DNA of 64,000 bases from Promethearchaeota archaeon (lineage in GTDB: Archaea; Asgardarchaeota; Lokiarchaeia; Sigyniarchaeales; SOKP01). Every line of letters starts with the position of its first letter. Within the stretch, counting starts at the first letter, position 1. The stretch is from the NCBI GenBank assembly GCA_030603385.1, contig JAUVXW010000006.1:1-64000 (forward strand). Reading direction: 5' to 3'. The notes under the pieces are model-generated. The model saw nothing but the letters and a program-made list of their open reading frames with translations. It searched no databases and was not told the DNA's origin. Below, piece by piece: positions 1 through 64,000 of this stretch. The translations under genes were made by a program, and so were the position numbers.

Positions 1-162
1 AGTTATTTAATGAAAAGTAGTAAAAAGAAAAAAATTGGGTATAAAATCCTTGAAAATAAGCGGAATTTTGTTCAAACCGTTTTAAACGCCTTCGAGTAAA
101 AACTTAAATTCCTTAATCACCTAAAAGGTATTATACCCGAAAATAATATTAATACATTTGAG

Positions 163-621
163 GTGAAAATAATTTATAAAAAAATTTTGTTAGCAACAGA
201 TGGATCTTTTCATGCTAATAATGCTGCTAAGCAAGTAGTTGAATTTCAAAAGATATGGAATAGTAAAGTTTTGATTATTCATTCAATCAAAGATAATAGG
301 ATTCCATCAGAACTTTATCCTGATGCTACAGTTCTATATTCAAAACATACCACTATTGAAGAAGTATACAAAGAAGCGGGAAACAACTTACTAGAAAAGA
401 CAAGGAATATGTTTGGAAAAAACCAGGAATTAGTCGAAACTCGTTTAATTGAGAATGAGGTCCCTGAAGTTTATATTACCCGAATTGCGGAAGAGGAAAA
501 TTTCGATCTTATCGTTATAGGAAGTAGAGGACAACATTCTAAAATAAAAAAGGCCTTATTAGGAACAGTTTCCACTAAGGTTGCTAAAAGGGCTCCGTGT
601 AACGTCTTAATAGTTAAATAA
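163..621 (+). CDS. Universal stress protein (UspA family)
   Basis: N-terminal KKILLATDGS and C-terminal DLIVIGSRG...LLGTVSTKVAKRAPCNVLIVK; GTG start after GAG. Confidence 0.95.
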   Translation: MKIIYKKILLATDGSFHANNAAKQVVEFQKIWNSKVLIIHSIKDNRIPSELYPDATVLYSKHTTIEEVYKEAGNNLLEKTRNMFGKNQELVETRLIENEVPEVYITRIAEEENFDLIVIGSRGQHSKIKKALLGTVSTKVAKRAPCNVLIVK

Positions 622-757
622 ATTATTAATTTTTAGCTTACAATTGTTTTATTTTTTATATTATTATTCAATTCTTAAAGAAATTGGCCCATGTACTTTA
701 CTAATAAGCCTAAAAGGACTAATGTTAATTCTTTTCTTACTCTATTGATTTTTTAAT

Positions 758-1039
758 TTAACTAATATTTTCCATTATTACAATGATTTTAGATGCTAAG
801 CCCCTACCAAGCACTAGTGAAGTTCCTTTCACCATTATCTCGATTGGTCCTCGAAAAGGAGCAGCCTTTTTTTTTACAATTTTAACACCAGGGATAATTC
901 CTAAACAAGCAAGTCTTCTTTTAGCATGAAAACCGGCATTAACTCGTAGTACTTTTAATTTTTCCCCTACAGGACATTCACTTAAATGTCTTAATATAGA
1001 ATTAGATTTAGTAGAATAATCTTTAACTGTTCTGTCCAT
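758..1039 (-). CDS. feoA: Ferrous iron transport protein A (FeoA, SH3-like)
   Basis: RRLACLGIIPG...APFRGPIEIMVKGTSLVLGRGLASKI, the FeoA pattern. Confidence 0.9.
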   Translation of the reverse strand: MDRTVKDYSTKSNSILRHLSECPVGEKLKVLRVNAGFHAKRRLACLGIIPGVKIVKKKAAPFRGPIEIMVKGTSLVLGRGLASKIIVIMENIS

Positions 1040-1110
1040 TATATTACTTCTAAATAAAGTATATTTCTTCTTCTCCTAATATAATATATAATTATTCTTA
1101 TTTAAGATTA

Positions 1111-1124
1111 TTAGTTATACCTAG
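1111..1124. promoter_or_regulatory. Putative DtxR/MntR-type operator upstream of feoA
   Basis: TTAGTTATACCTAG resembles the TTAGG-N4-CCTAA DtxR-family palindrome; ~70 bp upstream of feoA; a DtxR-family gene lies at 1811. Confidence 0.4.
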
Positions 1125-1288
1125 GATAAGAAAGCTTTTCTGTGATTAGATTAAAGTAATTCTTAAATTAAGTTAGCTATTAGATTAAGACTTTTAAAAT
1201 GTATTACTTAAATTGATATATATCAAAATAGAGCATTTAATAAATAGTTGCATTAAAAATAAAGATTTTTTAAATTTATATATTTATA

Positions 1289-1304
1289 ATGAATTATTAT
1301 TCAT
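1289..1304. promoter_or_regulatory. Palindromic operator TGAAT-N4-ATTCA, copy 1
   Basis: ATGAATTATTATTCAT; same motif at 1351, 4131, 7104, 8839. Confidence 0.65.
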
Positions 1305-1350
1305 AAAAATATCAAGTCTAAACGTTATATATGACGAGTAATTAATATTG

Positions 1351-1364
1351 TGAATGATTATTCA
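1351..1364. promoter_or_regulatory. Palindromic operator TGAAT-N4-ATTCA, copy 2
   Basis: TGAATGATTATTCA upstream of the 1433 gene. Confidence 0.6.
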
Positions 1365-1432
1365 ATAAGTTTATATTTGAGTATTTCTTATATTAATCTA
1401 GAAAATAAAATTAAAAGAGGTAAAAAAAAATA

Positions 1433-1765
1433 ATGCCAGGTGGAGATAGAACTGGCCCTAGTGGATTAGGGTCAATGACAGGTAGAGGTTTAGGATATTG
1501 CGCGGGTTATGATATGCCAGGATATACAAGAGGTCTGGGAATGAGTCGAGCAGGGGGGCGAGGAAGAGGTATGGGATATGGTCGAGGCTATGGAATTCCA
1601 ATTTATCCTCAATATGCACAACCAGTCATGCCAATAACCAGTCCAGAAAATCAATTAACTATGCTAAAACAACAAAAAGATTATCTAGCATCAGAGATGA
1701 ATAATATCAAAGGAGCAATAGACGAGATCTCAAAAAAAATTACTGAATTTGAAAAAGAAGATTAA
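1433..1765 (+). CDS. DUF5320-family Gly/Arg-rich protein with C-terminal coiled coil
   Basis: MPGGDRTGP.G.G.MTGRGLGYC N-terminus; GAGGT SD; usual neighbour of NifB/NifX and COG1149 genes. Confidence 0.85.
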   Translation: MPGGDRTGPSGLGSMTGRGLGYCAGYDMPGYTRGLGMSRAGGRGRGMGYGRGYGIPIYPQYAQPVMPITSPENQLTMLKQQKDYLASEMNNIKGAIDEISKKITEFEKED

Positions 1766-1810
1766 TTTTTTTTTTTATATTTTTTTAATTTTAAAGAGGT
1801 TTTTATTCAA

Positions 1811-2197
1811 ATGACTAATATTCATGAAAGTTATGAAGATTATTTAAAAGCAATTTTTTTAATTTCAAAAAATAATAAAGGTGGGTGGATCTCTAACTCG
1901 GAGATTTCAAATTTCTTAAATGTTAAACCATCTTCAGTTACTAATATGCTGTATAATTTAAAAGCGAATGAATTTATAGATTGGAGACCGAGAAAATCTA
2001 TTAGAATAACTAAAAAAGGTAAAGAAATTGCTATTGAGATTATTAAAAACTATAATTCCTTATTCAATTTCTTTTCTCGTGTTTTAAAGTTGAAAAATGA
2101 GATTTTAGTACAGAAATTATCATGTGAAATTGAGCATCACATAAATCCAGAGATATCAAATGCTCTAGAAAATCTCATTCTTGAATCAAATACTTGA
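1811..2197 (+). CDS. DtxR/MntR family metal-dependent transcriptional regulator
   Basis: SYEDYLKAIF...ISNFLNVKPSSVTNML...ITKKG...CEIEHHI. Confidence 0.92.
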   Translation: MTNIHESYEDYLKAIFLISKNNKGGWISNSEISNFLNVKPSSVTNMLYNLKANEFIDWRPRKSIRITKKGKEIAIEIIKNYNSLFNFFSRVLKLKNEILVQKLSCEIEHHINPEISNALENLILESNT

Positions 2198-2237
2198 ATT
2201 TGTGAATGAATGATGGAAAAATTATTCCCTATAAGGA

Positions 2238-2654
2238 TTAATCCTCAATTTTGTATTCTTTGTCAAAAATGCTCATATTCTTGCCCTTCAAAATTAAACT
2301 TCTTTGAACTTCTTCTTGATAAAGTAAACTTCCATTTGTAATCACACATACTGGTTTTTCTGATAGCTCTTTAGCCTTTAATATTAAATCTTTTAAATCT
2401 TTATATAAAGTGGGTTCACCACTGCCTACAAACGTTATATAGTCTATATTATTTTCATTTAATTTAATAGCTTGTTCCATTTCAGCAATTATTTCTTTTT
2501 TAGGATAATAATTTTCTCTAAAATTAGTAAGGTTAGTTGTCCTTCCTAATTGACAATATATACATTGGTAATTACATGTTTTTGAAGGGATTGGATCAAT
2601 TCCTAATGAATATCCTAATCTCCTACTAGGTACAGGACCATATATGTATTTCAT
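2238..2654 (-). pseudogene. Radical SAM protein (COG0731-like), apparently C-terminally truncated
   Basis: YGPVPSRRLGYSLG, CNYQCIYC, GSGEPTL, ITNGSLL present, but the ORF ends at 138 aa (family usually ~300 aa) with no room for the remainder before the dtxR gene. Confidence 0.7.
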
Positions 2655-2662
2655 ATTTTTTT

Positions 2663-3115
2663 TTAAGGATCTTTACTGATATTTTGAAACTTATATTTCT
2701 CAATTGCATGTATTAGCGTTCTAATTGCTAATTCTCCACAATGTTTATGGTCATCTGGTAAACCTCCTAAAGCGTTGTCAATATCTATTGGTTTTAAACT
2801 CTCGGCAAATTCCAATGGTTTTCCTTCTATCATCATTGTTGTTTGACTACCTGCTGCTACTGTCGCTCCGCAACCATCAGTTATAAAATTAGCTTTTTCA
2901 ATTATATCATTCTCAATTTTTAAAAAAAAATGCATTGTATCACCACAAGGTCCCTCGTATGCATGCCACACACTTATTTCATGACTTTTTGGTTTACCCC
3001 AGTTTTTTGGATTTTGAAGCAACTCAACAATATATTCATTGTATCTCTTAACTGCTTCTTCATTTATTTCTTTCTGAAGTTCCTCTACCCATTTATCTAA
3101 ATCATCTAATGGCAT
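2663..3115 (-). CDS. IscU/NifU N-terminal-type Fe-S scaffold protein
   Basis: Three conserved Cys: GPCGD, DGCGA, KHC; LGGLP motif. Confidence 0.9.
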   Translation of the reverse strand: MPLDDLDKWVEELQKEINEEAVKRYNEYIVELLQNPKNWGKPKSHEISVWHAYEGPCGDTMHFFLKIENDIIEKANFITDGCGATVAAGSQTTMMIEGKPLEFAESLKPIDIDNALGGLPDDHKHCGELAIRTLIHAIEKYKFQNISKDP

Positions 3116-3143
3116 TTTAATGATATTTGCTACTTTATGAGAT

Positions 3144-4025
3144 TTATTTTTCTAATATCATTTGAATTTTATTTACAATTTCTTTAAATGCTTTGGCACT
3201 ATCATTATTGGCGTTCTTTATAACAAATGGTAAGCCCTTATCACCCTGAATCCCTATTTCCAATTCAAAAGGGATTTTCCCTAATAGGCTTATATTAAAA
3301 TCTTCAGCTGCTTTTTCAACACCTCCAGGAGGATAAAGATCAATATATTTTCCGCAATGAGGACATTTAAATCCTGACATATTTTCTATAATTCCTAATA
3401 TTTTTCTCTCCATAATTTGAGCCATCTTTATAGTTTTTCTAGCATCCATCAATGCAACCTCTTGTGGGGTGGACACAACAATGATAGTCTCTTCAGGTAT
3501 AAGCTGCAAAATGTCTAAAGTCTCATCTGATGTTCCAGGGGGTAAATCACAAATTAAATAATCTAAGTCACCCCATATTGCTTCCCCTAAAAATTGTCTT
3601 ACTGCACTCATTTTCATTGGTCCTCTCCAGATAACTGGTGAATCTGAGTTCTCGATGAGAAAGGCCATGCTCATCACTTTCATATTTAAGGGACCATTCA
3701 CAGGATAGAATCTCTTAGCCTTAGCATCAACCCTTGGTTTGAGCTCTGGGGCAATTCCCAACATTTTTAGCACATTTGGACCTGTAATATCTACATCGAG
3801 AATTCCCACTCTTAATCCTATACTGGCTAAACTCATTGCAAGATTTACTGCTACTGTAGTTTTTCCAACTCCACCTTTACCCGATATGATTACTATTTTA
3901 TGTTTGATTTTTTCCATGTTTTTATTAATATATTCCATTAAGGTATCTAATTTTTCTTGCTTCCCTTCCTTGATGGTTTCTTTTAAATTTATATCTGGAA
4001 CTTCCTTTTCTTGAATATACATCAA
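3144..4025 (-). CDS. Mrp/NBP35 (ApbC) Fe-S carrier ATPase
   Basis: SGKGGVGKTT, VIWRGPM, DLPPGTSD, ENMS.F.CPHC. Confidence 0.95.
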   Translation of the reverse strand: MMYIQEKEVPDINLKETIKEGKQEKLDTLMEYINKNMEKIKHKIVIISGKGGVGKTTVAVNLAMSLASIGLRVGILDVDITGPNVLKMLGIAPELKPRVDAKAKRFYPVNGPLNMKVMSMAFLIENSDSPVIWRGPMKMSAVRQFLGEAIWGDLDYLICDLPPGTSDETLDILQLIPEETIIVVSTPQEVALMDARKTIKMAQIMERKILGIIENMSGFKCPHCGKYIDLYPPGGVEKAAEDFNISLLGKIPFELEIGIQGDKGLPFVIKNANNDSAKAFKEIVNKIQMILEK

Positions 4026-4125
4026 CCTCTTTTTCTTTGAATATTTTAATTAATTAATTCAATTATATTAACTATTGACTACTGAATTAGAATAAGTTAA
4101 ATTTATAAAACATCGAATGTTTTTT

Positions 4126-4149
4126 AATTATGAATAAATATTCATAATT
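4126..4149. promoter_or_regulatory. Palindromic operator TGAAT-N4-ATTCA, copy 3 (extended)
   Basis: AATTATGAATA-AA-TATTCATAATT, perfect 11-bp arms, in the divergent mrp/nifX-like intergenic region. Confidence 0.75.
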
Positions 4150-4190
4150 TAAAAAAGTTACTAAAATTATAATAAATAAAAAAGGTTGAA

Positions 4191-4655
4191 TTGATAATGG
4201 TTGTTATAGCAATTCCTTCAATAGGAAAAGGGGGTTTGAACGATGATATGAGCCCTCGTTTTGGAAGATGTGCCAGTTTTACATTTGTTGAATTAGAGGA
4301 TAAAGAAATTAAGGCAGTTAAAACTGTTCCAAATCATGCTGCTGATGCTATGGGTGGAGCTGGTGTGCAAGCAACGCAAATAATTGGCAATAATAATGCT
4401 GAAGTAGTAATTGTCGGATTTTTAGGTCCGAATGCTTCTAATGGACTTAATGCTTTAAATATAAAGATTCTTCAAGCCCAAAATAAAAAGATGACAATAA
4501 ATGAAGTGGTGAATCTGTATATAGAAGATAAGTTGCAGGGATTAAGTTCTGCAAATGTAGGACCTCACCATGGTATGGGGGGTGGTCGTGGTATGGGCGG
4601 TGGTCGTGGTATGGGCGGCGGAAGTGGCATGGGTGGCGGAAATCGAGGTAGATGA
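4191..4655 (+). CDS. NifB/NifX-family (FeMo-co binding domain) protein with Gly-rich tail
   Basis: SPRFGRC..F, GAG...Q, GPNA; tail of GMGGGR repeats; real start may be ATG at 4197. Confidence 0.9.
   Translation: MIMVVIAIPSIGKGGLNDDMSPRFGRCASFTFVELEDKEIKAVKTVPNHAADAMGGAGVQATQIIGNNNAEVVIVGFLGPNASNGLNALNIKILQAQNKKMTINEVVNLYIEDKLQGLSSANVGPHHGMGGGRGMGGGRGMGGGSGMGGGNRGR
4572..4643 (+). repeat. 18-bp coding tandem repeat x4 (GMGGGR/S/N)
   Basis: ggtatggggggtggtcgt / ggtatgggcggtggtcgt / ggtatgggcggcggaagt / ggcatgggtggcggaaat. Confidence 0.85.
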
Positions 4656-4703
4656 GTTAATTCTTAAGAAAACTATGATTTATATCGGAAAGATTAAAGT
4701 TTT

Positions 4704-5627
4704 ATGACTGGTATTAAGCCTAAGACAATTTGTATTACTGGGGGTAAAGGAGGTACAGGGAAAACATTATGCGCTGTTAATATCGCAGTCATGTTTAAAA
4801 ATGAAGGATATAATGTACTCCTTATAGATGGGGATGTAGAGAACCCTAATACATACCTTTTATTAAATGGTGAACTTGAAAATAAAAGGGAAGTCCCTTT
4901 TTTCATGCCTAAAATTGATGAAGATAAATGTTCTCGATGTGGAATTTGTGCTCAAAATTGTACAAATCACGCTTTATTATATATTGATGATTCAATTCCG
5001 ATCTTAATGTCATCTCTTTGTTCTGGATGCAAATTATGTTATAAGATATGTCCAGAAAAAGCGATTGAAGCAGATTTCAAAACACTTGGTTGGCTATATT
5101 CCACTGAAATTCTTGGGCTTACACTCTTCGTCGGAGAATTAAAACCTGCAGAAGCTCGGTCAGCTGGAATTGTAGAAGCGCTTCTTGAAAATCTTGAAAA
5201 TATCATAAAAAATGAACCAAATAAGTTCGATGTTATCATTTTAGATACCGCTCCAGGAGCACATTGTGATGTAGAACTTTTAATTGAAATGGCAGATGTA
5301 AGTATTCCTATTACAGAACCTACAAGATTTGGCAAATTAGATTTAAAGAGAATAATGGAATTGATAAATTTATTGGAGAAAGATTGCAAGGTAATAGTAA
5401 ATAGATCATCATTATTGGGTTTTAGAGATCAATTTTTAGACGAATTACAAGAAGAAAACATTGAAATTTTAGGTGATATCCCAATGGACGCAGATATTGT
5501 GGATTCTTATTGTCAGGGAACACCAATTATGGATAATAATAGTGGCTATGATAATAATGGCGCAGGATTCATAGCTTTCACTAATATTTATGAAAATTTG
5601 AAAAAGTGGATAAATTTAAATGAATAA
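4704..5627 (+). CDS. MinD-superfamily P-loop ATPase with inserted ferredoxin domain (COG1149)
   Basis: GGKGGTGKT, DGDVENPN, two CxxCxxCxxxC motifs, TEPT.FG. Confidence 0.92.
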   Translation: MTGIKPKTICITGGKGGTGKTLCAVNIAVMFKNEGYNVLLIDGDVENPNTYLLLNGELENKREVPFFMPKIDEDKCSRCGICAQNCTNHALLYIDDSIPILMSSLCSGCKLCYKICPEKAIEADFKTLGWLYSTEILGLTLFVGELKPAEARSAGIVEALLENLENIIKNEPNKFDVIILDTAPGAHCDVELLIEMADVSIPITEPTRFGKLDLKRIMELINLLEKDCKVIVNRSSLLGFRDQFLDELQEENIEILGDIPMDADIVDSYCQGTPIMDNNSGYDNNGAGFIAFTNIYENLKKWINLNE

Positions 5628-5649
5628 TTGATAAAAGGGACGTAAACTG

Positions 5650-6576
5650 ATGGAAAGGAAAATAGTTGGGGTTGTTTCTGGAAAAGGCGGTGTGGGTAAA
5701 ACCTCAATTACAGCTTCTTTAGCAAGTCTCGCTAAAAAAGATTCAATGATGAAAGTTATTGTATCAGATTGTGATGTTGATGCTCCTAACTTAGCAATTA
5801 TTCTTCCTCCTGATGAGGAATCAAAAATAGATATTAAGGATACTTTTACTACGCTAAAATCAGAATTTTTAGAAGATCTTTGCAATAATTGCAGGCAATG
5901 TGTTGACGACCATTTCTGTGAATTCAATGCTTTACACTGGGATAGTCAAAATTCAATACCTAAAATTGATTTTTTGAAATGTGAGGGGTGTGGAGCTTGT
6001 AAAGTTTTGTGTCCTACGCATGCTTTTAAAATAGTTGCTGTAAAAAGTGGTGAAATTATATCTTATAGGAGCAAAATGGGATTTCCGTTAACATATGGAA
6101 AAACCCAATTAGGAAGCACTACATCCGGAAAACTAGTCTCAGAATCTAAAGAACATGTAAAAAATTTAAAAGAATATAATGAAAGTAATTTAATATTTAT
6201 AGATGGTCCTCCGGGAATTGGGTGTCCCGTAATTGCAACTCTTTCGAATTTAGATTATGTTATTACTGTATGTGAGCCTACACCTTCTGCATTACATGAT
6301 TTATTGAGAGTAATCGAAGTTATTCATCAATTTAATATTCCATTTGGAATTCTAATAAATAAATCAGATTTACAGAGTTCCTTTCAAAACACTTTTAGTA
6401 AATACATGAGTGATACAAATTATGAAATTTTAGGAAAAATCCCCTTTGATTTATCAATCCCAAAAGCTATGTCTTTTGCCAAACCTGTAGTACAATATGC
6501 ACCAGATTCAAAAGCGAGTCTGGCTATTAAAGAAATTTATACAAATTTAAAAAGAACATTATGGGATCAAAATTAA
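5650..6576 (+). CDS. MinD-superfamily P-loop ATPase with inserted ferredoxin domain (COG1149), second paralog
   Basis: SGKGGVGKTS, DCDVDAPNL, CEGCGACKVLCP, DGPPGIGCPV, EPTPS. Confidence 0.92.
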   Translation: MERKIVGVVSGKGGVGKTSITASLASLAKKDSMMKVIVSDCDVDAPNLAIILPPDEESKIDIKDTFTTLKSEFLEDLCNNCRQCVDDHFCEFNALHWDSQNSIPKIDFLKCEGCGACKVLCPTHAFKIVAVKSGEIISYRSKMGFPLTYGKTQLGSTTSGKLVSESKEHVKNLKEYNESNLIFIDGPPGIGCPVIATLSNLDYVITVCEPTPSALHDLLRVIEVIHQFNIPFGILINKSDLQSSFQNTFSKYMSDTNYEILGKIPFDLSIPKAMSFAKPVVQYAPDSKASLAIKEIYTNLKRTLWDQN

Positions 6577-6578
6577 GT

Positions 6579-6995
6579 TTAAATTAGTTCTCTAACAAGA
6601 AAGTAAACATTTTTAGAATTACATATGACACAATTAACTTTTCTATCTTTTGAAGCATTAGCATCGTCCCATTCATGCTTACAATCTACACATTCATAAC
6701 CCACGAACTTTGGTTTAACATCAAAATTACCTCCATATACATTAATCGCTTTCCCCTCAAGCAAGGCTAACGTATTTTTTCGATGAGCACTTTCAAGAAT
6801 CCTAGAAAATGTAGGTTGACTAACTCCCATTTTTTCAGCAGCTACTTTCTGATTTAAACCTATATAATGTTTAAGTCGCATAGCTTCAAATTCAGCAATA
6901 GTAAGTGTTATGGAATCTTCAGTTGGAGGCTCCCTGGAAAAATAAAGATTATTAGGTGTTTGAGTAACCCATCTTCGATGTCTTCTTCTTCCTAT
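6579..6995 (-). CDS. DUF134 HTH protein with C-terminal Zn ribbon; probable ATA start
   Basis: Frame extends 38 codons upstream of the tracked ATG (6881): (M)GRRRHRRWV...LTIAEFEAMRL; AAEKMGVSQPTFSRIL HTH; CVDC...CVIC; GGTGA SD 6 nt before ATA; in-frame TGA just upstream. Confidence 0.85.
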   Translation of the reverse strand: MGRRRHRRWVTQTPNNLYFSREPPTEDSITLTIAEFEAMRLKHYIGLNQKVAAEKMGVSQPTFSRILESAHRKNTLALLEGKAINVYGGNFDVKPKFVGYECVDCKHEWDDANASKDRKVNCVICNSKNVYFLVRELI

Positions 6996-7103
6996 AGTGA
7001 ATCACCAAAAAAATTATAATCTTTATATTTTTATAAGTTTAATTGATAAATACTTTAACCTTATTTATTATTGAGAGTTATATCTATATTATCGATATAT
7101 TTT

Positions 7104-7117
7104 TGAATAATTATTCA
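7104..7117. promoter_or_regulatory. Palindromic operator TGAAT-N4-ATTCA, copy 4
   Basis: Perfect 14-bp palindrome TGAATAATTATTCA between the divergent DUF134 and nifX-like genes. Confidence 0.75.
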
Positions 7118-7171
7118 TTAGATTTAAATATAAATATTGAATAATTGAATTAAAAAACAAGTTGGTTAAAA

Positions 7172-7579
7172 GTGAAAATATGTATTAGTTCGGATTCAGG
7201 AATTGTTTCAGCACACTTTGGTCGAGCTCCAGAATTTACTTTTATCACAATTGAAAACAATGAAGTAGTAGAGAAAGAATTACTTAAAAATCCAGGACAT
7301 ACTGTCGGAAGTATACCCAAATTTGTGAGTGATCAAGGAGCGAAATGTATGATTGCGGGAGGTATGGGCCCCAGAGCTGTAGATTTTTTTAATCAATATG
7401 GAATTGAAGTTATTATGGGGATTAGTGGTAAAATCGATGATGTTGTTAGAGAAATGTTGGATGGTACTTTAGAGGGTGGAGAAAGTCTTTGTTCTCCAGG
7501 AGGAGGTAAAGGTTACGGAGTCGACAAGATACATACTGAAGCTGATGATGATCATGAGCACCATCATCATCATGAGTAA
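7172..7579 (+). CDS. NifB/NifX-family protein with His-rich C-terminus
   Basis: VSAHFGRAPEF, NPGH, AGGMGPRA; tail DDDHEHHHHHE. Confidence 0.9.
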   Translation: MKICISSDSGIVSAHFGRAPEFTFITIENNEVVEKELLKNPGHTVGSIPKFVSDQGAKCMIAGGMGPRAVDFFNQYGIEVIMGISGKIDDVVREMLDGTLEGGESLCSPGGGKGYGVDKIHTEADDDHEHHHHHE

Positions 7580-7600
7580 TATTTAATATGAAATATGAAG

Positions 7601-7804
7601 TTAAAGATCTAGCTTAATTTCACCATTAGGTAGCATATTATCGGGGTGATACTCTCCGGTTTCTTCCATTTGATATCTAACACAATTCTTATTTTCTACT
7701 AAACAATAATCTTCAACCCATTTTTGGTCCAGCTTGCCTTGGTCAACAAAATATTTAATAGGGCAAACTGGATACCATTTACATATTTTATTTTTAGGTT
7801 TCAT
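7601..7804 (-). CDS. Small conserved Cys-rich protein
   Basis: CKWYPVCP...YC...CVRY...HPDNMLPNG; four Cys suggest metal binding. Confidence 0.75.
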   Translation of the reverse strand: MKPKNKICKWYPVCPIKYFVDQGKLDQKWVEDYCLVENKNCVRYQMEETGEYHPDNMLPNGEIKLDL

Positions 7805-7875
7805 TTAGTTTGTAGCTTAAATTAATCTATTTATGATTTAGAAAAAAAAGAAAAATAAAAACAATTTAAAATAAA

Positions 7876-8385
7876 TTACTTTCTAATTTGTACTTTAGGT
7901 GTAATTGGGGATGCTCCACCAAAATTAGTAATCACAGGACAATGCTTAAAAACTTTATCCATTAATTCATTAATTTTTTCTTCTGGTGCATCTGCTTTAA
8001 TCCTTATGACAGGTTCAAGTTTATCATAACCCGCAAGTTTAGTATCGTCAATTCCAAAAAGAGCCCCTAAATTAATATGACCACGTGAAAAAACTTTCAT
8101 TTCTTCGATTTTGATATCCATAATCTTAGCCCAAAATTTTGTAACCGCAATAATACAAGCACCAATAGAAGATAAAATTACTAATAATGGTGATGGTCCT
8201 TTATTTGATCCATCTAATCCCCCAGGGGCATCTATGAGTAATTCAAAAGGATCTCCTGCAGGATTACCCATTGTACATTTAACTTGCATACCCTCTGGCA
8301 ACATTTCGCATTCAATATTAAAGTTCTTTTCCCCCGCATTCCAATCTGCCTTGATGGCATCATAGGTTTCTTTAAAACTTGGCAT
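7876..8385 (-). CDS. OsmC/Ohr-family protein
   Basis: D.P..L.G.N.GPSP...GAC and HCPV motifs. Confidence 0.85.
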   Translation of the reverse strand: MPSFKETYDAIKADWNAGEKNFNIECEMLPEGMQVKCTMGNPAGDPFELLIDAPGGLDGSNKGPSPLLVILSSIGACIIAVTKFWAKIMDIKIEEMKVFSRGHINLGALFGIDDTKLAGYDKLEPVIRIKADAPEEKINELMDKVFKHCPVITNFGGASPITPKVQIRK

Positions 8386-8419
8386 ATAACTTCATCCTTT
8401 TTTATTTATAACAATTTTT

Positions 8420-8809
8420 TTAATGAGTGTGAGCATTTCCAGAGTGATCTCCACAACTAGCGTCATTTAATAACTTTAATTGACCATTGATTAACATCTT
8501 TAAATTTTTTTCAATACTCCCGTTTACCCCTTGAAATAAACTTATCTGGACTTGCTGAAAACCCATAAATGGACGCATTCCAATTCCTGTCAGAATCATA
8601 TCTGTTACATTTCTTTGTTTCATGTTCATAACCGGTTCCATGCAGCTAGAATGCCCGCCATTAGGTAATGCAAAAACTTTCCTAAACTTACCATCATCAT
8701 AGATTTCAATTCCAACAAAATAGTTACAATGTCCAAAATGAGGTGATATGTTATCAGAAGTCTCAGGGCCATCAGAAGGAATTCCAATTATTCTTTTCAT
8801 ATTTCTCAC
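8420..8809 (-). CDS. NifB/NifX-family protein
   Basis: ISPHFGHCNYF, N.GH..C, GIGMRP; His/Cys tail. Confidence 0.85.
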   Translation of the reverse strand: MRNMKRIIGIPSDGPETSDNISPHFGHCNYFVGIEIYDDGKFRKVFALPNGGHSSCMEPVMNMKQRNVTDMILTGIGMRPFMGFQQVQISLFQGVNGSIEKNLKMLINGQLKLLNDASCGDHSGNAHTH

Positions 8810-8838
8810 ACATATTCTTATTCTTGTTTTATGATTTG

Positions 8839-8852
8839 TGAATAATTATTCT
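8839..8852. promoter_or_regulatory. Palindromic operator TGAAT-N4-ATTCA, copy 5 (one mismatch)
   Basis: TGAATAATTATTCT ~30 bp upstream of the 8809 start. Confidence 0.6.
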
Positions 8853-8890
8853 TAAAACTTAAATTTAATTATTAATAATAATAATACTTT

Positions 8891-10129
8891 CTAAAAGAGT
8901 GCCAGAGGAACCTCTTTAAGTAGGTCTACAGTGGTATATTGATTTTTACCACCAGTTCTCAAATAATCCATTGCTTTTTCAATTCCTCCAATAGTCAGGT
9001 GGAAAGTGGGAATGATTTTAGAGATTTTCATCTTAGTCCACGACATCCACTCCAATCTGACTGGTTCGGGGTTTAACCAAATCACATTTCTTTTATAATG
9101 CTTAGCAATTTCACTTACATAATAAAGTCCTGGCTTTTTATTGCTTGCATCATCATAAATGGCACCATGGGGGTTGACTATTTCACTACGGTGCATAGTT
9201 TGATCTCCCACAATTATTACACGATAAGAATCGTCGTATTTTTTTAATAAATCCTCAAATTCTATTGCCTGATCTGTATTTCGTTCAGCGTTCTCGTACA
9301 AATAATTATAAATACAATTATGAAAGTAATAGTACTTAAAATCTTTCCAATGAGATATACTATTAGCTGCAGAGAACAAAAGATTTGCTTGGTGAATATA
9401 AATATCCATCGTTCCACCGACGTCCATCAATAGTAAAAGCTTTATATTATTCTTTTTCCTTTTATTGAAGATCAGCTCAATATCACCCCCATTACGCCCC
9501 GTTTCATGAATTGTCTTTGGAAGATCCAACTCATCTTTTTTCCCAATTTCATCTAATCTTCTTAGACGCTTTAACGCGATTTTAATTCGACGTGTATCTA
9601 TGACTAAGTCTTTTCGATAATCTTTAAATATCCTTTTTTGAGCGATTTTTACCGCGGTTTGCATACCATAGCCACCAGCAATTCTAAATCCTTCTATATT
9701 TAGACCTGAGTGCCCGAATTTTGATTGTCCTTGCGTACCAATCCACATATTTCCAAAATTATGTTCTCCATCCTGTTCTCTAAGTAGCTTTCTGAATTGT
9801 TTTTCTAAATCTTCCAAACTTGTATATTCAAAAAATTCTTTTGAAATTCCGGGCATACGGAGGATTGAAATATTTGTTTGGAGCCACTCCCAAATCTCTT
9901 GTTTAATATCTTCAGGAAAATCTAAACCAGCATCTTTAAAATAGTTAGCGAAAGCAATGTCATAGATATCAAAATGATGTTCATTCTTGCAAAGAATTGA
10001 ACGAGAGATATAATAAAAATCAACTGTGTTCTTTATTAAACCCTTATCAAGTGCCTCCAATAAGGTCATAAATTCTGTAATACTAACCGGTAATATTTTC
10101 TTAAGGTAAAAAAAATAGTCTAAAAACAT
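8891..10129 (-). CDS. VWA domain protein (CoxE-like/COG3825), MoxR partner
   Basis: WIGT.G.S.FG, LLLLMDVGGTMD MIDAS-like motif, YYFHNC, IIVGD, IWLNP. Confidence 0.88.
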   Translation of the reverse strand: MFLDYFFYLKKILPVSITEFMTLLEALDKGLIKNTVDFYYISRSILCKNEHHFDIYDIAFANYFKDAGLDFPEDIKQEIWEWLQTNISILRMPGISKEFFEYTSLEDLEKQFRKLLREQDGEHNFGNMWIGTQGQSKFGHSGLNIEGFRIAGGYGMQTAVKIAQKRIFKDYRKDLVIDTRRIKIALKRLRRLDEIGKKDELDLPKTIHETGRNGGDIELIFNKRKKNNIKLLLLMDVGGTMDIYIHQANLLFSAANSISHWKDFKYYYFHNCIYNYLYENAERNTDQAIEFEDLLKKYDDSYRVIIVGDQTMHRSEIVNPHGAIYDDASNKKPGLYYVSEIAKHYKRNVIWLNPEPVRLEWMSWTKMKISKIIPTFHLTIGGIEKAMDYLRTGGKNQYTTVDLLKEVPLALF

Positions 10130-10301
10130 GGAAATTTGAAATTTAAGTTGGGAATTTTAGTTTGTACTTACTTAGTTATAATTTGTTATTTTCTTTTCTA
10201 CTTTTTTTTTTTGAAAAAGATAAAATCATTAGATAAAGCTCCAGATAATAGTGTTTTTTTGATAGTAAAAGTTTAAAGTTTATTCTTAGATTAGAATTAC
10301 A

Positions 10302-10715
10302 CTAATCTTCTTTTAAAGGAACTTTTTTAATATTCTCTAATCTTGTAGAGAGATTTGTCTTTTTAATATATCGAGAAAGATCCCTGTTCAGTAATTCATT
10401 TTCAGTATTCAGTGATTTAGAATTTTGCAACCTTTCTGTAAAACTATTCTTTCCATTATCATTATTAATACTGTTGTCAATAGGAAGTTCTGTGATAAAT
10501 GATTTTGAAAGATCCTTAATTATTCGGTCTTTAACAGGATCCGGTTTACCGTATCTATGTCCTGTAAAGTTACACTCAATAGATTTTTCGTTATTTAATT
10601 CATAATAAGAACATCTACGGCAATATAAATCCTGCAAATATAGAAGCGTCTTAGGGCATAATATTAAATCTATCCTAATTTTGTTGGGTCTAATTGGTAT
10701 CTTATTAATTTTCAT
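10302..10715 (-). CDS. Hypothetical protein with Cys cluster
   Basis: 137-aa ORF; CP...YCRRC...C possible Zn site. Confidence 0.6.
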   Translation of the reverse strand: MKINKIPIRPNKIRIDLILCPKTLLYLQDLYCRRCSYYELNNEKSIECNFTGHRYGKPDPVKDRIIKDLSKSFITELPIDNSINNDNGKNSFTERLQNSKSLNTENELLNRDLSRYIKKTNLSTRLENIKKVPLKED

Positions 10716-10897
10716 CTTATTTCTCTCTTAAAGAACCCATGATTACAAAGACTTGAAGAATTTGTCTCAAATCAAAAGATAAATACAATAAATTAATGAA
10801 AATTGAGAATTATAAATCTATTTATACATAATTTCGTATTGAAATTTCATTATAGCACAACAAAAAAGTTAAAAATTACATTTGCAAGTAATAGCTT

Positions 10898-11077
10898 ATG
10901 TATCTAATAATTTTTCCAGAGGGCCAAAGAGCACATTTTAGCAATCAAACCGAGTTTTGTAAGAGTGTGAGAGATTACCTTAAAAAGAAAAAGGGCAAGT
11001 GGGTTAAGATAAAGTGTTACTATACCACTTCGAAAAACGTAAATGAAGCGTTCCAACAATTATATGGGATAAAGTAG
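10898..11077 (+). CDS. Small hypothetical protein (59 aa, not in ORF track)
   Basis: ATG..TAG: MYLIIFPEGQRAHFSNQTEFCKSVRDYLKKKKGKWVKIKCYYTTSKNVNEAFQQLYGIK; fills an intergenic gap. Confidence 0.45.
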   Translation: MYLIIFPEGQRAHFSNQTEFCKSVRDYLKKKKGKWVKIKCYYTTSKNVNEAFQQLYGIK

Positions 11078-11100
11078 GTAGTTTAGAGTTCGAATTGAAT

Positions 11101-11769
11101 TTATTCTCTTACTATTCCAATACCCTTCTTTCTTAAATTTTGGATAACAAAATCGTATTTAATTAAGGGCTCATATTCTAAATCAGGAATTCCTAAACTA
11201 TTTATCTGTTCTTCCGTATAAATGTTAAACAGGATAGCAGCTCTATACTGAATACCATATTTTTTAAGCAACTTTAATGCTTTTAATTGATTATTAAAAA
11301 GTTTCCCGTCAACTCCAGTGTTTTGCTCAAAAGTCTGCTCATCGACTCCTTTCAGAGAAACTCTCACATATAAATTGCTAAATTTGCTTAAATCCTTAAT
11401 ATAGACTTCATCTAATAAGATTCCATTGGTTTCAAGAATAAATAGAATATTTTCTGGAATACAACTCAAGAGCTTAAGTAAGTGGTCTTTTCCAATGGTT
11501 GGTTCTCCTCCACTTACTCGTACTAGTGGTTGGTTCATAGTGAGAAGTCTTTCACTCACACTCTTAGGGGAATAATATTTGCCAAATTTTTGAGGATGCC
11601 ACACTTTTTTCTGAGCCCAACAATACACACATCGAAGATTACAGCCCAAACAGTCAGCAGTCGCACATCCACCATAGAATTGAGTTTTACGGAATCTATA
11701 ATACTTTTTAGAATCGTTTTTACACACTTGATTCTTAACAGTCTGAGCTAACTTAAAAGGATCGACCAT
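11101..11769 (-). CDS. Radical SAM protein
   Basis: CNLRCVYC, RVSGGEPT, LETNG, VRVSLKG. Confidence 0.9.
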   Translation of the reverse strand: MVDPFKLAQTVKNQVCKNDSKKYYRFRKTQFYGGCATADCLGCNLRCVYCWAQKKVWHPQKFGKYYSPKSVSERLLTMNQPLVRVSGGEPTIGKDHLLKLLSCIPENILFILETNGILLDEVYIKDLSKFSNLYVRVSLKGVDEQTFEQNTGVDGKLFNNQLKALKLLKKYGIQYRAAILFNIYTEEQINSLGIPDLEYEPLIKYDFVIQNLRKKGIGIVRE

Positions 11770-11933
11770 ATTCTATTATAAGAAAGGAATTGCACTTTTA
11801 AAATCTTGACTTTAAAAGATTATAAATATAGTATTTTTGTCGGGATCAACCCTACCTTATTTTCTGGTTAATTCCAACCTTTAAAACTGAAAGAGACTTG
11901 TTTTTTATATAATAAAAGGGAAATTGTATAGGT

Positions 11934-12071
11934 ATGGGAGAAAAGAAGAATCTCGATCTCTCGTTGATGAACTTTATTGAGCCAGTTCAAGCTAGTCAAG
12001 ACTACTTTATCAATAAAGAAATTACCAAGTTAGTAAAAATTGAACTAAAAGGATTTCCCTATTTACCATAA
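11934..12071 (+). CDS. Possible 45-aa protein (not in ORF track)
   Basis: MGEKKNLDLSLMNFIEPVQASQDYFINKEITKLVKIELKGFPYLP; open frame only. Confidence 0.3.
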   Translation: MGEKKNLDLSLMNFIEPVQASQDYFINKEITKLVKIELKGFPYLP

Positions 12072-12088
12072 AAAGTATTTAAAATTCC

Positions 12089-12292
12089 CTACTTATTTTG
12101 GATTTGATTGATTTTCTTCTTCATTTGATTTTTTAAAAATTTAGAGACTGTTATATATTTAGAGGGAATACCTTTTTCATAGTTTTCCTTTTCTTTTTTT
12201 AAACATATGGGGCATACAGCTAATTTCAAATCATTTCTAAATTCTTTGCCACATTCTAAGCAGAGATAAAGTGTTTCAGACTCCATCGTCAA
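12089..12292 (-). CDS. Small Zn-ribbon protein
   Basis: CLECG...CPIC; AAGGAG SD upstream. Confidence 0.7.
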   Translation of the reverse strand: MTMESETLYLCLECGKEFRNDLKLAVCPICLKKEKENYEKGIPSKYITVSKFLKNQMKKKINQIQNK

Positions 12293-12510
12293 ACATACTC
12301 CTTTTCAATGCTTTATTACGGTTTTTTATATAATCATGAAAATAATAAAAATAAATTATTAAAATATAGGGAGAGCAGAAATTTTTGAGAATTGGAATGA
12401 AAATAAATATATTATTCAAAATAGAATGGGGGCGAGACCTATGGGTTATTAAAAGGGAAGGGAGTCGATAATTTCAAGAAAGATGTTTTAAAATAATGTA
12501 AAGGAAATAG

Positions 12511-12795
12511 TCAGGATTTTAATAGATTGTCAAGCTCAATGAGTTTATCTAATACCATTTTACCTTTTTTAGTTAATCTGATAATTTTCTTATTATTTTT
12601 CCGTTCAATAGCTATCAATCCCCTTTCTATTAATTTGGATTTTATTCTGAGAAAGGAGTTATAGTAGCTGAATTCTTTTAATTTCTGGTAAAAGTTGTGG
12701 GTTTCTGTTCTATTATTTTTACATTGGGAAAGTACCCGAAAAGTGTCCCAAAAACCCCTTTTTTTAACAAATTTGAATAACTCCTCTAAAGTCAG
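12511..12795 (-). CDS. Winged helix-turn-helix protein (94 aa), probable CTG start; missed by ORF track
   Basis: Open frame (M)TLEELFKFVKKRGFWDTFRVL...SYYNSFLRIKSKLIERGLI...IIRLTKKGKMVLDKL with the wHTH 'L...GLI...LT.KG' wing; no ATG/GTG/TTG at the 5' end. Confidence 0.8.
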   Translation of the reverse strand: MTLEELFKFVKKRGFWDTFRVLSQCKNNRTETHNFYQKLKEFSYYNSFLRIKSKLIERGLIAIERKNNKKIIRLTKKGKMVLDKLIELDNLLKS

Positions 12796-12948
12796 ATTAA
12801 TTCCCTTAACTATTATTCGAGATATATAATAGTAAAGAAGCGTTTGGATTAAAATATTGGGTGTAGAAATTTAGTTATTCACCTTAGTTTTTTTCTTTAT
12901 AAATACTCATCAATATTCCAACAATGATATACCATTTAAGGTGATAAA

Positions 12949-13254
12949 ATGAGTCTTGATGAGCTGATTAGTATTGAACATGTAGAGTTTGAAAGGTCGA
13001 GAATTCAAGAAACTTATTCAGTAAATAACCTTCTCCTATCAAGGTTGTTTGAAGAATTGATAACAGAAGTAAAAAAAGACATTTTGCCTGTTTTAGATAT
13101 GTATATCTTGCTACAAACATTACAATCTGTTCCGTTTACTGATGAGGTAAAAGGTATTGAGATTATTGAAATCCTTAGTAAATGGATGAGTGAGGAGCTT
13201 TACGGAAAAGAAGTAAAATGCTCTGAAATTGCAAAAAAGCGAGGAAAAAAATGA
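12949..13254 (+). CDS. Hypothetical protein, possibly the N-terminus of the downstream nuclease ORF (frameshift)
   Basis: AGGTGA SD + ATG; overlaps the next ORF across A6/A7 runs. Confidence 0.7.
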   Translation: MSLDELISIEHVEFERSRIQETYSVNNLLLSRLFEELITEVKKDILPVLDMYILLQTLQSVPFTDEVKGIEIIEILSKWMSEELYGKEVKCSEIAKKRGKK

Positions 13255-16090
13255 GTCTAAACTAGAAAAATCATCTGAATCTCAAAACACTAGTAAAAAA
13301 GAATTAAATAAAATAGAAATTACTGCTTCAAAATCACAAAAACAAAGTAAATCAAGTGAAGATTCGGATAAACAGAGCAAGAGTGAAATAGTCTCAAAGA
13401 ATAGACTAGAATTGAGAGAAAAATATAGACAAGAAACAGGGAAGAGACCAATTTACAATAAAAAGGAAACTAAAGGATTTCTTTCTTGGTTAGAAAAAAG
13501 AAAAAAAATAGTTATAAAAAAGATACAAGTAAAAAAGGAAGAAAAAATTGGAGAAGCAAAAGAACAGTGGCAAATTCTTCTAGAAAAATGGATATGGGAA
13601 GCTAATGAATCTAAAATCTCAAAAGAGATCAAAGAAGAGCTTATAGATATTATTAGGAAATATCGAAGGTTTAGAGAAATATATCTAAAGTTGATTAAAT
13701 TACTCGAAAGAAGGAATCTAACTGAGGAAGAAAATGAAGTTATTGAAAAATTGTTTAAAAAACTTGAACAAATAAATCAAATTCAAGCAAATATATTTAC
13801 AAATCTCAGAGCCTTTCACTCGATATATAATCAATATCATATATGGGACATGAATCGAATTCTAAAAGAGCGTGAAAAATTCATAAACTACCTTATACAG
13901 AAGTTACAGAATCTAAAAATTAATGAAAGAACTCCGCAAGGTGTTGAAAAAAGTTGGAAGGAGGTTTTAAAAGAAAATTTACATAGAATAACAACCTTAA
14001 GCTTCAAGCAAAAATCACAAATAGTTAAGATCATCCAAAAAAATAAAACAAATGAAGAAGACAAGTCGGAGCTTGTCTCGATATTAAAAAAACTTCCAAT
14101 AGAAGATTTGATTTCTTTATTAGGAAAAGATTTTGAAAAACACTCAAAAAATTATATAAGATGGGGTTGGGACTTTTATGAATATATCAAGAAAGACATG
14201 CTAATTTCCTACATAAACAAAAATGAATCTAATTATTTTTTAGGAAAGAATATCTCTGTTGAAACAGCCAATAAAATCATTAGGAAATGTCTTGAATTTG
14301 ACATAGAAATAAAAAACTTATTTGATTATAAAGGAAGAACTTCTAAACTAAAGCTAGTATGTAAAAAATGTGGTCATGGAAGTGAAGAAGGAAAAGAATG
14401 GTATAAAACAGGAAATAACATTCTCAAAGTAACTTGGAAAGGATGTCCAAAATGTCAAAGTAGAAATAGACTTATTAAATACTTCAACCTTTTGAAGACT
14501 AGAGCAAGCCAAAAAGGACTTGAAGTTATTTCTGATTTTAATGATTATCAAAATAGTCGATCAAAAATCAAATTATCTTGTCTTAATCCTGATTGTTTAT
14601 TTGGTCAAAATGGTGATTGGTCCAGAGTTGCTAGCTCCATAATGGAATCAAGTTTTCACGGGTGTCCTAAATGCTATAAACCTCAAATAGGTACTTTAAA
14701 AAGCAAGCAGTATTACTATAAGGAATTGAAGACCTTAGCTACATTAAAAGGCGGAAAAATTATAAATGAGAGATATACGAATAGTAGAAAAAAATATGAA
14801 TTTGAATGTAAGAATGGTCATACTTTTAAAAGATATCCTTATGAGATAAAAAAAGGTTATTGGTGTAAACAATGCTTTAAGAATAAGAAATTAAAAGAAA
14901 TGCAAAAAATTGCTAGAAAAAAAAATGGAAAGTTAATATCAACTGAATATGTTAATGCTCTTACTCCCTTAATTTGGGAGTGTAATAAATGCTTTTTAGA
15001 AGGAAGACCTTTTAGATGGTCAGCGCGACCTGCTGATATTAAAAAAGGTAATTGGTGTCCGAAATGCGCAGGTAAATTTAAATATTCTATTGAAGATATG
15101 AAGAAATTTGCTACTTCGAAAAAAGGCTATTGTCTCTCAAGTGAATATAAAAATATGAAATCTCCTTTATGGTGGAAGTGTGGTGAATGTGGAAATGAAT
15201 GGTTATCTACTCCTACAAGTGTTATTCATCAAGGAACTTGGTGTCCAAGATGTGGGCGTTTAGGCATCAGTGAAAGAGTTTGTCGAAAATTTTTTGAAAT
15301 ACTTTTTAATAAGGAATTTCCGACCACCACTAGTTTAAAATGGTTAGTGAATGAAAATGGTTATAAAATGCATTTAGATGGCTACGATGATGAATTAAGA
15401 ATAGCCTTTGAATATAATGGGATTCAACATTACATATACAATAAACATTTTTATAAAACAAAAGAAGAATTTGAACAAAGAATAAGGGATGATAGACGGA
15501 AAAAAGAATTATGTAATCAAAACAACATTGTATTAATTATTATTCCGTATTATGTATCTTTTGATGAAATGGAAGATTTCATAAGGAAAGAATGTAAAAT
15601 AAGAGGAATTCATATTCCTGAAACAGAGGATAAAATTGATTGGAATGATTTTAATATAGCTACTCCTAATAAATTAACTGAAATGCAAAATGCTGCAAAG
15701 GTGGTAGGAATTAAGAGATATGGATATCCTGGTAAATGTTTATCAAATAATTATTTAGGGAGATTTACACCTTTAAGATGGGAATGTGGGAATCCCTCTT
15801 GTAGACATCAATGGTGGGAGACTCCAAATAATGTCATTAATCATCAAAGATGGTGTCCACGCTGTGCAGGAAAAAGATATACTATTAAAGATATGCATAT
15901 ATTGGCATCAGAAAAATTAAATGGAGGAAAATGTTTATCTGAAAAATATAAAGGTGCAAAGGTTCATTTGGCATGGGAGTGTGGTATATGTGGGAATATA
16001 TGGTCTGCAAGTCCAGATAATATACGTAGAGGTAAAGGATGTCCTAAGTGGAGAGAACATAAATCTAAAAAAAAGTTAAAAAGAATATAA
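13229..16090 (+). CDS. Large protein with multiple treble-clef-like Zn-ribbon repeats and a PD-(D/E)xK (Vsr/DUF559-like) nuclease domain
   Basis: About seven W/L.C..C...W...WCP.C modules; SERVCR..FE...LDGY...IAFEYNGIQHY...D..K...C...I.LI.IPY nuclease signature. Confidence 0.8.
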   Translation: MQKSEEKNESKLEKSSESQNTSKKELNKIEITASKSQKQSKSSEDSDKQSKSEIVSKNRLELREKYRQETGKRPIYNKKETKGFLSWLEKRKKIVIKKIQVKKEEKIGEAKEQWQILLEKWIWEANESKISKEIKEELIDIIRKYRRFREIYLKLIKLLERRNLTEEENEVIEKLFKKLEQINQIQANIFTNLRAFHSIYNQYHIWDMNRILKEREKFINYLIQKLQNLKINERTPQGVEKSWKEVLKENLHRITTLSFKQKSQIVKIIQKNKTNEEDKSELVSILKKLPIEDLISLLGKDFEKHSKNYIRWGWDFYEYIKKDMLISYINKNESNYFLGKNISVETANKIIRKCLEFDIEIKNLFDYKGRTSKLKLVCKKCGHGSEEGKEWYKTGNNILKVTWKGCPKCQSRNRLIKYFNLLKTRASQKGLEVISDFNDYQNSRSKIKLSCLNPDCLFGQNGDWSRVASSIMESSFHGCPKCYKPQIGTLKSKQYYYKELKTLATLKGGKIINERYTNSRKKYEFECKNGHTFKRYPYEIKKGYWCKQCFKNKKLKEMQKIARKKNGKLISTEYVNALTPLIWECNKCFLEGRPFRWSARPADIKKGNWCPKCAGKFKYSIEDMKKFATSKKGYCLSSEYKNMKSPLWWKCGECGNEWLSTPTSVIHQGTWCPRCGRLGISERVCRKFFEILFNKEFPTTTSLKWLVNENGYKMHLDGYDDELRIAFEYNGIQHYIYNKHFYKTKEEFEQRIRDDRRKKELCNQNNIVLIIIPYYVSFDEMEDFIRKECKIRGIHIPETEDKIDWNDFNIATPNKLTEMQNAAKVVGIKRYGYPGKCLSNNYLGRFTPLRWECGNPSCRHQWWETPNNVINHQRWCPRCAGKRYTIKDMHILASEKLNGGKCLSEKYKGAKVHLAWECGICGNIWSASPDNIRRGKGCPKWREHKSKKKLKRI

Positions 16091-16112
16091 TGTCTTTAAT
16101 AAAATTCATCAA

Positions 16113-16996
16113 TTATGTTGGGAACTTTAGTTTATCCAAGGCAATCTCAAAGTCTTTCTCTTTTTTTATTAAAACTCCAAGAAATGGAATATTTGTGCGT
16201 AACTCCTCAATAGTAATTCCACTTTTCAATAACACACCAATCCAATCAAGGAGTTCAGAAGTAGAAGGTAATTTTCTCATTTTCGTTATAGCCCTTAATG
16301 CATAGAAATGGTTAAGACATTGTTCCAATAAATTCACTTTTAAATTCGGATAATGAAGGTTACAGATATCTGCCATAAATTCTCTAGAAGGAAACTCAAT
16401 CCAATGGAATACGCATCTTCTTAAAAAGGCGTCAGGAAGTTCTTTTTCATTATTAGAAGTAATGATGACTATTGGTCTGGTTTTGGTCCTAACAAATTCT
16501 TTTGTTTCTTTGATATAAAACTCCATAACATCCAATTCTTGGAGCAAATCATTCGGAAATTCTATTTACAGTAATGCTAATTATTATTTAGCATTATATC
16601 TGCTTTATCGATCTCATCGATAAGAAGAACGACCTGCTCATCAGAATCAAAAGCTTCTCCTAATGGACCAAAAGTAATATAATCATTAATATTATCAACA
16701 TCGCGATCCTCACAGCCAAATCTACTATCATTCAATCTTTGAACGGTGTCGTACATGTAGCATCCGTCGATGCCTTCAGTTGTACTCTTAATATTCCAAA
16801 TTATCAATCTTTTGCCTAAGTTTAACGATATCGCATGGGCTAGCATAGTTTTTCCTGTTCCAGGCTCTCCTTTCACTAATAAAGGGCGTCCTAAAGCAAT
16901 AGACACATTAACAATATTTCTAAGCTGTGGGTCTGCTAAATACTTAACAGTTTCTGTTTTTACGTCTCCTTTAAATTTATTAAAAGTAGCATCCAT
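16113..16996 (-). CDS. MoxR-family AAA+ ATPase, split into two exons (16996-16598, 16565-16113; 283 aa after splicing)
   Basis: Walker A GEPGTGKT, YDTVQRLNDS, Walker B LLIDEIDKAD in the 5' part; EFPNDLLQELD, ITSNNEKELPDAFLRRC, PSTSELLDW in the 3' part; joined in frame by removing 32 nt. Confidence 0.92.
16566..16597 (-). other. Candidate bulge-helix-bulge-type (EndA-spliced) 32-nt intron in moxR mRNA
   Basis: mRNA: GCAG-AU^A-UAAUGCUAA-AUAAUAA-UUAGCAUUA-CUGU-AA^A-UAG; 9-bp stem, 4-bp central helix GCAG/CUGU, 3-nt bulge; canonical cuts restore GAU AUA GAA UUU. Confidence 0.78.
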
Positions 16997-17016
16997 GCTT
17001 AATCAAAATTATTGTA

Positions 17017-17073
17017 AAATTAAATAATTTTTGAATTAACTATGGTTGATCATTATTTAGAATTATTACTCAA
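17017..17073. repeat. 57-bp imperfect direct repeat, copy 1
   Basis: Matches 18366-18422 at 51/57 positions by manual alignment. Confidence 0.85.
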
Positions 17074-17297
17074 TTAATGAATACTTTATCTTTTTCGAAA
17101 TTCTTTTTTCTAAGAGACATACGCAATAGTAAGTGTGAATTTTAAAATTTCCAATTTATAAACTAAAATAAGAAAATATAGTATTTTGAAAGTAATGGTC
17201 GAAGATATTAATTATACCTAATGAAAATAAAAAGTCATGATAATAAACCTCAAGTTAATTCAACAACTTTTAAAAGATTATAAATCATAATCTTAAA

Positions 17298-17768
17298 TTG
17301 ACAAAAATGAGTAAAAATAATGATGAAAATGTACCCAACGAAAATGGTCAAAAACCTTCAAAATCCAAATGGTGGAAAGTTTGGATATTAACCAATATTT
17401 CGATGGTCGGTTCGGGAATATTTGGTTATTTCTTCTTTCATGTTGATTTTGGACTCATCATTATATATGAAATTATCTTTTCTTTAGCCTTAGGTATTGC
17501 CTATTATATCCGTATAAGACCCTCTATAAAGGTGAATAAAGCGGTTTACATTTTACTTGGAATCACCCCCATCGGGTTTGGCTTATGGATATTGTACGCA
17601 GTTGTGTGTGGATTAACGAATTTTTGTCATTTCCTAAACAATCTTAGACCTTATGGGTATGTGCTTAATATAGTATTTCAAATACTTCTTTTTATTATAG
17701 GAGGATTTATTGGGAATTGGATAGGTAAGACAAGAAAATATCGCCTTCCTTTAAGGCCTTATACTTAA
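17298..17768 (+). CDS. Hypothetical membrane protein (~4 TM)
   Basis: Four hydrophobic segments. Confidence 0.75.
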   Translation: MTKMSKNNDENVPNENGQKPSKSKWWKVWILTNISMVGSGIFGYFFFHVDFGLIIIYEIIFSLALGIAYYIRIRPSIKVNKAVYILLGITPIGFGLWILYAVVCGLTNFCHFLNNLRPYGYVLNIVFQILLFIIGGFIGNWIGKTRKYRLPLRPYT

Positions 17769-17808
17769 ATATTAATTAATTAAAAAAAACTAAATTTATG
17801 GTGCGAAA

Positions 17809-18300
17809 ATGAATTCTAGTATTACTAGAAAAGATCGAGAAATGCCTTATACTCCTTTAATAGGTTTTAGTACTTCAATGATTTTTATTTTAGTATGGAT
17901 GAATGATAACCTTTTTTCAATCTCAGTTATCTTAAATAGATCTTGTCCGTTTATTATCAGATCAATCTTATTTTTTATAATATTGTGTTTAGGAGTGATT
18001 TTTATATATCTTTCACGTAAAACTTTGCTTCATGATGGTGAACTTTCAGATACACTTATTACTAGAGGAATTTATGGGCGTGTAAGACATCCATTGTATC
18101 TTGGGGGGCTTTTAATTTTCTTATCATTCATTCTGTTATCGATTTCTTTGATTTCCATAGCTCTATTTATTATAATGTTCATCTTATACAACAAAATGGC
18201 AACCTACGAAGAGAAAATTCTAGAAGATATGTTTGGTGTACAATATTTAGATTATAAAAAACAAGTGCCAAAATGGATTCCCAAACTAAAGAAAAATTAG
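17809..18300 (+). CDS. Isoprenylcysteine carboxyl methyltransferase/PEMT-family membrane methyltransferase
   Basis: LITRGIYGRVRHPLYLG...EE..L...FG.QY.DY...VPKWIP. Confidence 0.9.
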   Translation: MNSSITRKDREMPYTPLIGFSTSMIFILVWMNDNLFSISVILNRSCPFIIRSILFFIILCLGVIFIYLSRKTLLHDGELSDTLITRGIYGRVRHPLYLGGLLIFLSFILLSISLISIALFIIMFILYNKMATYEEKILEDMFGVQYLDYKKQVPKWIPKLKKN

Positions 18301-18365
18301 AAGAAAGCAAGATTGATGAAAAATTTTGACAATTACTTAACTGGTTCACGAAACTTACTTGCTAG

Positions 18366-18422
18366 AAACTAAATAATTTTTAAATTAACTTTGGTTGATT
18401 ATCATTTAGAATTATGACTCAA
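18366..18422. repeat. 57-bp imperfect direct repeat, copy 2
   Basis: Matches 17017-17073. Confidence 0.85.
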
Positions 18423-18485
18423 CGTTTATAATAATGAATGCGAGAACTCCTAGTGGGACAAGATCAACAACCGAGACATTTAATT

Positions 18486-18644
18486 CTATAAAACAATCAG
18501 AATTATACCAGTGCTCCTTTTGGGGGAAAAAATATTCCTAGACTCACATCGTATACATCTTAGAAAATAATTAGATTCATTCTTCTCCAATATAACGTCT
18601 CTCCATATATATCCACAACCCTTACATATATATTGAGGCCTCAT
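18486..18644 (-). CDS. Small Zn-ribbon protein (52 aa, not in ORF track)
   Basis: MRPQYICKGCGYIWRD...LRCIRCESRNIF...; two CxxC pairs. Confidence 0.65.
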   Translation of the reverse strand: MRPQYICKGCGYIWRDVILEKNESNYFLRCIRCESRNIFSPKRSTGIILIVL

Positions 18645-18811
18645 ATTATATACACATACTAATCGCTGTAAAATTAATCGCTGTAAAATTCAATATTTTA
18701 TGAGTTTTTTTTAAGATAATTAATTGCTATTTGAATAATAGCCTAAAATCTTTCAAAAAAGTTTATTAGTGAACTTGATATAGTTTTAATTTAGCTAAAA
18801 GAATCCATTTT

Positions 18812-19921
18812 TTGAATATGCCCAATATCACATCTCTAATCGCTCGAAGAATTAAACCTATTTGTGCAGTATGGGAAATTACGTTAAGATGTAATGGCAA
18901 TTGTATTCATTGCGGCTCAAAAGCTGGAAAGAGTCGCCTTAACGAGTTGAATACTCATGAAGCTTTGACGTTGGTAAAAGAATTATATGATTGCGGTTAT
19001 AAAGGAGTTGCATTAATGGGTGGAGAACCATTAATTAGAGAAGATTGGTATGATATTGCTAAAGAAATAAAAAAATATAATATGGATTTATCAATTGTAA
19101 CAAACGGATTAAACTTAATTCAACATATTCAAAATCTAAAAAAGTTAGATGCAGATTGTGTAAGTTTAAGTTTAGATGGAGGTACTCCAAAAACACATGA
19201 TTACATTCGGGGAGTTCAAGGATCATTTGAAAAAACACTAGAAGCTATTGGTAAGTTAAAGGATTTAAAAATACCTATAAGTGTTATCACGAGTGTTAAT
19301 AAAATTAATTTTAAGGAATTGAACTTAATAAAAAATTTACTTTTAGATAGAAATATTGCTTGGCAAATTCAAATTTGTATCCCAATTGGACGTTTTCCTA
19401 AAGAATTAGTTATAACAAGGGAGGAATTTTACACCATAGCATTATTTATAGCGATTAATCAAAAAAAATATTCGTATAGAAGATTACCATTAATAGGAGC
19501 CCATTGTTTTGGACATTTCTCAAGATTTATACCAAATTTGGGATTAACTCCGTGGGTTGGATGTCAGGCAGGATTATCCGTTTTGGGGATTCAAAGTAAT
19601 GGAAATATTAAAGGATGTTTAACACTTCCAGATGAGTTTATTCAAGGAAACGTAAGAACTCAGAGTTTAAAAGAAATTTTAACTCGGTTAAGATCTAATA
19701 AGAGAAAGTTAAATCGATTGTGTGTAAATTGTGATTTAGTAAATTCATGTATGGGAGGTTGTTTGGGAACAGCTTATGCACTAAACTGTTTTGAAGATCC
19801 TTATTGTTTAAGATCAATCGAAAAAAAATTATTTAATTTAGAAGAATTGCCTATTAGGGGAAAATTAGATTCAACATTCTCAAAATTCAAAAATTTATAT
19901 TACAATTCAATATTCAAATAA
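18812..19921 (+). CDS. Radical SAM/SPASM domain protein
   Basis: CNGNCIHC, MGGEPL, SLDG; SPASM: CQAG...GNIKGC...CVNC...CMGGC...C. Confidence 0.93.
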   Translation: MNMPNITSLIARRIKPICAVWEITLRCNGNCIHCGSKAGKSRLNELNTHEALTLVKELYDCGYKGVALMGGEPLIREDWYDIAKEIKKYNMDLSIVTNGLNLIQHIQNLKKLDADCVSLSLDGGTPKTHDYIRGVQGSFEKTLEAIGKLKDLKIPISVITSVNKINFKELNLIKNLLLDRNIAWQIQICIPIGRFPKELVITREEFYTIALFIAINQKKYSYRRLPLIGAHCFGHFSRFIPNLGLTPWVGCQAGLSVLGIQSNGNIKGCLTLPDEFIQGNVRTQSLKEILTRLRSNKRKLNRLCVNCDLVNSCMGGCLGTAYALNCFEDPYCLRSIEKKLFNLEELPIRGKLDSTFSKFKNLYYNSIFK

Positions 19922-19955
19922 TTTATATTTTAAGAAAAATGGTGAAATTACTACA

Positions 19956-20204
19956 ATGTTTAAAGATTTTTTTCAATTATATCAAATTGGTAAGGAATTA
20001 GGATTAAATAAGAAAGAAATAAAGAATATATTCTTATTTGACAATTCAAGGCATTATATATTATACACGATCTTATTGATTGTATCCATTGTTGCATTTG
20101 GGATTTTAATGATTATTTTAGGTATACAAGCCTTTAGAAATACATATCCCTCAGGAACATTGTATTCAACAGTAAAGAAAAAGGATTTTAACCGAAGAAA
20201 GTGA
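19956..20204 (+). CDS. Small single-TM protein, paralog A (candidate precursor peptide)
   Basis: MFK...QLYQIGKELGL.KKEI leader, TM helix, TYPSGTLYSTVKKKDF tail; GGTGA SD. Confidence 0.85.
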   Translation: MFKDFFQLYQIGKELGLNKKEIKNIFLFDNSRHYILYTILLIVSIVAFGILMIILGIQAFRNTYPSGTLYSTVKKKDFNRRK

Positions 20205-20304
20205 ATTTAATAAATGTAATTTAGAAAATATATAATTTTAAATTATCGTTAGTAAAAGAACTCTAAATAGAGGCGTTTTTATAATATTAAGATTAGGAGG
20301 GGAA

Positions 20305-20586
20305 ATGTTTAAAGGAATTATTCAATTGTACCAAGTAGGTAAAGAATTAGGCTTAACAAGAAAAGAAATTAATGGATTATTTTTCTTTAGAAAAGAGGCT
20401 CATAGTTTAAGATATAAAATCATATTCTATATTATTTTGATAATTACTATGTCCTTAATTGGATTAACATTAGTATTAATAAGAATTAGCATTACTAGAG
20501 ATACTTATCCTAGCGGAACAAAATATTCTACCATTAGGATAAAGGATTTTAAGAAGAAATTAAAGATTTTTATTCAAATAAAATAA
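20305..20586 (+). CDS. Small single-TM protein, paralog B
   Basis: Same architecture; TYPSGTKYSTIRIKDF; AGGAGG SD. Confidence 0.85.
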   Translation: MFKGIIQLYQVGKELGLTRKEINGLFFFRKEAHSLRYKIIFYIILIITMSLIGLTLVLIRISITRDTYPSGTKYSTIRIKDFKKKLKIFIQIK

Positions 20587-20616
20587 AATTTTAAAAAATG
20601 AGGTGAAATTACTACA

Positions 20617-20871
20617 ATGTTTAAAGGATTTTTTCAATTACATCAAATTGGTAAGGAATTAGGATTAAATAAGAAAGAAATAAAAAAGATATTCTTATTT
20701 GACAATTCAAAGCATTATATATTATATACAATCTTATTGATTGTATCTATTGTTGCATTTGGGATTTTAATGATTATTTTAGGTATACAAGCCTATAAAA
20801 ATACATATCCCTCAGGATCATATTACTCAACAGTAAAGAAAAAGGATTTCAAACGAAGAAGGCGAATTTAA
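20617..20871 (+). CDS. Small single-TM protein, paralog A'
   Basis: Near-identical to 19956-20204 including the upstream GGTGAAATTACTACAATG; TYPSGSYYSTVKKKDF. Confidence 0.85.
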   Translation: MFKGFFQLHQIGKELGLNKKEIKKIFLFDNSKHYILYTILLIVSIVAFGILMIILGIQAYKNTYPSGSYYSTVKKKDFKRRRRI

Positions 20872-20915
20872 TTAAGGATTTTAAGAAGAAATTTAGATGT
20901 GAATACTCTTAAAAA

Positions 20916-22262
20916 ATGAGAATAAATGTAGGTTGTGGAAAAAAATTCGAACCAGAATATTATAATATAGATTTATATGAAGATTTAATAGCAGATAAGC
21001 TAATGTCTGCTGTTAATCTTGAAATCGATGACAATATCTGTGAGGAAGTAAAAGCAATTCAAATTATTGAACATTTATCTTTTTTTGAAGCTATTTATGC
21101 TCTAAATGAATTCTTTCGTGTCTTGCAGTTGAAGGGTAAATTAATTATTGAAATCCCTGATCTGATGAAAGCATGTCAATTGTATTTAAACTCTAATGAT
21201 GAACAGAAAAAGATTGTATTAGGGTGGATTTATGGAATACCAGATAAAGGATTGCAACACAAATTCTGTTTTCCTGCTTACTTATTAACAGAAATATTAG
21301 AAAATATCGGATTTATAAATATTAAAACTACAAAATTTTCTAACTCTGAATCGATTCCAATATTGAGATTTGAATGCTATAAACCTGTAAATTGGGATGA
21401 TGCTGAAATCTTCCAGATCTTGGCAAAAATGCACAAAATACTACGATCTGAAAACTATATTGATTTTACTAATTCTCTTATGGTTAAGGAACAAGAAGAT
21501 TTATTATCTTTATATTTAGTTAGATTACTTGAATTTCGAAAAAAGAAGAAAAAAGAAATTTTTTTTGAGATGCTTATTGAATCCTTGATAAAATGGCCCC
21601 AATCTGTTAAAATATTATTAAGAGTTCTAAAAGATAAAAATTTCATTTCTCAGTTGGAGAACAAACATATTCTTAATGTAACAGATCTCTTAATTCAGTT
21701 AAATTTTCCCAATATTTTGTGCTACTCATTGAAAAATGTATTTATTTATCCCGGAACTCAGAAAATAGCATTTTCCTCAATTGAATCCTTTGCGAGGAAG
21801 ATAATAAAAAAATTGATACAAAATGATGAAGAAAAAGATAAAATAATAAGTAAATTGAAAATGTTGTCTGATAAAACTGAATATCCAGAGATAGAATTCT
21901 TTTCTCTTAAAGTTTTAGAAAAGAAGGCATTAGATTATTTTTATCTTGGAATTAAAGCTTTTTATGGAGAAAATTACAAAATCGCATATAATCGTTTTCT
22001 GAGAGCTATAAAACTTTATAGAGATGATTTCTTATATTTTTGGAATCTTGCTAAGATTTTAGTAAAGCTACATCAAAAGAATGAGGCAATTAGATATTAT
22101 AAGAGAACACTTAGGTTAGTAAAGATAACTAAAATTGGCAAAAAAAATACTATTCGAAACGAAATCATTAAAGAACTTAATTGTTTAAAGAAAGATAAAG
22201 AAGCTGCTCAAGAATTCAAACCAGTAATGTCCATCGAAAATCTATTAAATAAAGTTAATTGA
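20916..22262 (+). CDS. Class I SAM-dependent methyltransferase-like domain fused to C-terminal TPRs
   Basis: INVGCG...NID...IIEHL...RVL...GKLIIEIPD; TPR-like YFYLG...A...F.RAI.L.../LA......EAI.YY. Confidence 0.8.
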   Translation: MRINVGCGKKFEPEYYNIDLYEDLIADKLMSAVNLEIDDNICEEVKAIQIIEHLSFFEAIYALNEFFRVLQLKGKLIIEIPDLMKACQLYLNSNDEQKKIVLGWIYGIPDKGLQHKFCFPAYLLTEILENIGFINIKTTKFSNSESIPILRFECYKPVNWDDAEIFQILAKMHKILRSENYIDFTNSLMVKEQEDLLSLYLVRLLEFRKKKKKEIFFEMLIESLIKWPQSVKILLRVLKDKNFISQLENKHILNVTDLLIQLNFPNILCYSLKNVFIYPGTQKIAFSSIESFARKIIKKLIQNDEEKDKIISKLKMLSDKTEYPEIEFFSLKVLEKKALDYFYLGIKAFYGENYKIAYNRFLRAIKLYRDDFLYFWNLAKILVKLHQKNEAIRYYKRTLRLVKITKIGKKNTIRNEIIKELNCLKKDKEAAQEFKPVMSIENLLNKVN

Positions 22263-22452
22263 ATTAACTCAAATAGAGAAAATCTTGTTAAGGATTTTTC
22301 ATCTATTTAATTTTTGAGAAAGAAACATTTAAAAGTTTTATTCAATCACTTTGAATTTTTGAATTTTTATGTTAGATGGAGAAAAATAGAATCTAATCTC
22401 ACTGTCTTTAATCATTGTGAAAATATTAACAAATGATGAAAATACAATTGCA

Positions 22453-23235
22453 CTAATTATTGAGTTTTGATAGGTGTTTTTTATTGATTGGGCATACATC
22501 TAAGCATGTGGTACAACCAATAGTATATTCTAATAAGAAGGTATTCGAAATCAATTCAATATTCTTTAAATATTCCTGATCATAAGGATGTAATATATTG
22601 ATCCCATGCTTAACTGTATTTGGTAGACAGGTCATCTTTTTAAAATTACCACTTTTGTCAAATGCTTTATTAGGGCACTTATCAACACACAAATTACATT
22701 CTTTGCATACATTATCTTTCATTATCGGATCTGCAATTAGTTTTGCGGTTGTTATTACAGCTGACAACCTCAATAATGTGCCATGGATTGGATGAATTAA
22801 CAACCCATTTTTTGCGATTTTTCCGAGACCTGCTGCCAATCCTGCATGTTTTAATGAAATAATTCCCCACGGTTGAAAATTCTCTATTGCTAGAGGATTA
22901 TACGATGGAATGGAAATCGAATAATAGCCAAGAGATTCAACATAATGAGCTAATCTGACTCCTGTAATATCTAAAAATTTATATAAACTATGATAGGCTC
23001 TATGAACAAGGTTAGTATGATGATTTTTCAATCTAAAAATTGATCTTGGCATTGATTTACCAAAAACAATAACTGAATTAGCATCTTCCAAGATATTTTT
23101 TGGTTGATGAGATTCCGGTGCTTCCAGGAAAAGATCGTTATTCACATCTGCAATCCCAACTATATCCATGTCGGCTTTTAAAACAAATTTTTTTACTTTA
23201 TCTGTTAGCTCTTGATTTCGATTCGTTTCTGACAT
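22453..23235 (-). CDS. Epoxyqueuosine reductase/reductive dehalogenase-like 4Fe-4S protein
   Basis: DIVGIA, SLKHAGLAAGLG.I.KN.L, CKECNLCVDKCP, C...CTTCLDVCP. Confidence 0.8.
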   Translation of the reverse strand: MSETNRNQELTDKVKKFVLKADMDIVGIADVNNDLFLEAPESHQPKNILEDANSVIVFGKSMPRSIFRLKNHHTNLVHRAYHSLYKFLDITGVRLAHYVESLGYYSISIPSYNPLAIENFQPWGIISLKHAGLAAGLGKIAKNGLLIHPIHGTLLRLSAVITTAKLIADPIMKDNVCKECNLCVDKCPNKAFDKSGNFKKMTCLPNTVKHGINILHPYDQEYLKNIELISNTFLLEYTIGCTTCLDVCPINKKHLSKLNN

Positions 23236-23333
23236 ATTAAATCCCCATAATTAAAATTCCTAATTATAACTCATTTCTTTGTTAAGAAATAATTATTTAA
23301 TTATCTATTTTTTGAAAAAAAAAAAATTTGATT

Positions 23334-24509
23334 TTAATCACGTTGACCAAGAATAGTCACTGAACAAACGGCATAAGCGCCTCCCAAATTGTGAGCTAAG
23401 CCAAGTTTAGGTTCAGGAACTTGTCTTCCTTCAGCTCTTCCTTGAAGTTGTTTAGTAACCTCCTGGACCATTCTGCAACCGGTACTTCCTATTGGATGGC
23501 CAAATGATTTAAGTCCACCACTTGGATTCACTGCTGTTTCCCCATCCCAATTAAACGTACCATTTTTTAATTCTTCAGCTGCTTTCCCTCGCTCACAAAA
23601 TTGCAGATCTTGACAGTTCAATAACTCAGTTATTGTAAAACAATCGTGAACTTCTGCTAAGTCAATTTCCTTCCTGGGATTTATAATACCTGCTTCTTCG
23701 TATGCCATTTTTGCCGCATCAACAGTAGCTGGAGCTGATATGAAATCAAAATTTGTATCATACCAGGGGTAAGCCGTATGTACAGAAAGTGAATTGGATT
23801 TAACAAGAATATAATCATCGGCGTGAGCATAAGATTCTGCTAGTTCGGGTCGGGTTAGGATTAGTGCAGCAGAACCATCACTCATTGCGCAACAATCAAA
23901 TCGTCCTAAAGGATCTGCAATCATAGGAGCATTTAAAGCTTGTTCTAATGTAATTTTAATTCTGAAATGGGCTTTTGGATGATAATAACCATTCTCATGG
24001 TTCTTTACAGCCACACGTGCTAAATCCTCTTTATTCCAACCATATTCATGAAAACTACGAGTAGCAAGTAAGCAAAACATCGCTGGAGCTGATGGACGCG
24101 GTAATACAGGATGACCCATTACTGTAGTACCAGGAAGACCTCTTCCTCCCTCATCCATCAATTTTTCCACACCACAAGCCATAGCCACGTCATAGGCTCC
24201 AGAAGCAACCCCAAAACATGCATTACGAAAGGCATCCATACCTGAGGCGCAGTAGTTCTCGACTCGAGTTATTGGTTTACCACCTAACCTTAATGAATCT
24301 TCTAAAGTAGTTCCAGAAACACCTGTAAAGAAGTAATAAACTCCAAGCCAAGCTGCATCAACTTCCTCTTTAGTGATACCAGCATCTTTTATAGCTCCTT
24401 GAGTTGCTTCAAAAAGTAAATCTTCTTTGCTTTTATTCCATAATTCACCATATTTTGTAGCATCACATCCAATAACGGCAACTTTATCTTTAATACCATG
24501 TGCAACCAT
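23334..24509 (-). CDS. Thiolase (SCP2/archaeal-type acetyl-CoA acetyltransferase family), paralog 2
   Basis: ENYCASG, EVHDCF, NPSGGL, GHPIGSTG, HNLGG. Confidence 0.93.
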   Translation of the reverse strand: MVAHGIKDKVAVIGCDATKYGELWNKSKEDLLFEATQGAIKDAGITKEEVDAAWLGVYYFFTGVSGTTLEDSLRLGGKPITRVENYCASGMDAFRNACFGVASGAYDVAMACGVEKLMDEGGRGLPGTTVMGHPVLPRPSAPAMFCLLATRSFHEYGWNKEDLARVAVKNHENGYYHPKAHFRIKITLEQALNAPMIADPLGRFDCCAMSDGSAALILTRPELAESYAHADDYILVKSNSLSVHTAYPWYDTNFDFISAPATVDAAKMAYEEAGIINPRKEIDLAEVHDCFTITELLNCQDLQFCERGKAAEELKNGTFNWDGETAVNPSGGLKSFGHPIGSTGCRMVQEVTKQLQGRAEGRQVPEPKLGLAHNLGGAYAVCSVTILGQRD

Positions 24510-24567
24510 GTATTTAACCTCATTTGTTAAATAAATTTAATAAAAAAAATATTTGATTTTTAATTTT

Positions 24568-25755
24568 TCAATCCCTCTGTCCCAAAATCGTGACTGAGGC
24601 AACACTGAAAGCACCCCCAAGATTGTGACATAAACCAATCTTAGCATCAGGAACTTGTCTCCCTTCAGCACGACCTTGCAATTGTTTAGTTATCTCTTGA
24701 AGCATTCTACAACCTGTTGAACCGATTGGATGCCCAAATGATTTCAAACCTCCACTTGGATTGATTGCTGTTTCTCCATCCCAATTAAATGTTCCATTCT
24801 TTAATTCTTCAGCAGCCATACCACGGTCGCAAAATTGCAGGTCTTGGTCATTGATAAGTTCGGTAATGGTAAAACAATCGTGAACCTCTGCTGCTTCAAT
24901 CTCTTTTCTAGGATTGGTAATCCCCGCCTCTTTATATGCCAATTTAGCAGCTTTAACCGTTGAGGGGAAACTCGTAAAATCTGCCCCAGGTCCATTAGGT
25001 GGAACATACCATGGAAAATTCGTCCTTGCTGATATTTGATTTGATTTTACTACTATATAATCGTCCGCATGTGCGTAACTCTCAGCAAGTTCGGGTCTTG
25101 TTAAGATTAATGATGCTGCTCCGTCTGACATTGCACAACAGTCGAATCGGCCAAGAGGGTCAGCAATCATAGGAGCTTTCATCGCTTGTTCAATTGTAAT
25201 TTTACTTCTAAAATGGGCTTTTGGATGATATGAGCCATTATCATGATTTTTCACTGCTACTCGAGCTAGATCTTCTTTTGTCCATCCAAATTCATGAAAA
25301 CATCTTGTTGCTGCCATTGAAAACATTGCAGGAGCAGATGGTAATGGTAATACAGGATGCCCAAATATCTTAAATCCAGGTAATCCACTTGAACCTTCAT
25401 CCATAAGTTTTTCAACGCCACATGCGAGAACTACATCATAAGCACCACTAACAACACCAAAACATGCATTTCGAAAAGCATCCATACCTGAGGCGCAGTA
25501 GTTCTCGACTCGAGTTATTGGGATACCATCAAGCCTTAAAATATCTTCAACTGTAGCACCTGACATACCAGTAAAATAATAGTAGATCCCTGCCCAAACT
25601 GCCTCAATCTCCTCTTTTTTGATTCCAGCATCTTTAAGAGCACCTTGAGTTGCTTCAAAAAGTAAATCTTCCCTTCCCTTATCCCATAATTCTCCATATT
25701 TCGTAGCATCACATCCAATAATAGCAACCTTATCTTTAATTCCTTTTACTGCCAA
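24568..25755 (-). CDS. Thiolase (SCP2/archaeal-type), paralog 1
   Basis: Same motifs; TTG start with GGAGGTG SD. Confidence 0.93.
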   Translation of the reverse strand: MAVKGIKDKVAIIGCDATKYGELWDKGREDLLFEATQGALKDAGIKKEEIEAVWAGIYYYFTGMSGATVEDILRLDGIPITRVENYCASGMDAFRNACFGVVSGAYDVVLACGVEKLMDEGSSGLPGFKIFGHPVLPLPSAPAMFSMAATRCFHEFGWTKEDLARVAVKNHDNGSYHPKAHFRSKITIEQAMKAPMIADPLGRFDCCAMSDGAASLILTRPELAESYAHADDYIVVKSNQISARTNFPWYVPPNGPGADFTSFPSTVKAAKLAYKEAGITNPRKEIEAAEVHDCFTITELINDQDLQFCDRGMAAEELKNGTFNWDGETAINPSGGLKSFGHPIGSTGCRMLQEITKQLQGRAEGRQVPDAKIGLCHNLGGAFSVASVTILGQRD

Positions 25756-25769
25756 CTTTTACACCTCCT

Positions 25770-27209
25770 TTAAAATCTCCCTCTTATTGGTCGACATTTC
25801 CAATAGTAATTCTTGAAGTCCGCACCTTCATGCTCTTTTCTAAAAGTTAATTCAACTTCCATTCCGATTTTTACATTATCTTCTGGATTTTCTATTTCTG
25901 TCATATTTAGCAAAATCCGCCCGCCACCATCAAGATCTATTACACAACGTGGAACAGGTGTAGCTAAATATGAACCCCCAACTAGATGATCTAGTGTGTA
26001 AGTAAATATTTTACCTTTTAGCGCAAGTTTAACAAGTTCCATTTGATCATCAGCTCTACACACGATACAAGAACGGAATGTAGAAGGATATTGAACAGTC
26101 CCACAACTTTTACATCGATTACCGTACATTTTATATACAGTAAGAGTATCACGCCACATTGTCACAGCTGAGCTTTTTCTTACATACCGGTCTTTTGCAA
26201 GGAGTTTTTTACTTTCAATATACACATTATAATTTTGTAGAGTTTTCATTGATTTTTGGTGCCCTGCCATGCCCATATGATTTTTGGATAGTTCTCTCAG
26301 AGCTCTTCTATCTTGAACATGCATCAATATCGCATCGGCACCATCACCATATCCAGCTAAAATTATTTTTGCTTCTTCTTTTGGGCGCTTCATAGCAGAA
26401 ATTAGCAACATAAAAGACATTGGAGTTCCGAGGTCACCAACTTGAAAAAATAATCCATTTTGGGCGACACCTTGGCTGAATTTCATTCTCTTGGAGATAC
26501 GACCATGTGTTCGGGGATTATTATAGTAGTATGCAGCTACATCAATATCTTCAGGATTCAAGTTATTTCTTTTCATAATCTCAGACATTACTCTTGTAAT
26601 ACTTTGAGTATAAATTTGGTTGTCCATTTTCGATTCAAAGGTTCTAATAAAATTATCTTCTTTAGCCCTTTTCCAGGGGCCTGTAACATTAACTGAGATA
26701 GAATAATAATCATCAATAATAATAGGCAGGTTTTCTCCTTCTGAAACCAAGAGAGCAGCAGCACCATCAGCATATCCAAATTCATACATAGTTGCAGGTT
26801 CTGCTTCTCTAGTATCTGAAGCGATAATAAGTATGCTGCTGATGTCTTTATTTGCTTTAATGGTATCCATTGCTCTTGCTAAGGCCGTTGTTCCTGCCTT
26901 CAAGGAATCTGTAAAATCTATAGTTATAATATCTTCTCTCATATCTAATACGGTAGCTATGAATGAGGCTGAATCTTTTTCAGTATACACTTGAGTTGTA
27001 GAAGCAAAATACAAACCGTCAATACTCTTTGGATCAATTCCGCTTAAACAATCTAATCCTGCCTCTACAGCCATAGTAAGACTATCTTCATCAACACTCG
27101 CAATAGCTTTAGTACCGGGGACTGTTGGAAAGTCCCACGCTTTAGCAATCAACTCACGGGGCATAAGATATTTTGGTAAATATGCGCCATAAGACTTTAT
27201 TCCTATCAT
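25770..27209 (-). CDS. HMG-CoA synthase-like domain fused to DUF35 (Zn ribbon + OB fold)
   Basis: MIGIKSYGAYLP, DEDSLTMAVEA, GYGDGADA; CKSC...CIVC and GMEVELTFRK. Confidence 0.9.
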   Translation of the reverse strand: MIGIKSYGAYLPKYLMPRELIAKAWDFPTVPGTKAIASVDEDSLTMAVEAGLDCLSGIDPKSIDGLYFASTTQVYTEKDSASFIATVLDMREDIITIDFTDSLKAGTTALARAMDTIKANKDISSILIIASDTREAEPATMYEFGYADGAAALLVSEGENLPIIIDDYYSISVNVTGPWKRAKEDNFIRTFESKMDNQIYTQSITRVMSEIMKRNNLNPEDIDVAAYYYNNPRTHGRISKRMKFSQGVAQNGLFFQVGDLGTPMSFMLLISAMKRPKEEAKIILAGYGDGADAILMHVQDRRALRELSKNHMGMAGHQKSMKTLQNYNVYIESKKLLAKDRYVRKSSAVTMWRDTLTVYKMYGNRCKSCGTVQYPSTFRSCIVCRADDQMELVKLALKGKIFTYTLDHLVGGSYLATPVPRCVIDLDGGGRILLNMTEIENPEDNVKIGMEVELTFRKEHEGADFKNYYWKCRPIRGRF

Positions 27210-27523
27210 TTATTTATTTCTCCCTTTTTTTTAATATTTAATTTATTATATGATTCTGAATTTTCCACAATTAAAATATTTCTTCAAATTTAGTACTGCA
27301 ATTACATAAAAAAAAAGTTATTAAGTAAAATTTTTAATAATTTCCTTTTGAGGATTAAAGAGATATAGTTTTTAGTTGGCAAAACTTACACTTTTTCTAT
27401 GGTTAAATAATTCTCCATTAGGATATTTGAAAATGGGAAAAGGATGGGAGACCTTTATAAGAATCTTTTTCTATTCGTCATACCTAATTATTCTTAATAT
27501 ACTAAATTGTATTCTATGATGAT

Positions 27524-28903
27524 ATGATGAATGGTCCTGTTGAACCTTTTAAAATTAAAATGGTCGAACATGTAGGAATGCCAGATGAAAAGAGAAGAAA
27601 AGAAGCTATTAAAGAGGCAGGGTATAACACCTTTTTGTTAAAATCTGAAGATGTATTTATTGATTTGTTAACTGATTCTGGTACTTCTGCTATGTCTGAT
27701 TATCAGTGGAGTGGCATGCTCTTAGGTGATGAGGCTTATGCTGGAGCTCGTAATTTTTACAATCTTGAGAAAGCGATACAAGATATTTTAGGTTATAAAT
27801 ACATAGTCCCTACTCACCAAGGTCGGGGTGCTGAACACCTCATGTATAGCCATCTTGTAAAACCAGGGCAAATAGTTCCAAGAAATATGTATTTTACTAC
27901 ATCTAAGTTACACGTTGAACTTCCTGGTGGAAAGATGGTAGATATGATTATTGATGAAGCTCATGATCCAGAGAATGAGCATCCATTTAAGGGAAATGTG
28001 GATTTAAAAAAATTACAGAAATATATAGATGACTATGGATTGGATAAAATCGCTTTTGTTAGCGTAGAACAAGATGTAAATATGGCTGGAGGACAGCCTG
28101 TTTCTATGGAAAATTTAAGAAAATTAAGGGAATTTTGTAATGATTATAAGCTTAAAATAATATATGATGCAACTCGTTCAAGTGAAAATGCATATTTTAT
28201 TCGAGAACGTGAAAAAGGTTATGAAAACACTCCAATTATTGAAATTTTAAGAGAAATGATGGGTTATTCTGATGGATGCATTTATAGCGCGAAGAAGGAT
28301 TGCTTAGTTAATATTGGTGGTTTCCTTGCTACTAATGATAAAGACATTTTTGAAGCTACTCGAAATATGGTTGTAGTCTATGAAGGACTACATACATATG
28401 GAGGTATGGCAGGGAGAGACATGGAAGCGGTTGCTAGGGGTTTGAGAGAGGGTACTAAATATGAGTATTTAAAATATAGAATTCACCAAGTACGGTATTT
28501 AGGCGACATGTTAAGAGAGGTGAACGTTCCAATTGTAAAACCTATTGGTGGTCATGCTGTCTTTCTTGATGCCGTGAAATTTTTGCCCCATCTCGAAAGA
28601 GAACAATGGCCAGCACAAACATTAGCCGCAGCGATTTATGAGGATTCTGCGGTGAGAAGCATGGAAAGAGGGGCTATTTCGAAGGGAAGAGATAAAGAAA
28701 CGGGTGAAAATCTTTTTCCAGCCTTAGAATTAGTAAGACTGACAATTCCAAGAAGAGTTTACACAAATTCCCACATGGAATATACAGCAGAATCAATAAT
28801 AAGACTCTACGAGAAGAGAAATACGATTCCTGGATTAAAAATGATTTACGAACCAGAGTATTTAAGATTTTTTCAAGCTCGATTTGAAAAATTATCTCTT
28901 TAA
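27524..28903 (+). CDS. tpl: Tyrosine phenol-lyase (beta-eliminating lyase)
   Basis: DLLTDSGT, THQGRGAE, PLP Lys in SAKKD; TPL-type residues MYFTT, MERG and LRFF (tryptophanase has FDTT, EIG, RHF). Confidence 0.85.
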   Translation: MMNGPVEPFKIKMVEHVGMPDEKRRKEAIKEAGYNTFLLKSEDVFIDLLTDSGTSAMSDYQWSGMLLGDEAYAGARNFYNLEKAIQDILGYKYIVPTHQGRGAEHLMYSHLVKPGQIVPRNMYFTTSKLHVELPGGKMVDMIIDEAHDPENEHPFKGNVDLKKLQKYIDDYGLDKIAFVSVEQDVNMAGGQPVSMENLRKLREFCNDYKLKIIYDATRSSENAYFIREREKGYENTPIIEILREMMGYSDGCIYSAKKDCLVNIGGFLATNDKDIFEATRNMVVVYEGLHTYGGMAGRDMEAVARGLREGTKYEYLKYRIHQVRYLGDMLREVNVPIVKPIGGHAVFLDAVKFLPHLEREQWPAQTLAAAIYEDSAVRSMERGAISKGRDKETGENLFPALELVRLTIPRRVYTNSHMEYTAESIIRLYEKRNTIPGLKMIYEPEYLRFFQARFEKLSL

Positions 28904-28908
28904 AATAT

Positions 28909-29394
28909 TTAAAATCTTTTTTCAAGCACTGTTATTATTGGATGAAATCCTGCTTTGCTAAAAACATCAAGAAGTTTTTCATCAGTCTTATAAGCAAGAT
29001 TGATTCTTATCGAATCACATCCCCACGATTGCAAAATCTGAATGGCCCTATCTGCTAAGAGTTTTCCAACACCTCTACCTATATATCCTTTTTTAATTGC
29101 CCAATTATCTAAATATCCAATGTATTGCCCTAAGGTATTTTTTTGAGCTTCAATCACACCCATACTTACTACTTTACCAGACTTCAATTCTGCAATTAGA
29201 GTAATTCGTTTTCGATTTGGTTTAAATTGTCTTAATCCGGAAGATTCTCTCCATTGATTTTCATTGAACCCAATATCAAATAATTTATTAAGTTCTTTCA
29301 AGATTTCTAAAGTTGCTTGATAATCTGATGTTCGGTAATTTCTTATGATTATATCTTCATCTTTAATTACATCGTCTGACATTATATTTTCCAC
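28909..29394 (-). CDS. GNAT-family acetyltransferase
   Basis: Y.GRGVGKLL acetyl-CoA binding motif; F...GF. Confidence 0.85.
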   Translation of the reverse strand: MENIMSDDVIKDEDIIIRNYRTSDYQATLEILKELNKLFDIGFNENQWRESSGLRQFKPNRKRITLIAELKSGKVVSMGVIEAQKNTLGQYIGYLDNWAIKKGYIGRGVGKLLADRAIQILQSWGCDSIRINLAYKTDEKLLDVFSKAGFHPIITVLEKRF

Positions 29395-29396
29395 TA

Positions 29397-30431
29397 TTAA
29401 CTTTTAATTTTATTTATTATTTTCAAATCTATTCTTTGAGTAAGGATTTTTTGAATGCTTTCACTTCCCTCTCGTTGATTGATAGAAAACAAATATTCAT
29501 CAATATAAGGAACGATTGGGGAAACAAATAAAAGTTCCTCTTGGGGAAACCAAAAATCAATCTCTTGTGTCATAACCTCCTTCTCAAAAAATTCTTTCAG
29601 ATGATTTATTGTTATAGAAATGTCCTTCAACTCTTTATTTGTGTTGTTTTGAACTGTAATCTCAATTTCTTGGCTATTTTCTACGAGGTTGACGGCTGTT
29701 ATAGATAGCGGTTGCTTAATTGTAAGGTCGTTATCTTTTTGCTTATTAGGGTCAAATAGTTCGATAGTTGAAAATTCATTTACTCCTTTTAAACTAGTAG
29801 GATCAAATCCTTTTAATGAGAAATAAGAAATAGCTCTTTGAGTTTTAAGAGAGGGTGATTCGGCTCTTTTTTGAATTACATTTGAAAAGTACTCTTTAAC
29901 GGTTTTATCAATCAATTCTCTCATAAAAAACTTTATTTTTTTCCCTTTTTTTATATATTCTTGTATTTTTGGTGTTTTGATTACTGTCTCCCTTGCAATC
30001 TCACTTTCAATAACCTCATAAAATTCATTTTCAAATTTATTTCTTATTTCGTCCGTTAGTTTTCGAATGAGATCATCCCCAAGAATTTCTAATTCGATTG
30101 GCAAAGACACTACTACTACTATTGTTTCTGGAGTTTCTTCTTCAAGGCCTGCGCGTCTTTTCTTTCTTTCCGATTTAGCTGAGAATTTCTTACCAAAAAA
30201 AGCGTATCCTTTGTATTCTAAATCTATATGATCAAGTTCCTCTGTTTCTAAAAACCATATTGGGTGATAATTTATGGGTCGCATGTATTTTTTATTGCTT
30301 CTAAATCTATCATCGGGATACATTAATAGAGGTATTTGTCCCTTTTTTTCATCAAAATACATTATATAGACTACGCATAAATATTCGTTAGGATTTTTTT
30401 CCAATGAATCACTATTAAATATATCAGCCAC
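29397..30431 (-). CDS. Hypothetical protein with uDENN/longin-like N-terminus and beta-sandwich C-terminus
   Basis: VVYIMYFDEKKGQIPLLMYP matches the hhhhFDxxxGxxhxxxYP hairpin; C-terminal IEITVQNNTNKELKDISITI is Ig-like. Confidence 0.6.
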   Translation of the reverse strand: MADIFNSDSLEKNPNEYLCVVYIMYFDEKKGQIPLLMYPDDRFRSNKKYMRPINYHPIWFLETEELDHIDLEYKGYAFFGKKFSAKSERKKRRAGLEEETPETIVVVVSLPIELEILGDDLIRKLTDEIRNKFENEFYEVIESEIARETVIKTPKIQEYIKKGKKIKFFMRELIDKTVKEYFSNVIQKRAESPSLKTQRAISYFSLKGFDPTSLKGVNEFSTIELFDPNKQKDNDLTIKQPLSITAVNLVENSQEIEITVQNNTNKELKDISITINHLKEFFEKEVMTQEIDFWFPQEELLFVSPIVPYIDEYLFSINQREGSESIQKILTQRIDLKIINKIKS

Positions 30432-30635
30432 TTGAAACCAGTTTTTAAAGGTATTCTATAACAATTAGTTAATCTTTCTACAATGGAATTAAATTTTACT
30501 TATATTAAAAAATTTAACGATATTACTTATTATATTTACAATTTTGCAAAAATAGTAAAAAATTGAATTCTTCAGAATTTTTAAAACCTAATTTAGATTA
30601 TCTCCTCTTATTCATAAGTAAAAAGGTAAATTCAT

Positions 30636-31724
30636 ATGATTATTACAGATGTTAAATCGTACTTATTAGAGCTTGATTTTAAGATTAAGATTGGCTCTAT
30701 GCCGAGATTAAAAGCAACAGGTTTATATATAAACATTTTAACAGATGAAGGAATCGATGGTTGGGCATTAAGTCATTGGAATCTTAGTAACGCCGCCCAG
30801 AAGATTTTTATAGAGGAAGCGCTTAAAAAAATGTTGATCCGGAAGGATCCTTTTATGACAGAAGATATCTTCCATACAATCTACACATCCAGTAATCGGA
30901 TTATGTTTGGAATTCCATCAGCTACTTCTGCTATTATGGTTGCGTGCTGGGACATTATAGGTAAAGCAACAAAACAACCAATCTATAGATTATTAGGAGG
31001 GAGAAAACAAAAAATTAGAGCCTACGCTTCTATGCCACGTGGATATAAACCCAAAGCGGCAATAGGCGCTGTTGAGTCTGCTATGAAACCAGAATTAGGT
31101 GGTTTTAAAGCCGTCAAATTAAGAATTGGAAATGGACCAAAAAAAGATGAAGAATTGATAAGAGAAGTAAGAGACACATTTCCAGAGATAGATATTATGG
31201 TTGACGCTAATTCTGCTTATGATTCTGTAAATGAAGCACTTAAAGTGGCAAATATTTGTGCTAAATATGATGTGGCTTGGTTAGAGGAACCTATTCCAAC
31301 CGATAATCTTAATGGACTAGCCAAGATAAGAGAGAAATCTCCGGTTCAAATTGCCGGTGGGGAAAACGACATGGGTATATATAGATTTGAGGATATCCTC
31401 TCTAAAGAATGCTTTGATATCATACAACCAGACACTACTCGTAGTGGGGGGTATCTACAAATGAAAAAGATTGATGCAATGGCAGAAGTTAAAGGTGTTC
31501 GGTGTATTCCTCATATATTTGGATTTGGGCATATTTTGGCGGCAAATCTTCATTTTATAATGTCAACTAGATGTGATTGGTGCGAGTTCCCATTCATACC
31601 TGAAGTATATCAGCTCTTAGAAGAGCCAATTAAGGCTGAAAACGGAATAGTAAAAGCTTTAGAAAAGCCTGGTTTAGGTGTGGAAATAAATCAAAAAATG
31701 TTCGAAGAAAATGTTCTTAAATAA
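30636..31724 (+). CDS. Mandelate racemase/muconate lactonizing enzyme (enolase superfamily)
   Basis: WDIIGK, KAVKLRIG, MVDAN, WLEEP, GGEN, QPD, PH, PGLG. Confidence 0.93.
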   Translation: MIITDVKSYLLELDFKIKIGSMPRLKATGLYINILTDEGIDGWALSHWNLSNAAQKIFIEEALKKMLIRKDPFMTEDIFHTIYTSSNRIMFGIPSATSAIMVACWDIIGKATKQPIYRLLGGRKQKIRAYASMPRGYKPKAAIGAVESAMKPELGGFKAVKLRIGNGPKKDEELIREVRDTFPEIDIMVDANSAYDSVNEALKVANICAKYDVAWLEEPIPTDNLNGLAKIREKSPVQIAGGENDMGIYRFEDILSKECFDIIQPDTTRSGGYLQMKKIDAMAEVKGVRCIPHIFGFGHILAANLHFIMSTRCDWCEFPFIPEVYQLLEEPIKAENGIVKALEKPGLGVEINQKMFEENVLK

Positions 31725-31742
31725 AATAATAAATTTCTTTTT

Positions 31743-33719
31743 TTAAACTTGGTTTACAATCTTTTCTTTTTCTAAAAAGTTAACGAGTTCTACAACCTGA
31801 TTTGGCAGAATAACGATGTTATATTCCAAAGACAAAAAGCTTGTTACCCTTAAAAGGTTATATCCCTTACATAATAAATTAATCAACTCACTTATTGGAC
31901 CTAAATACTCAGACTTCAAACGCTTGCAAAAATCTTTAAATGATGGATTTTCAAATAGAAGAAATATCTGGTCTACTACTAAGGGTCCATTAAAGGTGGG
32001 AGTATATTTTAACTTTAATTTAGATTCTAATATTCCAACTTCCTTATCTCCTCTGTATTCTTTAACATGGCTATTCCATCTTAAATTTTGAATTTCAAGT
32101 ATTTCTGAAATTTCTTTTTTAGCTGATTCTAGCAATCTGACGACTTTAGAGGATGAATCAACCTTTTCTATCCACTTTAATAGGTTCAATTCATAATCAT
32201 AAAATGCTTTAATGATATCCATTCCTAATAATACTAATTCAATTATATCTTCTTTCCTTGACTGATCTTTTGGTATAGTTATGCTTAACATTAATTCTTC
32301 TAACAATTTGATTGCTTTCCCCCATCTATTATATATACCTTGATGGATAATAGGCCATAACTCAAATATTAAATTATTGTCTAATATTGAGAGGATATAA
32401 GAGATAGATATCCCCATGCCAATAACTCTTTTCAGTTCTGTAGAATCACAGTATTCTACAGTATCCATTGATGAGTGATAATAAGGATCCTTATGTCCAA
32501 ACATAAGTGAGGGTATTCCGAAATATGAGTCCGCAAAAAGAACATGGTCACTCCCTCCTTCAAAACTTGTTATTCGGTAACTCATTGGAACTTTTGTTCC
32601 ATTAATCGCAATACCCTTAGGATGATCAGCAATCTTCTTTATATAAAGTGATGCAATATCATTAAGGATTGATGGAGTGGAATGTGGGGCCAAATTAACC
32701 TCTAAAGGATACCCTATTTTAAGACGATGTTCACCAATCATATCTAAATTAAGACAGGCTAACACGTTGTTAATTTTATTTTTGTGATATTTCATCCACG
32801 GGGCGGTCCCATTAAACTCGGGCACCCATGCAAACCTGATAGTTCTTTTAGGTTGTTCTAATACCTTTTCGTCAAGTAAATATTTCATTGCTCTTGCTAG
32901 CTCTAATAATCCTGCAGCTCCGCTAGCATTATCATTTGCACCTGGAAATGGATGGCATAAATGAGCAATAACAATTATTTCTTGCTCAGGATATTCTGTT
33001 CCTCTAATAGAAGTCGTTATTACTTCTAGATTTCCATTCATAAATTTCGCATTTATTTTCGCATGTACGTTTACTGGCCCTTTTTCTAATAACTCTTTTA
33101 AGTAAATAGCTTGTTTGTAAGAAATGCTAAAACCAAATTTAGCTTTATCAAGCCGGTCACGAGTAGTAAAAAAACTATTATAAATTCGCTTATCTAATTG
33201 ATCTCCCGTTCTTTTCAAATCAGGATAATAAATCACCCCTAGTGCTCCTGAACTTTCGATGTAGGAATGAAACTTATATGTTGGACTAGAAATCAATATC
33301 AGTTTACCGTCGATATCCTTACTTTCATAATCTTCCTTTTTATCCCCTTTTCCTATATCAACTACTTCAGCTATAATATCACATGATTTTGAATGTGTTA
33401 CAATAGATGTTTGAATTTCATTATAATCGCAAAGTTTTATTCTTTCTGGCTCGGTAATCCAAAGCTCACCAGACTCAATTTCCCATTGGTAAGCTGCGAC
33501 ATATCCCCAAGCATTATTTTTTCCATCAGCAGGGGATTTAAAGTGTTCAATCTCCCTATATCCAATCAGGGATAATTCATTCTTTATTATCTCAGCAATT
33601 TCGTGATACCCCTTAGAACCTTGTATTCTGCTAAATTGAGATATCTTTGCGACCCAATCCCAAGCTCCTTGCCCATTAACTTCAGATAAAATATCATTAA
33701 GGTATTTTTCAATATCCAT
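31743..33719 (-). CDS. M28-family peptidase with PA domain (DUF4910-like)
   Basis: AHLCHP.PGANDNASG, PE..G, NLDMIG, GGSDH, YHSSMD. Confidence 0.9.
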   Translation of the reverse strand: MDIEKYLNDILSEVNGQGAWDWVAKISQFSRIQGSKGYHEIAEIIKNELSLIGYREIEHFKSPADGKNNAWGYVAAYQWEIESGELWITEPERIKLCDYNEIQTSIVTHSKSCDIIAEVVDIGKGDKKEDYESKDIDGKLILISSPTYKFHSYIESSGALGVIYYPDLKRTGDQLDKRIYNSFFTTRDRLDKAKFGFSISYKQAIYLKELLEKGPVNVHAKINAKFMNGNLEVITTSIRGTEYPEQEIIVIAHLCHPFPGANDNASGAAGLLELARAMKYLLDEKVLEQPKRTIRFAWVPEFNGTAPWMKYHKNKINNVLACLNLDMIGEHRLKIGYPLEVNLAPHSTPSILNDIASLYIKKIADHPKGIAINGTKVPMSYRITSFEGGSDHVLFADSYFGIPSLMFGHKDPYYHSSMDTVEYCDSTELKRVIGMGISISYILSILDNNLIFELWPIIHQGIYNRWGKAIKLLEELMLSITIPKDQSRKEDIIELVLLGMDIIKAFYDYELNLLKWIEKVDSSSKVVRLLESAKKEISEILEIQNLRWNSHVKEYRGDKEVGILESKLKLKYTPTFNGPLVVDQIFLLFENPSFKDFCKRLKSEYLGPISELINLLCKGYNLLRVTSFLSLEYNIVILPNQVVELVNFLEKEKIVNQV

Positions 33720-33815
33720 GATCTAAACAAGAATGAATGTTTTTTAATTATTTTTAATTAAAATGTGAAGCAATTAGAATAAAATATACTTCAATTGGAT
33801 TTTTTCTTTTCTTTA

Positions 33816-35180
33816 TCATTTATTCTCTAAATCAAGTCTCCTTTTTAATAAAGTATCTCTACATTCCTTAAAATCATTAGGATAATAAAAGTATGGAATG
33901 ATCCAAAAGAGTGATCCAGTTAACCAAATAATTAAAACTACAAAAACAGCAAAAGGTAACAATGACATATTCCTTTCGATCATGGAAGATATCAGCAAGT
34001 TTCCAATAATACCCCCGAGATTCACCATTAATCCATTCATAGCATTTGCTGTACTTCTAACCTCAGGTAGAGATACCTCTGAATAAATAGCAAATTGATT
34101 TCCAGAAGAGAAAGCTACAAAAAAAAATCCTAAATAACCTATTATCACAAAAAATATCCAGGAAAAGACAATTTGAAGCGTTGTTTCAGTATAGAATGGT
34201 ATTAAGTAAAATGCCAATAAAAGAGAAATTCCTACAATAAGACCGATTAACGAAACAATCACTCGGCCTTTTAACTTTCCGGATCTGAAATATCGATCTC
34301 CTAATCTTCCTCCTATAATGGATCCAAGGAGAGCACCACTTCCAGCTAGAATATAAATAGTTGTGACTATTAATTCAGAATCAGTACCATTTATTTTAGT
34401 ATTTAAATAAAAGATTGCCCATATCCCAAGTGTAGCATTAGCTATACCTGAGCATAGCACTGAAATTAATATTCCTCCTACTGATCGTGTTCTAAATAGT
34501 TGCTTCAGATTACTATAAGTTATTTTGTAGTTATAATTTATTTCACCTTTAAAATTCTTAAATTCGGGTTCTGAGCGTAACCGTTCTGGTTCTATAGCTG
34601 AGAAAGTATAAAAGATTAAAGTAAATAGTCCGAGTATAAATCCTACACCATAGGCAATTCTCCATCCTAAAGGTCCGGCATAATTTCCTAGCAACCCTCC
34701 AAATATAATCCCCATGCCTGCCCCTAAAGTTAAACTAAATGACATCATTCCATATCTTTTTCCTCTATCTTTAGGTGAATAGAAATCTCCAATCATAGAA
34801 AAACCAAGAGGTAAAAAAGCTCCAGTTCCAATTGCGCCTACTATAATAAAAAAGAAGTAATAAAAAAAATTTAATGATAAAGAAGCTAAACCAAATGTAA
34901 AAACCCATACAAAATTAGTATAGATAAAAATTTTCTTCCTTGAAATTTTTTCTGAGATTTTATCTCCATAATAACCAAATACTAAGATACTAATAATCCC
35001 GATAATTAATGCTGAAGCTGAAACTATTCCAATTCCAAATTTTGTTGTTTTAGGAAGATATATCAATAAATTATCTATATTCACAGGTAAAATTCCCGCA
35101 CAAAAAAATATCATGAAATAAAGAAGAAAAATCGAGAGGAAAGTTTTTTTTCTGTTTTCTTGATATGATTCACTCATCAT
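33816..35180 (-). CDS. MFS transporter
   Basis: ~12 TM; GYYGDK..RK, IGDFYSPKDRG, GGRLGDR, PEVRSTA. Confidence 0.93.
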   Translation of the reverse strand: MMSESYQENRKKTFLSIFLLYFMIFFCAGILPVNIDNLLIYLPKTTKFGIGIVSASALIIGIISILVFGYYGDKISEKISRKKIFIYTNFVWVFTFGLASLSLNFFYYFFFIIVGAIGTGAFLPLGFSMIGDFYSPKDRGKRYGMMSFSLTLGAGMGIIFGGLLGNYAGPLGWRIAYGVGFILGLFTLIFYTFSAIEPERLRSEPEFKNFKGEINYNYKITYSNLKQLFRTRSVGGILISVLCSGIANATLGIWAIFYLNTKINGTDSELIVTTIYILAGSGALLGSIIGGRLGDRYFRSGKLKGRVIVSLIGLIVGISLLLAFYLIPFYTETTLQIVFSWIFFVIIGYLGFFFVAFSSGNQFAIYSEVSLPEVRSTANAMNGLMVNLGGIIGNLLISSMIERNMSLLPFAVFVVLIIWLTGSLFWIIPYFYYPNDFKECRDTLLKRRLDLENK

Positions 35181-35283
35181 TCAAATCTGAATTAGCCTAT
35201 AGTATTTTTTTTGATATTTTGAATAATAATATTTGAACTTCATCTTATAATAGTGTTTATTTTATTCAAAAAGAGAAAATTAT

Positions 35284-37512
35284 CTATTGATTTATATCAA
35301 CTTTGATAAACTTGCCGATACCATTACTCAGTATTTTTAGAGTTTCCTCTTCTAATTCCTCTGGAATATGTCTGAAAGAAAAATCTTCGAGTGCTGGTAA
35401 GAGATTCTGAAGAGTTAATCTGGTTAAATAGTCTAATTGATCACATAAAGCAATTAATTGAAAATGAGTTGAATTCTCAATTAATACAGCGCCTTTACTT
35501 ACGGTAAAATAATTCACTTGTTGTTGTAACATATATTTCCTTACATTATTCCATAGATCATGAAATCCTATGAGATAATTTGCATCTTGAGGAGATCCAC
35601 TCTTATCATTTTGTAAAATTAATTCCCAAGCAGAATCTTGTGTTCCTATAAATATTGTTTGCACAATACTTTTCTTTTTTGACTTAGTCTCCTCAGATTT
35701 TCTGAATGTTAATCTTTGAAACATTCTTCGTAAAACTGAGCCTGCTGATTTTTCTATTGTACCAGTATTTAACTGTTCTAAATTTACATTTATATCTTTT
35801 TCAAGACTTGATAAATTAAATTCCTGTGCTGTTTTTAATGCTTCTTCAAAGTAAAGTTTTGCTTGTTCGGGTAACCTACTTTCTGCCGCTAACAATCCTT
35901 TAAGTATAACCAATCTGCAAAGATCTAAATAACTTTGATTTTCAATAGCAATAGTCTTTGCTAATTCCAAATGATTATAAGCATGATTTAAGTGCTCTAG
36001 ATTCCCAGTTTCTTGGAAATATTTAAAATATCCTTCAACTAGCCTAATTTCAATATCACTCGCATCTTCAACAGATTGGTTCATAAACATAATTTCTCTT
36101 TCTTCATTCAGATGATCGATCAATTCTGACCAATTGCCAAGTAATTCTCCTTCTATGGCTTGCAGATCATGCATAAAAATATTGCCTACTGGCGATTTTA
36201 AGAAATCTGAATCATTTGGTAAGTTATTTCGTACAAAATCTAATAGTTCAAGAGAATCTGTTTTACCAGCAATTCTTTTCAGAGTAGAAAGTAGATCAAG
36301 TTTATAATAAGTAGGTACATTTTCTTCTGAAAGAACTTTTTGGCATAATTCTTTTGATTCATCATAACGTTCAGAAATAAATAGTGTCTCAGCAATAATA
36401 CTCAATAATGAACTTCTTATAAAAAACTCTTCTTGGACAATTGGCAATTCTAGTATAGCCTGTTGACGTTTCAGAGCTTGATCATATAATCCTTGTTTGG
36501 ACTCAAGAACTGACATATTCGATGAAATTACCGCATGAGTTCTTTCGTCACCCATTTCTTCGCTCACTTTTAACACAATCTCGAAGATTTTTAGTGCTTT
36601 TTCTAAATCTCCACTGGATTGATTAACAGCAGCATAAAAATTTCCTACAACACTTATGATTTCTCGATTATCTAATAATTGGCCAAAATTAAAAACGGGT
36701 TCTATTACTTCTATAGCTTCATTTATTTTTCCAAGAAAATATAACCTAAAGCCATAATACCCTTGTAAAAGCATTAATCCCGTTTTCATTTCTATAGAAG
36801 TTTGGTCACCCCATTCCTTTTGACAATTATCATATAATTCCTCTAAGAGATTATAAGCGCTTAAACGAAGAAAAGCTTCAGCTTTTGCAATTGCTGCTTC
36901 TAATTGAATTATTGGTGGAGCAAACTTGAAGTCAATTCTTTTGGCTATTAATATTAACTCTGATGAGGGCGCAAACCTTGCTTGTAATCGTAAATATATT
37001 GGATAACTCCAAGAGCTAGGCTCATATTTATAATTTAGAAGTTCCTTACCTTTTCCAATTATAAAACCCCATTTTACCGCTAAGAATGTAAGTAATTGAC
37101 TATGAGGATTATTATGTCTTAAATCCGTTAAATACTCATACCATTCGCCTATAGTTTTATTTTGTATCCCTGAAATTGTAGTAAGAATATTTATTTCTTC
37201 TTCATTTGCTAAAGATAAATAAGCCCGTAGTTCTAGAGGAACGAGACGCTGAAAGGTGATCCATAGATCAGGAGCTCCTTTTCCCGCTTTTTTTTCTTCA
37301 TAGTAATCTTTATGAGCACGATATTCTCCCTTTTCATCAATTACAACAACATTGATATGTAAAGAATCTGAATCAGTAGGGTGCCCTACCCGGATTGTAT
37401 ATAGTTTTCCAATCATTGTATTACCTGACTCAGACTTATGGATGTAGGTATTTGGATTAATAAGGTTAAAAGTGATCTTCTTATCACATATTTTACAATT
37501 AATTTCAGTCAT
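35284..37512 (-). CDS. TPR-repeat protein with possible C-terminal longin-like domain
   Basis: Helical repeats (G.LEKAL..FE, G.YDQAL, A..YFEEAL); C-terminal ~130 aa with a beta-beta-alpha-beta-beta-beta-alpha pattern; GAGGTG SD. Confidence 0.7.
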   Translation of the reverse strand: MTEINCKICDKKITFNLINPNTYIHKSESGNTMIGKLYTIRVGHPTDSDSLHINVVVIDEKGEYRAHKDYYEEKKAGKGAPDLWITFQRLVPLELRAYLSLANEEEINILTTISGIQNKTIGEWYEYLTDLRHNNPHSQLLTFLAVKWGFIIGKGKELLNYKYEPSSWSYPIYLRLQARFAPSSELILIAKRIDFKFAPPIIQLEAAIAKAEAFLRLSAYNLLEELYDNCQKEWGDQTSIEMKTGLMLLQGYYGFRLYFLGKINEAIEVIEPVFNFGQLLDNREIISVVGNFYAAVNQSSGDLEKALKIFEIVLKVSEEMGDERTHAVISSNMSVLESKQGLYDQALKRQQAILELPIVQEEFFIRSSLLSIIAETLFISERYDESKELCQKVLSEENVPTYYKLDLLSTLKRIAGKTDSLELLDFVRNNLPNDSDFLKSPVGNIFMHDLQAIEGELLGNWSELIDHLNEEREIMFMNQSVEDASDIEIRLVEGYFKYFQETGNLEHLNHAYNHLELAKTIAIENQSYLDLCRLVILKGLLAAESRLPEQAKLYFEEALKTAQEFNLSSLEKDINVNLEQLNTGTIEKSAGSVLRRMFQRLTFRKSEETKSKKKSIVQTIFIGTQDSAWELILQNDKSGSPQDANYLIGFHDLWNNVRKYMLQQQVNYFTVSKGAVLIENSTHFQLIALCDQLDYLTRLTLQNLLPALEDFSFRHIPEELEEETLKILSNGIGKFIKVDINQ

Positions 37513-37584
37513 TTTAACACCTCATCTCACTTGATAATTAGAAGATGAGAGTTTTTATTCAATTATATAACTCCTTTTATTATT

Positions 37585-38187
37585 TTACTTAAGGTGTTTT
37601 TTACTCATTTTTGTAATCTCATCTAATAAATTATCAATACCTCTACCATCTAAAGAACATGTTTCTATGTATTTTTGAAAATATTTCTTTTTTCCAACTA
37701 CAGACTTGATTAATTCATTTGATATATTTCTTTCTAAATCTATTTTATTTCCTACAAGAATTAAACCTGCTTGTCCATTTTTAGATTCATTAGTAAGGTT
37801 CATTAATTCCATCCAATCATTTAAATTTTCAAATGACTCATATACATCAACTGAAAAGACAAATATGTAAATGTCTATAGATTTGGTTACTTGATCTTTT
37901 ATGATATCTAAGGGATGTGCGCCAGGAGTTCTTTGCCCAGCTAAATCATAGCACTGAAATCGCAAATCTTTATATGCCCATGATTCTATTTCCATAAATG
38001 GTGTACGGGTGATCTCTTTACTATCTAATACTTTGCCCCCATTAGAGCTATTTACATATTGTGTTGTTTTCTGAATTAATGCTTGTACCATTGTTGTCTT
38101 TCCGACTGCTCCATCTCCTACAATAGTCATTCGAACTAATTTTCTTGATTTCTTTAATCTTTTTAAGAATTGAGATAATTTCCCCAT
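37585..38187 (-). CDS. Small Ras-superfamily GTPase with Arf-like N-terminal helix
   Basis: G1 GDGAVGKT, G2 T(P), G3 DLAGQ, G4 NKID, G5 TCS; MGKLSQFLKRL N-terminus. Confidence 0.92.
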   Translation of the reverse strand: MGKLSQFLKRLKKSRKLVRMTIVGDGAVGKTTMVQALIQKTTQYVNSSNGGKVLDSKEITRTPFMEIESWAYKDLRFQCYDLAGQRTPGAHPLDIIKDQVTKSIDIYIFVFSVDVYESFENLNDWMELMNLTNESKNGQAGLILVGNKIDLERNISNELIKSVVGKKKYFQKYIETCSLDGRGIDNLLDEITKMSKKHLK

Positions 38188-38330
38188 GTGAAATACTCCT
38201 AATATTATATTAAATTAATTGTTGAAAAATTGTCCCTAATTAAGGAAGTAGCTATGTTTTTTAATGGTGATTGTAAGATATTAAAGTAATCTTTAAAACG
38301 TTAGTACGTGTTATTAAAAGAAACAAAGGA

Positions 38331-38355
38331 TTTGTCAAATATTTCATTTGACAAA
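38331..38355. promoter_or_regulatory. Perfect 10-bp inverted repeat upstream of the GTPase
   Basis: TTTGTCAAAT-ATTTC-ATTTGACAAA. Confidence 0.45.
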
Positions 38356-38624
38356 AGCGATTTTACCAAATTTCTAATGAAACGCCAGTTGCTTAGAACC
38401 ATTGAATGTAATTGATAACTAAAATAAATTCAATCTTATGTGTTATAAAACTAATGTGATATCGAAATATATATTAAGAATATAATTATCACTTTTTTCT
38501 TTTAATTATCCTTACCTTGAATGTTATTACCTTTAAAGGATTTGAATAACTTATTTTTGTATTCTTTTGTAAAAAGAAGTAATAAAGTAGTGAATAGCGA
38601 ATTTTATATCAATAATAGTTTTGT

Positions 38625-39899
38625 TTAATTAAAAACTGAGTTAAAATCTAAATATAAATTGAATTCTTTTGTTCTATTATTAAAATCTTGTGAAGCATTT
38701 TCTATTATCTTCGTGAGAGTATTATAATTTAGTTCCTTTTTAAACTTTCTATCCCAATTCCACCAATTGGGTAAACCTGTGAAATGTACATTCCATAAAT
38801 GTTCAATATTTCTGTTAGATCTTTTTTCAACCTCTTTTGCGAGTAGAACCCAAAATAAAATAAGATTATTGGAGATTTTGTCATCTTCTCTAATTGGACC
38901 TCTAAAAAATTTATTAAAAGCTAATAACATTAGTATAGCTAAACCATACTTCATTTGGATTTTCATAGTATTAATTAAATATTTCTCTTTCAGATTATCC
39001 CAATTTATTACATCAGTTATTTTTTCTATGTCTTTATTTATACTCTCTTTTACTCTTTCAAAATAAAAATCTTTTGTTAAATATGGTTGAGTATTAATAT
39101 ACTGAAAAATTCGAAGAGCTCCTGCTATTCGCCATTCTATCCATTCTTGAGAATAAGTTAATGCTTTATTCAAAGCCTTTTCTTTATCTGGCCATAAGCT
39201 TAAGATACCTTTTAATTTATTGTTGATTTCATCATAATAATCTGTATAATGATCATAAATTCGAGCATAAGAATAACCTAATATATCAATATATGTGAAA
39301 ATCTCTAATAGATCAATGAATCTATTAATATTATCTATGTTAGTTAATAATTCATTAATCTCTGTATCGTTTAATAACGAATAAACTCCATAAAAAGTAG
39401 ATTCACCTGTATAGATTGTGGCAAATAACAGATGATATTGAATTACTTTATTAATTAGTAGCTTTTCAATATCTGAAAGCCCAAATAGTTCGAGTAAATT
39501 CTCTCCAGAAATCAATTTGTAGCTATGATAAGGATGATCTTTTTTATCAACTAATCTTCCTATATCGTGATACATTAAAATAATTGGGATTATTAACTCG
39601 TTTTGAGAGTCTTGATTCAGCAGTTTTTCTCTAATTACATTTAAAGATTCTTGTGAAAGGGTTTCATGGGAGAACTCTCCATTTTTTATTAGAAAGAATA
39701 TTTTAAACAGTCTAAATATATGTCTTACTGTTCTTTGGAATTCTTCCTTTTCTCCATTATTTCCATCTTGAAAAATTTTCTCTAAGTTCGGAAAAATAGA
39801 TAATAGACGATTGTAATCATTAGATTTATCAATTTCAGAATAAGAATCAATCCAAGAGAGTTCCAAGTTTGAAAATATATTATGAAGCTTATCTATCAT
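38625..39899 (-). CDS. HD-domain protein
   Basis: H...MYHDIG...H...H...D motif order. Confidence 0.75.
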   Translation of the reverse strand: MIDKLHNIFSNLELSWIDSYSEIDKSNDYNRLLSIFPNLEKIFQDGNNGEKEEFQRTVRHIFRLFKIFFLIKNGEFSHETLSQESLNVIREKLLNQDSQNELIIPIILMYHDIGRLVDKKDHPYHSYKLISGENLLELFGLSDIEKLLINKVIQYHLLFATIYTGESTFYGVYSLLNDTEINELLTNIDNINRFIDLLEIFTYIDILGYSYARIYDHYTDYYDEINNKLKGILSLWPDKEKALNKALTYSQEWIEWRIAGALRIFQYINTQPYLTKDFYFERVKESINKDIEKITDVINWDNLKEKYLINTMKIQMKYGLAILMLLAFNKFFRGPIREDDKISNNLILFWVLLAKEVEKRSNRNIEHLWNVHFTGLPNWWNWDRKFKKELNYNTLTKIIENASQDFNNRTKEFNLYLDFNSVFN

Positions 39900-40858
39900 A
39901 ACTTAACAACTCTTTTTTCTAATAATTGAAAGAATGGCTCTATATCAATATTGCCCCCACTTAAAATAATACCAACTTTCATATTATTTACATTAACTTT
40001 CTTTGAGAGTAAGGCTGCCAAAGGAACTGCACCTGAAGGTTCGACTATTAATTTCATCCGTTCCCAAAGAAATCTCATTGCATTGATGATTTCCTTTTCA
40101 GAAACAGTAACTATTTGATCTACAAATTCTCGAATAATATTAAAGGTTCTCTCACAAATTGAAGTTCGCAAACCGTCAGCAATGGTATTTGGATAAGTAC
40201 TTTCTATTATGTAACCTGCTTGAATGGATTGATAGGCATCATCTGCCATTGAAGGCTCAACCCCAAAAACTTGAGCTTTTGGACATAAACCTTTAGCAGC
40301 AAGGGCAGTACCACTCAATAACCCACCACCACCAAGTGGCGCAATTACCATATCTAATTCTCCAATCTCTTTTATTAATTCATATGCTGCTGTTCCTTGC
40401 CCACATATTATATTGTTATCATCATATGGATGAATTAGAAAATAATGATATTTTTCAATTAACTTTTCAGTAGTTTGAGATCTAGCTTCTAGTGTATTAT
40501 CGCAAAATATGATTTCAGCACCATAATTCTTAGTAGCATTAATCTTATTTGCGGGAGCTCCTTTTGGCATTACAATTGTGGCATGAATACCTAATATCGA
40601 AGCCGCAAGCGCAACAGCTTGGGCGTGATTACCACTTGAGTGTGTAATAACCCCAGTTTTCTTTTCTTCTTCTGAAAGTAAACTTAATGCATAATAGGCT
40701 CCGCGAAATTTAAACGCCCCAACTCTTTGAAAATTTTCACATTTAAAATATATTTCTGCTTGTAATTTTGAATTTAATGTCCTTGAAGTCATTACTGGAG
40801 TTTTATTTGCAACATCACTAATTTTCATAGATGCTTCTTTTATTCCCTGAAACGACAT
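39896..40858 (-). CDS. PLP-dependent serine/threonine dehydratase / serine racemase family
   Basis: KCENFQRVGAFKFRGA, SSGNHAQ, GGGGLLSG, EPSGA, SGGN. Confidence 0.93.
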   Translation of the reverse strand: MSFQGIKEASMKISDVANKTPVMTSRTLNSKLQAEIYFKCENFQRVGAFKFRGAYYALSLLSEEEKKTGVITHSSGNHAQAVALAASILGIHATIVMPKGAPANKINATKNYGAEIIFCDNTLEARSQTTEKLIEKYHYFLIHPYDDNNIICGQGTAAYELIKEIGELDMVIAPLGGGGLLSGTALAAKGLCPKAQVFGVEPSMADDAYQSIQAGYIIESTYPNTIADGLRTSICERTFNIIREFVDQIVTVSEKEIINAMRFLWERMKLIVEPSGAVPLAALLSKKVNVNNMKVGIILSGGNIDIEPFFQLLEKRVVKL

Positions 40859-40955
40859 TAATATTCTAACTATTAATTTCTAAATTATATTTTTAAAAGT
40901 CTCTTAGGGATATAAGTATTTAGAATAATTAAGAAATTATAACTCTAATCGAAGT

Positions 40956-41069
40956 TCAAGGTCCCCAACTGATAATTTTTTCCCTGTTGGACTTAATTTT
41001 TAGCCTTGCAATTTTATGATAATTACGCCTAGTAATTCTACGTAAGGTTATTGCCTTGATATTATTCAA
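40956..41069 (-). pseudogene. Possible remnant of a GNAT acetyltransferase N-terminus
   Basis: 37-codon frame MNNIKAITLRRITRRNYHKIARLKIKSNREKII resembles the 'ITLREITRENW..I..L.V' GNAT start, then stops. Confidence 0.3.
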
Positions 41070-41108
41070 TGGGGTGTTCTCATCTGTCGTGCTTATAATA
41101 AATCCTTT

Positions 41109-42104
41109 TTAAACTTCTAAAAGAATCTTAACAAAATCTCTTTCTCTTGGTTCGACATATTTTTCGAAAGCTTTTTGGGCATCTTTTAAGGGAACTACTT
41201 CAGATATAAATTCATTGGCTTCTACATTATAATTAACAAATATATCAATAGCTGCTAAGATATCTTCACGATCATGACCTAAGCATCCTTTTAAAGTAAC
41301 TTCTTTGGAGTTTATCATAAAGAAGGGAAAGGGGATACTCCCCTTATGGATTCCCTCAAGTACAATTGTTCCCCCTCTTTTTATTAAAAAAATTGAATCT
41401 GATAACGTTTCTTGATTTCCAACACAATCAAAAATGAATGTAGGTTCTCCTAGATTTTTTATCGTCTTTTTTATTTTAGCTCTTCTTGGAGGTACTGCTG
41501 CGGTTGCTCCAAATTGTATTGCTTTATTTCTTAAAAATTCTTGCGGTTCAACTACAACTACATAGTTTGGATCTTTCAGAATTAATAAAGCTTTTAAAGT
41601 AGTTAAACCCACACTACCTCCTCCAAATATTAATATTTTTTCCTTATCTTTAATTTTTGTTAGTTTAAACGCTCTAATCGCTAGTGAAAATGTTTCAATC
41701 AAAACTGCTTCTTTTATTGATATTTTTGACGGAATTTTAAATACCCATTCTTTTGGCACTTTAACATATTCTGCAAATCCCCCATCCTGAAATGTACCTA
41801 ATCCCTTTAGTTTACCCTCACTAAGATCAAGTGAAACAGTAAAACATACAACCTTGTCTGCTATTTTTACTTCAGAAACATTCTCTCCTATCTCTGCAAC
41901 TTCACCTGCTATTTCATGTCCCATTACTAAAGGAACCTGATACATTTTATATTTAAAATTTGTTATATCCGACCCACAAATACCACAGTAATGAACTTTA
42001 ACTAAGACCTCATCAAAACCGAGAGTTGGTTTCGGATAATTTTCTCTATACACAATTTTTTGAATATCCTCAAAAACTGCTGCTTTAATTGCTTTTCTCC
42101 TCAA
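41109..42104 (-). CDS. Zn-dependent medium-chain alcohol dehydrogenase; true start may be ATT at 42089
   Basis: GICGSD, GHE, GGFAEY, GGGSVG; lacks the structural-Zn CxxCxxC lobe. Confidence 0.92.
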   Translation of the reverse strand: MRRKAIKAAVFEDIQKIVYRENYPKPTLGFDEVLVKVHYCGICGSDITNFKYKMYQVPLVMGHEIAGEVAEIGENVSEVKIADKVVCFTVSLDLSEGKLKGLGTFQDGGFAEYVKVPKEWVFKIPSKISIKEAVLIETFSLAIRAFKLTKIKDKEKILIFGGGSVGLTTLKALLILKDPNYVVVVEPQEFLRNKAIQFGATAAVPPRRAKIKKTIKNLGEPTFIFDCVGNQETLSDSIFLIKRGGTIVLEGIHKGSIPFPFFMINSKEVTLKGCLGHDREDILAAIDIFVNYNVEANEFISEVVPLKDAQKAFEKYVEPRERDFVKILLEV

Positions 42105-42447
42105 ATTAGTTTTAGTTGTACAAGATTACGTTTTAATAAGTTTTTCACTATTAATCCAATATTAAAATTTTTAACCCAATAAAATTTTCGTTTATGTGAA
42201 TGAAATCTAACACATAAACTTAAAGGATAAATAAAAATTAAATATTTTTTTTCAATTATTCTGTCTTTAATTTGATTAGTTTTACGAGATATGATATTGC
42301 TAAAAAGGAAATACAAAAAAGATTCCCATTTCAATTATTATATCGTAATTAATATTTTAAAAACAATGTTTTTAAGTAAATAGGTTGAATATATTTCATT
42401 TATTTTTTTCATTTATAAGTTTTTAAAATTCTTAGGAGGTTTAAGAT

Positions 42448-43677
42448 TTGAAAAAAAGACTTTATTCACTTGATTTTTTTCGAGGAATAGCTATCATTAT
42501 GGTTATTATCTTTCATAGACTTATGTATGATTGGCCAGGTTCAGAATTTTTTTTTACAGATCCAAAGGGATTTCTTAAAATACCTTGGTTTACAGCAATA
42601 ATGTTCTTTGCGGGAATGGGAGGTATTTTTTCATTAATTAGTGGAGTCGTCACAGCATATTCAACTCATAATCGAATAACTTCAGGAAAAGCTAATAAAA
42701 AAATGATTTTATATGCTGGTCTTTTTTCTTTTTTATGGTTAGCATTAGTAGATTATATAAGAAAATTCCTATTTAGCACTAAGAGCTATTTTGAAGGAAA
42801 ATTTTATAATGGGTTAATCACAGGTTCGCTTTTAGAAGGAGAATTAGTCATCCCACATTTGGAATTATTATACTATACGAGCACTTTGATGATAATCGGG
42901 CTTTCTGGATTTGTCGTACCTGTTATAATGATATTACTGTCTCGTAAGGGTGGTCTTGAAAAAGTACGTCGTAATAAAATTATTCTTGGAACTCTTGCGG
43001 GTGTAATACTAATTGCAACCCCATTTTTGTCATTTACGCTCGAGCCAATCGTGGAGGATTTATTTATCAGCCGTAATTATTTAGGAGGTTTTCTTTTGGC
43101 ATTAATCGTTTCTCCATATTTCCCAATTTTCCCCATTATCGCTTATGCACTACTCGGAGGTATATTAGGAATCTCCTTAGCTAGAGATGAAAACAAACGT
43201 AAAATAACCATTTTCTGGTTAGTGTTTGGATTTGCTTTGTTAAGTATTGGAAACTACATTCTATTAACGTTTCTAATTCGTTTCGAGGTCTATAATTATA
43301 ATTTCGTTCGATTTATGCAATTAGGAGTCTATCTTATGATTATTATTATTTTACTAAGATTAATAGATTTCAAGCCAGAAGAAAAACAAGAGAAGATTGT
43401 AAAAAAAGTAAGCCCTATTATCATGTTTGGGAGAGCATCACTAACTATTTTTGTCTTTGAAGCCATTGTTGCAACCATATTTCATGTGATTCTCGATTCT
43501 ATACTGCCTGATTGGAATACAGAAGCTTATGTAGTGTTGATATTTGGTCTTTTCAATCTAGCTTTTTGGTATTTAATATTACACTTCTGGAAGAAGAAAG
43601 ACTTTAAAGGTTCAGTTGAATGGACGGGAGTATATATTATCAGAAAACTCTCTGGAATTGGAAAAAAAGAACCATAA
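42448..43677 (+). CDS. Polytopic membrane protein, HGSNAT/acyltransferase-3/DUF418-like
   Basis: RLYSLDFFRGIAI..VI..H, FPIFP, GRASLTIF, GSVEW. Confidence 0.78.
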   Translation: MKKRLYSLDFFRGIAIIMVIIFHRLMYDWPGSEFFFTDPKGFLKIPWFTAIMFFAGMGGIFSLISGVVTAYSTHNRITSGKANKKMILYAGLFSFLWLALVDYIRKFLFSTKSYFEGKFYNGLITGSLLEGELVIPHLELLYYTSTLMIIGLSGFVVPVIMILLSRKGGLEKVRRNKIILGTLAGVILIATPFLSFTLEPIVEDLFISRNYLGGFLLALIVSPYFPIFPIIAYALLGGILGISLARDENKRKITIFWLVFGFALLSIGNYILLTFLIRFEVYNYNFVRFMQLGVYLMIIIILLRLIDFKPEEKQEKIVKKVSPIIMFGRASLTIFVFEAIVATIFHVILDSILPDWNTEAYVVLIFGLFNLAFWYLILHFWKKKDFKGSVEWTGVYIIRKLSGIGKKEP

Positions 43678-43825
43678 AATAATTAATTCAAGTAACTTTT
43701 TCCACTTTTTTTTATATAAAATTTAGATAAACACGCTTAAATTTCTTTAATATAACCCGAAAAATTAAAAACTATTTTTAACTCATATTTAATATTTTAA
43801 TTCTAAAACATTAGGAAATAGCAGA

Positions 43826-44452
43826 ATGTTTTCTATTTGTACCGCCTATATTGAAGATGGAAAATTAGAAGAGACAATAAAACAATATGCTGAGTCAGAG
43901 AAAAAATTTACAGAAGAAATTGGTGTTCTTTTTCGTAAATTCTTTCAATGTCAGATACAACCTCACATTATTTGGTCGATTACAGAATGGGAGTCTGAAA
44001 AAGCTCATCATGATGCAGCTCAATCAATTATGGGAGTTAGGCGAGATGATCGTTTCGCTGCAATAGCTTTTGGTCCTGAGCCTTATTTTGAAATATTCTG
44101 TAATGAAGATGAGTCGCTTACAATTGGAAAGTTTTCAGAAAAATTTCAAATAGTAATTGTTATCCATGGTCTTATTAGCGAAAAAGCCAAAGAGAAATAT
44201 TTGGAAATTAGAAAAGAAAGAATAAGAGAGTATAGAGCACAACTTCAATGGTTAAGTGTTTTTTATAATACCTATAATTCAAATGAGTTTGTAGCATTTA
44301 TGGGATTTAATTCTGAGGAATATTTTAATAAAATTCGAAAAATTGATGATTATTTTTTAGAAGAATATCTATTTACAGGATTAAGAAACACTCTTGGAAT
44401 GTCTTATATAGCTAATTATAATCAATTTATATGTAAACCTATATTATTCTAG
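43826..44452 (+). CDS. Hypothetical protein, ABM/dimeric alpha+beta barrel-like
   Basis: TEWESEKAH motif typical of ABM domains; apparent two-domain repeat. Confidence 0.6.
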   Translation: MFSICTAYIEDGKLEETIKQYAESEKKFTEEIGVLFRKFFQCQIQPHIIWSITEWESEKAHHDAAQSIMGVRRDDRFAAIAFGPEPYFEIFCNEDESLTIGKFSEKFQIVIVIHGLISEKAKEKYLEIRKERIREYRAQLQWLSVFYNTYNSNEFVAFMGFNSEEYFNKIRKIDDYFLEEYLFTGLRNTLGMSYIANYNQFICKPILF

Positions 44453-44461
44453 GTAATTATT

Positions 44462-44704
44462 ATGAGACCTCCTATATGCAAAATCTGTGATAAAAACTTA
44501 GAAGAAAAAGATGACGGAGGTTTAATTTATTTTAAAAAACGCCAGTCTGATGTAGAATGGGAGAAAAGGATGGAAGAAATTGGAGGAGTAGGACATCCTC
44601 CCTACGCAGAATGGTTCTGCAAGAAACATTTTAAGAAGGCAAATGAGTTAAGACACTTACCCATTGATGAAGCCTTAAAAAATCTAATGCTTGAAGGGAC
44701 CTAA
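44462..44704 (+). CDS. Small Zn-finger protein
   Basis: MRPPICKIC...GHP...EWFCKKH. Confidence 0.75.
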
Positions 44705-45118
44705 TTCTTTAATTTGGTTTGTAAATTCAGTTATTACTTCAGCAAATCGCTTACCCTCAGAGGCGCTTACCCATTCCAAGCGTACCCGCTTTGGGTTTAT
44801 ACCTAATTGCTTGATTAAAATGGTATGCAATCTTTCGAATCTTTCTTTAGTGTACTCATTTCCAGAAATGTAATGACAATCGCCTATATGACATCCACTA
44901 ACGAGAACTCCATCAGCACCATTCTTTAAAGCTTTAAGAACAAATGAAGGATCTACTCTTCCAGAGCACATGACTCTTATTACTCTAATATTTGGAGGAT
45001 ATTGGAATCGTGAAACCCCTGCCAAATCTGCTCCTGCATAACTACACCAATTGCAACAAAAAACTAAAAGATGGGGTTCAAATCCTTCTTTACTTTCTTT
45101 TGACTTTGATTTAGACAT
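44684..45118 (-). CDS. mvhD: MvhD/FlpD hydrogenase iron-sulfur subunit
   Basis: [37 protein letters not shown]. Confidence 0.95.
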
Positions 45119-45136
45119 GATTTTACACCTTAATAA

Positions 45137-48100
45137 TTAATTTTCTACTTCCTCCTTTTCTAATAAATAAGAATCTATCATAGCTGAAATTTGGTCAAAA
45201 TCATAATGTTTTACCATAATTGCTCCAACTGGACATGTAGCCGCGCAAGTTCCGCATCCTTTACATAGTGCTGAATTAATGGTAGATTTTGTAACAATAA
45301 TACTAATATCTTCAAAATCTTTAGTTATTTCTATAAGTTCTATTGCTTTATATGGGCAAATTTCTTCACATTTGCCACATCCTATGCATTTATCCGGGTT
45401 TACTTCAGCTACCAAACCCGAAGTTGTAATCTCCTTCGCGCTTAGAAATCTGCTTGCTCTTCCTGCTGCCCCATTCGCTTGAGAAATTGAATCTTGAATG
45501 TTTTTTGGCCATTGCGCACATCCACATAAGAAGACACCATCAGTGGCAAAATCTAAAGGTCTTAATTTGACATGTGCTTCCAAGAAAAATCCTGTTCTAT
45601 CTAAGGGAACCTTAAGCATCTTTGCTAATTCTTCTAAATTATCTGCAGGCACCATAGGAGTTGCTAAAACAATCATATTCGTGTCATATGCAATTTCATC
45701 CTGCAAATTTGTATCAAACACTTTAATTCCGTATTTTCCTTGACTTTTCTTTTTAACTTCTGGTAGATTCTCTAAATCATATCTTAAGAACATCGCATCT
45801 TTTCTTCTATTTCGATAATATTCTTCAAATTCTTTTTTAGCCATTTGAAGATCCCTGTAAAGTACGACGATTTCTAACTCTGGTCTTAATTGTTTTAAAA
45901 TGCTAATGTTTTTAATTGAAGTCCCGCAACACACATTTGAACAGTAGGTTATTCCTTCTTTTTGTCTTGCATTAGTACATAAAATAAATGTTACTCGATT
46001 AACTTTATCAAGCCACGACTTGTCTGAATTTTGAAGTTTTTGTTCTAGTTCTAATTGAGTAATTACATCGTTGTTTTTATTTCCATATTGAAATAATCCA
46101 TGCGGTTTGAATTCTTGAGCTCCAGTGGCCACAATAATAGTCCCAATTTTCAATTCTTTGAGGTCTTTTCCAGAATTGCTAATTGAAACCTCATAATTTC
46201 CAACAAAACCAATAATTGAGTTTATTTTTGACTTTAGTAAGACTTCAATATTCTTATGGTTCTTAGTTTTTTCTGTAATTTCTTTTAAGAAGATTGAAGC
46301 ATCCTCTTGAATAGGATATAATATATTTAAGTTATTTAGATTCCCACCCAATTTTTCTTCTTTTTCAACTAGATAAGTTTTAAACCCTTGATCTGCTAAA
46401 TTTAAGGCTGCGGTCATACCTGAAACACCACCACCTATTATTAAGCCTGTTGGCGTGATTTCCAGTTTTTCTTCTGGTTGTGGTTTGATCAGTCGAGCTT
46501 TCGCTACTGCCATTCTCAATAAATCCTTGGACTTTTCTGTAGCAGCCTCCTTCTCCGTCATATGAACCCATGAGCATTGGTCGCGAATATTAACCATCTC
46601 GAATAAATACTTGTTCATTCCTGCTTCTTGACAAGTTTCCTGAAATAATGGTTCATGAGTTCGAGGTGTACATGATGCTACTATAAATCTATTCAAATCT
46701 TTTTCTAGAATCAATTCTTTAATTCTTTCTTGAGAATCAGGACTACAAGAATATAAATTATCTTCACAATGTACTACATTTGGTAATGTCTTGATATAAT
46801 CTCTTACTTCAGGGACATCCACATATTTGCCTATATTAATCCCACAATGACAAATTAATACGCCAATTCTTGGTTCATCAGTGATCTTAACTTCTCTTTC
46901 AGCTATATCAAACACTTTATCTTTTACTTCAGTGAATTTTACAGTATTTAGTAAAGTTGCTACTTGGGAAGCTACCCCACTAGCATCTGCTACAGTTTCT
47001 GGTATATCCATAGGGCCTTGAGCAAATCCACATAAGAAAATACCCTCTTTTGAAGATAAAGACTTATTAAAATAAGATTTTTCTTTATAGAAATCATAAT
47101 GATCTAATTCAATATTTAGAATCTTCGATAAACCATGAGTACCCTTTGATGGTACTAATGGGGTAGCTAATACTACTAAATTAGCTCTGAAATCTTTAAA
47201 TTCTCCAGTTTTTAAATCTTCATAATGAATAATTAAATCATTTGTCTCAGGATCTTCTCCAATTGTGCTTATCTTTGTTTGGAAATATTTTACACCATAT
47301 TCATCTTGAGCTCTCTGGGTAAATTCATAGAAATTTTTACCATAGGCCCGTATATCATGTCTAAATACAAAACATTGAGAGTGTTCAGAATGTTCTTTCG
47401 TTATTATAGCCTCTTTAGCCGTGTACATACAGCAAACTGATGAACAATATGGGACATTTTCATGTAAATCTCTTGATCCTGCACATTGAATAAATGCTAT
47501 TATTTCGGGTTCTTTTTCATCGCTTGGGCGCAAAACATGCCCTCCAAATGGACCACTTGCACAAAGAATTCGTTCGTATTCAAGTGCATTTACAACATTT
47601 TGGTGATGATACCCCCATCGAGAAGATAATTCTTCTGCAAACATTTCAAACCCAGTTGCGACGACAATTGCACCAACTTTAATTTCAATATCTTGAGGTT
47701 GTTGTTCATAATCTATCGCTTCTGCTTCGCATACTTTTTCACAGACTCCACATACCCCTTTAGTGAACTTTAAACACAACTCAGGGTCGATTAAATAAAT
47801 CGGGGGCACAGCTTGGGGAAAGGGAATATATACTGATTTTCTTTTTCCTAAATTCATATCGAAAATATTTCCGACTTCAATTTTGGGACATTTCGTAGCA
47901 CAGTCTCCACATCCCTTACACTTCGTTTCATCAATATACCGAGGTTTTTTTAAAACTGTGACTGTGAAATCTCCTGGTTCTCCTTCAACTTTTTTGACCT
48001 CATGATAGGCCATTAATTCTATATTAGGATTTCGGAATACTTCAACCATTTTTGGTGCTAATATACAGAGAGAACAATCATTTGTAGGAAAAGTTTTATC

Positions 48101-48232
48101 TAATTGAGCCATTCTCCCACCTATTGACGGTGTCTTTTCCACTAAATAAACTTTAAGACCTAATTCAGTAAGATCTAATGAAGTTTGAATTCCGGCAATC
48201 CCCCCACCAATTACTAAAACTGAACCTTCCAT
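45137..48232 (-). CDS. hdrA: Large heterodisulfide reductase subunit A-like flavoprotein (two FAD modules)
   Basis: GGGIAG, KTFPTNDC, QCAGSRD, YCSSVCC, CHCG, ASCTPRTH, GGGVSG, C-terminal 2x[4Fe-4S]. Confidence 0.95.
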   Translation of the reverse strand: MEGSVLVIGGGIAGIQTSLDLTELGLKVYLVEKTPSIGGRMAQLDKTFPTNDCSLCILAPKMVEVFRNPNIELMAYHEVKKVEGEPGDFTVTVLKKPRYIDETKCKGCGDCATKCPKIEVGNIFDMNLGKRKSVYIPFPQAVPPIYLIDPELCLKFTKGVCGVCEKVCEAEAIDYEQQPQDIEIKVGAIVVATGFEMFAEELSSRWGYHHQNVVNALEYERILCASGPFGGHVLRPSDEKEPEIIAFIQCAGSRDLHENVPYCSSVCCMYTAKEAIITKEHSEHSQCFVFRHDIRAYGKNFYEFTQRAQDEYGVKYFQTKISTIGEDPETNDLIIHYEDLKTGEFKDFRANLVVLATPLVPSKGTHGLSKILNIELDHYDFYKEKSYFNKSLSSKEGIFLCGFAQGPMDIPETVADASGVASQVATLLNTVKFTEVKDKVFDIAEREVKITDEPRIGVLICHCGINIGKYVDVPEVRDYIKTLPNVVHCEDNLYSCSPDSQERIKELILEKDLNRFIVASCTPRTHEPLFQETCQEAGMNKYLFEMVNIRDQCSWVHMTEKEAATEKSKDLLRMAVAKARLIKPQPEEKLEITPTGLIIGGGVSGMTAALNLADQGFKTYLVEKEEKLGGNLNNLNILYPIQEDASIFLKEITEKTKNHKNIEVLLKSKINSIIGFVGNYEVSISNSGKDLKELKIGTIIVATGAQEFKPHGLFQYGNKNNDVITQLELEQKLQNSDKSWLDKVNRVTFILCTNARQKEGITYCSNVCCGTSIKNISILKQLRPELEIVVLYRDLQMAKKEFEEYYRNRRKDAMFLRYDLENLPEVKKKSQGKYGIKVFDTNLQDEIAYDTNMIVLATPMVPADNLEELAKMLKVPLDRTGFFLEAHVKLRPLDFATDGVFLCGCAQWPKNIQDSISQANGAAGRASRFLSAKEITTSGLVAEVNPDKCIGCGKCEEICPYKAIELIEITKDFEDISIIVTKSTINSALCKGCGTCAATCPVGAIMVKHYDFDQISAMIDSYLLEKEEVEN

Positions 48233-49530
48233 TATTCCTTTTCCTCCAGTGTCTTAATGGGATCTATTATATTTATTAAATCTACTAAAAACTCAGAAAA
48301 ATCCAATATTTCTATTGAGGAAATATCTTCATAATCATTTTGTAAACATGATAAATGAATTTTACATTTTGGGCATGATGTAATCATTATTTCCCCTACA
48401 TCTTTTGCTTCTAGCATTCTTTTATACCGTAAAGCTTTTGATCGCTCATTACAATTCATCCAAGAACTTACGCCACAACATAATGAATCTGATTTATTAT
48501 GTGCCATTTCTTTAAACTCATATCCTATTTCTTTTAAATGAGTAAAAATTTTGCGTACATTTTCTATTATATTACTATCTTTAGGCAAAAATCTACTCAA
48601 TCGGCACGGATCATGATAAGTAAATTTTATTTTTTCTTCTGATTCATTTGGATTTTTAAATTCAATCTTTTTATTTTGCCATTTTTCATAGATATATTCA
48701 ATTAAATGCTTTACTTGAAATTTATCTTTGAAATCTTCAAATAGATTTTGATAATCTACTTTTAACGTTCTATAACATTCTGCACAAGCAGTGATAATTG
48801 TTGTAGCTCCTGTTTCTTCAATTCTCTGAACATTCTTTTTTGCTAAATCAATAAAAGCATTAAGTTTTCCTTGGCCCCAATACAAATCATGTCCGCAACA
48901 AATTTCGTCTTTAAGAACTACAATCGGTTCTTTTTCAATTTGACATAGAATTTTCAAAGTACTTTCTGCTATAGAATCTGAATTTTCGAACTCAAAATTA
49001 AAGTATGGTAAACATCCAACATAATATAGAATATTTCCCTGATTTGACGTTTTACATTCTTTAGGAACCCATTCAAGAGATCTTTCTGGCTTTATATGTG
49101 GTTCACTCATAATTTCTGAGATGGTTGTATATACACCTTTATGAGCTATATACTCATCAGGATTTTGGCCATTAGAAGTTCTCATTTTATACTTTGCCAT
49201 TCTTACAATATCTGCGAAATTTATTCCCTCAGGACAATTCTGAAGACAGGTATTACATGTAAGACAATCCCACAAAATACCACTATCAATAATTTTATCT
49301 TCAAAACCCTCTAAAATCATTTGGATTATTCTACTTGGTTCAAAGCTTTGAACCCGACTGAGTTGGCATACACCACTACAACGAACACATTGATAACACC
49401 GATATAATAATTTTCTTATATTCGGTTCATAAATTTTTTCAAGATAAGAACTATTATCGCTGCTAGGTTCTTTTGAATCATCTACTTTCTCAATCTCAGT
49501 AATAACATTCACTTTTTTCAGTTTATTCAA
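48232..49530 (-). CDS. HdrD/GlpC-like Fe-S oxidoreductase (HdrC-like + two CCG domains)
   Basis: CYQCVRCSGVC, CLTCNTCLQNCP, YYVGC..CCG..CAEC, HDPC..CCG..CPKC. Confidence 0.92.
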   Translation of the reverse strand: MNKLKKVNVITEIEKVDDSKEPSSDNSSYLEKIYEPNIRKLLYRCYQCVRCSGVCQLSRVQSFEPSRIIQMILEGFEDKIIDSGILWDCLTCNTCLQNCPEGINFADIVRMAKYKMRTSNGQNPDEYIAHKGVYTTISEIMSEPHIKPERSLEWVPKECKTSNQGNILYYVGCLPYFNFEFENSDSIAESTLKILCQIEKEPIVVLKDEICCGHDLYWGQGKLNAFIDLAKKNVQRIEETGATTIITACAECYRTLKVDYQNLFEDFKDKFQVKHLIEYIYEKWQNKKIEFKNPNESEEKIKFTYHDPCRLSRFLPKDSNIIENVRKIFTHLKEIGYEFKEMAHNKSDSLCCGVSSWMNCNERSKALRYKRMLEAKDVGEIMITSCPKCKIHLSCLQNDYEDISSIEILDFSEFLVDLINIIDPIKTLEEKE

Positions 49531-49673
49531 GACTTAATAATTTGAACCTATATTGCATAGAAAAAAAATGGAAACCATTTATTTTTTCTGATTAGTTTTC
49601 ATAACTCTATTGTCAAACAAGAAAGAATATAGATGAAAAATTAGGATTTCTTTTTTCTTTCTTTAATCAAATT

Positions 49674-52600
49674 TTAAATTATTAGTTCCCTTATTATAGC
49701 ATTAATTTGCTCAAAATCGTAATGTTTTACAGAGATTGCCCCGACTGGACAATTTGCAGCACAAGTTCCGCACCCTTTACATAAATTTGGATTGATGGAA
49801 GATTTATTTATTATTAAACTCACATCTTCAAATTCCTTCATTGTATTCGTAAGTTCTACAGCATTATAAGCACAGGCTTCCTCACAAGTTCCACATCCAA
49901 TACACATATCCTGATCCACTTCTGCTACCAAACCAGATGTTGTAATTTCTTTTGCACTTAAAAATCTACTTGCTCTTCCAGCAGCACCATTTGCTTGTGA
50001 TATTGAATCTTGAATATTTTTTGGCCACTGAGCACATCCACATAAGAAAATTCCATCTGTGGCAAAATCTAATGGTCTTAGTTTAACATGAGCCTCTAAG
50101 AAAAAACCGTTTTTGTCTAAAGGAACCTTGAGCATCTTCGCCAGGTCTTCTAAATTACCAGCTGGGATCATAGGAGTTGATAATACTATTAAATCTGTCT
50201 CAAATTTGATATAATCTTGTAAATTAGTATCGAATACTTTAATTTCATACTTTTCTGATTCGCCACTCTTATTACTAATTAATGGTGGTTCATCTAAATC
50301 ATATCTTAAGAAAATCGCATCTTTTCTTCGATCACGATAATATTCCTCAAATTCTTTCTTTGCCATTTGAAGATCTCTATAAAGAACTATTAATTCGAGG
50401 TCATTTTTCAATTCTTTTAGAACATTAATGTTTTTAATAGCAGTTCCACAACAAATATTGGAACAGTATGTAATGCCTTCTTTTTGTCTTGCGTTGACAC
50501 ATAACAGTGTGGTAATACGATTAATTTTATCAAGCCAAGACACATTTTCACTTTTCAATTTCTGTTCTAGTTCTAATTGTGTAATTACGTTGTGGTTCTT
50601 GAAAGAGTATTGAAATACATCCTTAGGTTTTAGTTCTTGACCTCCAGTTGCAACAATAATAGTACCAATTTTTAGATCGTGGATCTCATTTTCTGAATCG
50701 ATAACAGTAACATTATAATTTCCAAGATAACCCTTAACATCTTTCATTTGAGAGCTTAGGAAAAGTTGAATATTTACATTTTTCATAACCTTTTCTATGA
50801 TTTCATTTAGTAAGATTGAGGCATCTTCTTGAGTCGGATATAAAACATTTAGGTATCTGAGATTTCCACCTAAAAATTTCTCTTTTTCTACAAGATAAAC
50901 CATGAATCCTTGGTTGGCAATATTTAAAGCAGCACTCATTCCAGATACACCGCCACCAATTACCAAAGCAGTTTGAGTGATTTGCAGTTTTTCCTCTGTT
51001 TGCGGTCTTAATAACCTCGACTTTGCAACTCCCATTCTTATTAGAACCTTAGCTTTTTCGGTAGCTTTTTCTTTTTCTGTCATATGAACCCAAGAACACT
51101 GATCACGTATATTAACCATCTCAAAAAGATATTTATTTAGTCCTGCTTCTTGACATGTTTCTTGAAATAGGGATTCATGTGTTCGCGGTGTACAAGATGC
51201 TACAATAAATCTATTTAAGTTATATTCATCAATTACTTCCTTAATTCGTTGCTGAGAATCAGAACTACAAGAATAGAGGTTATCTTCACAAAAAACCACA
51301 TTAGGCAAGTTCTTTATATGTTCTATAACCTCAGGAATATCAATATATTTCCCAATATTAATCCCACAATGACAAATAAGTACACCAATTCTCGGATCAT
51401 CTGTTATTTTTACTTCTTTCTCGGGAATCTCAAATATCTTTTCTTTAACTTCTGTAAATTTGGAAGAATTTAGTAAAGTTGCTATTTGGGAAGCCACTCC
51501 ACTAGCATCAGCGACAGTCTCTGGTATATCCATTGGACCTTGACAAAATCCAGCTAAAAAGATACCCTCTCTTGAAGATAAAGATTTATTAAAATAAGTT
51601 TTTTCTTTGTAAAAGTTATATTCATCTACTTCAATATTTAAAACTTCAGCTAATTTCCTAGTTCCATTTGAAGGGACTAACGGTGTAGCCAATACTACTA
51701 AATTTGTTTTAAAATCCTTAAATTCTCCAGTTTTTAGGTCTTCATAATGAATAATTAAATCATTTGTTTCTGGATCTTCTATGATCTTATTAACTTTAGT
51801 CTGAAAATATTTTACTCCATATTCTTCTTGAGCCCTTTGAGTAAATTCATAGAAGTTTTTTCCAAATGCTCTAATATCATGTCTAAATATAAAACAACTT
51901 GAGTTTTCAGAGTGCTCCTTTGTAATAATTGCCTCTTTTGCTGTATACATACAGCATACACTCGAACAATAAGGAATTCCTTCATGTAAATCTCTTGAGC
52001 CCGCACATTGGATAAATGCTATTATTTCTGGTTCTTTCTCATCACTTGGTCGGAGAATATGACCTCCAAACGGACCGGATGCAGATAACATTCTTTCATA
52101 TTCTAAAGCATTGACTACATTCTTATAATTATAACCCCATCTTGAGGATAACGCCTCTCCAAGCATATCATAACCAGTCGCCACAACAATAGCTCCTACA
52201 TTTAATTCAATTTCTAGGGGTTTCTGCTCAAAATCTATTGCTTCAGCTTCACATGTTTTTTTACAAACTCCACAAACTCCTTTATTTAAAAATAAACACA
52301 TATCAGGATCGATTAGATATATGGGGGGGACGGCTTGAGGAAAGGGGATATAAACTGATTTTCTCTTACCTAAGTTCATGTCAAATATATTAGGAGTTTC
52401 GATCTTTGGACATTTGGTAGCACAATCCCCACAACCTTTACATTTAGTCTCATCAACATAACGAGGTTTCTTAAGAATGGTGACCTTAAAATTTCCAGGT
52501 TTTCCAGATACTCTTTGGACTTCATGATATGTCATTAACTCTATATTAGGATTTCTGAATACTTCTACCATTTTAGGTGCGAGAATACAAAGGCTACAAT

Positions 52601-52754
52601 CATTAGTAGGGAAGGTTTTATCAAGTTGAGCCATTCTACCTCCAATTGAAGGTGTTTTTTCCACTAAATATACTTTAAAACCTAATTCAGTTAAATCTAA
52701 AGAAGTTTGTATTCCTGCAATCCCCCCTCCAATAACTAATACGGAACCCTCCAT
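49674..52754 (-). CDS. hdrA: Large HdrA-like flavoprotein
   Basis: Close paralog of 45137-48232 with the same motifs. Confidence 0.95.
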   Translation of the reverse strand: MEGSVLVIGGGIAGIQTSLDLTELGFKVYLVEKTPSIGGRMAQLDKTFPTNDCSLCILAPKMVEVFRNPNIELMTYHEVQRVSGKPGNFKVTILKKPRYVDETKCKGCGDCATKCPKIETPNIFDMNLGKRKSVYIPFPQAVPPIYLIDPDMCLFLNKGVCGVCKKTCEAEAIDFEQKPLEIELNVGAIVVATGYDMLGEALSSRWGYNYKNVVNALEYERMLSASGPFGGHILRPSDEKEPEIIAFIQCAGSRDLHEGIPYCSSVCCMYTAKEAIITKEHSENSSCFIFRHDIRAFGKNFYEFTQRAQEEYGVKYFQTKVNKIIEDPETNDLIIHYEDLKTGEFKDFKTNLVVLATPLVPSNGTRKLAEVLNIEVDEYNFYKEKTYFNKSLSSREGIFLAGFCQGPMDIPETVADASGVASQIATLLNSSKFTEVKEKIFEIPEKEVKITDDPRIGVLICHCGINIGKYIDIPEVIEHIKNLPNVVFCEDNLYSCSSDSQQRIKEVIDEYNLNRFIVASCTPRTHESLFQETCQEAGLNKYLFEMVNIRDQCSWVHMTEKEKATEKAKVLIRMGVAKSRLLRPQTEEKLQITQTALVIGGGVSGMSAALNIANQGFMVYLVEKEKFLGGNLRYLNVLYPTQEDASILLNEIIEKVMKNVNIQLFLSSQMKDVKGYLGNYNVTVIDSENEIHDLKIGTIIVATGGQELKPKDVFQYSFKNHNVITQLELEQKLKSENVSWLDKINRITTLLCVNARQKEGITYCSNICCGTAIKNINVLKELKNDLELIVLYRDLQMAKKEFEEYYRDRRKDAIFLRYDLDEPPLISNKSGESEKYEIKVFDTNLQDYIKFETDLIVLSTPMIPAGNLEDLAKMLKVPLDKNGFFLEAHVKLRPLDFATDGIFLCGCAQWPKNIQDSISQANGAAGRASRFLSAKEITTSGLVAEVDQDMCIGCGTCEEACAYNAVELTNTMKEFEDVSLIINKSSINPNLCKGCGTCAANCPVGAISVKHYDFEQINAIIRELII

Positions 52755-53480
52755 TATTTAACACTTCATAAATATATTTTCAAATCTTTTTCAACTGAAT
52801 TAAAAAAAAAGAAATTTAATTATATAAACATTATTATGTAAAATTATCAGTTTTCGACATAAATCACTTTGAAATGATCGAGTCCAATTATGAAATCCGT
52901 TTTATTTATTGAAATCATGCAATCAGATTATGAAATACTGCTCATTCTCGACATTATGGATGATTAGGGACAAATTTGACTTTTTCAATTATCAATACCG
53001 TACATTATGATCAATAGAGAAAATGATACTCATTGAGAATAACCTTTCTGAACACGAAACCTGAGATAATGATCCACCTCAGACAATTTTATTTTTCTCA
53101 GGATAATTACCACAAATTTATACAAAAATCTCAACTAAATTTCTTTTAAGACTCTTTTTTTCGTTTACAAAAGTTTCTTTTACTTGAATTTAAATTCGAG
53201 TGATTTTTTATAAATTTATTGTTTTATAGTTAATTTAAACAGCATTATTGATTCTGGTTTCAATTTGCTACTATATATCCATTAAAAGTTTAAGTTTGAA
53301 AATTTGTCAATCAGCAAATTTTGCTTTTTCATAATTTTTAGTAGTAAAGGTCAGACTTTTTTTCACTAAATTTTCATTGAAATCAGACTCTGAATTTACC
53401 ATTTCATACATATCTTTAGAGATGGATAAAACTATATAATTTAGAGTTAATAAGAAAAAAATTTGTAATTTTTTTAATCA

Positions 53481-53912
53481 TTAAATTGCGAGTAATGGGC
53501 CTAGTTTTTTAATTTGATTAGTAAATTCAGTGATAACTTCAGCAAATCGTTTACCTTCAGAGGCACTTACCCATTCAAGTCTAAATCTCTTATCAAGGTT
53601 AAATAATTTTAGAGTTTCTCGAAAACGTTCAAATCTTTCTTTTGCAAATTCATTTCCTTTTAGATAATGACAATCACCAATATGACATCCTGTCACAATA
53701 ACTCCATCAATACCGTCTTTAAATGCCTCTAAAATGAAAGCTGGGTCTACTCTGCCAGAACACATCACTCTTACTATTTTTATGGTTGGGGGATATTGAA
53801 AACGTGATACTCCAGCTAAATCTGCTCCGGCATAACTACACCAATTACAGCAAAAACATAAAATGTTGGGGGTAAATTCTACATTTTTTCCTTTTTTTTC
53901 TTGACTTATCAA
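53481..53912 (-). CDS. mvhD: MvhD/FlpD iron-sulfur subunit
   Basis: [28 protein letters not shown]. Confidence 0.95.
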   Translation of the reverse strand: MISQEKKGKNVEFTPNILCFCCNWCSYAGADLAGVSRFQYPPTIKIVRVMCSGRVDPAFILEAFKDGIDGVIVTGCHIGDCHYLKGNEFAKERFERFRETLKLFNLDKRFRLEWVSASEGKRFAEVITEFTNQIKKLGPLLAI

Positions 53913-53947
53913 TATTCCTCAGTTTTTTCATTTATTATAATTTAATA

Positions 53948-56900
53948 TTAGGCTAAAAGTGCAGTAATCATGGCATTTATTTGCTCAAAGCCAAAATGTT
54001 TAATAACAATTGTAGAATTTGGGCATTGTGCTCCACATGTTCCACATCCTTTACATAATGCAGGGTTGACATGAGATTTTTTTATCGTAATTGTGCAATC
54101 TTCGAACACTTTTAGTTGCTCTATTAATTCTATAGCGTTAAATTGACAAACTTCAACACAATTTCCACATCCAATGCAATTTTCTTCTATTACAGTTGCA
54201 ACAAGGCCAGAGGTAACAATACTTTTAGCACTTAAAACCTTAACCGCTTGAGCTGCAGCTCCGTTAGCTTGGGCAACAGATTCTCTAATATTTTTAGGTG
54301 AGTGCGCACATCCACATAAAAATATACCATCGGTTGCAAAGTCAATCGGTCTTAATTTCACATGAGCTTCTAGAAAGAATTTATCCTCATTAAGTGGAAC
54401 TTTTAGCATTTTTGCTAGGTCTTCATTTTCTTTTATAGGTGCTACGAGTCCTGTACTTAAAACGATTAACTCTGGATTTATTTCCAATTTTCCTATATCA
54501 AGTCTTTCAACTAAAATACTTAATTTTTTATTTTTTATTTTTAATTCTGGGGGCTTATCTTCATCAAATCTAATGAAAACAACTTTTTTTTCTCTTGCTA
54601 AATTGTAATATTTTTCCTTGAATCCATATGTTCTAATATCGCGATATAAAATCATTATTTCTAGATTTGGATTGATTTCTTTTGCTTTTAATGCATTTTT
54701 TATGGCTTCAGAGCAACATATTCGACTGCAGTATGGATGCTCTTCATTTCTAGAGCCAATACATTGTATCATTACTATTGAATTTAATTTTTTAACATCA
54801 TCAGTGGTAAAAAGAATTTTTTCAAAGTCAGATTGAGATATAATTCTATGATCTTGCCCAAATTTGTATTCGTTTGGTTGATATTCTTTTGCACCCGTAG
54901 CCACAATAATAATTCCATGTTCTAGATCAATACTTTTATTATTTTTTCCATAAAATATATTTGTGGTGAAATTACCTATGTACCCAGATATTGAATTAAT
55001 TTGGGCTTTTGTAAATACTCGAATTAGCTGATTGTTTTCAACTTCTTGTATTAGATTTGTAAGAAATTCCTGAATATCGTCATTTTCAAGGGTTTGAAAA
55101 ATATTTTTTGCAAATCCTCCTAGTGAATCTTCCTTTTCAATTAAGAATACTTCAAAACCTTGAGAAGCCAAATTTAAAGCCGTAGACATTCCAGATACGC
55201 CCCCACCTATAATTAAACCTTTATCGATTACATCAATTTCTTGTTCTTGTAAGGGAATTAACTGTGCAGCTTTAGCTACTGACATCCTTAGTAAGTCTTT
55301 TGCTTTCGCTGTTGCCTTTTCAGCTTCATGCATATGAACCCAAGAACATTGATCTCGGATATTGACCATCTCAAAAAGATATTTGTTCAATCCTACCTCC
55401 TGTATTGTTGCTTGAAATAAGGGTTCGTGAGTTCTTGGAGTACATGAGGCAACTATGACTCTATTAAGTTGATTTTCTCTTATTTTTTCTTTAATATTCG
55501 TTTGAGTATCAGCAGAGCAAGTGTATAGATTATGTTCAGCATATACTACATTTGGTAATGTTTTTACGTATTCAACAATCTCAGGAACGTTAACAACGCC
55601 ACCTATATTAATCCCGCAATGGCATATAAAGATCCCTATTTTTGGTGGTTGATCACTTACATCAATTTCTTCGGGTAGTTCCTTCTTTGAGATTAATGTA
55701 TTTCTTGCATCTGACAGAAGAACATTAACACATCCTGCAGCAGCACTTGCTTCGATAACGGTTTCTGGAATATCTTTGGGCGAAGCAAACATCCCACATA
55801 CATAGATTCCAGGTTTTGATGTTTCTACAGGATTAAAACTTTTAGTTTTACAGAAACCATATTCATTTAACTCTATATTTAACTTCTGGGCTAATTCCAT
55901 AGAACTCTTATTAGGCTGTGCTCCTACGGCAAGAACAACTAAATTAAATATTTCTTCAATAATTTCTCCTGCATCTGTCTCATATCTAATCTTTAAATCT
56001 TTTGAATCTGGAATTTCACTAATAGAGGAAATCCTTCTTCTAATGTATCGTATACCATGTTCATGCTTAGCTCGCTCGATATATTTATCAAAATCTTTAC
56101 CATATGCTCGTATATCCATTGTAAAGATCGTGGGTTCTATAAAATTCACATGTTCTTTTGCAATTACCGCTTCTTTTGTGGTATACATACAACATACTGA
56201 AGAGCAATATTCCGCATTAATCCTTTTATCTCTGGATCCAACACATTGTAGGAACGCTATTTTTTTCGGAATAATTCCATCAGAAGGACGGAGTATTAAA
56301 CCCGAGTGAGGACCACTAGCGCTTAATGTACGTTCAAATTCAGTACTCGTTATAACATTCAAAAATTTATCATAGCCAAGATTTGTTAAAGGACTGGGTT
56401 CAAATTCATCAAAACCAATTGCTACAATTACTGCTCCTATATTAAGGTTAATTCTTCTATCTTTAAGTTCATAATCTATAGCATTAGCTTTACAAATTTC
56501 TTTACAAACTTCACATCCTATACATTTCTCTTTATCTATTGAGAAAACTAATGGAACTGCTTGTGGAAATTTTACAGATATTGCTGCTTTTTTTGATAAT
56601 CCTTCATTGAAAAAATCAATAGCTTCAATAGGGCATTTTTGCGCACACACACCACAGCCAGTACATTTGTCTTGATCCAGATATAATGATTTTTGGACGA
56701 TATCCACATTAAAATTTCCTGGTTTTCCTTCGATTTTCTCGATAGATGAATTTATTAATATATCTATGTTTTCATGACGACCAGTAAGCACTAATTTTGG
56801 AGCAAGGATGCATATAGCACAATCATTAGTAGGAAAAGTTTTATCTAACTGAGACATAACTCCACCGATACTCATCGTTGATTCTACTATATATACTTTA

Positions 56901-56983
56901 TACCCTGAATCTGCTAAATCAATGGAAGCTTGAATACCTGCTATACCTCCACCAACAACCAGTACAGCACCAACTTTTTCCAT
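53948..56983 (-). CDS. hdrA: Large HdrA-like flavoprotein (more divergent paralog)
   Basis: KTFPTNDCAIC, QCVGSRD, second QCIGSR..YCSRICC, C-terminal ferredoxin. Confidence 0.95.
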   Translation of the reverse strand: MEKVGAVLVVGGGIAGIQASIDLADSGYKVYIVESTMSIGGVMSQLDKTFPTNDCAICILAPKLVLTGRHENIDILINSSIEKIEGKPGNFNVDIVQKSLYLDQDKCTGCGVCAQKCPIEAIDFFNEGLSKKAAISVKFPQAVPLVFSIDKEKCIGCEVCKEICKANAIDYELKDRRINLNIGAVIVAIGFDEFEPSPLTNLGYDKFLNVITSTEFERTLSASGPHSGLILRPSDGIIPKKIAFLQCVGSRDKRINAEYCSSVCCMYTTKEAVIAKEHVNFIEPTIFTMDIRAYGKDFDKYIERAKHEHGIRYIRRRISSISEIPDSKDLKIRYETDAGEIIEEIFNLVVLAVGAQPNKSSMELAQKLNIELNEYGFCKTKSFNPVETSKPGIYVCGMFASPKDIPETVIEASAAAGCVNVLLSDARNTLISKKELPEEIDVSDQPPKIGIFICHCGINIGGVVNVPEIVEYVKTLPNVVYAEHNLYTCSADTQTNIKEKIRENQLNRVIVASCTPRTHEPLFQATIQEVGLNKYLFEMVNIRDQCSWVHMHEAEKATAKAKDLLRMSVAKAAQLIPLQEQEIDVIDKGLIIGGGVSGMSTALNLASQGFEVFLIEKEDSLGGFAKNIFQTLENDDIQEFLTNLIQEVENNQLIRVFTKAQINSISGYIGNFTTNIFYGKNNKSIDLEHGIIIVATGAKEYQPNEYKFGQDHRIISQSDFEKILFTTDDVKKLNSIVMIQCIGSRNEEHPYCSRICCSEAIKNALKAKEINPNLEIMILYRDIRTYGFKEKYYNLAREKKVVFIRFDEDKPPELKIKNKKLSILVERLDIGKLEINPELIVLSTGLVAPIKENEDLAKMLKVPLNEDKFFLEAHVKLRPIDFATDGIFLCGCAHSPKNIRESVAQANGAAAQAVKVLSAKSIVTSGLVATVIEENCIGCGNCVEVCQFNAIELIEQLKVFEDCTITIKKSHVNPALCKGCGTCGAQCPNSTIVIKHFGFEQINAMITALLA

Positions 56984-57756
56984 TATTTACCCTCCTTAAT
57001 TGATATGAATGTAGGTATTTCTTCATTAACCTCGTGTAAATCGACTAATCCTTTTTGTCTTAAAGAGACTATATGACTCAACACATTATTTGGGGCAATT
57101 TGAACTTCTTTAGAGATTTCTGGCACTGATTTACCATTTTGAGAAATTATTTGTAATATTTTATGACGTTCAAATTCATTATGGATCGCATCATCAAGAA
57201 TTTGTTCAAATTTCTCTAATGTAATTGTCTCGTTATATGCATTACCTTCATTAATAATTTTTCTTTCTCTACCAACTAGAATTCTAAGTCTTGAATCTTT
57301 CAATACAGATTTTATCGCATCAAAATCGAAACTTAATTTATTTTTTAATTTTTTGTTCTTAATTGGATTTGGACCTAAATTTTTAATATGCTCATTAAAT
57401 TCATTAACTATTTGAGCGAATCTATTTCCTTCAGCAGCAGAAACCCAATCTAAACGTAAACGTTCAGAAAACCCAATTATCTCCAATAATTTACTCAACA
57501 TCTTCATTTTTATCTCTGCTTCAAAATTACCGCTTATATAATGGCAATCTCCTGGATGGCATCCTAAAATAAGCACGCCATCAATATTTCTTGAAAGTGC
57601 TTCAGCAATAAATATAGGATCAACTCTTCCACTACACATTACTCTTACTATTCTAATATTAGGAGAATACTGAATTCGACTTACACCAGCAAGATCAGCT
57701 CCAGCATAAGAGCACCAATTACATAAAAATCCTAAAATTTTTGGATTAAAATTCAT
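56983..57756 (-). CDS. mvhD: MvhD/FlpD subunit with C-terminal winged-helix extension
   Basis: MvhD motifs, then ILQII...SVPEISKEVQIAPNNVLSHIVSLRQKGLV HTH. Confidence 0.9.
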   Translation of the reverse strand: MNFNPKILGFLCNWCSYAGADLAGVSRIQYSPNIRIVRVMCSGRVDPIFIAEALSRNIDGVLILGCHPGDCHYISGNFEAEIKMKMLSKLLEIIGFSERLRLDWVSAAEGNRFAQIVNEFNEHIKNLGPNPIKNKKLKNKLSFDFDAIKSVLKDSRLRILVGRERKIINEGNAYNETITLEKFEQILDDAIHNEFERHKILQIISQNGKSVPEISKEVQIAPNNVLSHIVSLRQKGLVDLHEVNEEIPTFISIKEGK

Positions 57757-57761
57757 TTCAG

Positions 57762-60700
57762 TTAATCTCCTCCATATACAATAATTTCTGATAAGATTTG
57801 GTTGTCTGTGAAGTGATGTATAGTTATTGCATTTTCAGGACAACTGGCACCACATACTCCACATCCTTTACACATAAGTTTGTTAACAACCGCTATTTCT
57901 TGTTCATTCTTCGATATCGCATTATATGGGCAAAGTTTCGTACAAACACCACATCCGATACACATTTCATCATCCACTTCTGCCACTAAACCCGATGCAA
58001 CAATATCTTCTGAACTTAAAAATCTGCTTGCTCTTCCTGCTGCTCCATTTGCCTGAGTAATTGATTCTTGAATATGTTTTGGCCAATGGGCACATCCACA
58101 TAAAAATATTCCCTCCGTAGCAAAATCTACGGGTCTTAATTTAACATGGGCTTCTAAGAAAAAACCTTGACTATCTAAGGGCACTTTGAGCATTTTTGCT
58201 AATTCTTCTGAATTTTCTGGAGGACTCATGGGAGGAGATAAGACGATTAGATCTGTTTCAAAATTGATAATATCTTGTAAATTAGTATCAAATACTTTTA
58301 TTCCATATTTTTCAGGTTTATTGCTTATTTTTTTAATTTCTGGCGGATTCTCTAAATCATATCTCAGAAGAATTGCATCTTTTCTTCTGTCAAAGAAATA
58401 TTCTTCAAATTCTTTTTTAGCCATTTGAAAATCTCGATAAAGAACAATCATTTCGAGATCCGGCTTTAATTCTTTAAGGATATTCAAATTTTTAATAGAT
58501 ATTGCACAACAAACATTTGAACAGTATGTAATTCCTTCTTTTTCTCTCGCATTAGCACACAAGATAGTCGTTATACGTTTGATCTTATCAAGCCATGATT
58601 TATCTTCAGCTTTTAATTTCCTTTCTAATTCTAATTGGGTAATCACATTTTGATTTTTATTATCATATTGAGGATATCCAATAGGTTTTAATTCTCGACC
58701 TCCAGTAGCAACTATAATAACACCAACTTTGTGTTCGCTAATTTCATGTTTGGAGTCAATAATGGACACGTCATAATTACCAATATATCCTTTAACATCG
58801 TTTACTTTAGATTCCAACCAAACTTGAATCTTTTTATTTTTTGTAATATCTTCTTTTATATTCCTTAAAAATGTTGAAGAATCTTCTTGAGTGGGATATA
58901 AGAGATATAAATCATTCAAAATTCCCCCTAGCATCTTCGCTTTTTCTACGAGATAAACAGTAAATCCTTGATTAGCGATGGTTAATGCAGCAGTCATTCC
59001 AGATATTCCACCACCTATTATTAATGCTTTTTGTGTTACTGATAGTGTTTGTTCTTCTTGGGGCTTTAATAATCTGGATTTAGCAACAGCCATTTCAATT
59101 AGATCTTTTGCTTTTTGCGTAGCTTCTTCATGTTGTTCCATGTGGACCCAAGAACACTGGTCCCTGATGTTAGCCATCTGAAACAAGTATTTATTCATTC
59201 CTGCTTCTTGACATGTCTCTTGAAATAATGATTCATGAGTTCGCGGCGTACACGATGCTACAATAAACCTATTTAAATTAAATTCATCTATCACTTCTTT
59301 AATTCGTTCTTGAGAATCGGAACTGCATGAATACAAATTGTCTTCACAATAAACCACATTAGGCAAGTTCTTTATATGTTCTATAACCCCAGGAATATCA
59401 ATATATTTCCCAATGTTAATCCCACAATGACAAATAAGTACGCCAATTCTAGGGTCGTCTGTTAATTTAACTTCTTTTTCTGGTACTTCTATTATTTTTT
59501 CTTTAGTTTCAGTAAATTTAACAGAACTAAGTAGGACCGCTACTTGTGAAGCCACTCCACTGGCATCAGCTACAGTTTCAGGTATATCCATAGGACCTTG
59601 GCAAAATCCCGCTAAAAATATACCTTTTTTCGAGGATATTGATTTAGTAAAATGCGATTTCTCCTTAAAAAAATTATAGTCATCAAGTTCGATATCTAAA
59701 ATCTTAGCTAATTCTTCTGTTCCAATAGAGGGAATCAAAGGTGTTGCCAAGACGACTAAGTTTGCTCGAAAATCATTAAGTAATCCTGATTGTAAATCTT
59801 CATAATGAATAATCAAATCATTAGTTTCAGGATCTTCCTTAATTTTACTAATTTTCGTATGAAAATAATTTACCCCATACTCACTTTGAGCTCTCTGTGT
59901 GAATTCGTAGAAATTCTTTCCATAAGCTCTAATATCATGTCTAAAAACATAACATTGTGAATGATCAGAATGTTCCTTAGTGATTATGGCTTCCTTACTC
60001 GTATACATGCAACATACGCTAGAACAATAGGGAATTCTTTCGTGCAAGTCTCTTGATCCCGCACATTGAATAAATGCTACTATTTCTGGTTCATTCTTGT
60101 CACTCGGACGTAAAACTTGCCCACCAAAAGGTCCAGAAGCAGATAAAATTCTTTCATACTCCAAGGCAGTCACTACATTATCGTAATTAATACCCCATCT
60201 TGATGATAAACCATCTCTGGCCATATCAAAGCCAGTAGCAACCACTATCGCTCCGACTTTTATTTGAATTTCTTCAGGTTTTTGTGTGAAATCTATAGCT
60301 TCTGCTTCACAAACTTTTTCACAGACACCACATACATCCCTTGTTAGTTTTAAACACATATCAGGATCAATCAAATAAATTGGCGGAACTGCTTGAGGAA
60401 ATGGGATATATATAGATTTTCTTTTTCCTAGATCCATATCAAATATATTTGGGGCTTCGATCTTTGGACATTTAGTGGTACAGTCTCCACATCCTTTGCA
60501 TTTAGTCTCATCAACAAAACGAGGCTTCTTAAGAACGGTAACCTTAAAGTTTCCGGAGTCTCCAGTAATATCTTTAACTTCATGATAAGTCATTAACTCG
60601 ATGTTAGGATTTCTGAATACTTCAACCATTTTGGGTGCCAAGATGCATAAACTACAATCTAAAGTAGGAAATGTTTTATCGAGTTGAGCCATTCTACCTC

Positions 60701-60812
60701 CAATAGAGGGAGTTTTTTCCACTAGATAAACTTTAAATCCAATTTCCGTTAAATCTAAAGATGCCTGGATTCCAGCAATACCTCCTCCAATTACTAACAC
60801 AGATCCTTCCAT
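57762..60812 (-). CDS. hdrA: Large HdrA-like flavoprotein
   Basis: Close paralog of 45137 and 49674 copies; KTFPTLDC. Confidence 0.95.
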   Translation of the reverse strand: MEGSVLVIGGGIAGIQASLDLTEIGFKVYLVEKTPSIGGRMAQLDKTFPTLDCSLCILAPKMVEVFRNPNIELMTYHEVKDITGDSGNFKVTVLKKPRFVDETKCKGCGDCTTKCPKIEAPNIFDMDLGKRKSIYIPFPQAVPPIYLIDPDMCLKLTRDVCGVCEKVCEAEAIDFTQKPEEIQIKVGAIVVATGFDMARDGLSSRWGINYDNVVTALEYERILSASGPFGGQVLRPSDKNEPEIVAFIQCAGSRDLHERIPYCSSVCCMYTSKEAIITKEHSDHSQCYVFRHDIRAYGKNFYEFTQRAQSEYGVNYFHTKISKIKEDPETNDLIIHYEDLQSGLLNDFRANLVVLATPLIPSIGTEELAKILDIELDDYNFFKEKSHFTKSISSKKGIFLAGFCQGPMDIPETVADASGVASQVAVLLSSVKFTETKEKIIEVPEKEVKLTDDPRIGVLICHCGINIGKYIDIPGVIEHIKNLPNVVYCEDNLYSCSSDSQERIKEVIDEFNLNRFIVASCTPRTHESLFQETCQEAGMNKYLFQMANIRDQCSWVHMEQHEEATQKAKDLIEMAVAKSRLLKPQEEQTLSVTQKALIIGGGISGMTAALTIANQGFTVYLVEKAKMLGGILNDLYLLYPTQEDSSTFLRNIKEDITKNKKIQVWLESKVNDVKGYIGNYDVSIIDSKHEISEHKVGVIIVATGGRELKPIGYPQYDNKNQNVITQLELERKLKAEDKSWLDKIKRITTILCANAREKEGITYCSNVCCAISIKNLNILKELKPDLEMIVLYRDFQMAKKEFEEYFFDRRKDAILLRYDLENPPEIKKISNKPEKYGIKVFDTNLQDIINFETDLIVLSPPMSPPENSEELAKMLKVPLDSQGFFLEAHVKLRPVDFATEGIFLCGCAHWPKHIQESITQANGAAGRASRFLSSEDIVASGLVAEVDDEMCIGCGVCTKLCPYNAISKNEQEIAVVNKLMCKGCGVCGASCPENAITIHHFTDNQILSEIIVYGGD

Positions 60813-60835
60813 TATAATATGATCTCCTCAATTTT

Positions 60836-62092
60836 TTAACTATTCAAAATTATTATTATATCTGCGAAAAATTCTGAAAGATCTGAAATTTCTACTGAAG
60901 AAATATCATCATAATCTTTTTTAATACAGTTTAAATGAACATTACATTTAGGACACGATGTAAATAGTTGAGTAGCAACTTCTTTTGCTTCTAAGATACG
61001 GGTGTATCGTAATGCTTTAGAGCGCTCGTTACAATTTAACCAAGAGCTTACTCCACAGCATAAGGAATTTTCTTGATTGTGTTTCATTTCTTTAAAATTA
61101 TATCCTAAGACCTGTAAGTAATTAAAGATTTCCCTTAAATTTTTTACCAAGTTATTGTCGGCTGGTAAAAATCTACTTAACCTACATGGATCATGATATG
61201 TAAAAGTGGTTTTCTTATATTTTTCATTTGGTTTTTTAAAATCAATCTTACCTTGCTTCCACTTATCATAAACATATTCTATAATATGTTTAACATCAAA
61301 TTGCTCATTGAAATCATCAAATAAATTCGAATAATCTACCTTGAATGTCCTGTAGCATTCCGCACAAGCAGTGATTATTGTTGTTATTCCTGCTTTTTCA
61401 AAATTTTCTCGATTCTTCTTTGCTAACTCAATAAAAACTTCAAATTTTCCTTGACCCCAATATAAATCATGTCCGCAACAAATTTCTTCCTTAAGTACAA
61501 CGATTGGGTCATTTTCAATTTGACAAATAGTTTTTAAAGTACTTGCTGAGATAGATTTTAAATTCTGAAAATCGTAATCGAAAAACGGTAAACATCCTAC
61601 ATAATATAGAGTTTTACCTTTATTTGCAATCTTACAACCTTTTGGGATCCAATCTAAAGGTCGATTGACATTAATATTGTTTTGGCTCATTAACTCACCC
61701 ATCGTAGGATAAATTCCTTTATGAGCAATGGATCGATCAAGATTATGAATTCCCTTATTTCTCATTTTATATCTTAGAATTCGAGCAATATCCGCAAAAT
61801 TTATGTCTTTAGGACAATTTTGAAGACAACTATTACATGTCAAACAATCCCACAATAGTCCATTTTCAACTATCTCGTCTTCAAAACCTTCCAAGATCAT
61901 TTGGATGATCCTACTAGGTGTAAATTTCTGAACCTTACTAATTTGGCATACTCCTGAGCATCGTGCGCACTGATAACATTTTTTCAACAAATTTCTTAAA
62001 TCTGTTTCATATATTTTATCTAAATAAATATGATTTTCATCAATTTCTTGGTCAATTTTACTGCGTTTTTTTGGCTCAGTCAGGTAACTCAC
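60836..62092 (-). CDS. HdrD/GlpC-like Fe-S oxidoreductase, paralog of 48232-49530
   Basis: CYQCARCSGVC, two CCG domains. Confidence 0.92.
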   Translation of the reverse strand: MSYLTEPKKRSKIDQEIDENHIYLDKIYETDLRNLLKKCYQCARCSGVCQISKVQKFTPSRIIQMILEGFEDEIVENGLLWDCLTCNSCLQNCPKDINFADIARILRYKMRNKGIHNLDRSIAHKGIYPTMGELMSQNNINVNRPLDWIPKGCKIANKGKTLYYVGCLPFFDYDFQNLKSISASTLKTICQIENDPIVVLKEEICCGHDLYWGQGKFEVFIELAKKNRENFEKAGITTIITACAECYRTFKVDYSNLFDDFNEQFDVKHIIEYVYDKWKQGKIDFKKPNEKYKKTTFTYHDPCRLSRFLPADNNLVKNLREIFNYLQVLGYNFKEMKHNQENSLCCGVSSWLNCNERSKALRYTRILEAKEVATQLFTSCPKCNVHLNCIKKDYDDISSVEISDLSEFFADIIIILNS

Positions 62093-62099
62093 ATCCTTA

Positions 62100-63200
62100 C
62101 TATAAATTTTTCATAAAACTTACTTCCCGTTCCATTTTTGAATGAGAGAACTTTGTTATTAGCTCTTTCATATTTTCTTTTTCAGGAGCTTTAAGTACTA
62201 AATTTTTGATAATTTTTTCACCTAAAACTTTATGAAATAATTTTTTGCCTTTTTCTGTACGGGGAATTACAGTGGTGTATTTATCTGGAGATCCAAGCCC
62301 TCCAAAAGAAATGTCTGAATAAATATTGGTGAAATCAGCACAACTAAAGCAAGCGGGACGTACATAATCAACTATTTTATCAAAGGGAATATGTACTACT
62401 CTCCCTTCTGGATCAATTTTTAAAATAAGATCCTCTTTAATGTTTATTTTTGTGATATTTTCAAACTTAACATCAAAATCTTTCTCAAATCTTTTTATTT
62501 GAGATTTGTCAAAAAGAAAATTGTGATAACAAAACAATCCTAAACAAATTTCAATATATTCTGAAGGAGTAACCCCTAAATTTTGCATACATCTAATTGT
62601 ATAAATTTGACAAGGAGTTCCTACTATTGCTAGTTTTTTAAACTTATAATGGTTTAATTGTGGAATGGAGCGTGTGTAGGTACAGAAGTTCTGGATTTCA
62701 TCTAATTGTGTAGATATTTCAAGTTTTATCCCTGAACCTTTAATTAAATCCATTTTATCACCAGCAAACATAGCTTCTCTGGAAAAAGGTCCCTGAACTT
62801 TAGCAACTATTGCTCCATCTATTAATTTCTTTTCTATCATATAATTAATTATTGAGTTCACTACTCCACCATCAGTTCCATATTTTAGAAAATCAGAATC
62901 AGTAGATTGGCAAGAAAAAATATCTTCGAAATGACCAAGTGGCATTGATTTAAAATCTGTAAATTTATAAGTTTTGTTAAGCTCATCATCTAAGATATGA
63001 GTTTGAGGACAGAGATAATAACAAATGCCACATTCAAGGCAGGCATCCTTATTTACATATTCTGGGGGTGAATTCGGTTTTTTAAAACCTATTACTTTTT
63101 CGAATGCTGCTGAACAAAAAGAAGTGCATCCTCCACATTCTTGACAGATTCCTTTTTCATGAACTTCCTTAATTAAATCTTGAAATGTTTTTATACTCAT
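62100..63200 (-). CDS. Coenzyme F420 hydrogenase/dehydrogenase beta subunit (FrhB/FdhB) with N-terminal ferredoxin
   Basis: CQECGGC, CLECGICYYLCP, DGGVV, VGTPCQ, GLFC, CFSCADF...DISFGGLG. Confidence 0.92.
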   Translation of the reverse strand: MSIKTFQDLIKEVHEKGICQECGGCTSFCSAAFEKVIGFKKPNSPPEYVNKDACLECGICYYLCPQTHILDDELNKTYKFTDFKSMPLGHFEDIFSCQSTDSDFLKYGTDGGVVNSIINYMIEKKLIDGAIVAKVQGPFSREAMFAGDKMDLIKGSGIKLEISTQLDEIQNFCTYTRSIPQLNHYKFKKLAIVGTPCQIYTIRCMQNLGVTPSEYIEICLGLFCYHNFLFDKSQIKRFEKDFDVKFENITKINIKEDLILKIDPEGRVVHIPFDKIVDYVRPACFSCADFTNIYSDISFGGLGSPDKYTTVIPRTEKGKKLFHKVLGEKIIKNLVLKAPEKENMKELITKFSHSKMEREVSFMKNL

Positions 63201-63216
63201 AATAAAAATTTTTAAT

Positions 63217-63999
63217 TTACTTTTTTTCTAATTTGATTGATTTACAGTTTTTTCTTTTGGTGCCAGCAATCCTTTCTAATAAGGGTTGTCCTGGTTTAAC
63301 CTCCTTTAAGCTTTTAGATTCTATTAATCCTGCTTTAATTGCATCTTTATAGATTTTATCACCTTTTTTGTTTCGCGTAATTACTGTAGACCAACCACTA
63401 GGGGACCCAATCGATCCGACAGAAATATCAGCATAATCAGCAGTTAAATCCTCACAAAAATGACAATTATGGCGAGCGTAGGATTTAACTTCTTTTAAGG
63501 GTACTCCAAAATCTTCACCCGAATCTAAATATATAATAAATTTGCCCCCACTTATATCCATTTTAGTAACTTTTTTAAAATCTTTATCAAATTGATCTTT
63601 AATTAAATTAAGTACACCTTCATATGGAAAAGATTCCATGCAGAAAAGCCCTATTCTATATTTGATGTTTTTGAAAAAAGGTTGTCCACTTGGAAATAAA
63701 TACCCTTTTTTCAATGCATTCATCATACAAGGAACTCCTACGACTGCAATATTTTCGTACTTTTTTGTTTCATCAATGATACTCAAAGTTGAGGCATTAG
63801 CGTATTTAGTGCCACTGGTTTTGTACAGATCTTTAACATTTTCAACTATTACTGGCTCTGGTTTCCATAGTTCCTCTGAATGTTTAACAGCTACAATTGC
63901 ATCAACTAATTTATTCTTGAGTAAATATTCAAGTAAAGAAGTAACTATCCCCCCATCTTGTCTTACTTTTTTAATATTGTCTTTAGTGGTGGTGGCAGA
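63217..63999 (-). CDS. FrhB/FdhB-family subunit, 5' end beyond the window
   Basis: Frame open to the window edge: QDGGIVTSLL...SGTKY...VGVPC...GLFCME...CHFCED..ADYADISVGSIG. Confidence 0.92.
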   Translation of the reverse strand, partial: SATTTKDNIKKVRQDGGIVTSLLEYLLKNKLVDAIVAVKHSEELWKPEPVIVENVKDLYKTSGTKYANASTLSIIDETKKYENIAVVGVPCMMNALKKGYLFPSGQPFFKNIKYRIGLFCMESFPYEGVLNLIKDQFDKDFKKVTKMDISGGKFIIYLDSGEDFGVPLKEVKSYARHNCHFCEDLTADYADISVGSIGSPSGWSTVITRNKKGDKIYKDAIKAGLIESKSLKEVKPGQPLLERIAGTKRKNCKSIKLEKK

Positions 64000-64000
64000 A

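What the first reader, a model, noticed from the sequence alone, without database searches (positions are those of the whole stretch)
16566..16597. Candidate bulge-helix-bulge intron inside a protein-coding (moxR AAA+) gene of an Asgard-like archaeon
Seen: the two ORFs 16577-16996 and 16113-16547 are the halves of one MoxR ATPase, broken just after Walker B by a 32-nt insert that adds a stop and a frameshift. The minus-strand RNA reads GAUAAA GCAG AUA UAAUGCUAA AUAAUAA UUAGCAUUA CUGU AAA UAGAAUUUCCG. It has a perfect 9-bp stem with a 7-nt loop, a 3-nt bulge (AUA), a 4-bp central helix in which exon GCAG pairs with insert CUGU, and an unpaired AAA on the other strand. Known: archaeal splicing endonuclease (EndA) cuts after the second nucleotide of each bulge. 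Applying that rule removes exactly 32 nt and gives GCA GAU AUA GAA UUU CCG = DKADIEFPNDLLQELD, the conserved motif, in a 283-aa protein with no other lesions. The exon-exon outer helix is weak (one A-U pair, then an internal loop, then GAGAU/AUUUC), so this is a relaxed BHB/bulge-helix-loop form. The only well-established archaeal mRNA intron of this type I know is in crenarchaeal cbf5. Inference: this is mRNA splicing by tRNA-splicing machinery in a relative of eukaryotes. It parallels HAC1/XBP1 non-spliceosomal splicing and could act as a regulatory switch on a chaperone ATPase.
Basis: partly seen in the sequence, partly recalled or inferred. Interest (0 to 1): 0.95.

Follow-up and report, generated by a model that had tools for sequence, protein, structure and literature searches.

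The report
tRNA-type mini-intron in Asgard moxR
A 32-base insert that breaks an ATPase gene of a Lokiarchaeon has the shape of a tRNA intron and is kept, with compensating mutations and intact exons, in many related genomes. The mRNA is therefore almost certainly cut and rejoined by the tRNA-splicing enzymes, which the papers I could search confirm inside only one other archaeal coding sequence (cbf5).

Summary
Window 16566-16597 (minus strand) is a 32-nt insert that splits a 283-aa MoxR-like AAA+ gene just after Walker B.

- **Distribution.** The insert is single-copy in this 3.9-Mb genome. Inserts at the same place occur in 19 loci (15 distinct sequences). They come from two genera of the same Lokiarchaeial family and from another class of the phylum. 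They fall into three forms with unrelated sequences.
- **Geometry.** All share one layout: a 4-nt exon/intron helix, two 3-nt bulges, and a 9-bp hairpin. Cutting after the second base of each bulge restores DKADIEFPNDLL in every case.
- **Selection.** Exons are intact (dN/dS 0.04-0.09). The stems covary. One exon synonymous site covaries with its intron partner.
- **Machinery.** The genome encodes an alpha/beta EndA pair with the broad-specificity loop lysine, and RtcB.
- **Same rule elsewhere.** The genome's rnhB and uvrB carry 30-nt inserts that obey the same rule.

Best reading (0.85): a relaxed bulge-helix-bulge mRNA intron removed by the tRNA-splicing machinery. The idea of a regulatory switch has no support. 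The patchy distribution fits a tolerated, possibly recombination-spread element. This scan had already noted the class in this genome and this intron type in another genome.

The parts
16598..16996 (-). moxR exon 1 (codons 1-133): Walker A GEPGTGKT, Walker B LLIDEIDKAD
   Evidence: ORF list. Pfam AAA/AAA_5 hits. Aligned to intact orthologues.
16566..16597 (-). 32-nt BHB-type intron (type A1). Contains an in-frame TAG and shifts the frame.
   Evidence: Single copy in the genome.
16113..16565 (-). moxR exon 2 (150 codons plus stop), starting IEFPNDLL
   Evidence: dN/dS 0.04-0.09 among intron-bearing alleles. The first 13 codons vary almost only synonymously.
16600..16603 (-). Exon strand of the central helix H (GCAG), which pairs with 16568-16571
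   Evidence: The A-U pair changes to C-G in type A2 through a synonymous GCA>GCC change.
16597..16599 (-). 5' bulge AUA. Predicted cut between 16598 and 16597.
   Evidence: Geometry. The cut rule was checked on this genome's own tRNA introns.
16572..16596 (-). Intron hairpin h': 9-bp stem (16588-16596 with 16572-16580) and 7-nt loop (16581-16587)
   Evidence: Six of 9 pairs show changes on both sides across alleles.
16568..16571 (-). Intron strand of the central helix H (CUGU)
   Evidence: U>C in G077 and L135 turns the G.U pair into G-C.
16565..16567 (-). 3' bulge AAA. Predicted cut between 16566 and 16565.
   Evidence: The middle base varies (A/G/U) among alleles.
16605..16623 (-). Local exon-1 hairpin (8 bp) just 5' of helix H. 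It depends on two ATC codons that are typical of intron-bearing alleles.
   Evidence: Not present in allele L136, so not required for the intron.

Best explanation
The 32 nt at 16566-16597 are an archaeal bulge-helix-bulge intron of the relaxed (HBh'/BHL-like) kind, sitting inside the coding sequence of a MoxR-like AAA+ ATPase of a Lokiarchaeial (Asgard) archaeon.

Proposed steps in the pre-mRNA:
1. The last exon-1 bases GCAG pair with CUGU near the intron's 3' end.
2. This 4-bp helix is flanked by two 3-nt bulges on opposite strands.
3. A 9-bp intron hairpin closes the motif on the inner side.
4. The heteromeric splicing endonuclease EndA cuts after the second base of each bulge.
5. RtcB joins the exons.
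6. The spliced mRNA encodes the complete 283-aa protein with the conserved DKADIEFPNDLL junction.

Shown here: the geometry, its conservation and covariation, selection on both exons, and the presence of the enzymes. Inferred: the cleavage and ligation themselves.

The intron is most likely a tolerated, selfish or neutral element rather than a regulator. Its patchy distribution, and the hitch-hiking of nearby exon sites, suggest spread or retention through recombination between species.
For: 1. **Recurrence.** Inserts at the same codon occur in G000, G020 and G077, that is 3 of 44 genus species with the gene. They also occur in G279 and G280 (a second genus) and in metagenome, ENA, NCBI and Logan contigs. 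A form 6 nt further 3' occurs in L138, L139 and G195, which belongs to another class of the phylum. In total: 19 loci and 15 distinct intron sequences of 31-32 nt.
2. **One geometry.** All 12 sequences examined decompose as 4-nt helix, 3-nt bulge, hairpin closed at its ends, 4-nt helix, 3-nt bulge. The inner three helix pairs are always Watson-Crick. The three sequences found later fit the same scheme by inspection. The three forms A1, A2 and B have unrelated stem sequences.
3. **One cut rule.** Cutting after the second bulge base restores DKADIEFPNDLL in every allele. In L136 there is no terminal repeat, so the only ORF-restoring boundaries are exactly the predicted cuts. At least two tRNA introns of this genome, Ser(CGA) and Lys(UUU), show a complete 4-bp helix under this rule at the canonical 37/38 position; two more do at a shifted register.
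4. **Covariation**.
   - 90.4% of cells are paired.
   - 7 of 13 pairs show changes on both sides.
   - The score is 0.459 against 0.197 +/- 0.031 in shuffles (0 of 500 reach it).
   - Slid controls give <= 0.129.
   - One exon synonymous change (GCA>GCC) is matched by U>G in the intron.
5. **Selection.**
   - Every allele with full coverage is intact after removal.
   - dN/dS is 0.04-0.09 where dS is defined; dS is often saturated.
   - Eleven of the first 13 exon-2 codons vary, with one amino-acid change in one allele.
   - Intron identity is 0.82 against 0.55 at synonymous third positions.
6. **Machinery.**
   - Two EndA paralogues are present.
   - One aligns end to end with the A. pernix subunit 3P1Z_B. 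This includes the Crenarchaea-specific-loop K44/R46, read here as INKPR. PMC3241643 shows K44 is needed for activity.
   - The second paralogue has no His at the expected catalytic position, judged by eye from the sequence and not from an alignment. Its PDB hits are weaker.
   - RtcB is present.
   - PMC5829648 reports (alpha-beta)2 EndA with this loop in Asgard archaea.
7. **Same rule in unrelated genes of this genome.** 30-nt inserts in rnhB (C17) and uvrB (C4) have perfect 4-bp helices and 3-nt bulges. Removal restores GIDEAGRGP and YYDYYQPEAY.
Against: - No RNA evidence.
- The outer exon-exon helix is weak, and the outermost pair of the central helix is G.U or a mismatch in most alleles. 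The motif is therefore non-canonical.
- Single-sequence folding does not prefer the BHB pairing.
- A de novo genome-wide test could not separate signal from background. It asked whether the BHB cut rule fuses ORFs more often than decoy offsets do.
- Much of the covariation comes from the contrast between two clades (A1 against A2). That amounts to few independent events.
Confidence: 0.85

Rival explanations
1. A recent hairpin or MITE-like insertion simply inactivated the gene, which is now a pseudogene.
For: - The insert carries an in-frame stop and a frameshift.
- In G000 it is flanked by an ATA repeat that could be a target duplication.
- In G000 the moxR-VWA operon is also disrupted by about 6 kb of inserted DNA.
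Against: - Single copy in the genome, even when 6 mismatches are allowed.
- L136 has no terminal repeat, and most other alleles have only AT.
- Nineteen loci across at least three genera keep both exons intact, with dN/dS 0.04-0.09 at saturated dS.
- The intron is more conserved than synonymous sites, and its stems covary.
Confidence: 0.03
2. The gene is truly split. The 139-aa Walker A/B half and a roughly 137-144-aa C-terminal half are translated separately and assemble. The insert supplies the stop and the restart.
For: - Gene callers predict two ORFs.
- TTG and ATG codons lie 7 and 14 codons into exon 2.
- AAA+ modules can in principle be reconstituted from parts. This is general knowledge and was not tested here.
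Against: - The 13 codons between the 3' boundary and the first ATG encode IEFPNDLLQELDV. Across alleles they vary almost only synonymously, so they are translated in the exon-2 frame.
- In G000 and G020 a stop codon lies immediately upstream in that frame, and the first codon is ATA or ATT. Separate initiation there is therefore unlikely.
- This model does not explain the conserved helix-bulge geometry or the exon-intron covariation.
Confidence: 0.05
3. The ribosome gets across the insert by recoding: either a 32-nt translational bypass of the T4 gene 60 kind or programmed frameshifting.
For: - In G000 the codon before the insert's body (ATA) recurs as the first exon-2 codon. This could serve as take-off and landing codons.
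- A hairpin follows the take-off site.
Against: - Matching take-off and landing codons are absent in G020, G077, L130, L135 and L136: ATA against ATT, or TTA against ATA.
- No stop codon directly follows the take-off codon.
- Simple frameshifting is excluded in G000 and G020. Stops lie in the exon-2 frame up to the last intron codon, and a TAG lies in frame 0 (sequence).
- The form B inserts sit 6 nt further on yet have the same BHB geometry.
Confidence: 0.03
4. The intron is spliced as in the best explanation, but its purpose is regulatory. It would be an unconventional-splicing switch like HAC1/XBP1 that controls how much active MoxR is made.
For: - The intron sequence, loop included, is more conserved than neutral sites.
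- Repressing endA in Haloferax lowers expression of an mRNA with a BHB intron in its 5' UTR (PMC7714728).
Against: - 41 of 44 species of the genus, 5 of 6 of genus g58 and 78 of 80 metagenome contigs lack the intron yet encode the same protein.
- Three unrelated intron sequences occupy the site.
- No sensor or regulated nuclease is linked to it.
- Similar inserts sit in housekeeping genes such as rnhB and uvrB.
Confidence: 0.08

Closest known systems
BHB intron in the cbf5 (pseudouridine synthase) pre-mRNA of Crenarchaeota (Watanabe 2002; Yokobori 2009, PMC2738675)
   Same: - A short intron inside a protein-coding sequence.
- A relaxed BHB motif cut by a heteromeric EndA with broad specificity.
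- A patchy phylogenetic distribution read as gain and loss.
   Different: - A different phylum (Asgard/Lokiarchaeia) and a different gene (a MoxR AAA+ ATPase).
- The site is occupied by three unrelated intron sequences, one of them shifted by 6 nt.
- It is accompanied by similar inserts in other genes of the same genome.
- Splicing is not yet shown experimentally here, whereas it was shown for cbf5.
Archaeal tRNA BHB introns, including the many non-canonical ones of Asgard archaea (PMC5829648; PMC11291895; bioRxiv 10.64898/2026.10.13.758758)
   Same: The same motif (4-bp helix, two 3-nt bulges), the same cut positions, a similar size range, and the same enzymes (EndA, RtcB).
   Different: - The host RNA is an mRNA. 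Exon pairing must therefore coexist with codon constraints, and an exon synonymous site covaries with the intron.
- No tRNA body is available to help recognition.
BHB intron in the 5' UTR of Haloferax volcanii HVO_1309 (PMC7714728)
   Same: An mRNA substrate of the archaeal splicing endonuclease.
   Different: That intron lies in an untranslated region. The present one interrupts the reading frame, so the protein depends on exact excision.
HAC1/XBP1 unconventional splicing in eukaryotes
   Same: Non-spliceosomal, protein-enzyme splicing of an mRNA at stem-loop sites, followed by a tRNA-type ligase (RtcB in metazoa).
   Different: - The nuclease there is Ire1, not the tRNA endonuclease.
- That splicing is stress-regulated and changes the C-terminus of a transcription factor.
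- No regulation is indicated here.
Translational bypass of T4 gene 60
   Same: A short, stop-containing, hairpin-forming gap in a coding sequence that does not end the protein.
   Different: Bypass needs matched take-off and landing codons and a stop right after take-off. Most alleles here do not meet these requirements.

Membership tests
Archaeal bulge-helix-bulge (BHB) intron | [quoted passage not shown] | tested here: met
   The bulges and spacing hold in all 12 sequences examined. The three sequences found later fit by inspection. The inner three pairs are always Watson-Crick. The outermost pair is G.U or G-C in form A1 and a mismatch in forms A2 and B.
Archaeal bulge-helix-bulge (BHB) intron | Flanking helices on both sides (h from exon-exon pairing, h' within the intron) in the strict hBHBh' form | tested here: not met
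   h' is a 9-bp hairpin. h is only 1-2 A-U pairs in forms A1 and A2, and 3-4 bp after a U.U mismatch in form B (read from the sequences). This is therefore the relaxed HBh'/BHL form, not the strict one.
Archaeal bulge-helix-bulge (BHB) intron | Cuts at symmetric positions in the bulges give the exact functional exon junction | tested here: met
   The rule restores the ORF and the DKADIEFPNDLL motif in all alleles. The boundaries are unambiguous in L136. At least two tRNA introns of this genome fit the rule at the canonical 37/38 position.
Archaeal bulge-helix-bulge (BHB) intron | Helices supported by compensatory change | tested here: met
   7 of 13 pairs changed on both sides, covariation 0.459 against 0.197 in shuffles, slid controls <= 0.129. 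Few independent events underlie this.
Archaeal bulge-helix-bulge (BHB) intron | Host encodes a splicing endonuclease able to cut relaxed motifs, and an RNA ligase | tested here: met
   Two EndA paralogues. The alpha-like one carries the K44/R46-type loop. RtcB is present.
Archaeal bulge-helix-bulge (BHB) intron | Excision and ligation observed in RNA (spliced junction, circular intron) or in vitro | not testable with these tools
MoxR-like AAA+ ATPase | Single AAA+ module with Walker A and Walker B, about 280-330 aa, usually next to a VWA-domain gene | tested here: met
   - Pfam AAA/AAA_5 hits.
- Sources name near-identical proteins as MoxR family or MoxR-like ATPase.
- A VWA_CoxE gene directly follows moxR in intron-less relatives and lies at window 8891-10129.
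- No NCBIfam model reaches its cut-off.
MITE or hairpin transposable element | Multiple copies in the genome and a constant target-site duplication | tested here: not met
   One copy with up to 6 mismatches allowed. The terminal repeats are ATA, AT or none, depending on the allele.
Programmed translational bypass (T4 gene 60 type) | Identical take-off and landing codons, with a stop codon right after take-off | tested here: not met
   The codons match only in some alleles, such as G000. No stop follows the take-off codon.
Known structured RNA families (Rfam 15) | A match to a curated covariance model | tested here: not met
   No match at E <= 1 in window 16300-16900.

The most novel reading that the evidence does not exclude
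Lokiarchaeia may carry a genome-wide population of roughly 30-nt BHB micro-introns in protein-coding genes (moxR, rnhB and uvrB here; further genes in notes of this scan). These introns would be gained repeatedly at the same sites and move between species by recombination.

At moxR, three unrelated intron sequences occupy one 6-nt stretch. Intron-bearing alleles share the flanking synonymous sites against the gene tree.

In several genomes the intron co-occurs with a large zinc-finger ORF lying tail to tail with moxR. That ORF might act like a free-standing homing enzyme. If so, this would be a protein-spliced, mobile intron system in the closest prokaryotic relatives of eukaryotes.
Probability: 0.3. 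Interest if true: 0.92.

Novelty: new member of a known kind. Interest (0 to 1): 0.8.

Why it matters
- **Rarity.** BHB introns inside coding sequences are textbook rarities. A 2020 paper still lists cbf5 as the only case besides one 5' UTR intron (PMC7714728). I found no report for Asgard archaea in the searchable library.
- **Relevance to eukaryote origins.** A conserved, structurally covarying example now exists in Lokiarchaeia, alongside similar inserts in other genes of the same genome. This suggests that the closest known relatives of eukaryotes routinely splice mRNAs with the tRNA machinery.
- **Annotation.** Such genes are currently called as two fragments or as pseudogenes. LCGC14_1218310 from Loki's Castle is one such fragment.
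- **Enzymology.** The finding bears on how relaxed the specificity of EndA is in vivo.
- **Intron evolution.** It bears on debates about how introns can settle in protein genes before a spliceosome exists.
- **Testability.** It gives a concrete 90-nt substrate for experiments.

Tried and rejected
2. **De novo census.** I scanned the genome for BHB geometry (251,020 structural candidates) and asked whether the true cut rule fuses long ORFs more often than decoy offsets of +/-1 or 2 nt.
   - It did not, at any threshold. Removing candidates with start codons near the junction made no difference.
   - Hairpins at ordinary gene junctions swamp the signal.
   - The moxR intron is recovered in the list, but most other hits look spurious.
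3. **Repeat family.** Fuzzy searches for the insert and its parts found only the one copy.
4. **Genome-collection search.** The search for related loci on genome contigs returned mostly bacterial MoxR genes and did not name the genus.
5. **Truncated ORFs that are not introns.** L221 has a GAA>TAA nonsense codon. L140, from a GC-rich lineage, has a deletion of about 14 nt.
6. **Rfam.** No match.
7. **Neighbour ORF953 as a nuclease.** Pfam shows only treble-clef zinc fingers and a CapR domain. The suspected nuclease-like stretch has no Pfam or PDB match.
8. **Exon synonymous states shared by intron alleles (ATC..ATC, CCG, TTG) as part of the splice structure.** Rejected as a requirement, because L136 lacks them all.

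Full report
**What is there.**
- On the minus strand the window reads through Walker B (LLIDEIDKAD) and then meets 32 nt (16597 down to 16566).
- These 32 nt contain an in-frame TAG and shift the frame. The sequence then continues with IEFPNDLL.
- Removing exactly these 32 nt gives a 283-aa ORF.
- The N-terminal half hits Pfam AAA and AAA_5. Public sources name near-identical proteins MoxR family or MoxR-like ATPase, from 'Candidatus Lokiarchaeota' and 'Promethearchaeota' archaea.
- The genome (3.89 Mb, 30.8% GC, 58 contigs) belongs to a genus with 54 species representatives. That genus lies in an order that also holds complete genomes of 4.4 and 6.0 Mb.
- One related contig carries a gelsolin-domain gene next to moxR.
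- An Asgard origin is therefore well supported, although the tools do not give the genus name.

**Not a repeat, not an artefact.** The insert is single-copy in the genome even when 6 mismatches are allowed. It is present in independent assemblies from JGI, ENA, NCBI and Logan, so it is real DNA.

**Recurrence.**
- Within the genus, 41 of 44 species with the gene have an uninterrupted ORF. G020 and G077 carry a 32-nt insert at the same codon.
- I searched 5.8 billion proteins with the truncated N-terminal ORF. This found many ORFs of 135-140 aa that end just after DKAD(I) with varied read-through tails. One of them is LCGC14_1218310 from the Loki's Castle metagenome.
- Their DNA, together with a phylum-wide genome search, gave 19 intron-bearing loci with 15 distinct intron sequences.
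- They fall into three forms:

| Form | Length | Position | Where found |
|---|---|---|---|
| A1 | 32 nt | after GAT of DKAD | this window and relatives |
| A2 | 31 nt | same site, entirely different stem sequence | includes genus g29 |
| B | 31 nt | 6 nt further 3' | includes G195, another class of the phylum |

- Two other truncated ORFs turned out to be an ordinary nonsense mutation and a deletion. The method therefore does not simply return introns.

**Structure.**
- All 12 sequences examined decompose identically. The three found later fit the same scheme by inspection.
- The decomposition, 5' to 3':
  1. four exon bases
  2. a 3-nt bulge made of two exon bases and one intron base
  3. 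a hairpin whose stem (9 bp, or 9-10 bp with one bulged base) closes at its first and last base, with a loop of 6-7 nt in most forms
  4. four intron bases that pair with the four exon bases
  5. a second 3-nt bulge made of two intron bases and one exon base
- The inner three pairs of the central helix are Watson-Crick in all. The outermost pair is G.U, G-C or a mismatch.
- On the 12 same-site sequences:
  - 90.4% of cells are paired, even though four sequences are out of register by a bulged base.
  - 7 of 13 pairs have changes on both sides.
  - The covariation score is 0.459, against 0.197 +/- 0.031 in shuffles (0 of 500 reach it) and at most 0.129 for slid partners.
- The most telling change is in the exon-intron helix. 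Form A2 has the synonymous Ala codon GCC instead of GCA, and its intron partner is G instead of U.
- L132 has a G-C to A-U swap in the stem. L135 and L136 have an A-U to G-C swap. G077 and L135 turn the G.U pair into G-C.
- Loops and the middle base of the 3' bulge vary freely.
- The exon-exon outer helix is weak in forms A1 and A2, and is 3-4 bp in form B. The motif is therefore of the relaxed kind.

**The cut rule.**
- Cutting after the second base of each bulge gives DKADIEFPNDLL in all alleles.
- Most alleles have 2-5 nt of terminal repeat, which leaves the boundary ambiguous. L136 has none, and there the only ORF-restoring boundaries are the predicted ones.
- As an internal control, I applied the same decomposition to tRNA introns called in this genome. 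It gives a complete 4-bp helix at the canonical 37/38 position for at least Ser(CGA) and Lys(UUU). Two further tRNAs give one at a shifted register.

**The gene is alive.**
- All alleles with full coverage are intact after removal, with exon 2 exactly 150 codons long in the same-site forms.
- Among intron-bearing alleles dS is often saturated. Where it is defined, dN/dS is 0.04-0.09 for exon 2 and similar for exon 1.
- Eleven of the first 13 exon-2 codons vary, and they vary almost only synonymously. This stretch lies upstream of any plausible restart codon, which argues against separate translation of a C-terminal half.
- The intron itself is more conserved than synonymous third positions (0.82 against 0.55).
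- Frameshifting is excluded in G000 and G020 by stops in both frames. Bypass lacks matched codons in most alleles.

**Machinery.**
- The genome encodes two EndA-family proteins of about 200 aa.
- One aligns over its whole length with chain B of the Aeropyrum pernix enzyme (3P1Z). The alignment includes the Crenarchaea-specific loop with Lys44 and Arg46. Hirata et al. showed that this loop confers broad specificity and that Lys44 is needed for activity (PMC3241643).
- The other paralogue has no His at the expected catalytic position. I judged this by eye from the sequence, not from an alignment. Its PDB hits are weaker. This fits a structural subunit.
- RtcB is present.
- The literature reports (alpha-beta)2 EndA with this loop in Asgard archaea (PMC5829648) and very intron-rich tRNA genes (PMC11291895; bioRxiv 10.64898/2026.10.13.758758).
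- Consistent with that, ARAGORN finds only 22 tRNAs here, 9 of them with introns.

**Other genes.**
- Following leads from notes of this scan, I located 30-nt inserts in rnhB (C17) and uvrB (C4).
- Both have perfect 4-bp helices and 3-nt bulges.
- The same rule restores GIDEAGRGP and YYDYYQPEAY.
- My own de novo census failed for lack of specificity, so I cannot give a genome-wide number.

**Evolution (inference).**
- In the gene tree the three genus carriers are not monophyletic. G000 is sister to the intron-less G002 and G073 with 100% support.
- Within +/-36 nt of the junction, however, the carriers are each other's nearest neighbours. They differ at 5-8 of 72 sites there, against 20-22% over the whole gene (binomial P 0.002-0.017).
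- L136 lacks these shared states, so they are not needed for splicing.
- Hitch-hiking with the intron, through recombination between species or an old polymorphism, is the simplest reading.
- L141 is a mosaic whose breakpoint lies 74 nt past the intron.
- Three unrelated intron sequences within 6 nt suggest either repeated gain at a favoured site or rapid turnover.

**Context in the window.**
- In intron-less relatives moxR is followed directly by a VWA_CoxE gene.
- In G000 that gene lies at 8891-10129. About 6 kb, including a 953-aa zinc-finger ORF (13229-16090), sits between the two.
- Homologues of that ORF lie tail to tail with moxR in G020 and L132/L133, with a 24-aa remnant in G077. None lies within 1.5 kb of the 41 intron-less genus loci. 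Several other carriers lack it, and I could not show that it is a nuclease.

**Novelty.**
- The searchable literature names cbf5 of Crenarchaeota as the only BHB intron inside an archaeal coding sequence, plus one 5' UTR intron in Haloferax (PMC2738675; PMC7714728).
- Searches combining Asgard or Lokiarchaeota with BHB and mRNA terms found only work on tRNA, rRNA and EndA. Papers in subscription journals could not be checked.
- The kind of element is known. This is a new member in a new phylum and a new gene.
- This scan had already noted the class elsewhere in this genome, and the G077-type intron in another genome.

**Verdict.** The splicing interpretation is supported at about 0.85 by comparative evidence, with no RNA proof. 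The regulatory role is unsupported. Interest is high.

Noticed in passing
window 8891-16113: In intron-less relatives moxR is followed directly by its VWA_CoxE partner. In this genome that gene lies at 8891-10129. About 6 kb sits between the two: a radical-SAM gene at 11101-11769 and a 953-aa ORF at 13229-16090 with DUF4379 zinc fingers and a CapR domain.
   Followed up: partly
window 13229-16090; L020:797-2233; L132:2155-2814; L032:1993-2064: Homologues of the 953-aa zinc-finger ORF (72-77% aa) lie tail to tail with moxR only in some intron-bearing alleles: G020, L132/L133, and a remnant in G077. None lies within 1.5 kb of the 41 intron-less genus loci. Carriers L130, L134, L135, G279 and G280 lack it. 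Its nuclease activity is not shown.
   Followed up: partly
L141 (Ga0114930_10010126), moxR: This is a mosaic relative to the window. There are 5 differences in the first 473 nt of the spliced gene, up to 74 nt past the intron, and then 66 differences in the remaining 377 nt. It is either a recombinant allele or a chimeric assembly.
   Followed up: partly
G069 (L037) moxR junction: This intron-less allele carries the exon-1 flank typical of intron-bearing alleles (both ATC codons and GCA). It may be a precise intron loss.
   Followed up: no
G000 whole genome: ARAGORN finds only 22 tRNA genes in a 94%-complete genome, 9 of them with an intron. Most tRNA genes are probably hidden by non-canonical or multiple introns.
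   Followed up: no
G000 C17:18135 (+) and C4:251906 (+), 0-based starts: 30-nt inserts in rnhB and uvrB have perfect 4-bp helices (UGGU/ACCA and CCAG/CUGG) and 3-nt bulges. Removal restores the catalytic DEAGRGP motif and the YYDYYQPEAY hairpin motif.
   Followed up: partly
G000 C55:17368 (+), 0-based: A further 30-nt candidate has helix TGGG/CCCA, and its removal fuses ORFs of 94 and 161 codons. It was not checked against relatives.
   Followed up: no
L221 and L140: Other breaks occur at the same place in moxR homologues: a GAA>TAA nonsense codon (L221), and a deletion of about 14 nt in a GC-rich lineage (L140). Neither has BHB geometry.
   Followed up: yes

Follow-up and report, generated by a model that had tools for sequence, protein, structure and literature searches.

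An ORF check of positions 18812–22262 of the window (the whole stretch of 64,000 nt that was analysed) confirmed five genes in the + strand: a radical SAM/SPASM gene, three paralogous genes for peptides of 82–93 aa, designated pepA, pepB, and pepC, and a gene for a methyltransferase-TPR protein, separated, in this order, by 34, 100, 30, and 44 nt. All the ORFs of the co-oriented cluster that an earlier note had described from this DNA are therefore present. Translation of the enzyme probably begins at the ATG at 18818 (coordinates 18818–19921) rather than at the TTG at 18812, from which the ORF codes for 369 aa, because its orthologs start at MPNITS. Gene pepA (19956–20204; 82 aa) specifies a leader at residues ~1–30, a predicted TM helix at ~35–57 and a tail with the core NTYPSGTLYSTVKKKDF and a basic end; pepB (20305–20586; 93 aa) is a paralog that has diverged from pepA (46% identity) and combines the same leader and TM helix with the core DTYPSGTKYSTIRIKDF, and pepC (20617–20871; 84 aa) is 88% identical to pepA. 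A Shine-Dalgarno-like GGTGA or AGGAGG lies closely upstream of the ATG in each of the three genes. Positions 20874–20912, in the same strand, are a remnant of a B-type peptide gene, namely of its 3′ end, whose translation (KDFKKKFRCEYS, up to the stop codon) agrees with the C-terminal ends of P0018, P0021, and P0022. Gene pepC is a recent duplicate of pepA, with the upstream region copied along, and the remnant was left behind by local duplication. The last gene (20916–22262) codes for the 448-aa methyltransferase/TPR protein. Upstream of the cluster, the genes for an ICMT/PEMT-like membrane methyltransferase (17809–18300) and for a 156-aa TM protein (17298–17768) were examined as possible members of the module and discarded, since homologs of the two are absent from all the other loci.

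PepA, PepB, and PepC each comprise a leader, a single TM helix and a tail with the pattern Y-x-x-G-x-x-Y-S-T-x-x-x-x-D-F. The earlier note had assigned a conserved leader, one TM helix and a conserved tail to each paralog, and the alignment of the three bears this out, with 35 invariant columns across both ends; these include G12, L15, G16, L17, K20, E21, and I22 in the leader and T63-Y-P-S-G67, Y70-S-T72, and K76-D-F78 in the tail. The similarity among the three peptides is far above chance; a profile built from them matched 105 protein clusters, with E-values down to 1e-43, among them B-type orthologs of pepB (e.g., P0018–P0025). At 50% identity, the family comprises 177 peptide representatives. 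Six residues are invariant in it, namely two glycines of the leader (G12 and G16) and, within the tail, Y64, G67, Y70, and D77; the TM segment, conversely, varies freely among family members. No curated family for these peptides was found in Pfam, NCBIfam, or PADLOC, and the ESM Atlas gave no usable match for PepA or for a relative lacking the TM helix. Two known classes of modified peptides were rejected on the composition of the core: sactipeptides/ranthipeptides, because the cysteine needed for the thioether is missing, there being none in PepA, PepB, or PepC, and spliceotides (PlpX), because the X-Y-G core motif is missing, the cores in the window reading Y-S-T and Y-G occurring only in relatives.

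The enzyme matches the Pfam families Radical_SAM (7.8e-27) and SPASM (1.8e-6), and in 19 orthologs the cysteines of the CX3CX2C motif (C27, C31, and C34) and seven SPASM cysteines (C251, C269, C304, C307, C313, C317, and C332) are invariant. The nearest solved structures are PqqE, at the top (E 2.5e-15), SkfB, BlsE, SuiB, and CteB. In NCBIfam the highest scores, 195 bits for TIGR04103 and 165 bits for TIGR03913, both peptide maturases, are sub-threshold, as the enzyme reaches no family cut-off in that collection (e.g., 195 vs. 725). The best matches, in family and in structure, thus point to peptide-modifying SPASM or twitch enzymes. The enzyme also stands apart from the AhbC/D and NirJ clades, membership in which the earlier note had named as evidence against a role in peptide modification; its scores are 136 bits for AhbD, 109 for AhbC and 110 for NirJ, with cut-offs of 500, 650, and 515 bits, respectively, and no heme-pathway genes occur near the cluster. 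Likewise, no RRE had been evident in the cluster, and we found only ~20 residues preceding the CX3CX2C motif, no match to PqqD, and an all-helical region at residues 160–447 of the methyltransferase protein. An RRE-dependent RiPP pathway was consequently discarded, a PqqD-like RRE being found neither in the enzyme nor in the methyltransferase protein.

The AlphaFold2 model of the 448-aa protein (pLDDT 92.4) contains a methyltransferase domain at residues ~1–155, followed by a helical domain at 160–447 with TPRs at 336–412. Foldseek retrieved many class I SAM methyltransferases with a probability of 1.00, and a profile search against the PDB recovered TPR proteins at 5e-18. Among its orthologs, for which 178 clusters were found, Methyltransf_11 is detected in 21/37 and TPR_2 in 18/37, and the invariant residues of the methyltransferase domain include G6, G8, and D19, corresponding to the GxG of motif I and to the acidic residue after strand 2. 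The model, the structural matches and the domains of the orthologs all support the fusion of a SAM methyltransferase with TPRs that had been proposed for this gene.

Orthologs of both the enzyme and the methyltransferase were present, to the limit of each contig, in the 26 peptide loci that we fetched, which contain 1–4 peptides each and come from three families of the phylum. Leaving aside short pieces at contig ends, identity to the proteins from the window is 45–86% for the enzyme and 27–78% for the methyltransferase, and gene order differs between loci (e.g., L009 and L060); a 442-aa protein from L064, considered as a counterpart of the methyltransferase, was rejected because it shows no similarity. 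The earlier note had proposed to examine whether homologs of the peptides always sit beside this SPASM clade, and they do so in 26/26 loci, and also in those with peptides lacking a TM helix, with none found apart from the enzyme. Its observation that protease and exporter genes are missing extends beyond the window, since none is conserved with the module in the loci examined; nor is any lipid-biosynthesis gene in the 26 loci. Over 400 genomes of the phylum, the peptides occur in 82 and the enzyme clade in 110, and in the family to which the window belongs both occur in 57/134, in nearly the same genomes; peptide and enzyme coincide in presence and absence. Their distribution is patchy even within the genus (30/53 genomes), with the module missing also from genomes of 100% completeness; among relatives of the window it keeps a fixed chromosomal neighborhood.

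The patchy distribution could also reflect a role in anti-virus defense or conflict, and the radical SAM core of the enzyme resembles models of prokaryotic viperins (86 bits), so that it might make an antiviral small molecule. The resemblance is nevertheless limited to the generic radical SAM core (residues 14–206), and neither a SPASM domain nor so tight a pairing with leader-bearing peptides is characteristic of viperins. Moreover, the peptides and the methyltransferase match no PADLOC model and the chromosomal neighborhood is fixed, making a defensive role highly improbable.

Relatives of the peptides occur in other architectures. The relatives without a TM helix (P0298 and ~30 others) consist of one leader followed by 2–6 tandem copies of the tail motif, in the form YKAGTxYGT(V/I)SPK(D/E)(L/F), and directly adjoin enzymes of the same clade, with 44–49% identity; a search for enzyme relatives of this type retrieved 1,935 at E ≤ 1e-40. 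One locus of this type, L086, is found in a Thermoplasmatales genome, where a homolog of 60 aa without a TM helix has its own enzyme and the methyltransferase/TPR gene is also present; the family spans several Asgard lineages plus this Thermoplasmatales genome. By analogy, a single leader preceding tandem copies of the tail has the look of a multi-core RiPP precursor. In other genomes of the phylum there are versions with three TM helices. In these, the two invariant tyrosines and the leader glycine are retained, TM1 is followed by a Y-P, and the C-terminus carries Y-G-(V/T)-(Y/F); they flank an abutting pair of enzyme and methyltransferase genes. With 1–8 paralogous copies per locus, the family forms a natural series that runs from soluble peptides with a single core or several cores to those with one or three TM helices.

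Modeling of the enzyme in complex with PepA gave an ipSAE of 0.65 (median of three runs), as compared to 0.00 for the best of three controls; the score mark was reached by 58/80 solved complexes and by 2/110 mismatched pairs, counts that apply roughly here, since the model was built on our own alignments. The runs share at least 77% of the contacts, with a partner pLDDT of at least 67, and the predicted interface joins residues 5–26 of PepA to residues 167–171, 204–219, 239–240, and 340 of the enzyme, including the invariant Y207, F212, and I213. The model docks the leader, rather than the TM helix or the tail, and leaves the tail outside the active site. The assignment of leader and core in the earlier note is in agreement both with this predicted docking and with the 2–6 core repeats that follow a single leader.

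Since the leader-enzyme contact is the sole one confidently modeled, the small proteins could be thought of as membrane adaptors instead of substrates, with the cytoplasmic N-terminal helix recruiting both enzymes of the module to the membrane to act on another substrate, such as an archaeal lipid or an envelope precursor. This would agree with the predicted placement of leader and tail on opposite faces of the membrane and with the existence of radical SAM enzymes for archaeal lipids, one of which, GDGT-MAS, is found among the structural matches, in a low rank. Yet the homologs without a TM helix, with their tandem tail motifs beside the same enzyme clade, cannot anchor anything to a membrane, four of the six invariant residues lie in the tail, the SPASM domain of the enzyme is complete, with two clusters, as is typical of peptide maturases, and no lipid-biosynthesis gene accompanies the module. 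We thus consider adaptors quite unlikely.

The most likely interpretation is that the enzyme and the methyltransferase modify the three small membrane-anchored peptides at their tyrosine-rich tail, and we favor, as probable, a RiPP-like modification system whose core is kept tethered to the membrane. The radical SAM/SPASM enzyme would directly bind the helix-Gly-helix leader (IGKELGLxKKEI), as in the complex model, with no RRE involved, and would then work on the C-terminal core Y-x-x-G-x-x-Y-(S/G)-(T/S), most likely forming one or two C–C or C–O cross-links at or beside the two invariant tyrosines; the methyltransferase/TPR protein would methylate the product afterwards. In the Lokiarchaeon, the TM helix between leader and core would leave the modified core tethered and not released, which would be an unusual way of retaining a modified peptide on the cell.

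The topology of the peptides raises a difficulty that the earlier note missed and that needs explanation. Positive-inside counts, with a more basic N-terminal flank, place the leader side in the cytoplasm in 171/204 of the TM-bearing members, and the number of TM helices is odd in either membrane form, one or three. With a cytoplasmic leader and an odd TM number, leader and core should be on opposite faces of the membrane, the core being expected outside the cell and away from the cytoplasmic enzyme. The predicted TM helix of PepA (~35–57 of 82) ends ~25 residues from the C-terminus, which agrees with the criterion for tail-anchored proteins, a single TM helix no more than ~30 residues from the C-terminus, and we therefore infer that the peptide is completed and modified in the cytoplasm before a tail-anchored-like insertion. 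Tail-anchored membrane proteins likewise have one TM helix ~25 residues from the C-terminus and a cytoplasmic N-terminal part; their definition excludes the 3-TM relatives. That modification precedes insertion is assumed and is awkward for the 3-TM forms, which counts against the tethered-core reading. The Loki forms show a basic stretch after the core (KKKDFNRRK), a weak argument for the reverse orientation. More generally, these peptides raise the question of when and where cytoplasmic radical enzymes can modify membrane proteins.

The closest known systems are the RRE-independent maturases SuiB (streptide), CteB, and SkfB, the nif11-class maturase 3 (TIGR04103) and the GDL-motif peptide maturase (TIGR03913), which share the fold and the three-cluster architecture. 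As in the systems of the SuiB/CteB/SkfB type, a short precursor with leader and core is encoded beside the enzyme, with some of the relatives described here being multi-core. In contrast to them, the enzyme is far below the family cut-offs and lacks any N-terminal RRE domain, the core has neither Cys nor Trp nor a Lys-Trp pair, one or three TM helices separate leader and core, the methyltransferase/TPR protein is a constant partner, and the hosts are archaea. Triceptides, in turn, resemble these peptides in having Aromatic-X-X units (here Y-P-S and Y-S-T), often repeated, beside a SPASM enzyme, a likeness of motif; no cyclophane-enzyme family occurs among the best 25 NCBIfam matches of the enzyme. 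Formation of a three-residue cyclophane (triceptide) would be the most plausible reaction.

Archaeal RiPPs of the radical SAM/SPASM class are known nearly only as predictions (PMC12144867). The archaeal SPASM enzyme CrpC from Methanococcus voltae modifies a neighboring protein, CrpA, but it possesses an RRE and forms thioether links on a Cys-rich protein (PMC13692751), whereas the peptides from the window are cysteine-free. In the searchable literature on Asgard and archaeal SPASM RiPPs, GDL-motif peptides, and methyltransferase-TPR partners, we found no description of the peptide family, nor any characterized archaeal radical-SAM-modified peptide with a tyrosine core.

A peptide-derived cofactor, comparable to PQQ or mycofactocin, would also involve a SPASM enzyme whose target is a tyrosine in a small peptide of high conservation, as with PqqE and PqqA or MftC and MftA. 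The conserved tyrosines would then give rise to a redox-active or catalytic group that the cell itself uses, membrane-tethered in Asgard archaea, and there would be no secreted or competitive peptide. PqqE is the nearest solved structure, the family matches below threshold include the maturases of mycofactocin and PQQ, and a core whose two tyrosines and aspartate are invariant, kept throughout the phylum as well as in the Thermoplasmatales locus, suits a cofactor better than a peptide in an arms race, as does the lack of a conserved exporter or protease. Indeed, two of these observations count against the RiPP-like reading: for a RiPP, the core shows unusually little variation, hardly differing between the families of the phylum and the Thermoplasmatales locus, and neither protease nor exporter accompanies the module. 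On the other hand, a cofactor is hard to reconcile with a module that is patchy in one genus and absent from complete genomes, with several paralogous copies in a locus, and with precursors of which some are multi-core. Additionally, there is no RRE partner like PqqD or MftB and no cofactor-using enzyme conserved nearby, the E-x3-Y motif and the C-terminal Val-Tyr of the PQQ and mycofactocin precursors are missing, and the scores are far under the cut-offs (74 vs. 381 for PqqE and 113 vs. 265 for MftC). We consequently regard a cofactor as rather unlikely.

Returning to a RiPP-like system with a tethered core, a more specific version of it would be the display, on the outward-facing side of the archaeal membrane, of a cross-linked and methylated tyrosine-derived peptide group, for cell-cell contact or for extracellular redox exchange in syntrophic Asgard archaea. 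The precursor would be modified in the cytoplasm, with the TPR domain shielding the TM helix, and inserted afterwards in a tail-anchored-like manner. As a whole this proposal is speculative and, on balance, unlikely; if true, these peptides would establish a new class of membrane protein, matured by a radical SAM enzyme and anchored at the cell surface.

A comparison with metatranscriptomes, which covered the enzyme gene, yielded contigs from two libraries: one of 881 nt, with 16 differences, and one of 1,053 nt, with 102 differences, both over the enzyme gene of a close relative and both possibly due to DNA carry-over. At the protein level, the tail yields a clean tryptic peptide, NTYPSGTLYSTVK, which can be searched for in existing Asgard proteomes.

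The module comprises five co-oriented genes on the forward strand, namely a 369-aa radical SAM enzyme (18812-19921), three small ORFs for the paralogous membrane-anchored peptides pepA (82 aa; 19956-20204), pepB (93 aa; 20305-20586) and pepC (84 aa; 20617-20871), and a 448-aa ORF (20916-22262), with intergenic gaps of 34, 100, 30 and 44 nt in this order. All three peptide genes carry a GGTGA or AGGAGG box a little 5′ of the ATG; their products lack cysteine, are the only copies in this genome, and have in common a leader (MFK..QL.Q.GKELGL..KEI), a single hydrophobic helix and a tail (TYPSG..YST...KDF). Pfam recognises Radical_SAM (7.8e-27) and SPASM (1.8e-6) domains in the enzyme, so that gene layout, enzyme domains and common peptide architecture confirm the cluster of a SPASM enzyme and three leader-TM-tail paralogs reported in the earlier note. 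Since enzyme orthologs begin with MPNITS, its true start is probably the ATG at 18818. The peptide array also bears traces of a recent local duplication (20540-20616 and 20874-20912): the region upstream of pepC and the unusual extension at the pepB C-terminus (LKIFIQIK) are copies of the enzyme gene's 3′ end together with the pepA upstream region, and a remnant of the original B-type peptide 3′ end (KDFKKKFRCEYS*) is found at 20874-20912, just 5′ of the methyltransferase gene.

A profile search with the three peptides retrieved 105 protein clusters, with E values down to 1e-43; every named source is Asgard (Lokiarchaeota, Promethearchaeia, Hermod-, Hod- and 'Odin'-archaeota). Leader residues G12, L15 and G16 and tail residues Y64, G67, Y70 and D77 are invariant across 35 diverse peptides, and the sequence of the TM segment is free to vary; by their sequences, the peptides form a genuine and conserved family, for which database and literature searches found no curated family and no describing paper. 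Peptide homologs go together with this SPASM clade: in 26/26 loci fetched around peptide matches from three families of the phylum, they are accompanied, as far as the contig extends, by orthologs of the enzyme (45-86% identity to that of the window) and of the 448-aa protein (27-78%), short contig-end pieces excepted. Gene order varies, being peptide-MT-enzyme-peptide in locus L009 and enzyme-peptide-MT-peptide in L060, and the surroundings beyond the module are not conserved in distant loci. Of 400 genomes from the phylum, 82 have peptides and 110 have the enzyme clade; within the window's own family each occurs in 57/134, in almost identical genome sets, and same-genus genomes without peptide or enzyme also lack its counterpart, some of them 100% complete. 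It follows that the module is accessory and is passed on as a unit.

Downstream (22453-27209, reverse strand) lie genes for a QueG/reductive-dehalogenase-like Fe-S protein, two thiolase paralogs and an HMG-CoA-synthase/DUF35-type fusion. As far as these genes tell, the module keeps to one chromosomal position among close relatives, because locus L011 keeps the order of the Fe-S protein, one thiolase and the fusion, and L007 and L008 have the Fe-S protein in common with the window. A MoxR-like AAA+ gene (16113-16996, reverse strand) is broken into ORFs of 139 and 144 aa, which are joined as one 283-aa gene in L007, L011, L060 and L061. Immediately 5′ of the module and on the same strand (17298-18300) are a 156-aa multi-TM protein and a 163-aa ICMT/PEMT-like membrane methyltransferase; both were considered as module parts and rejected, since neither has a counterpart in any other locus.

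Among 19 orthologs, the CX3CX2C motif of the enzyme never varies, nor do seven additional cysteines arranged in the SPASM pattern. In comparisons with NCBIfam profiles the enzyme was under the cut-off of every family, including nif11-class maturase 3 (195 bits, cut-off 725) and the GDL-motif peptide maturase (165, cut-off 592), and it falls outside the cofactor clades AhbD (136, cut-off 500) and NirJ (110, cut-off 515), membership of which had been raised as an objection. First among the rival explanations we rank, as rather improbable, that the small peptide is the precursor of a PQQ- or mycofactocin-like peptide-derived cofactor; the scores were 74 bits with PqqE (cut-off 381) and 113 with MftC (cut-off 265). 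The closest solved chains by sequence are SkfB, BlsE, PqqE and MoaA, and the closest folds to the enzyme model (pLDDT 80) are PqqE, SkfB, BlsE, SuiB, CteB, MoaA and anSME. That the module is a defence system, the third-ranked rival, is highly unlikely, the one point in its favour being a generic viperin-like match of the radical SAM core. Metatranscriptome contigs from two libraries of one study span the enzyme gene of close relatives (window 18842-19894; 98% and 90% identity), one of them with high word depth; this hints, weakly, at transcription of the gene in sediment communities.

The 448-aa protein gave a confident model (pLDDT 92.4) with an alpha/beta domain (residues 1-155), which matches many class I SAM methyltransferases in structure comparisons and retains G6, G8 and D19, and a helical domain (160-447) with TPRs at 336-412. 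Together with Methyltransf_11 matches in 21/37 orthologs and TPR_2 matches in 18/37, this agrees with its description as a methyltransferase-TPR fusion.

There is no space for an RRE N-terminal to the cluster motif of the enzyme, in keeping with the earlier note, which saw no such domain in the gene cluster. Complex models of the enzyme with pepA, both chains supplied with an alignment, gave ipSAE values of 0.39, 0.65 and 0.71 in three runs (median 0.65; best of three controls, 0.00), with contact agreement of at least 77% and partner pLDDT of at least 67; the docking mark is attained by 58/80 solved complexes and 2/110 mismatched pairs, a rough guide here since our own alignments were used. 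Confident contacts join pepA residues 5-26 to enzyme residues 167-171, 204-219, 239-240 and 340, a patch that takes in the invariant Y207, F212 and I213, and the pepA tail is unplaced. The model thus supports binding of the leader by the enzyme. Lys plus Arg are more numerous in the 15 residues on the N-terminal side of the TM helix than in the 15 on its C-terminal side in 171/204 TM-bearing members, and forms with three TM helices have basic stretches preceding TM1 and linking TM2 to TM3, so the leader most likely faces the cytoplasm, in agreement with its docking to an enzyme of that compartment; the presence of one or three TM helices would then leave the core outside. Modification of the core prior to membrane insertion is plausible for 1-TM forms because their helix, like that of tail-anchored proteins, ends ~25 residues short of the C-terminus. 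The basic end KKKDFNRRK of Loki forms hints weakly at the reverse orientation.

When 1.84 billion representatives were searched exhaustively by profile, 177 peptide matches emerged, and ~30 of the members examined have no TM helix, consisting of one leader followed by 2-6 tandem YKAGTxYGT(V/I)SPK(D/E)(L/F) repeats or of two or three leader-plus-core units. In L064, the six-core precursor P0298 lies directly 5′ of an enzyme 48.6% identical to that of the window; L082, L083 and L085 combine TM-less peptides with an enzyme of 44-47% identity and a homolog of the 448-aa protein; and L086, from Thermoplasmatales (CP070798.1), encodes a 60-aa peptide, a 122-aa peptide with two leader-core units, an enzyme 59% identical to that of L064 and an MT/TPR protein. 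A single leader ahead of a reiterated tail motif is typical of multi-core RiPP precursors, and this arrangement argues more strongly than any other evidence that the tail would be the modified part. The TM-less multi-core relatives contradict the second-ranked rival, that the peptides are membrane adaptors for enzymes working on another substrate, to which we give little credence.

A third form is found in other families of the phylum, where the enzyme gene directly adjoins the MT/TPR gene and the pair is bordered by 1-8 tandem paralogs; these are 143-178 aa long and combine a similar leader with three TM helices (L070:3567-5013, L075:1159-5041, L076:2198-3609, L078:4464-8989). Invariant in these are the leader glycine, Y-P right after TM1 and the tyrosine of a C-terminal Y-G-(V/T)-(Y/F); the two tyrosines correspond to Y64 and Y70, apparently separated by insertion of a TM hairpin.

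We consider it reasonably probable that the module is a RiPP-like modification system with a product tethered to the membrane in this organism. The enzyme would bind the leader directly, without an RRE, and carry out radical chemistry at, or adjoining, the invariant tyrosines of the tail; methylation of the radical-modified product would follow, and this would remain membrane-tethered here. By analogy with known SPASM reactions, our guess for the radical product is a cross-link such as a three-residue cyclophane. A review-type study (PMC12144867) does no more than list predicted archaeal radical SAM RiPPs, and the sole characterised archaeal SPASM protein-modifying enzyme that we found forms thioethers on a Cys-rich protein (PMC13692751).

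Other enzymes accompany the TM-less modules. The L064 cluster (L064:1-8100) holds, around its precursor, a second SPASM enzyme, a B12-binding radical SAM enzyme, an S9-like (alpha-beta) hydrolase and an Rce1-like protease, as well as a 51-aa ORF with one core motif; CAAX-type processing enzyme families are thus found near modules both in this distant locus and, as the ICMT/PEMT-like protein, in the window. A CapK/PaaK-like adenylate-forming ligase, which may be an extra tailoring enzyme, adjoins the Thermoplasmatales module (L086:8366-9748), and a protein resembling it in size and look lies beside the TM-less module of L082 (L082:2603-4006).
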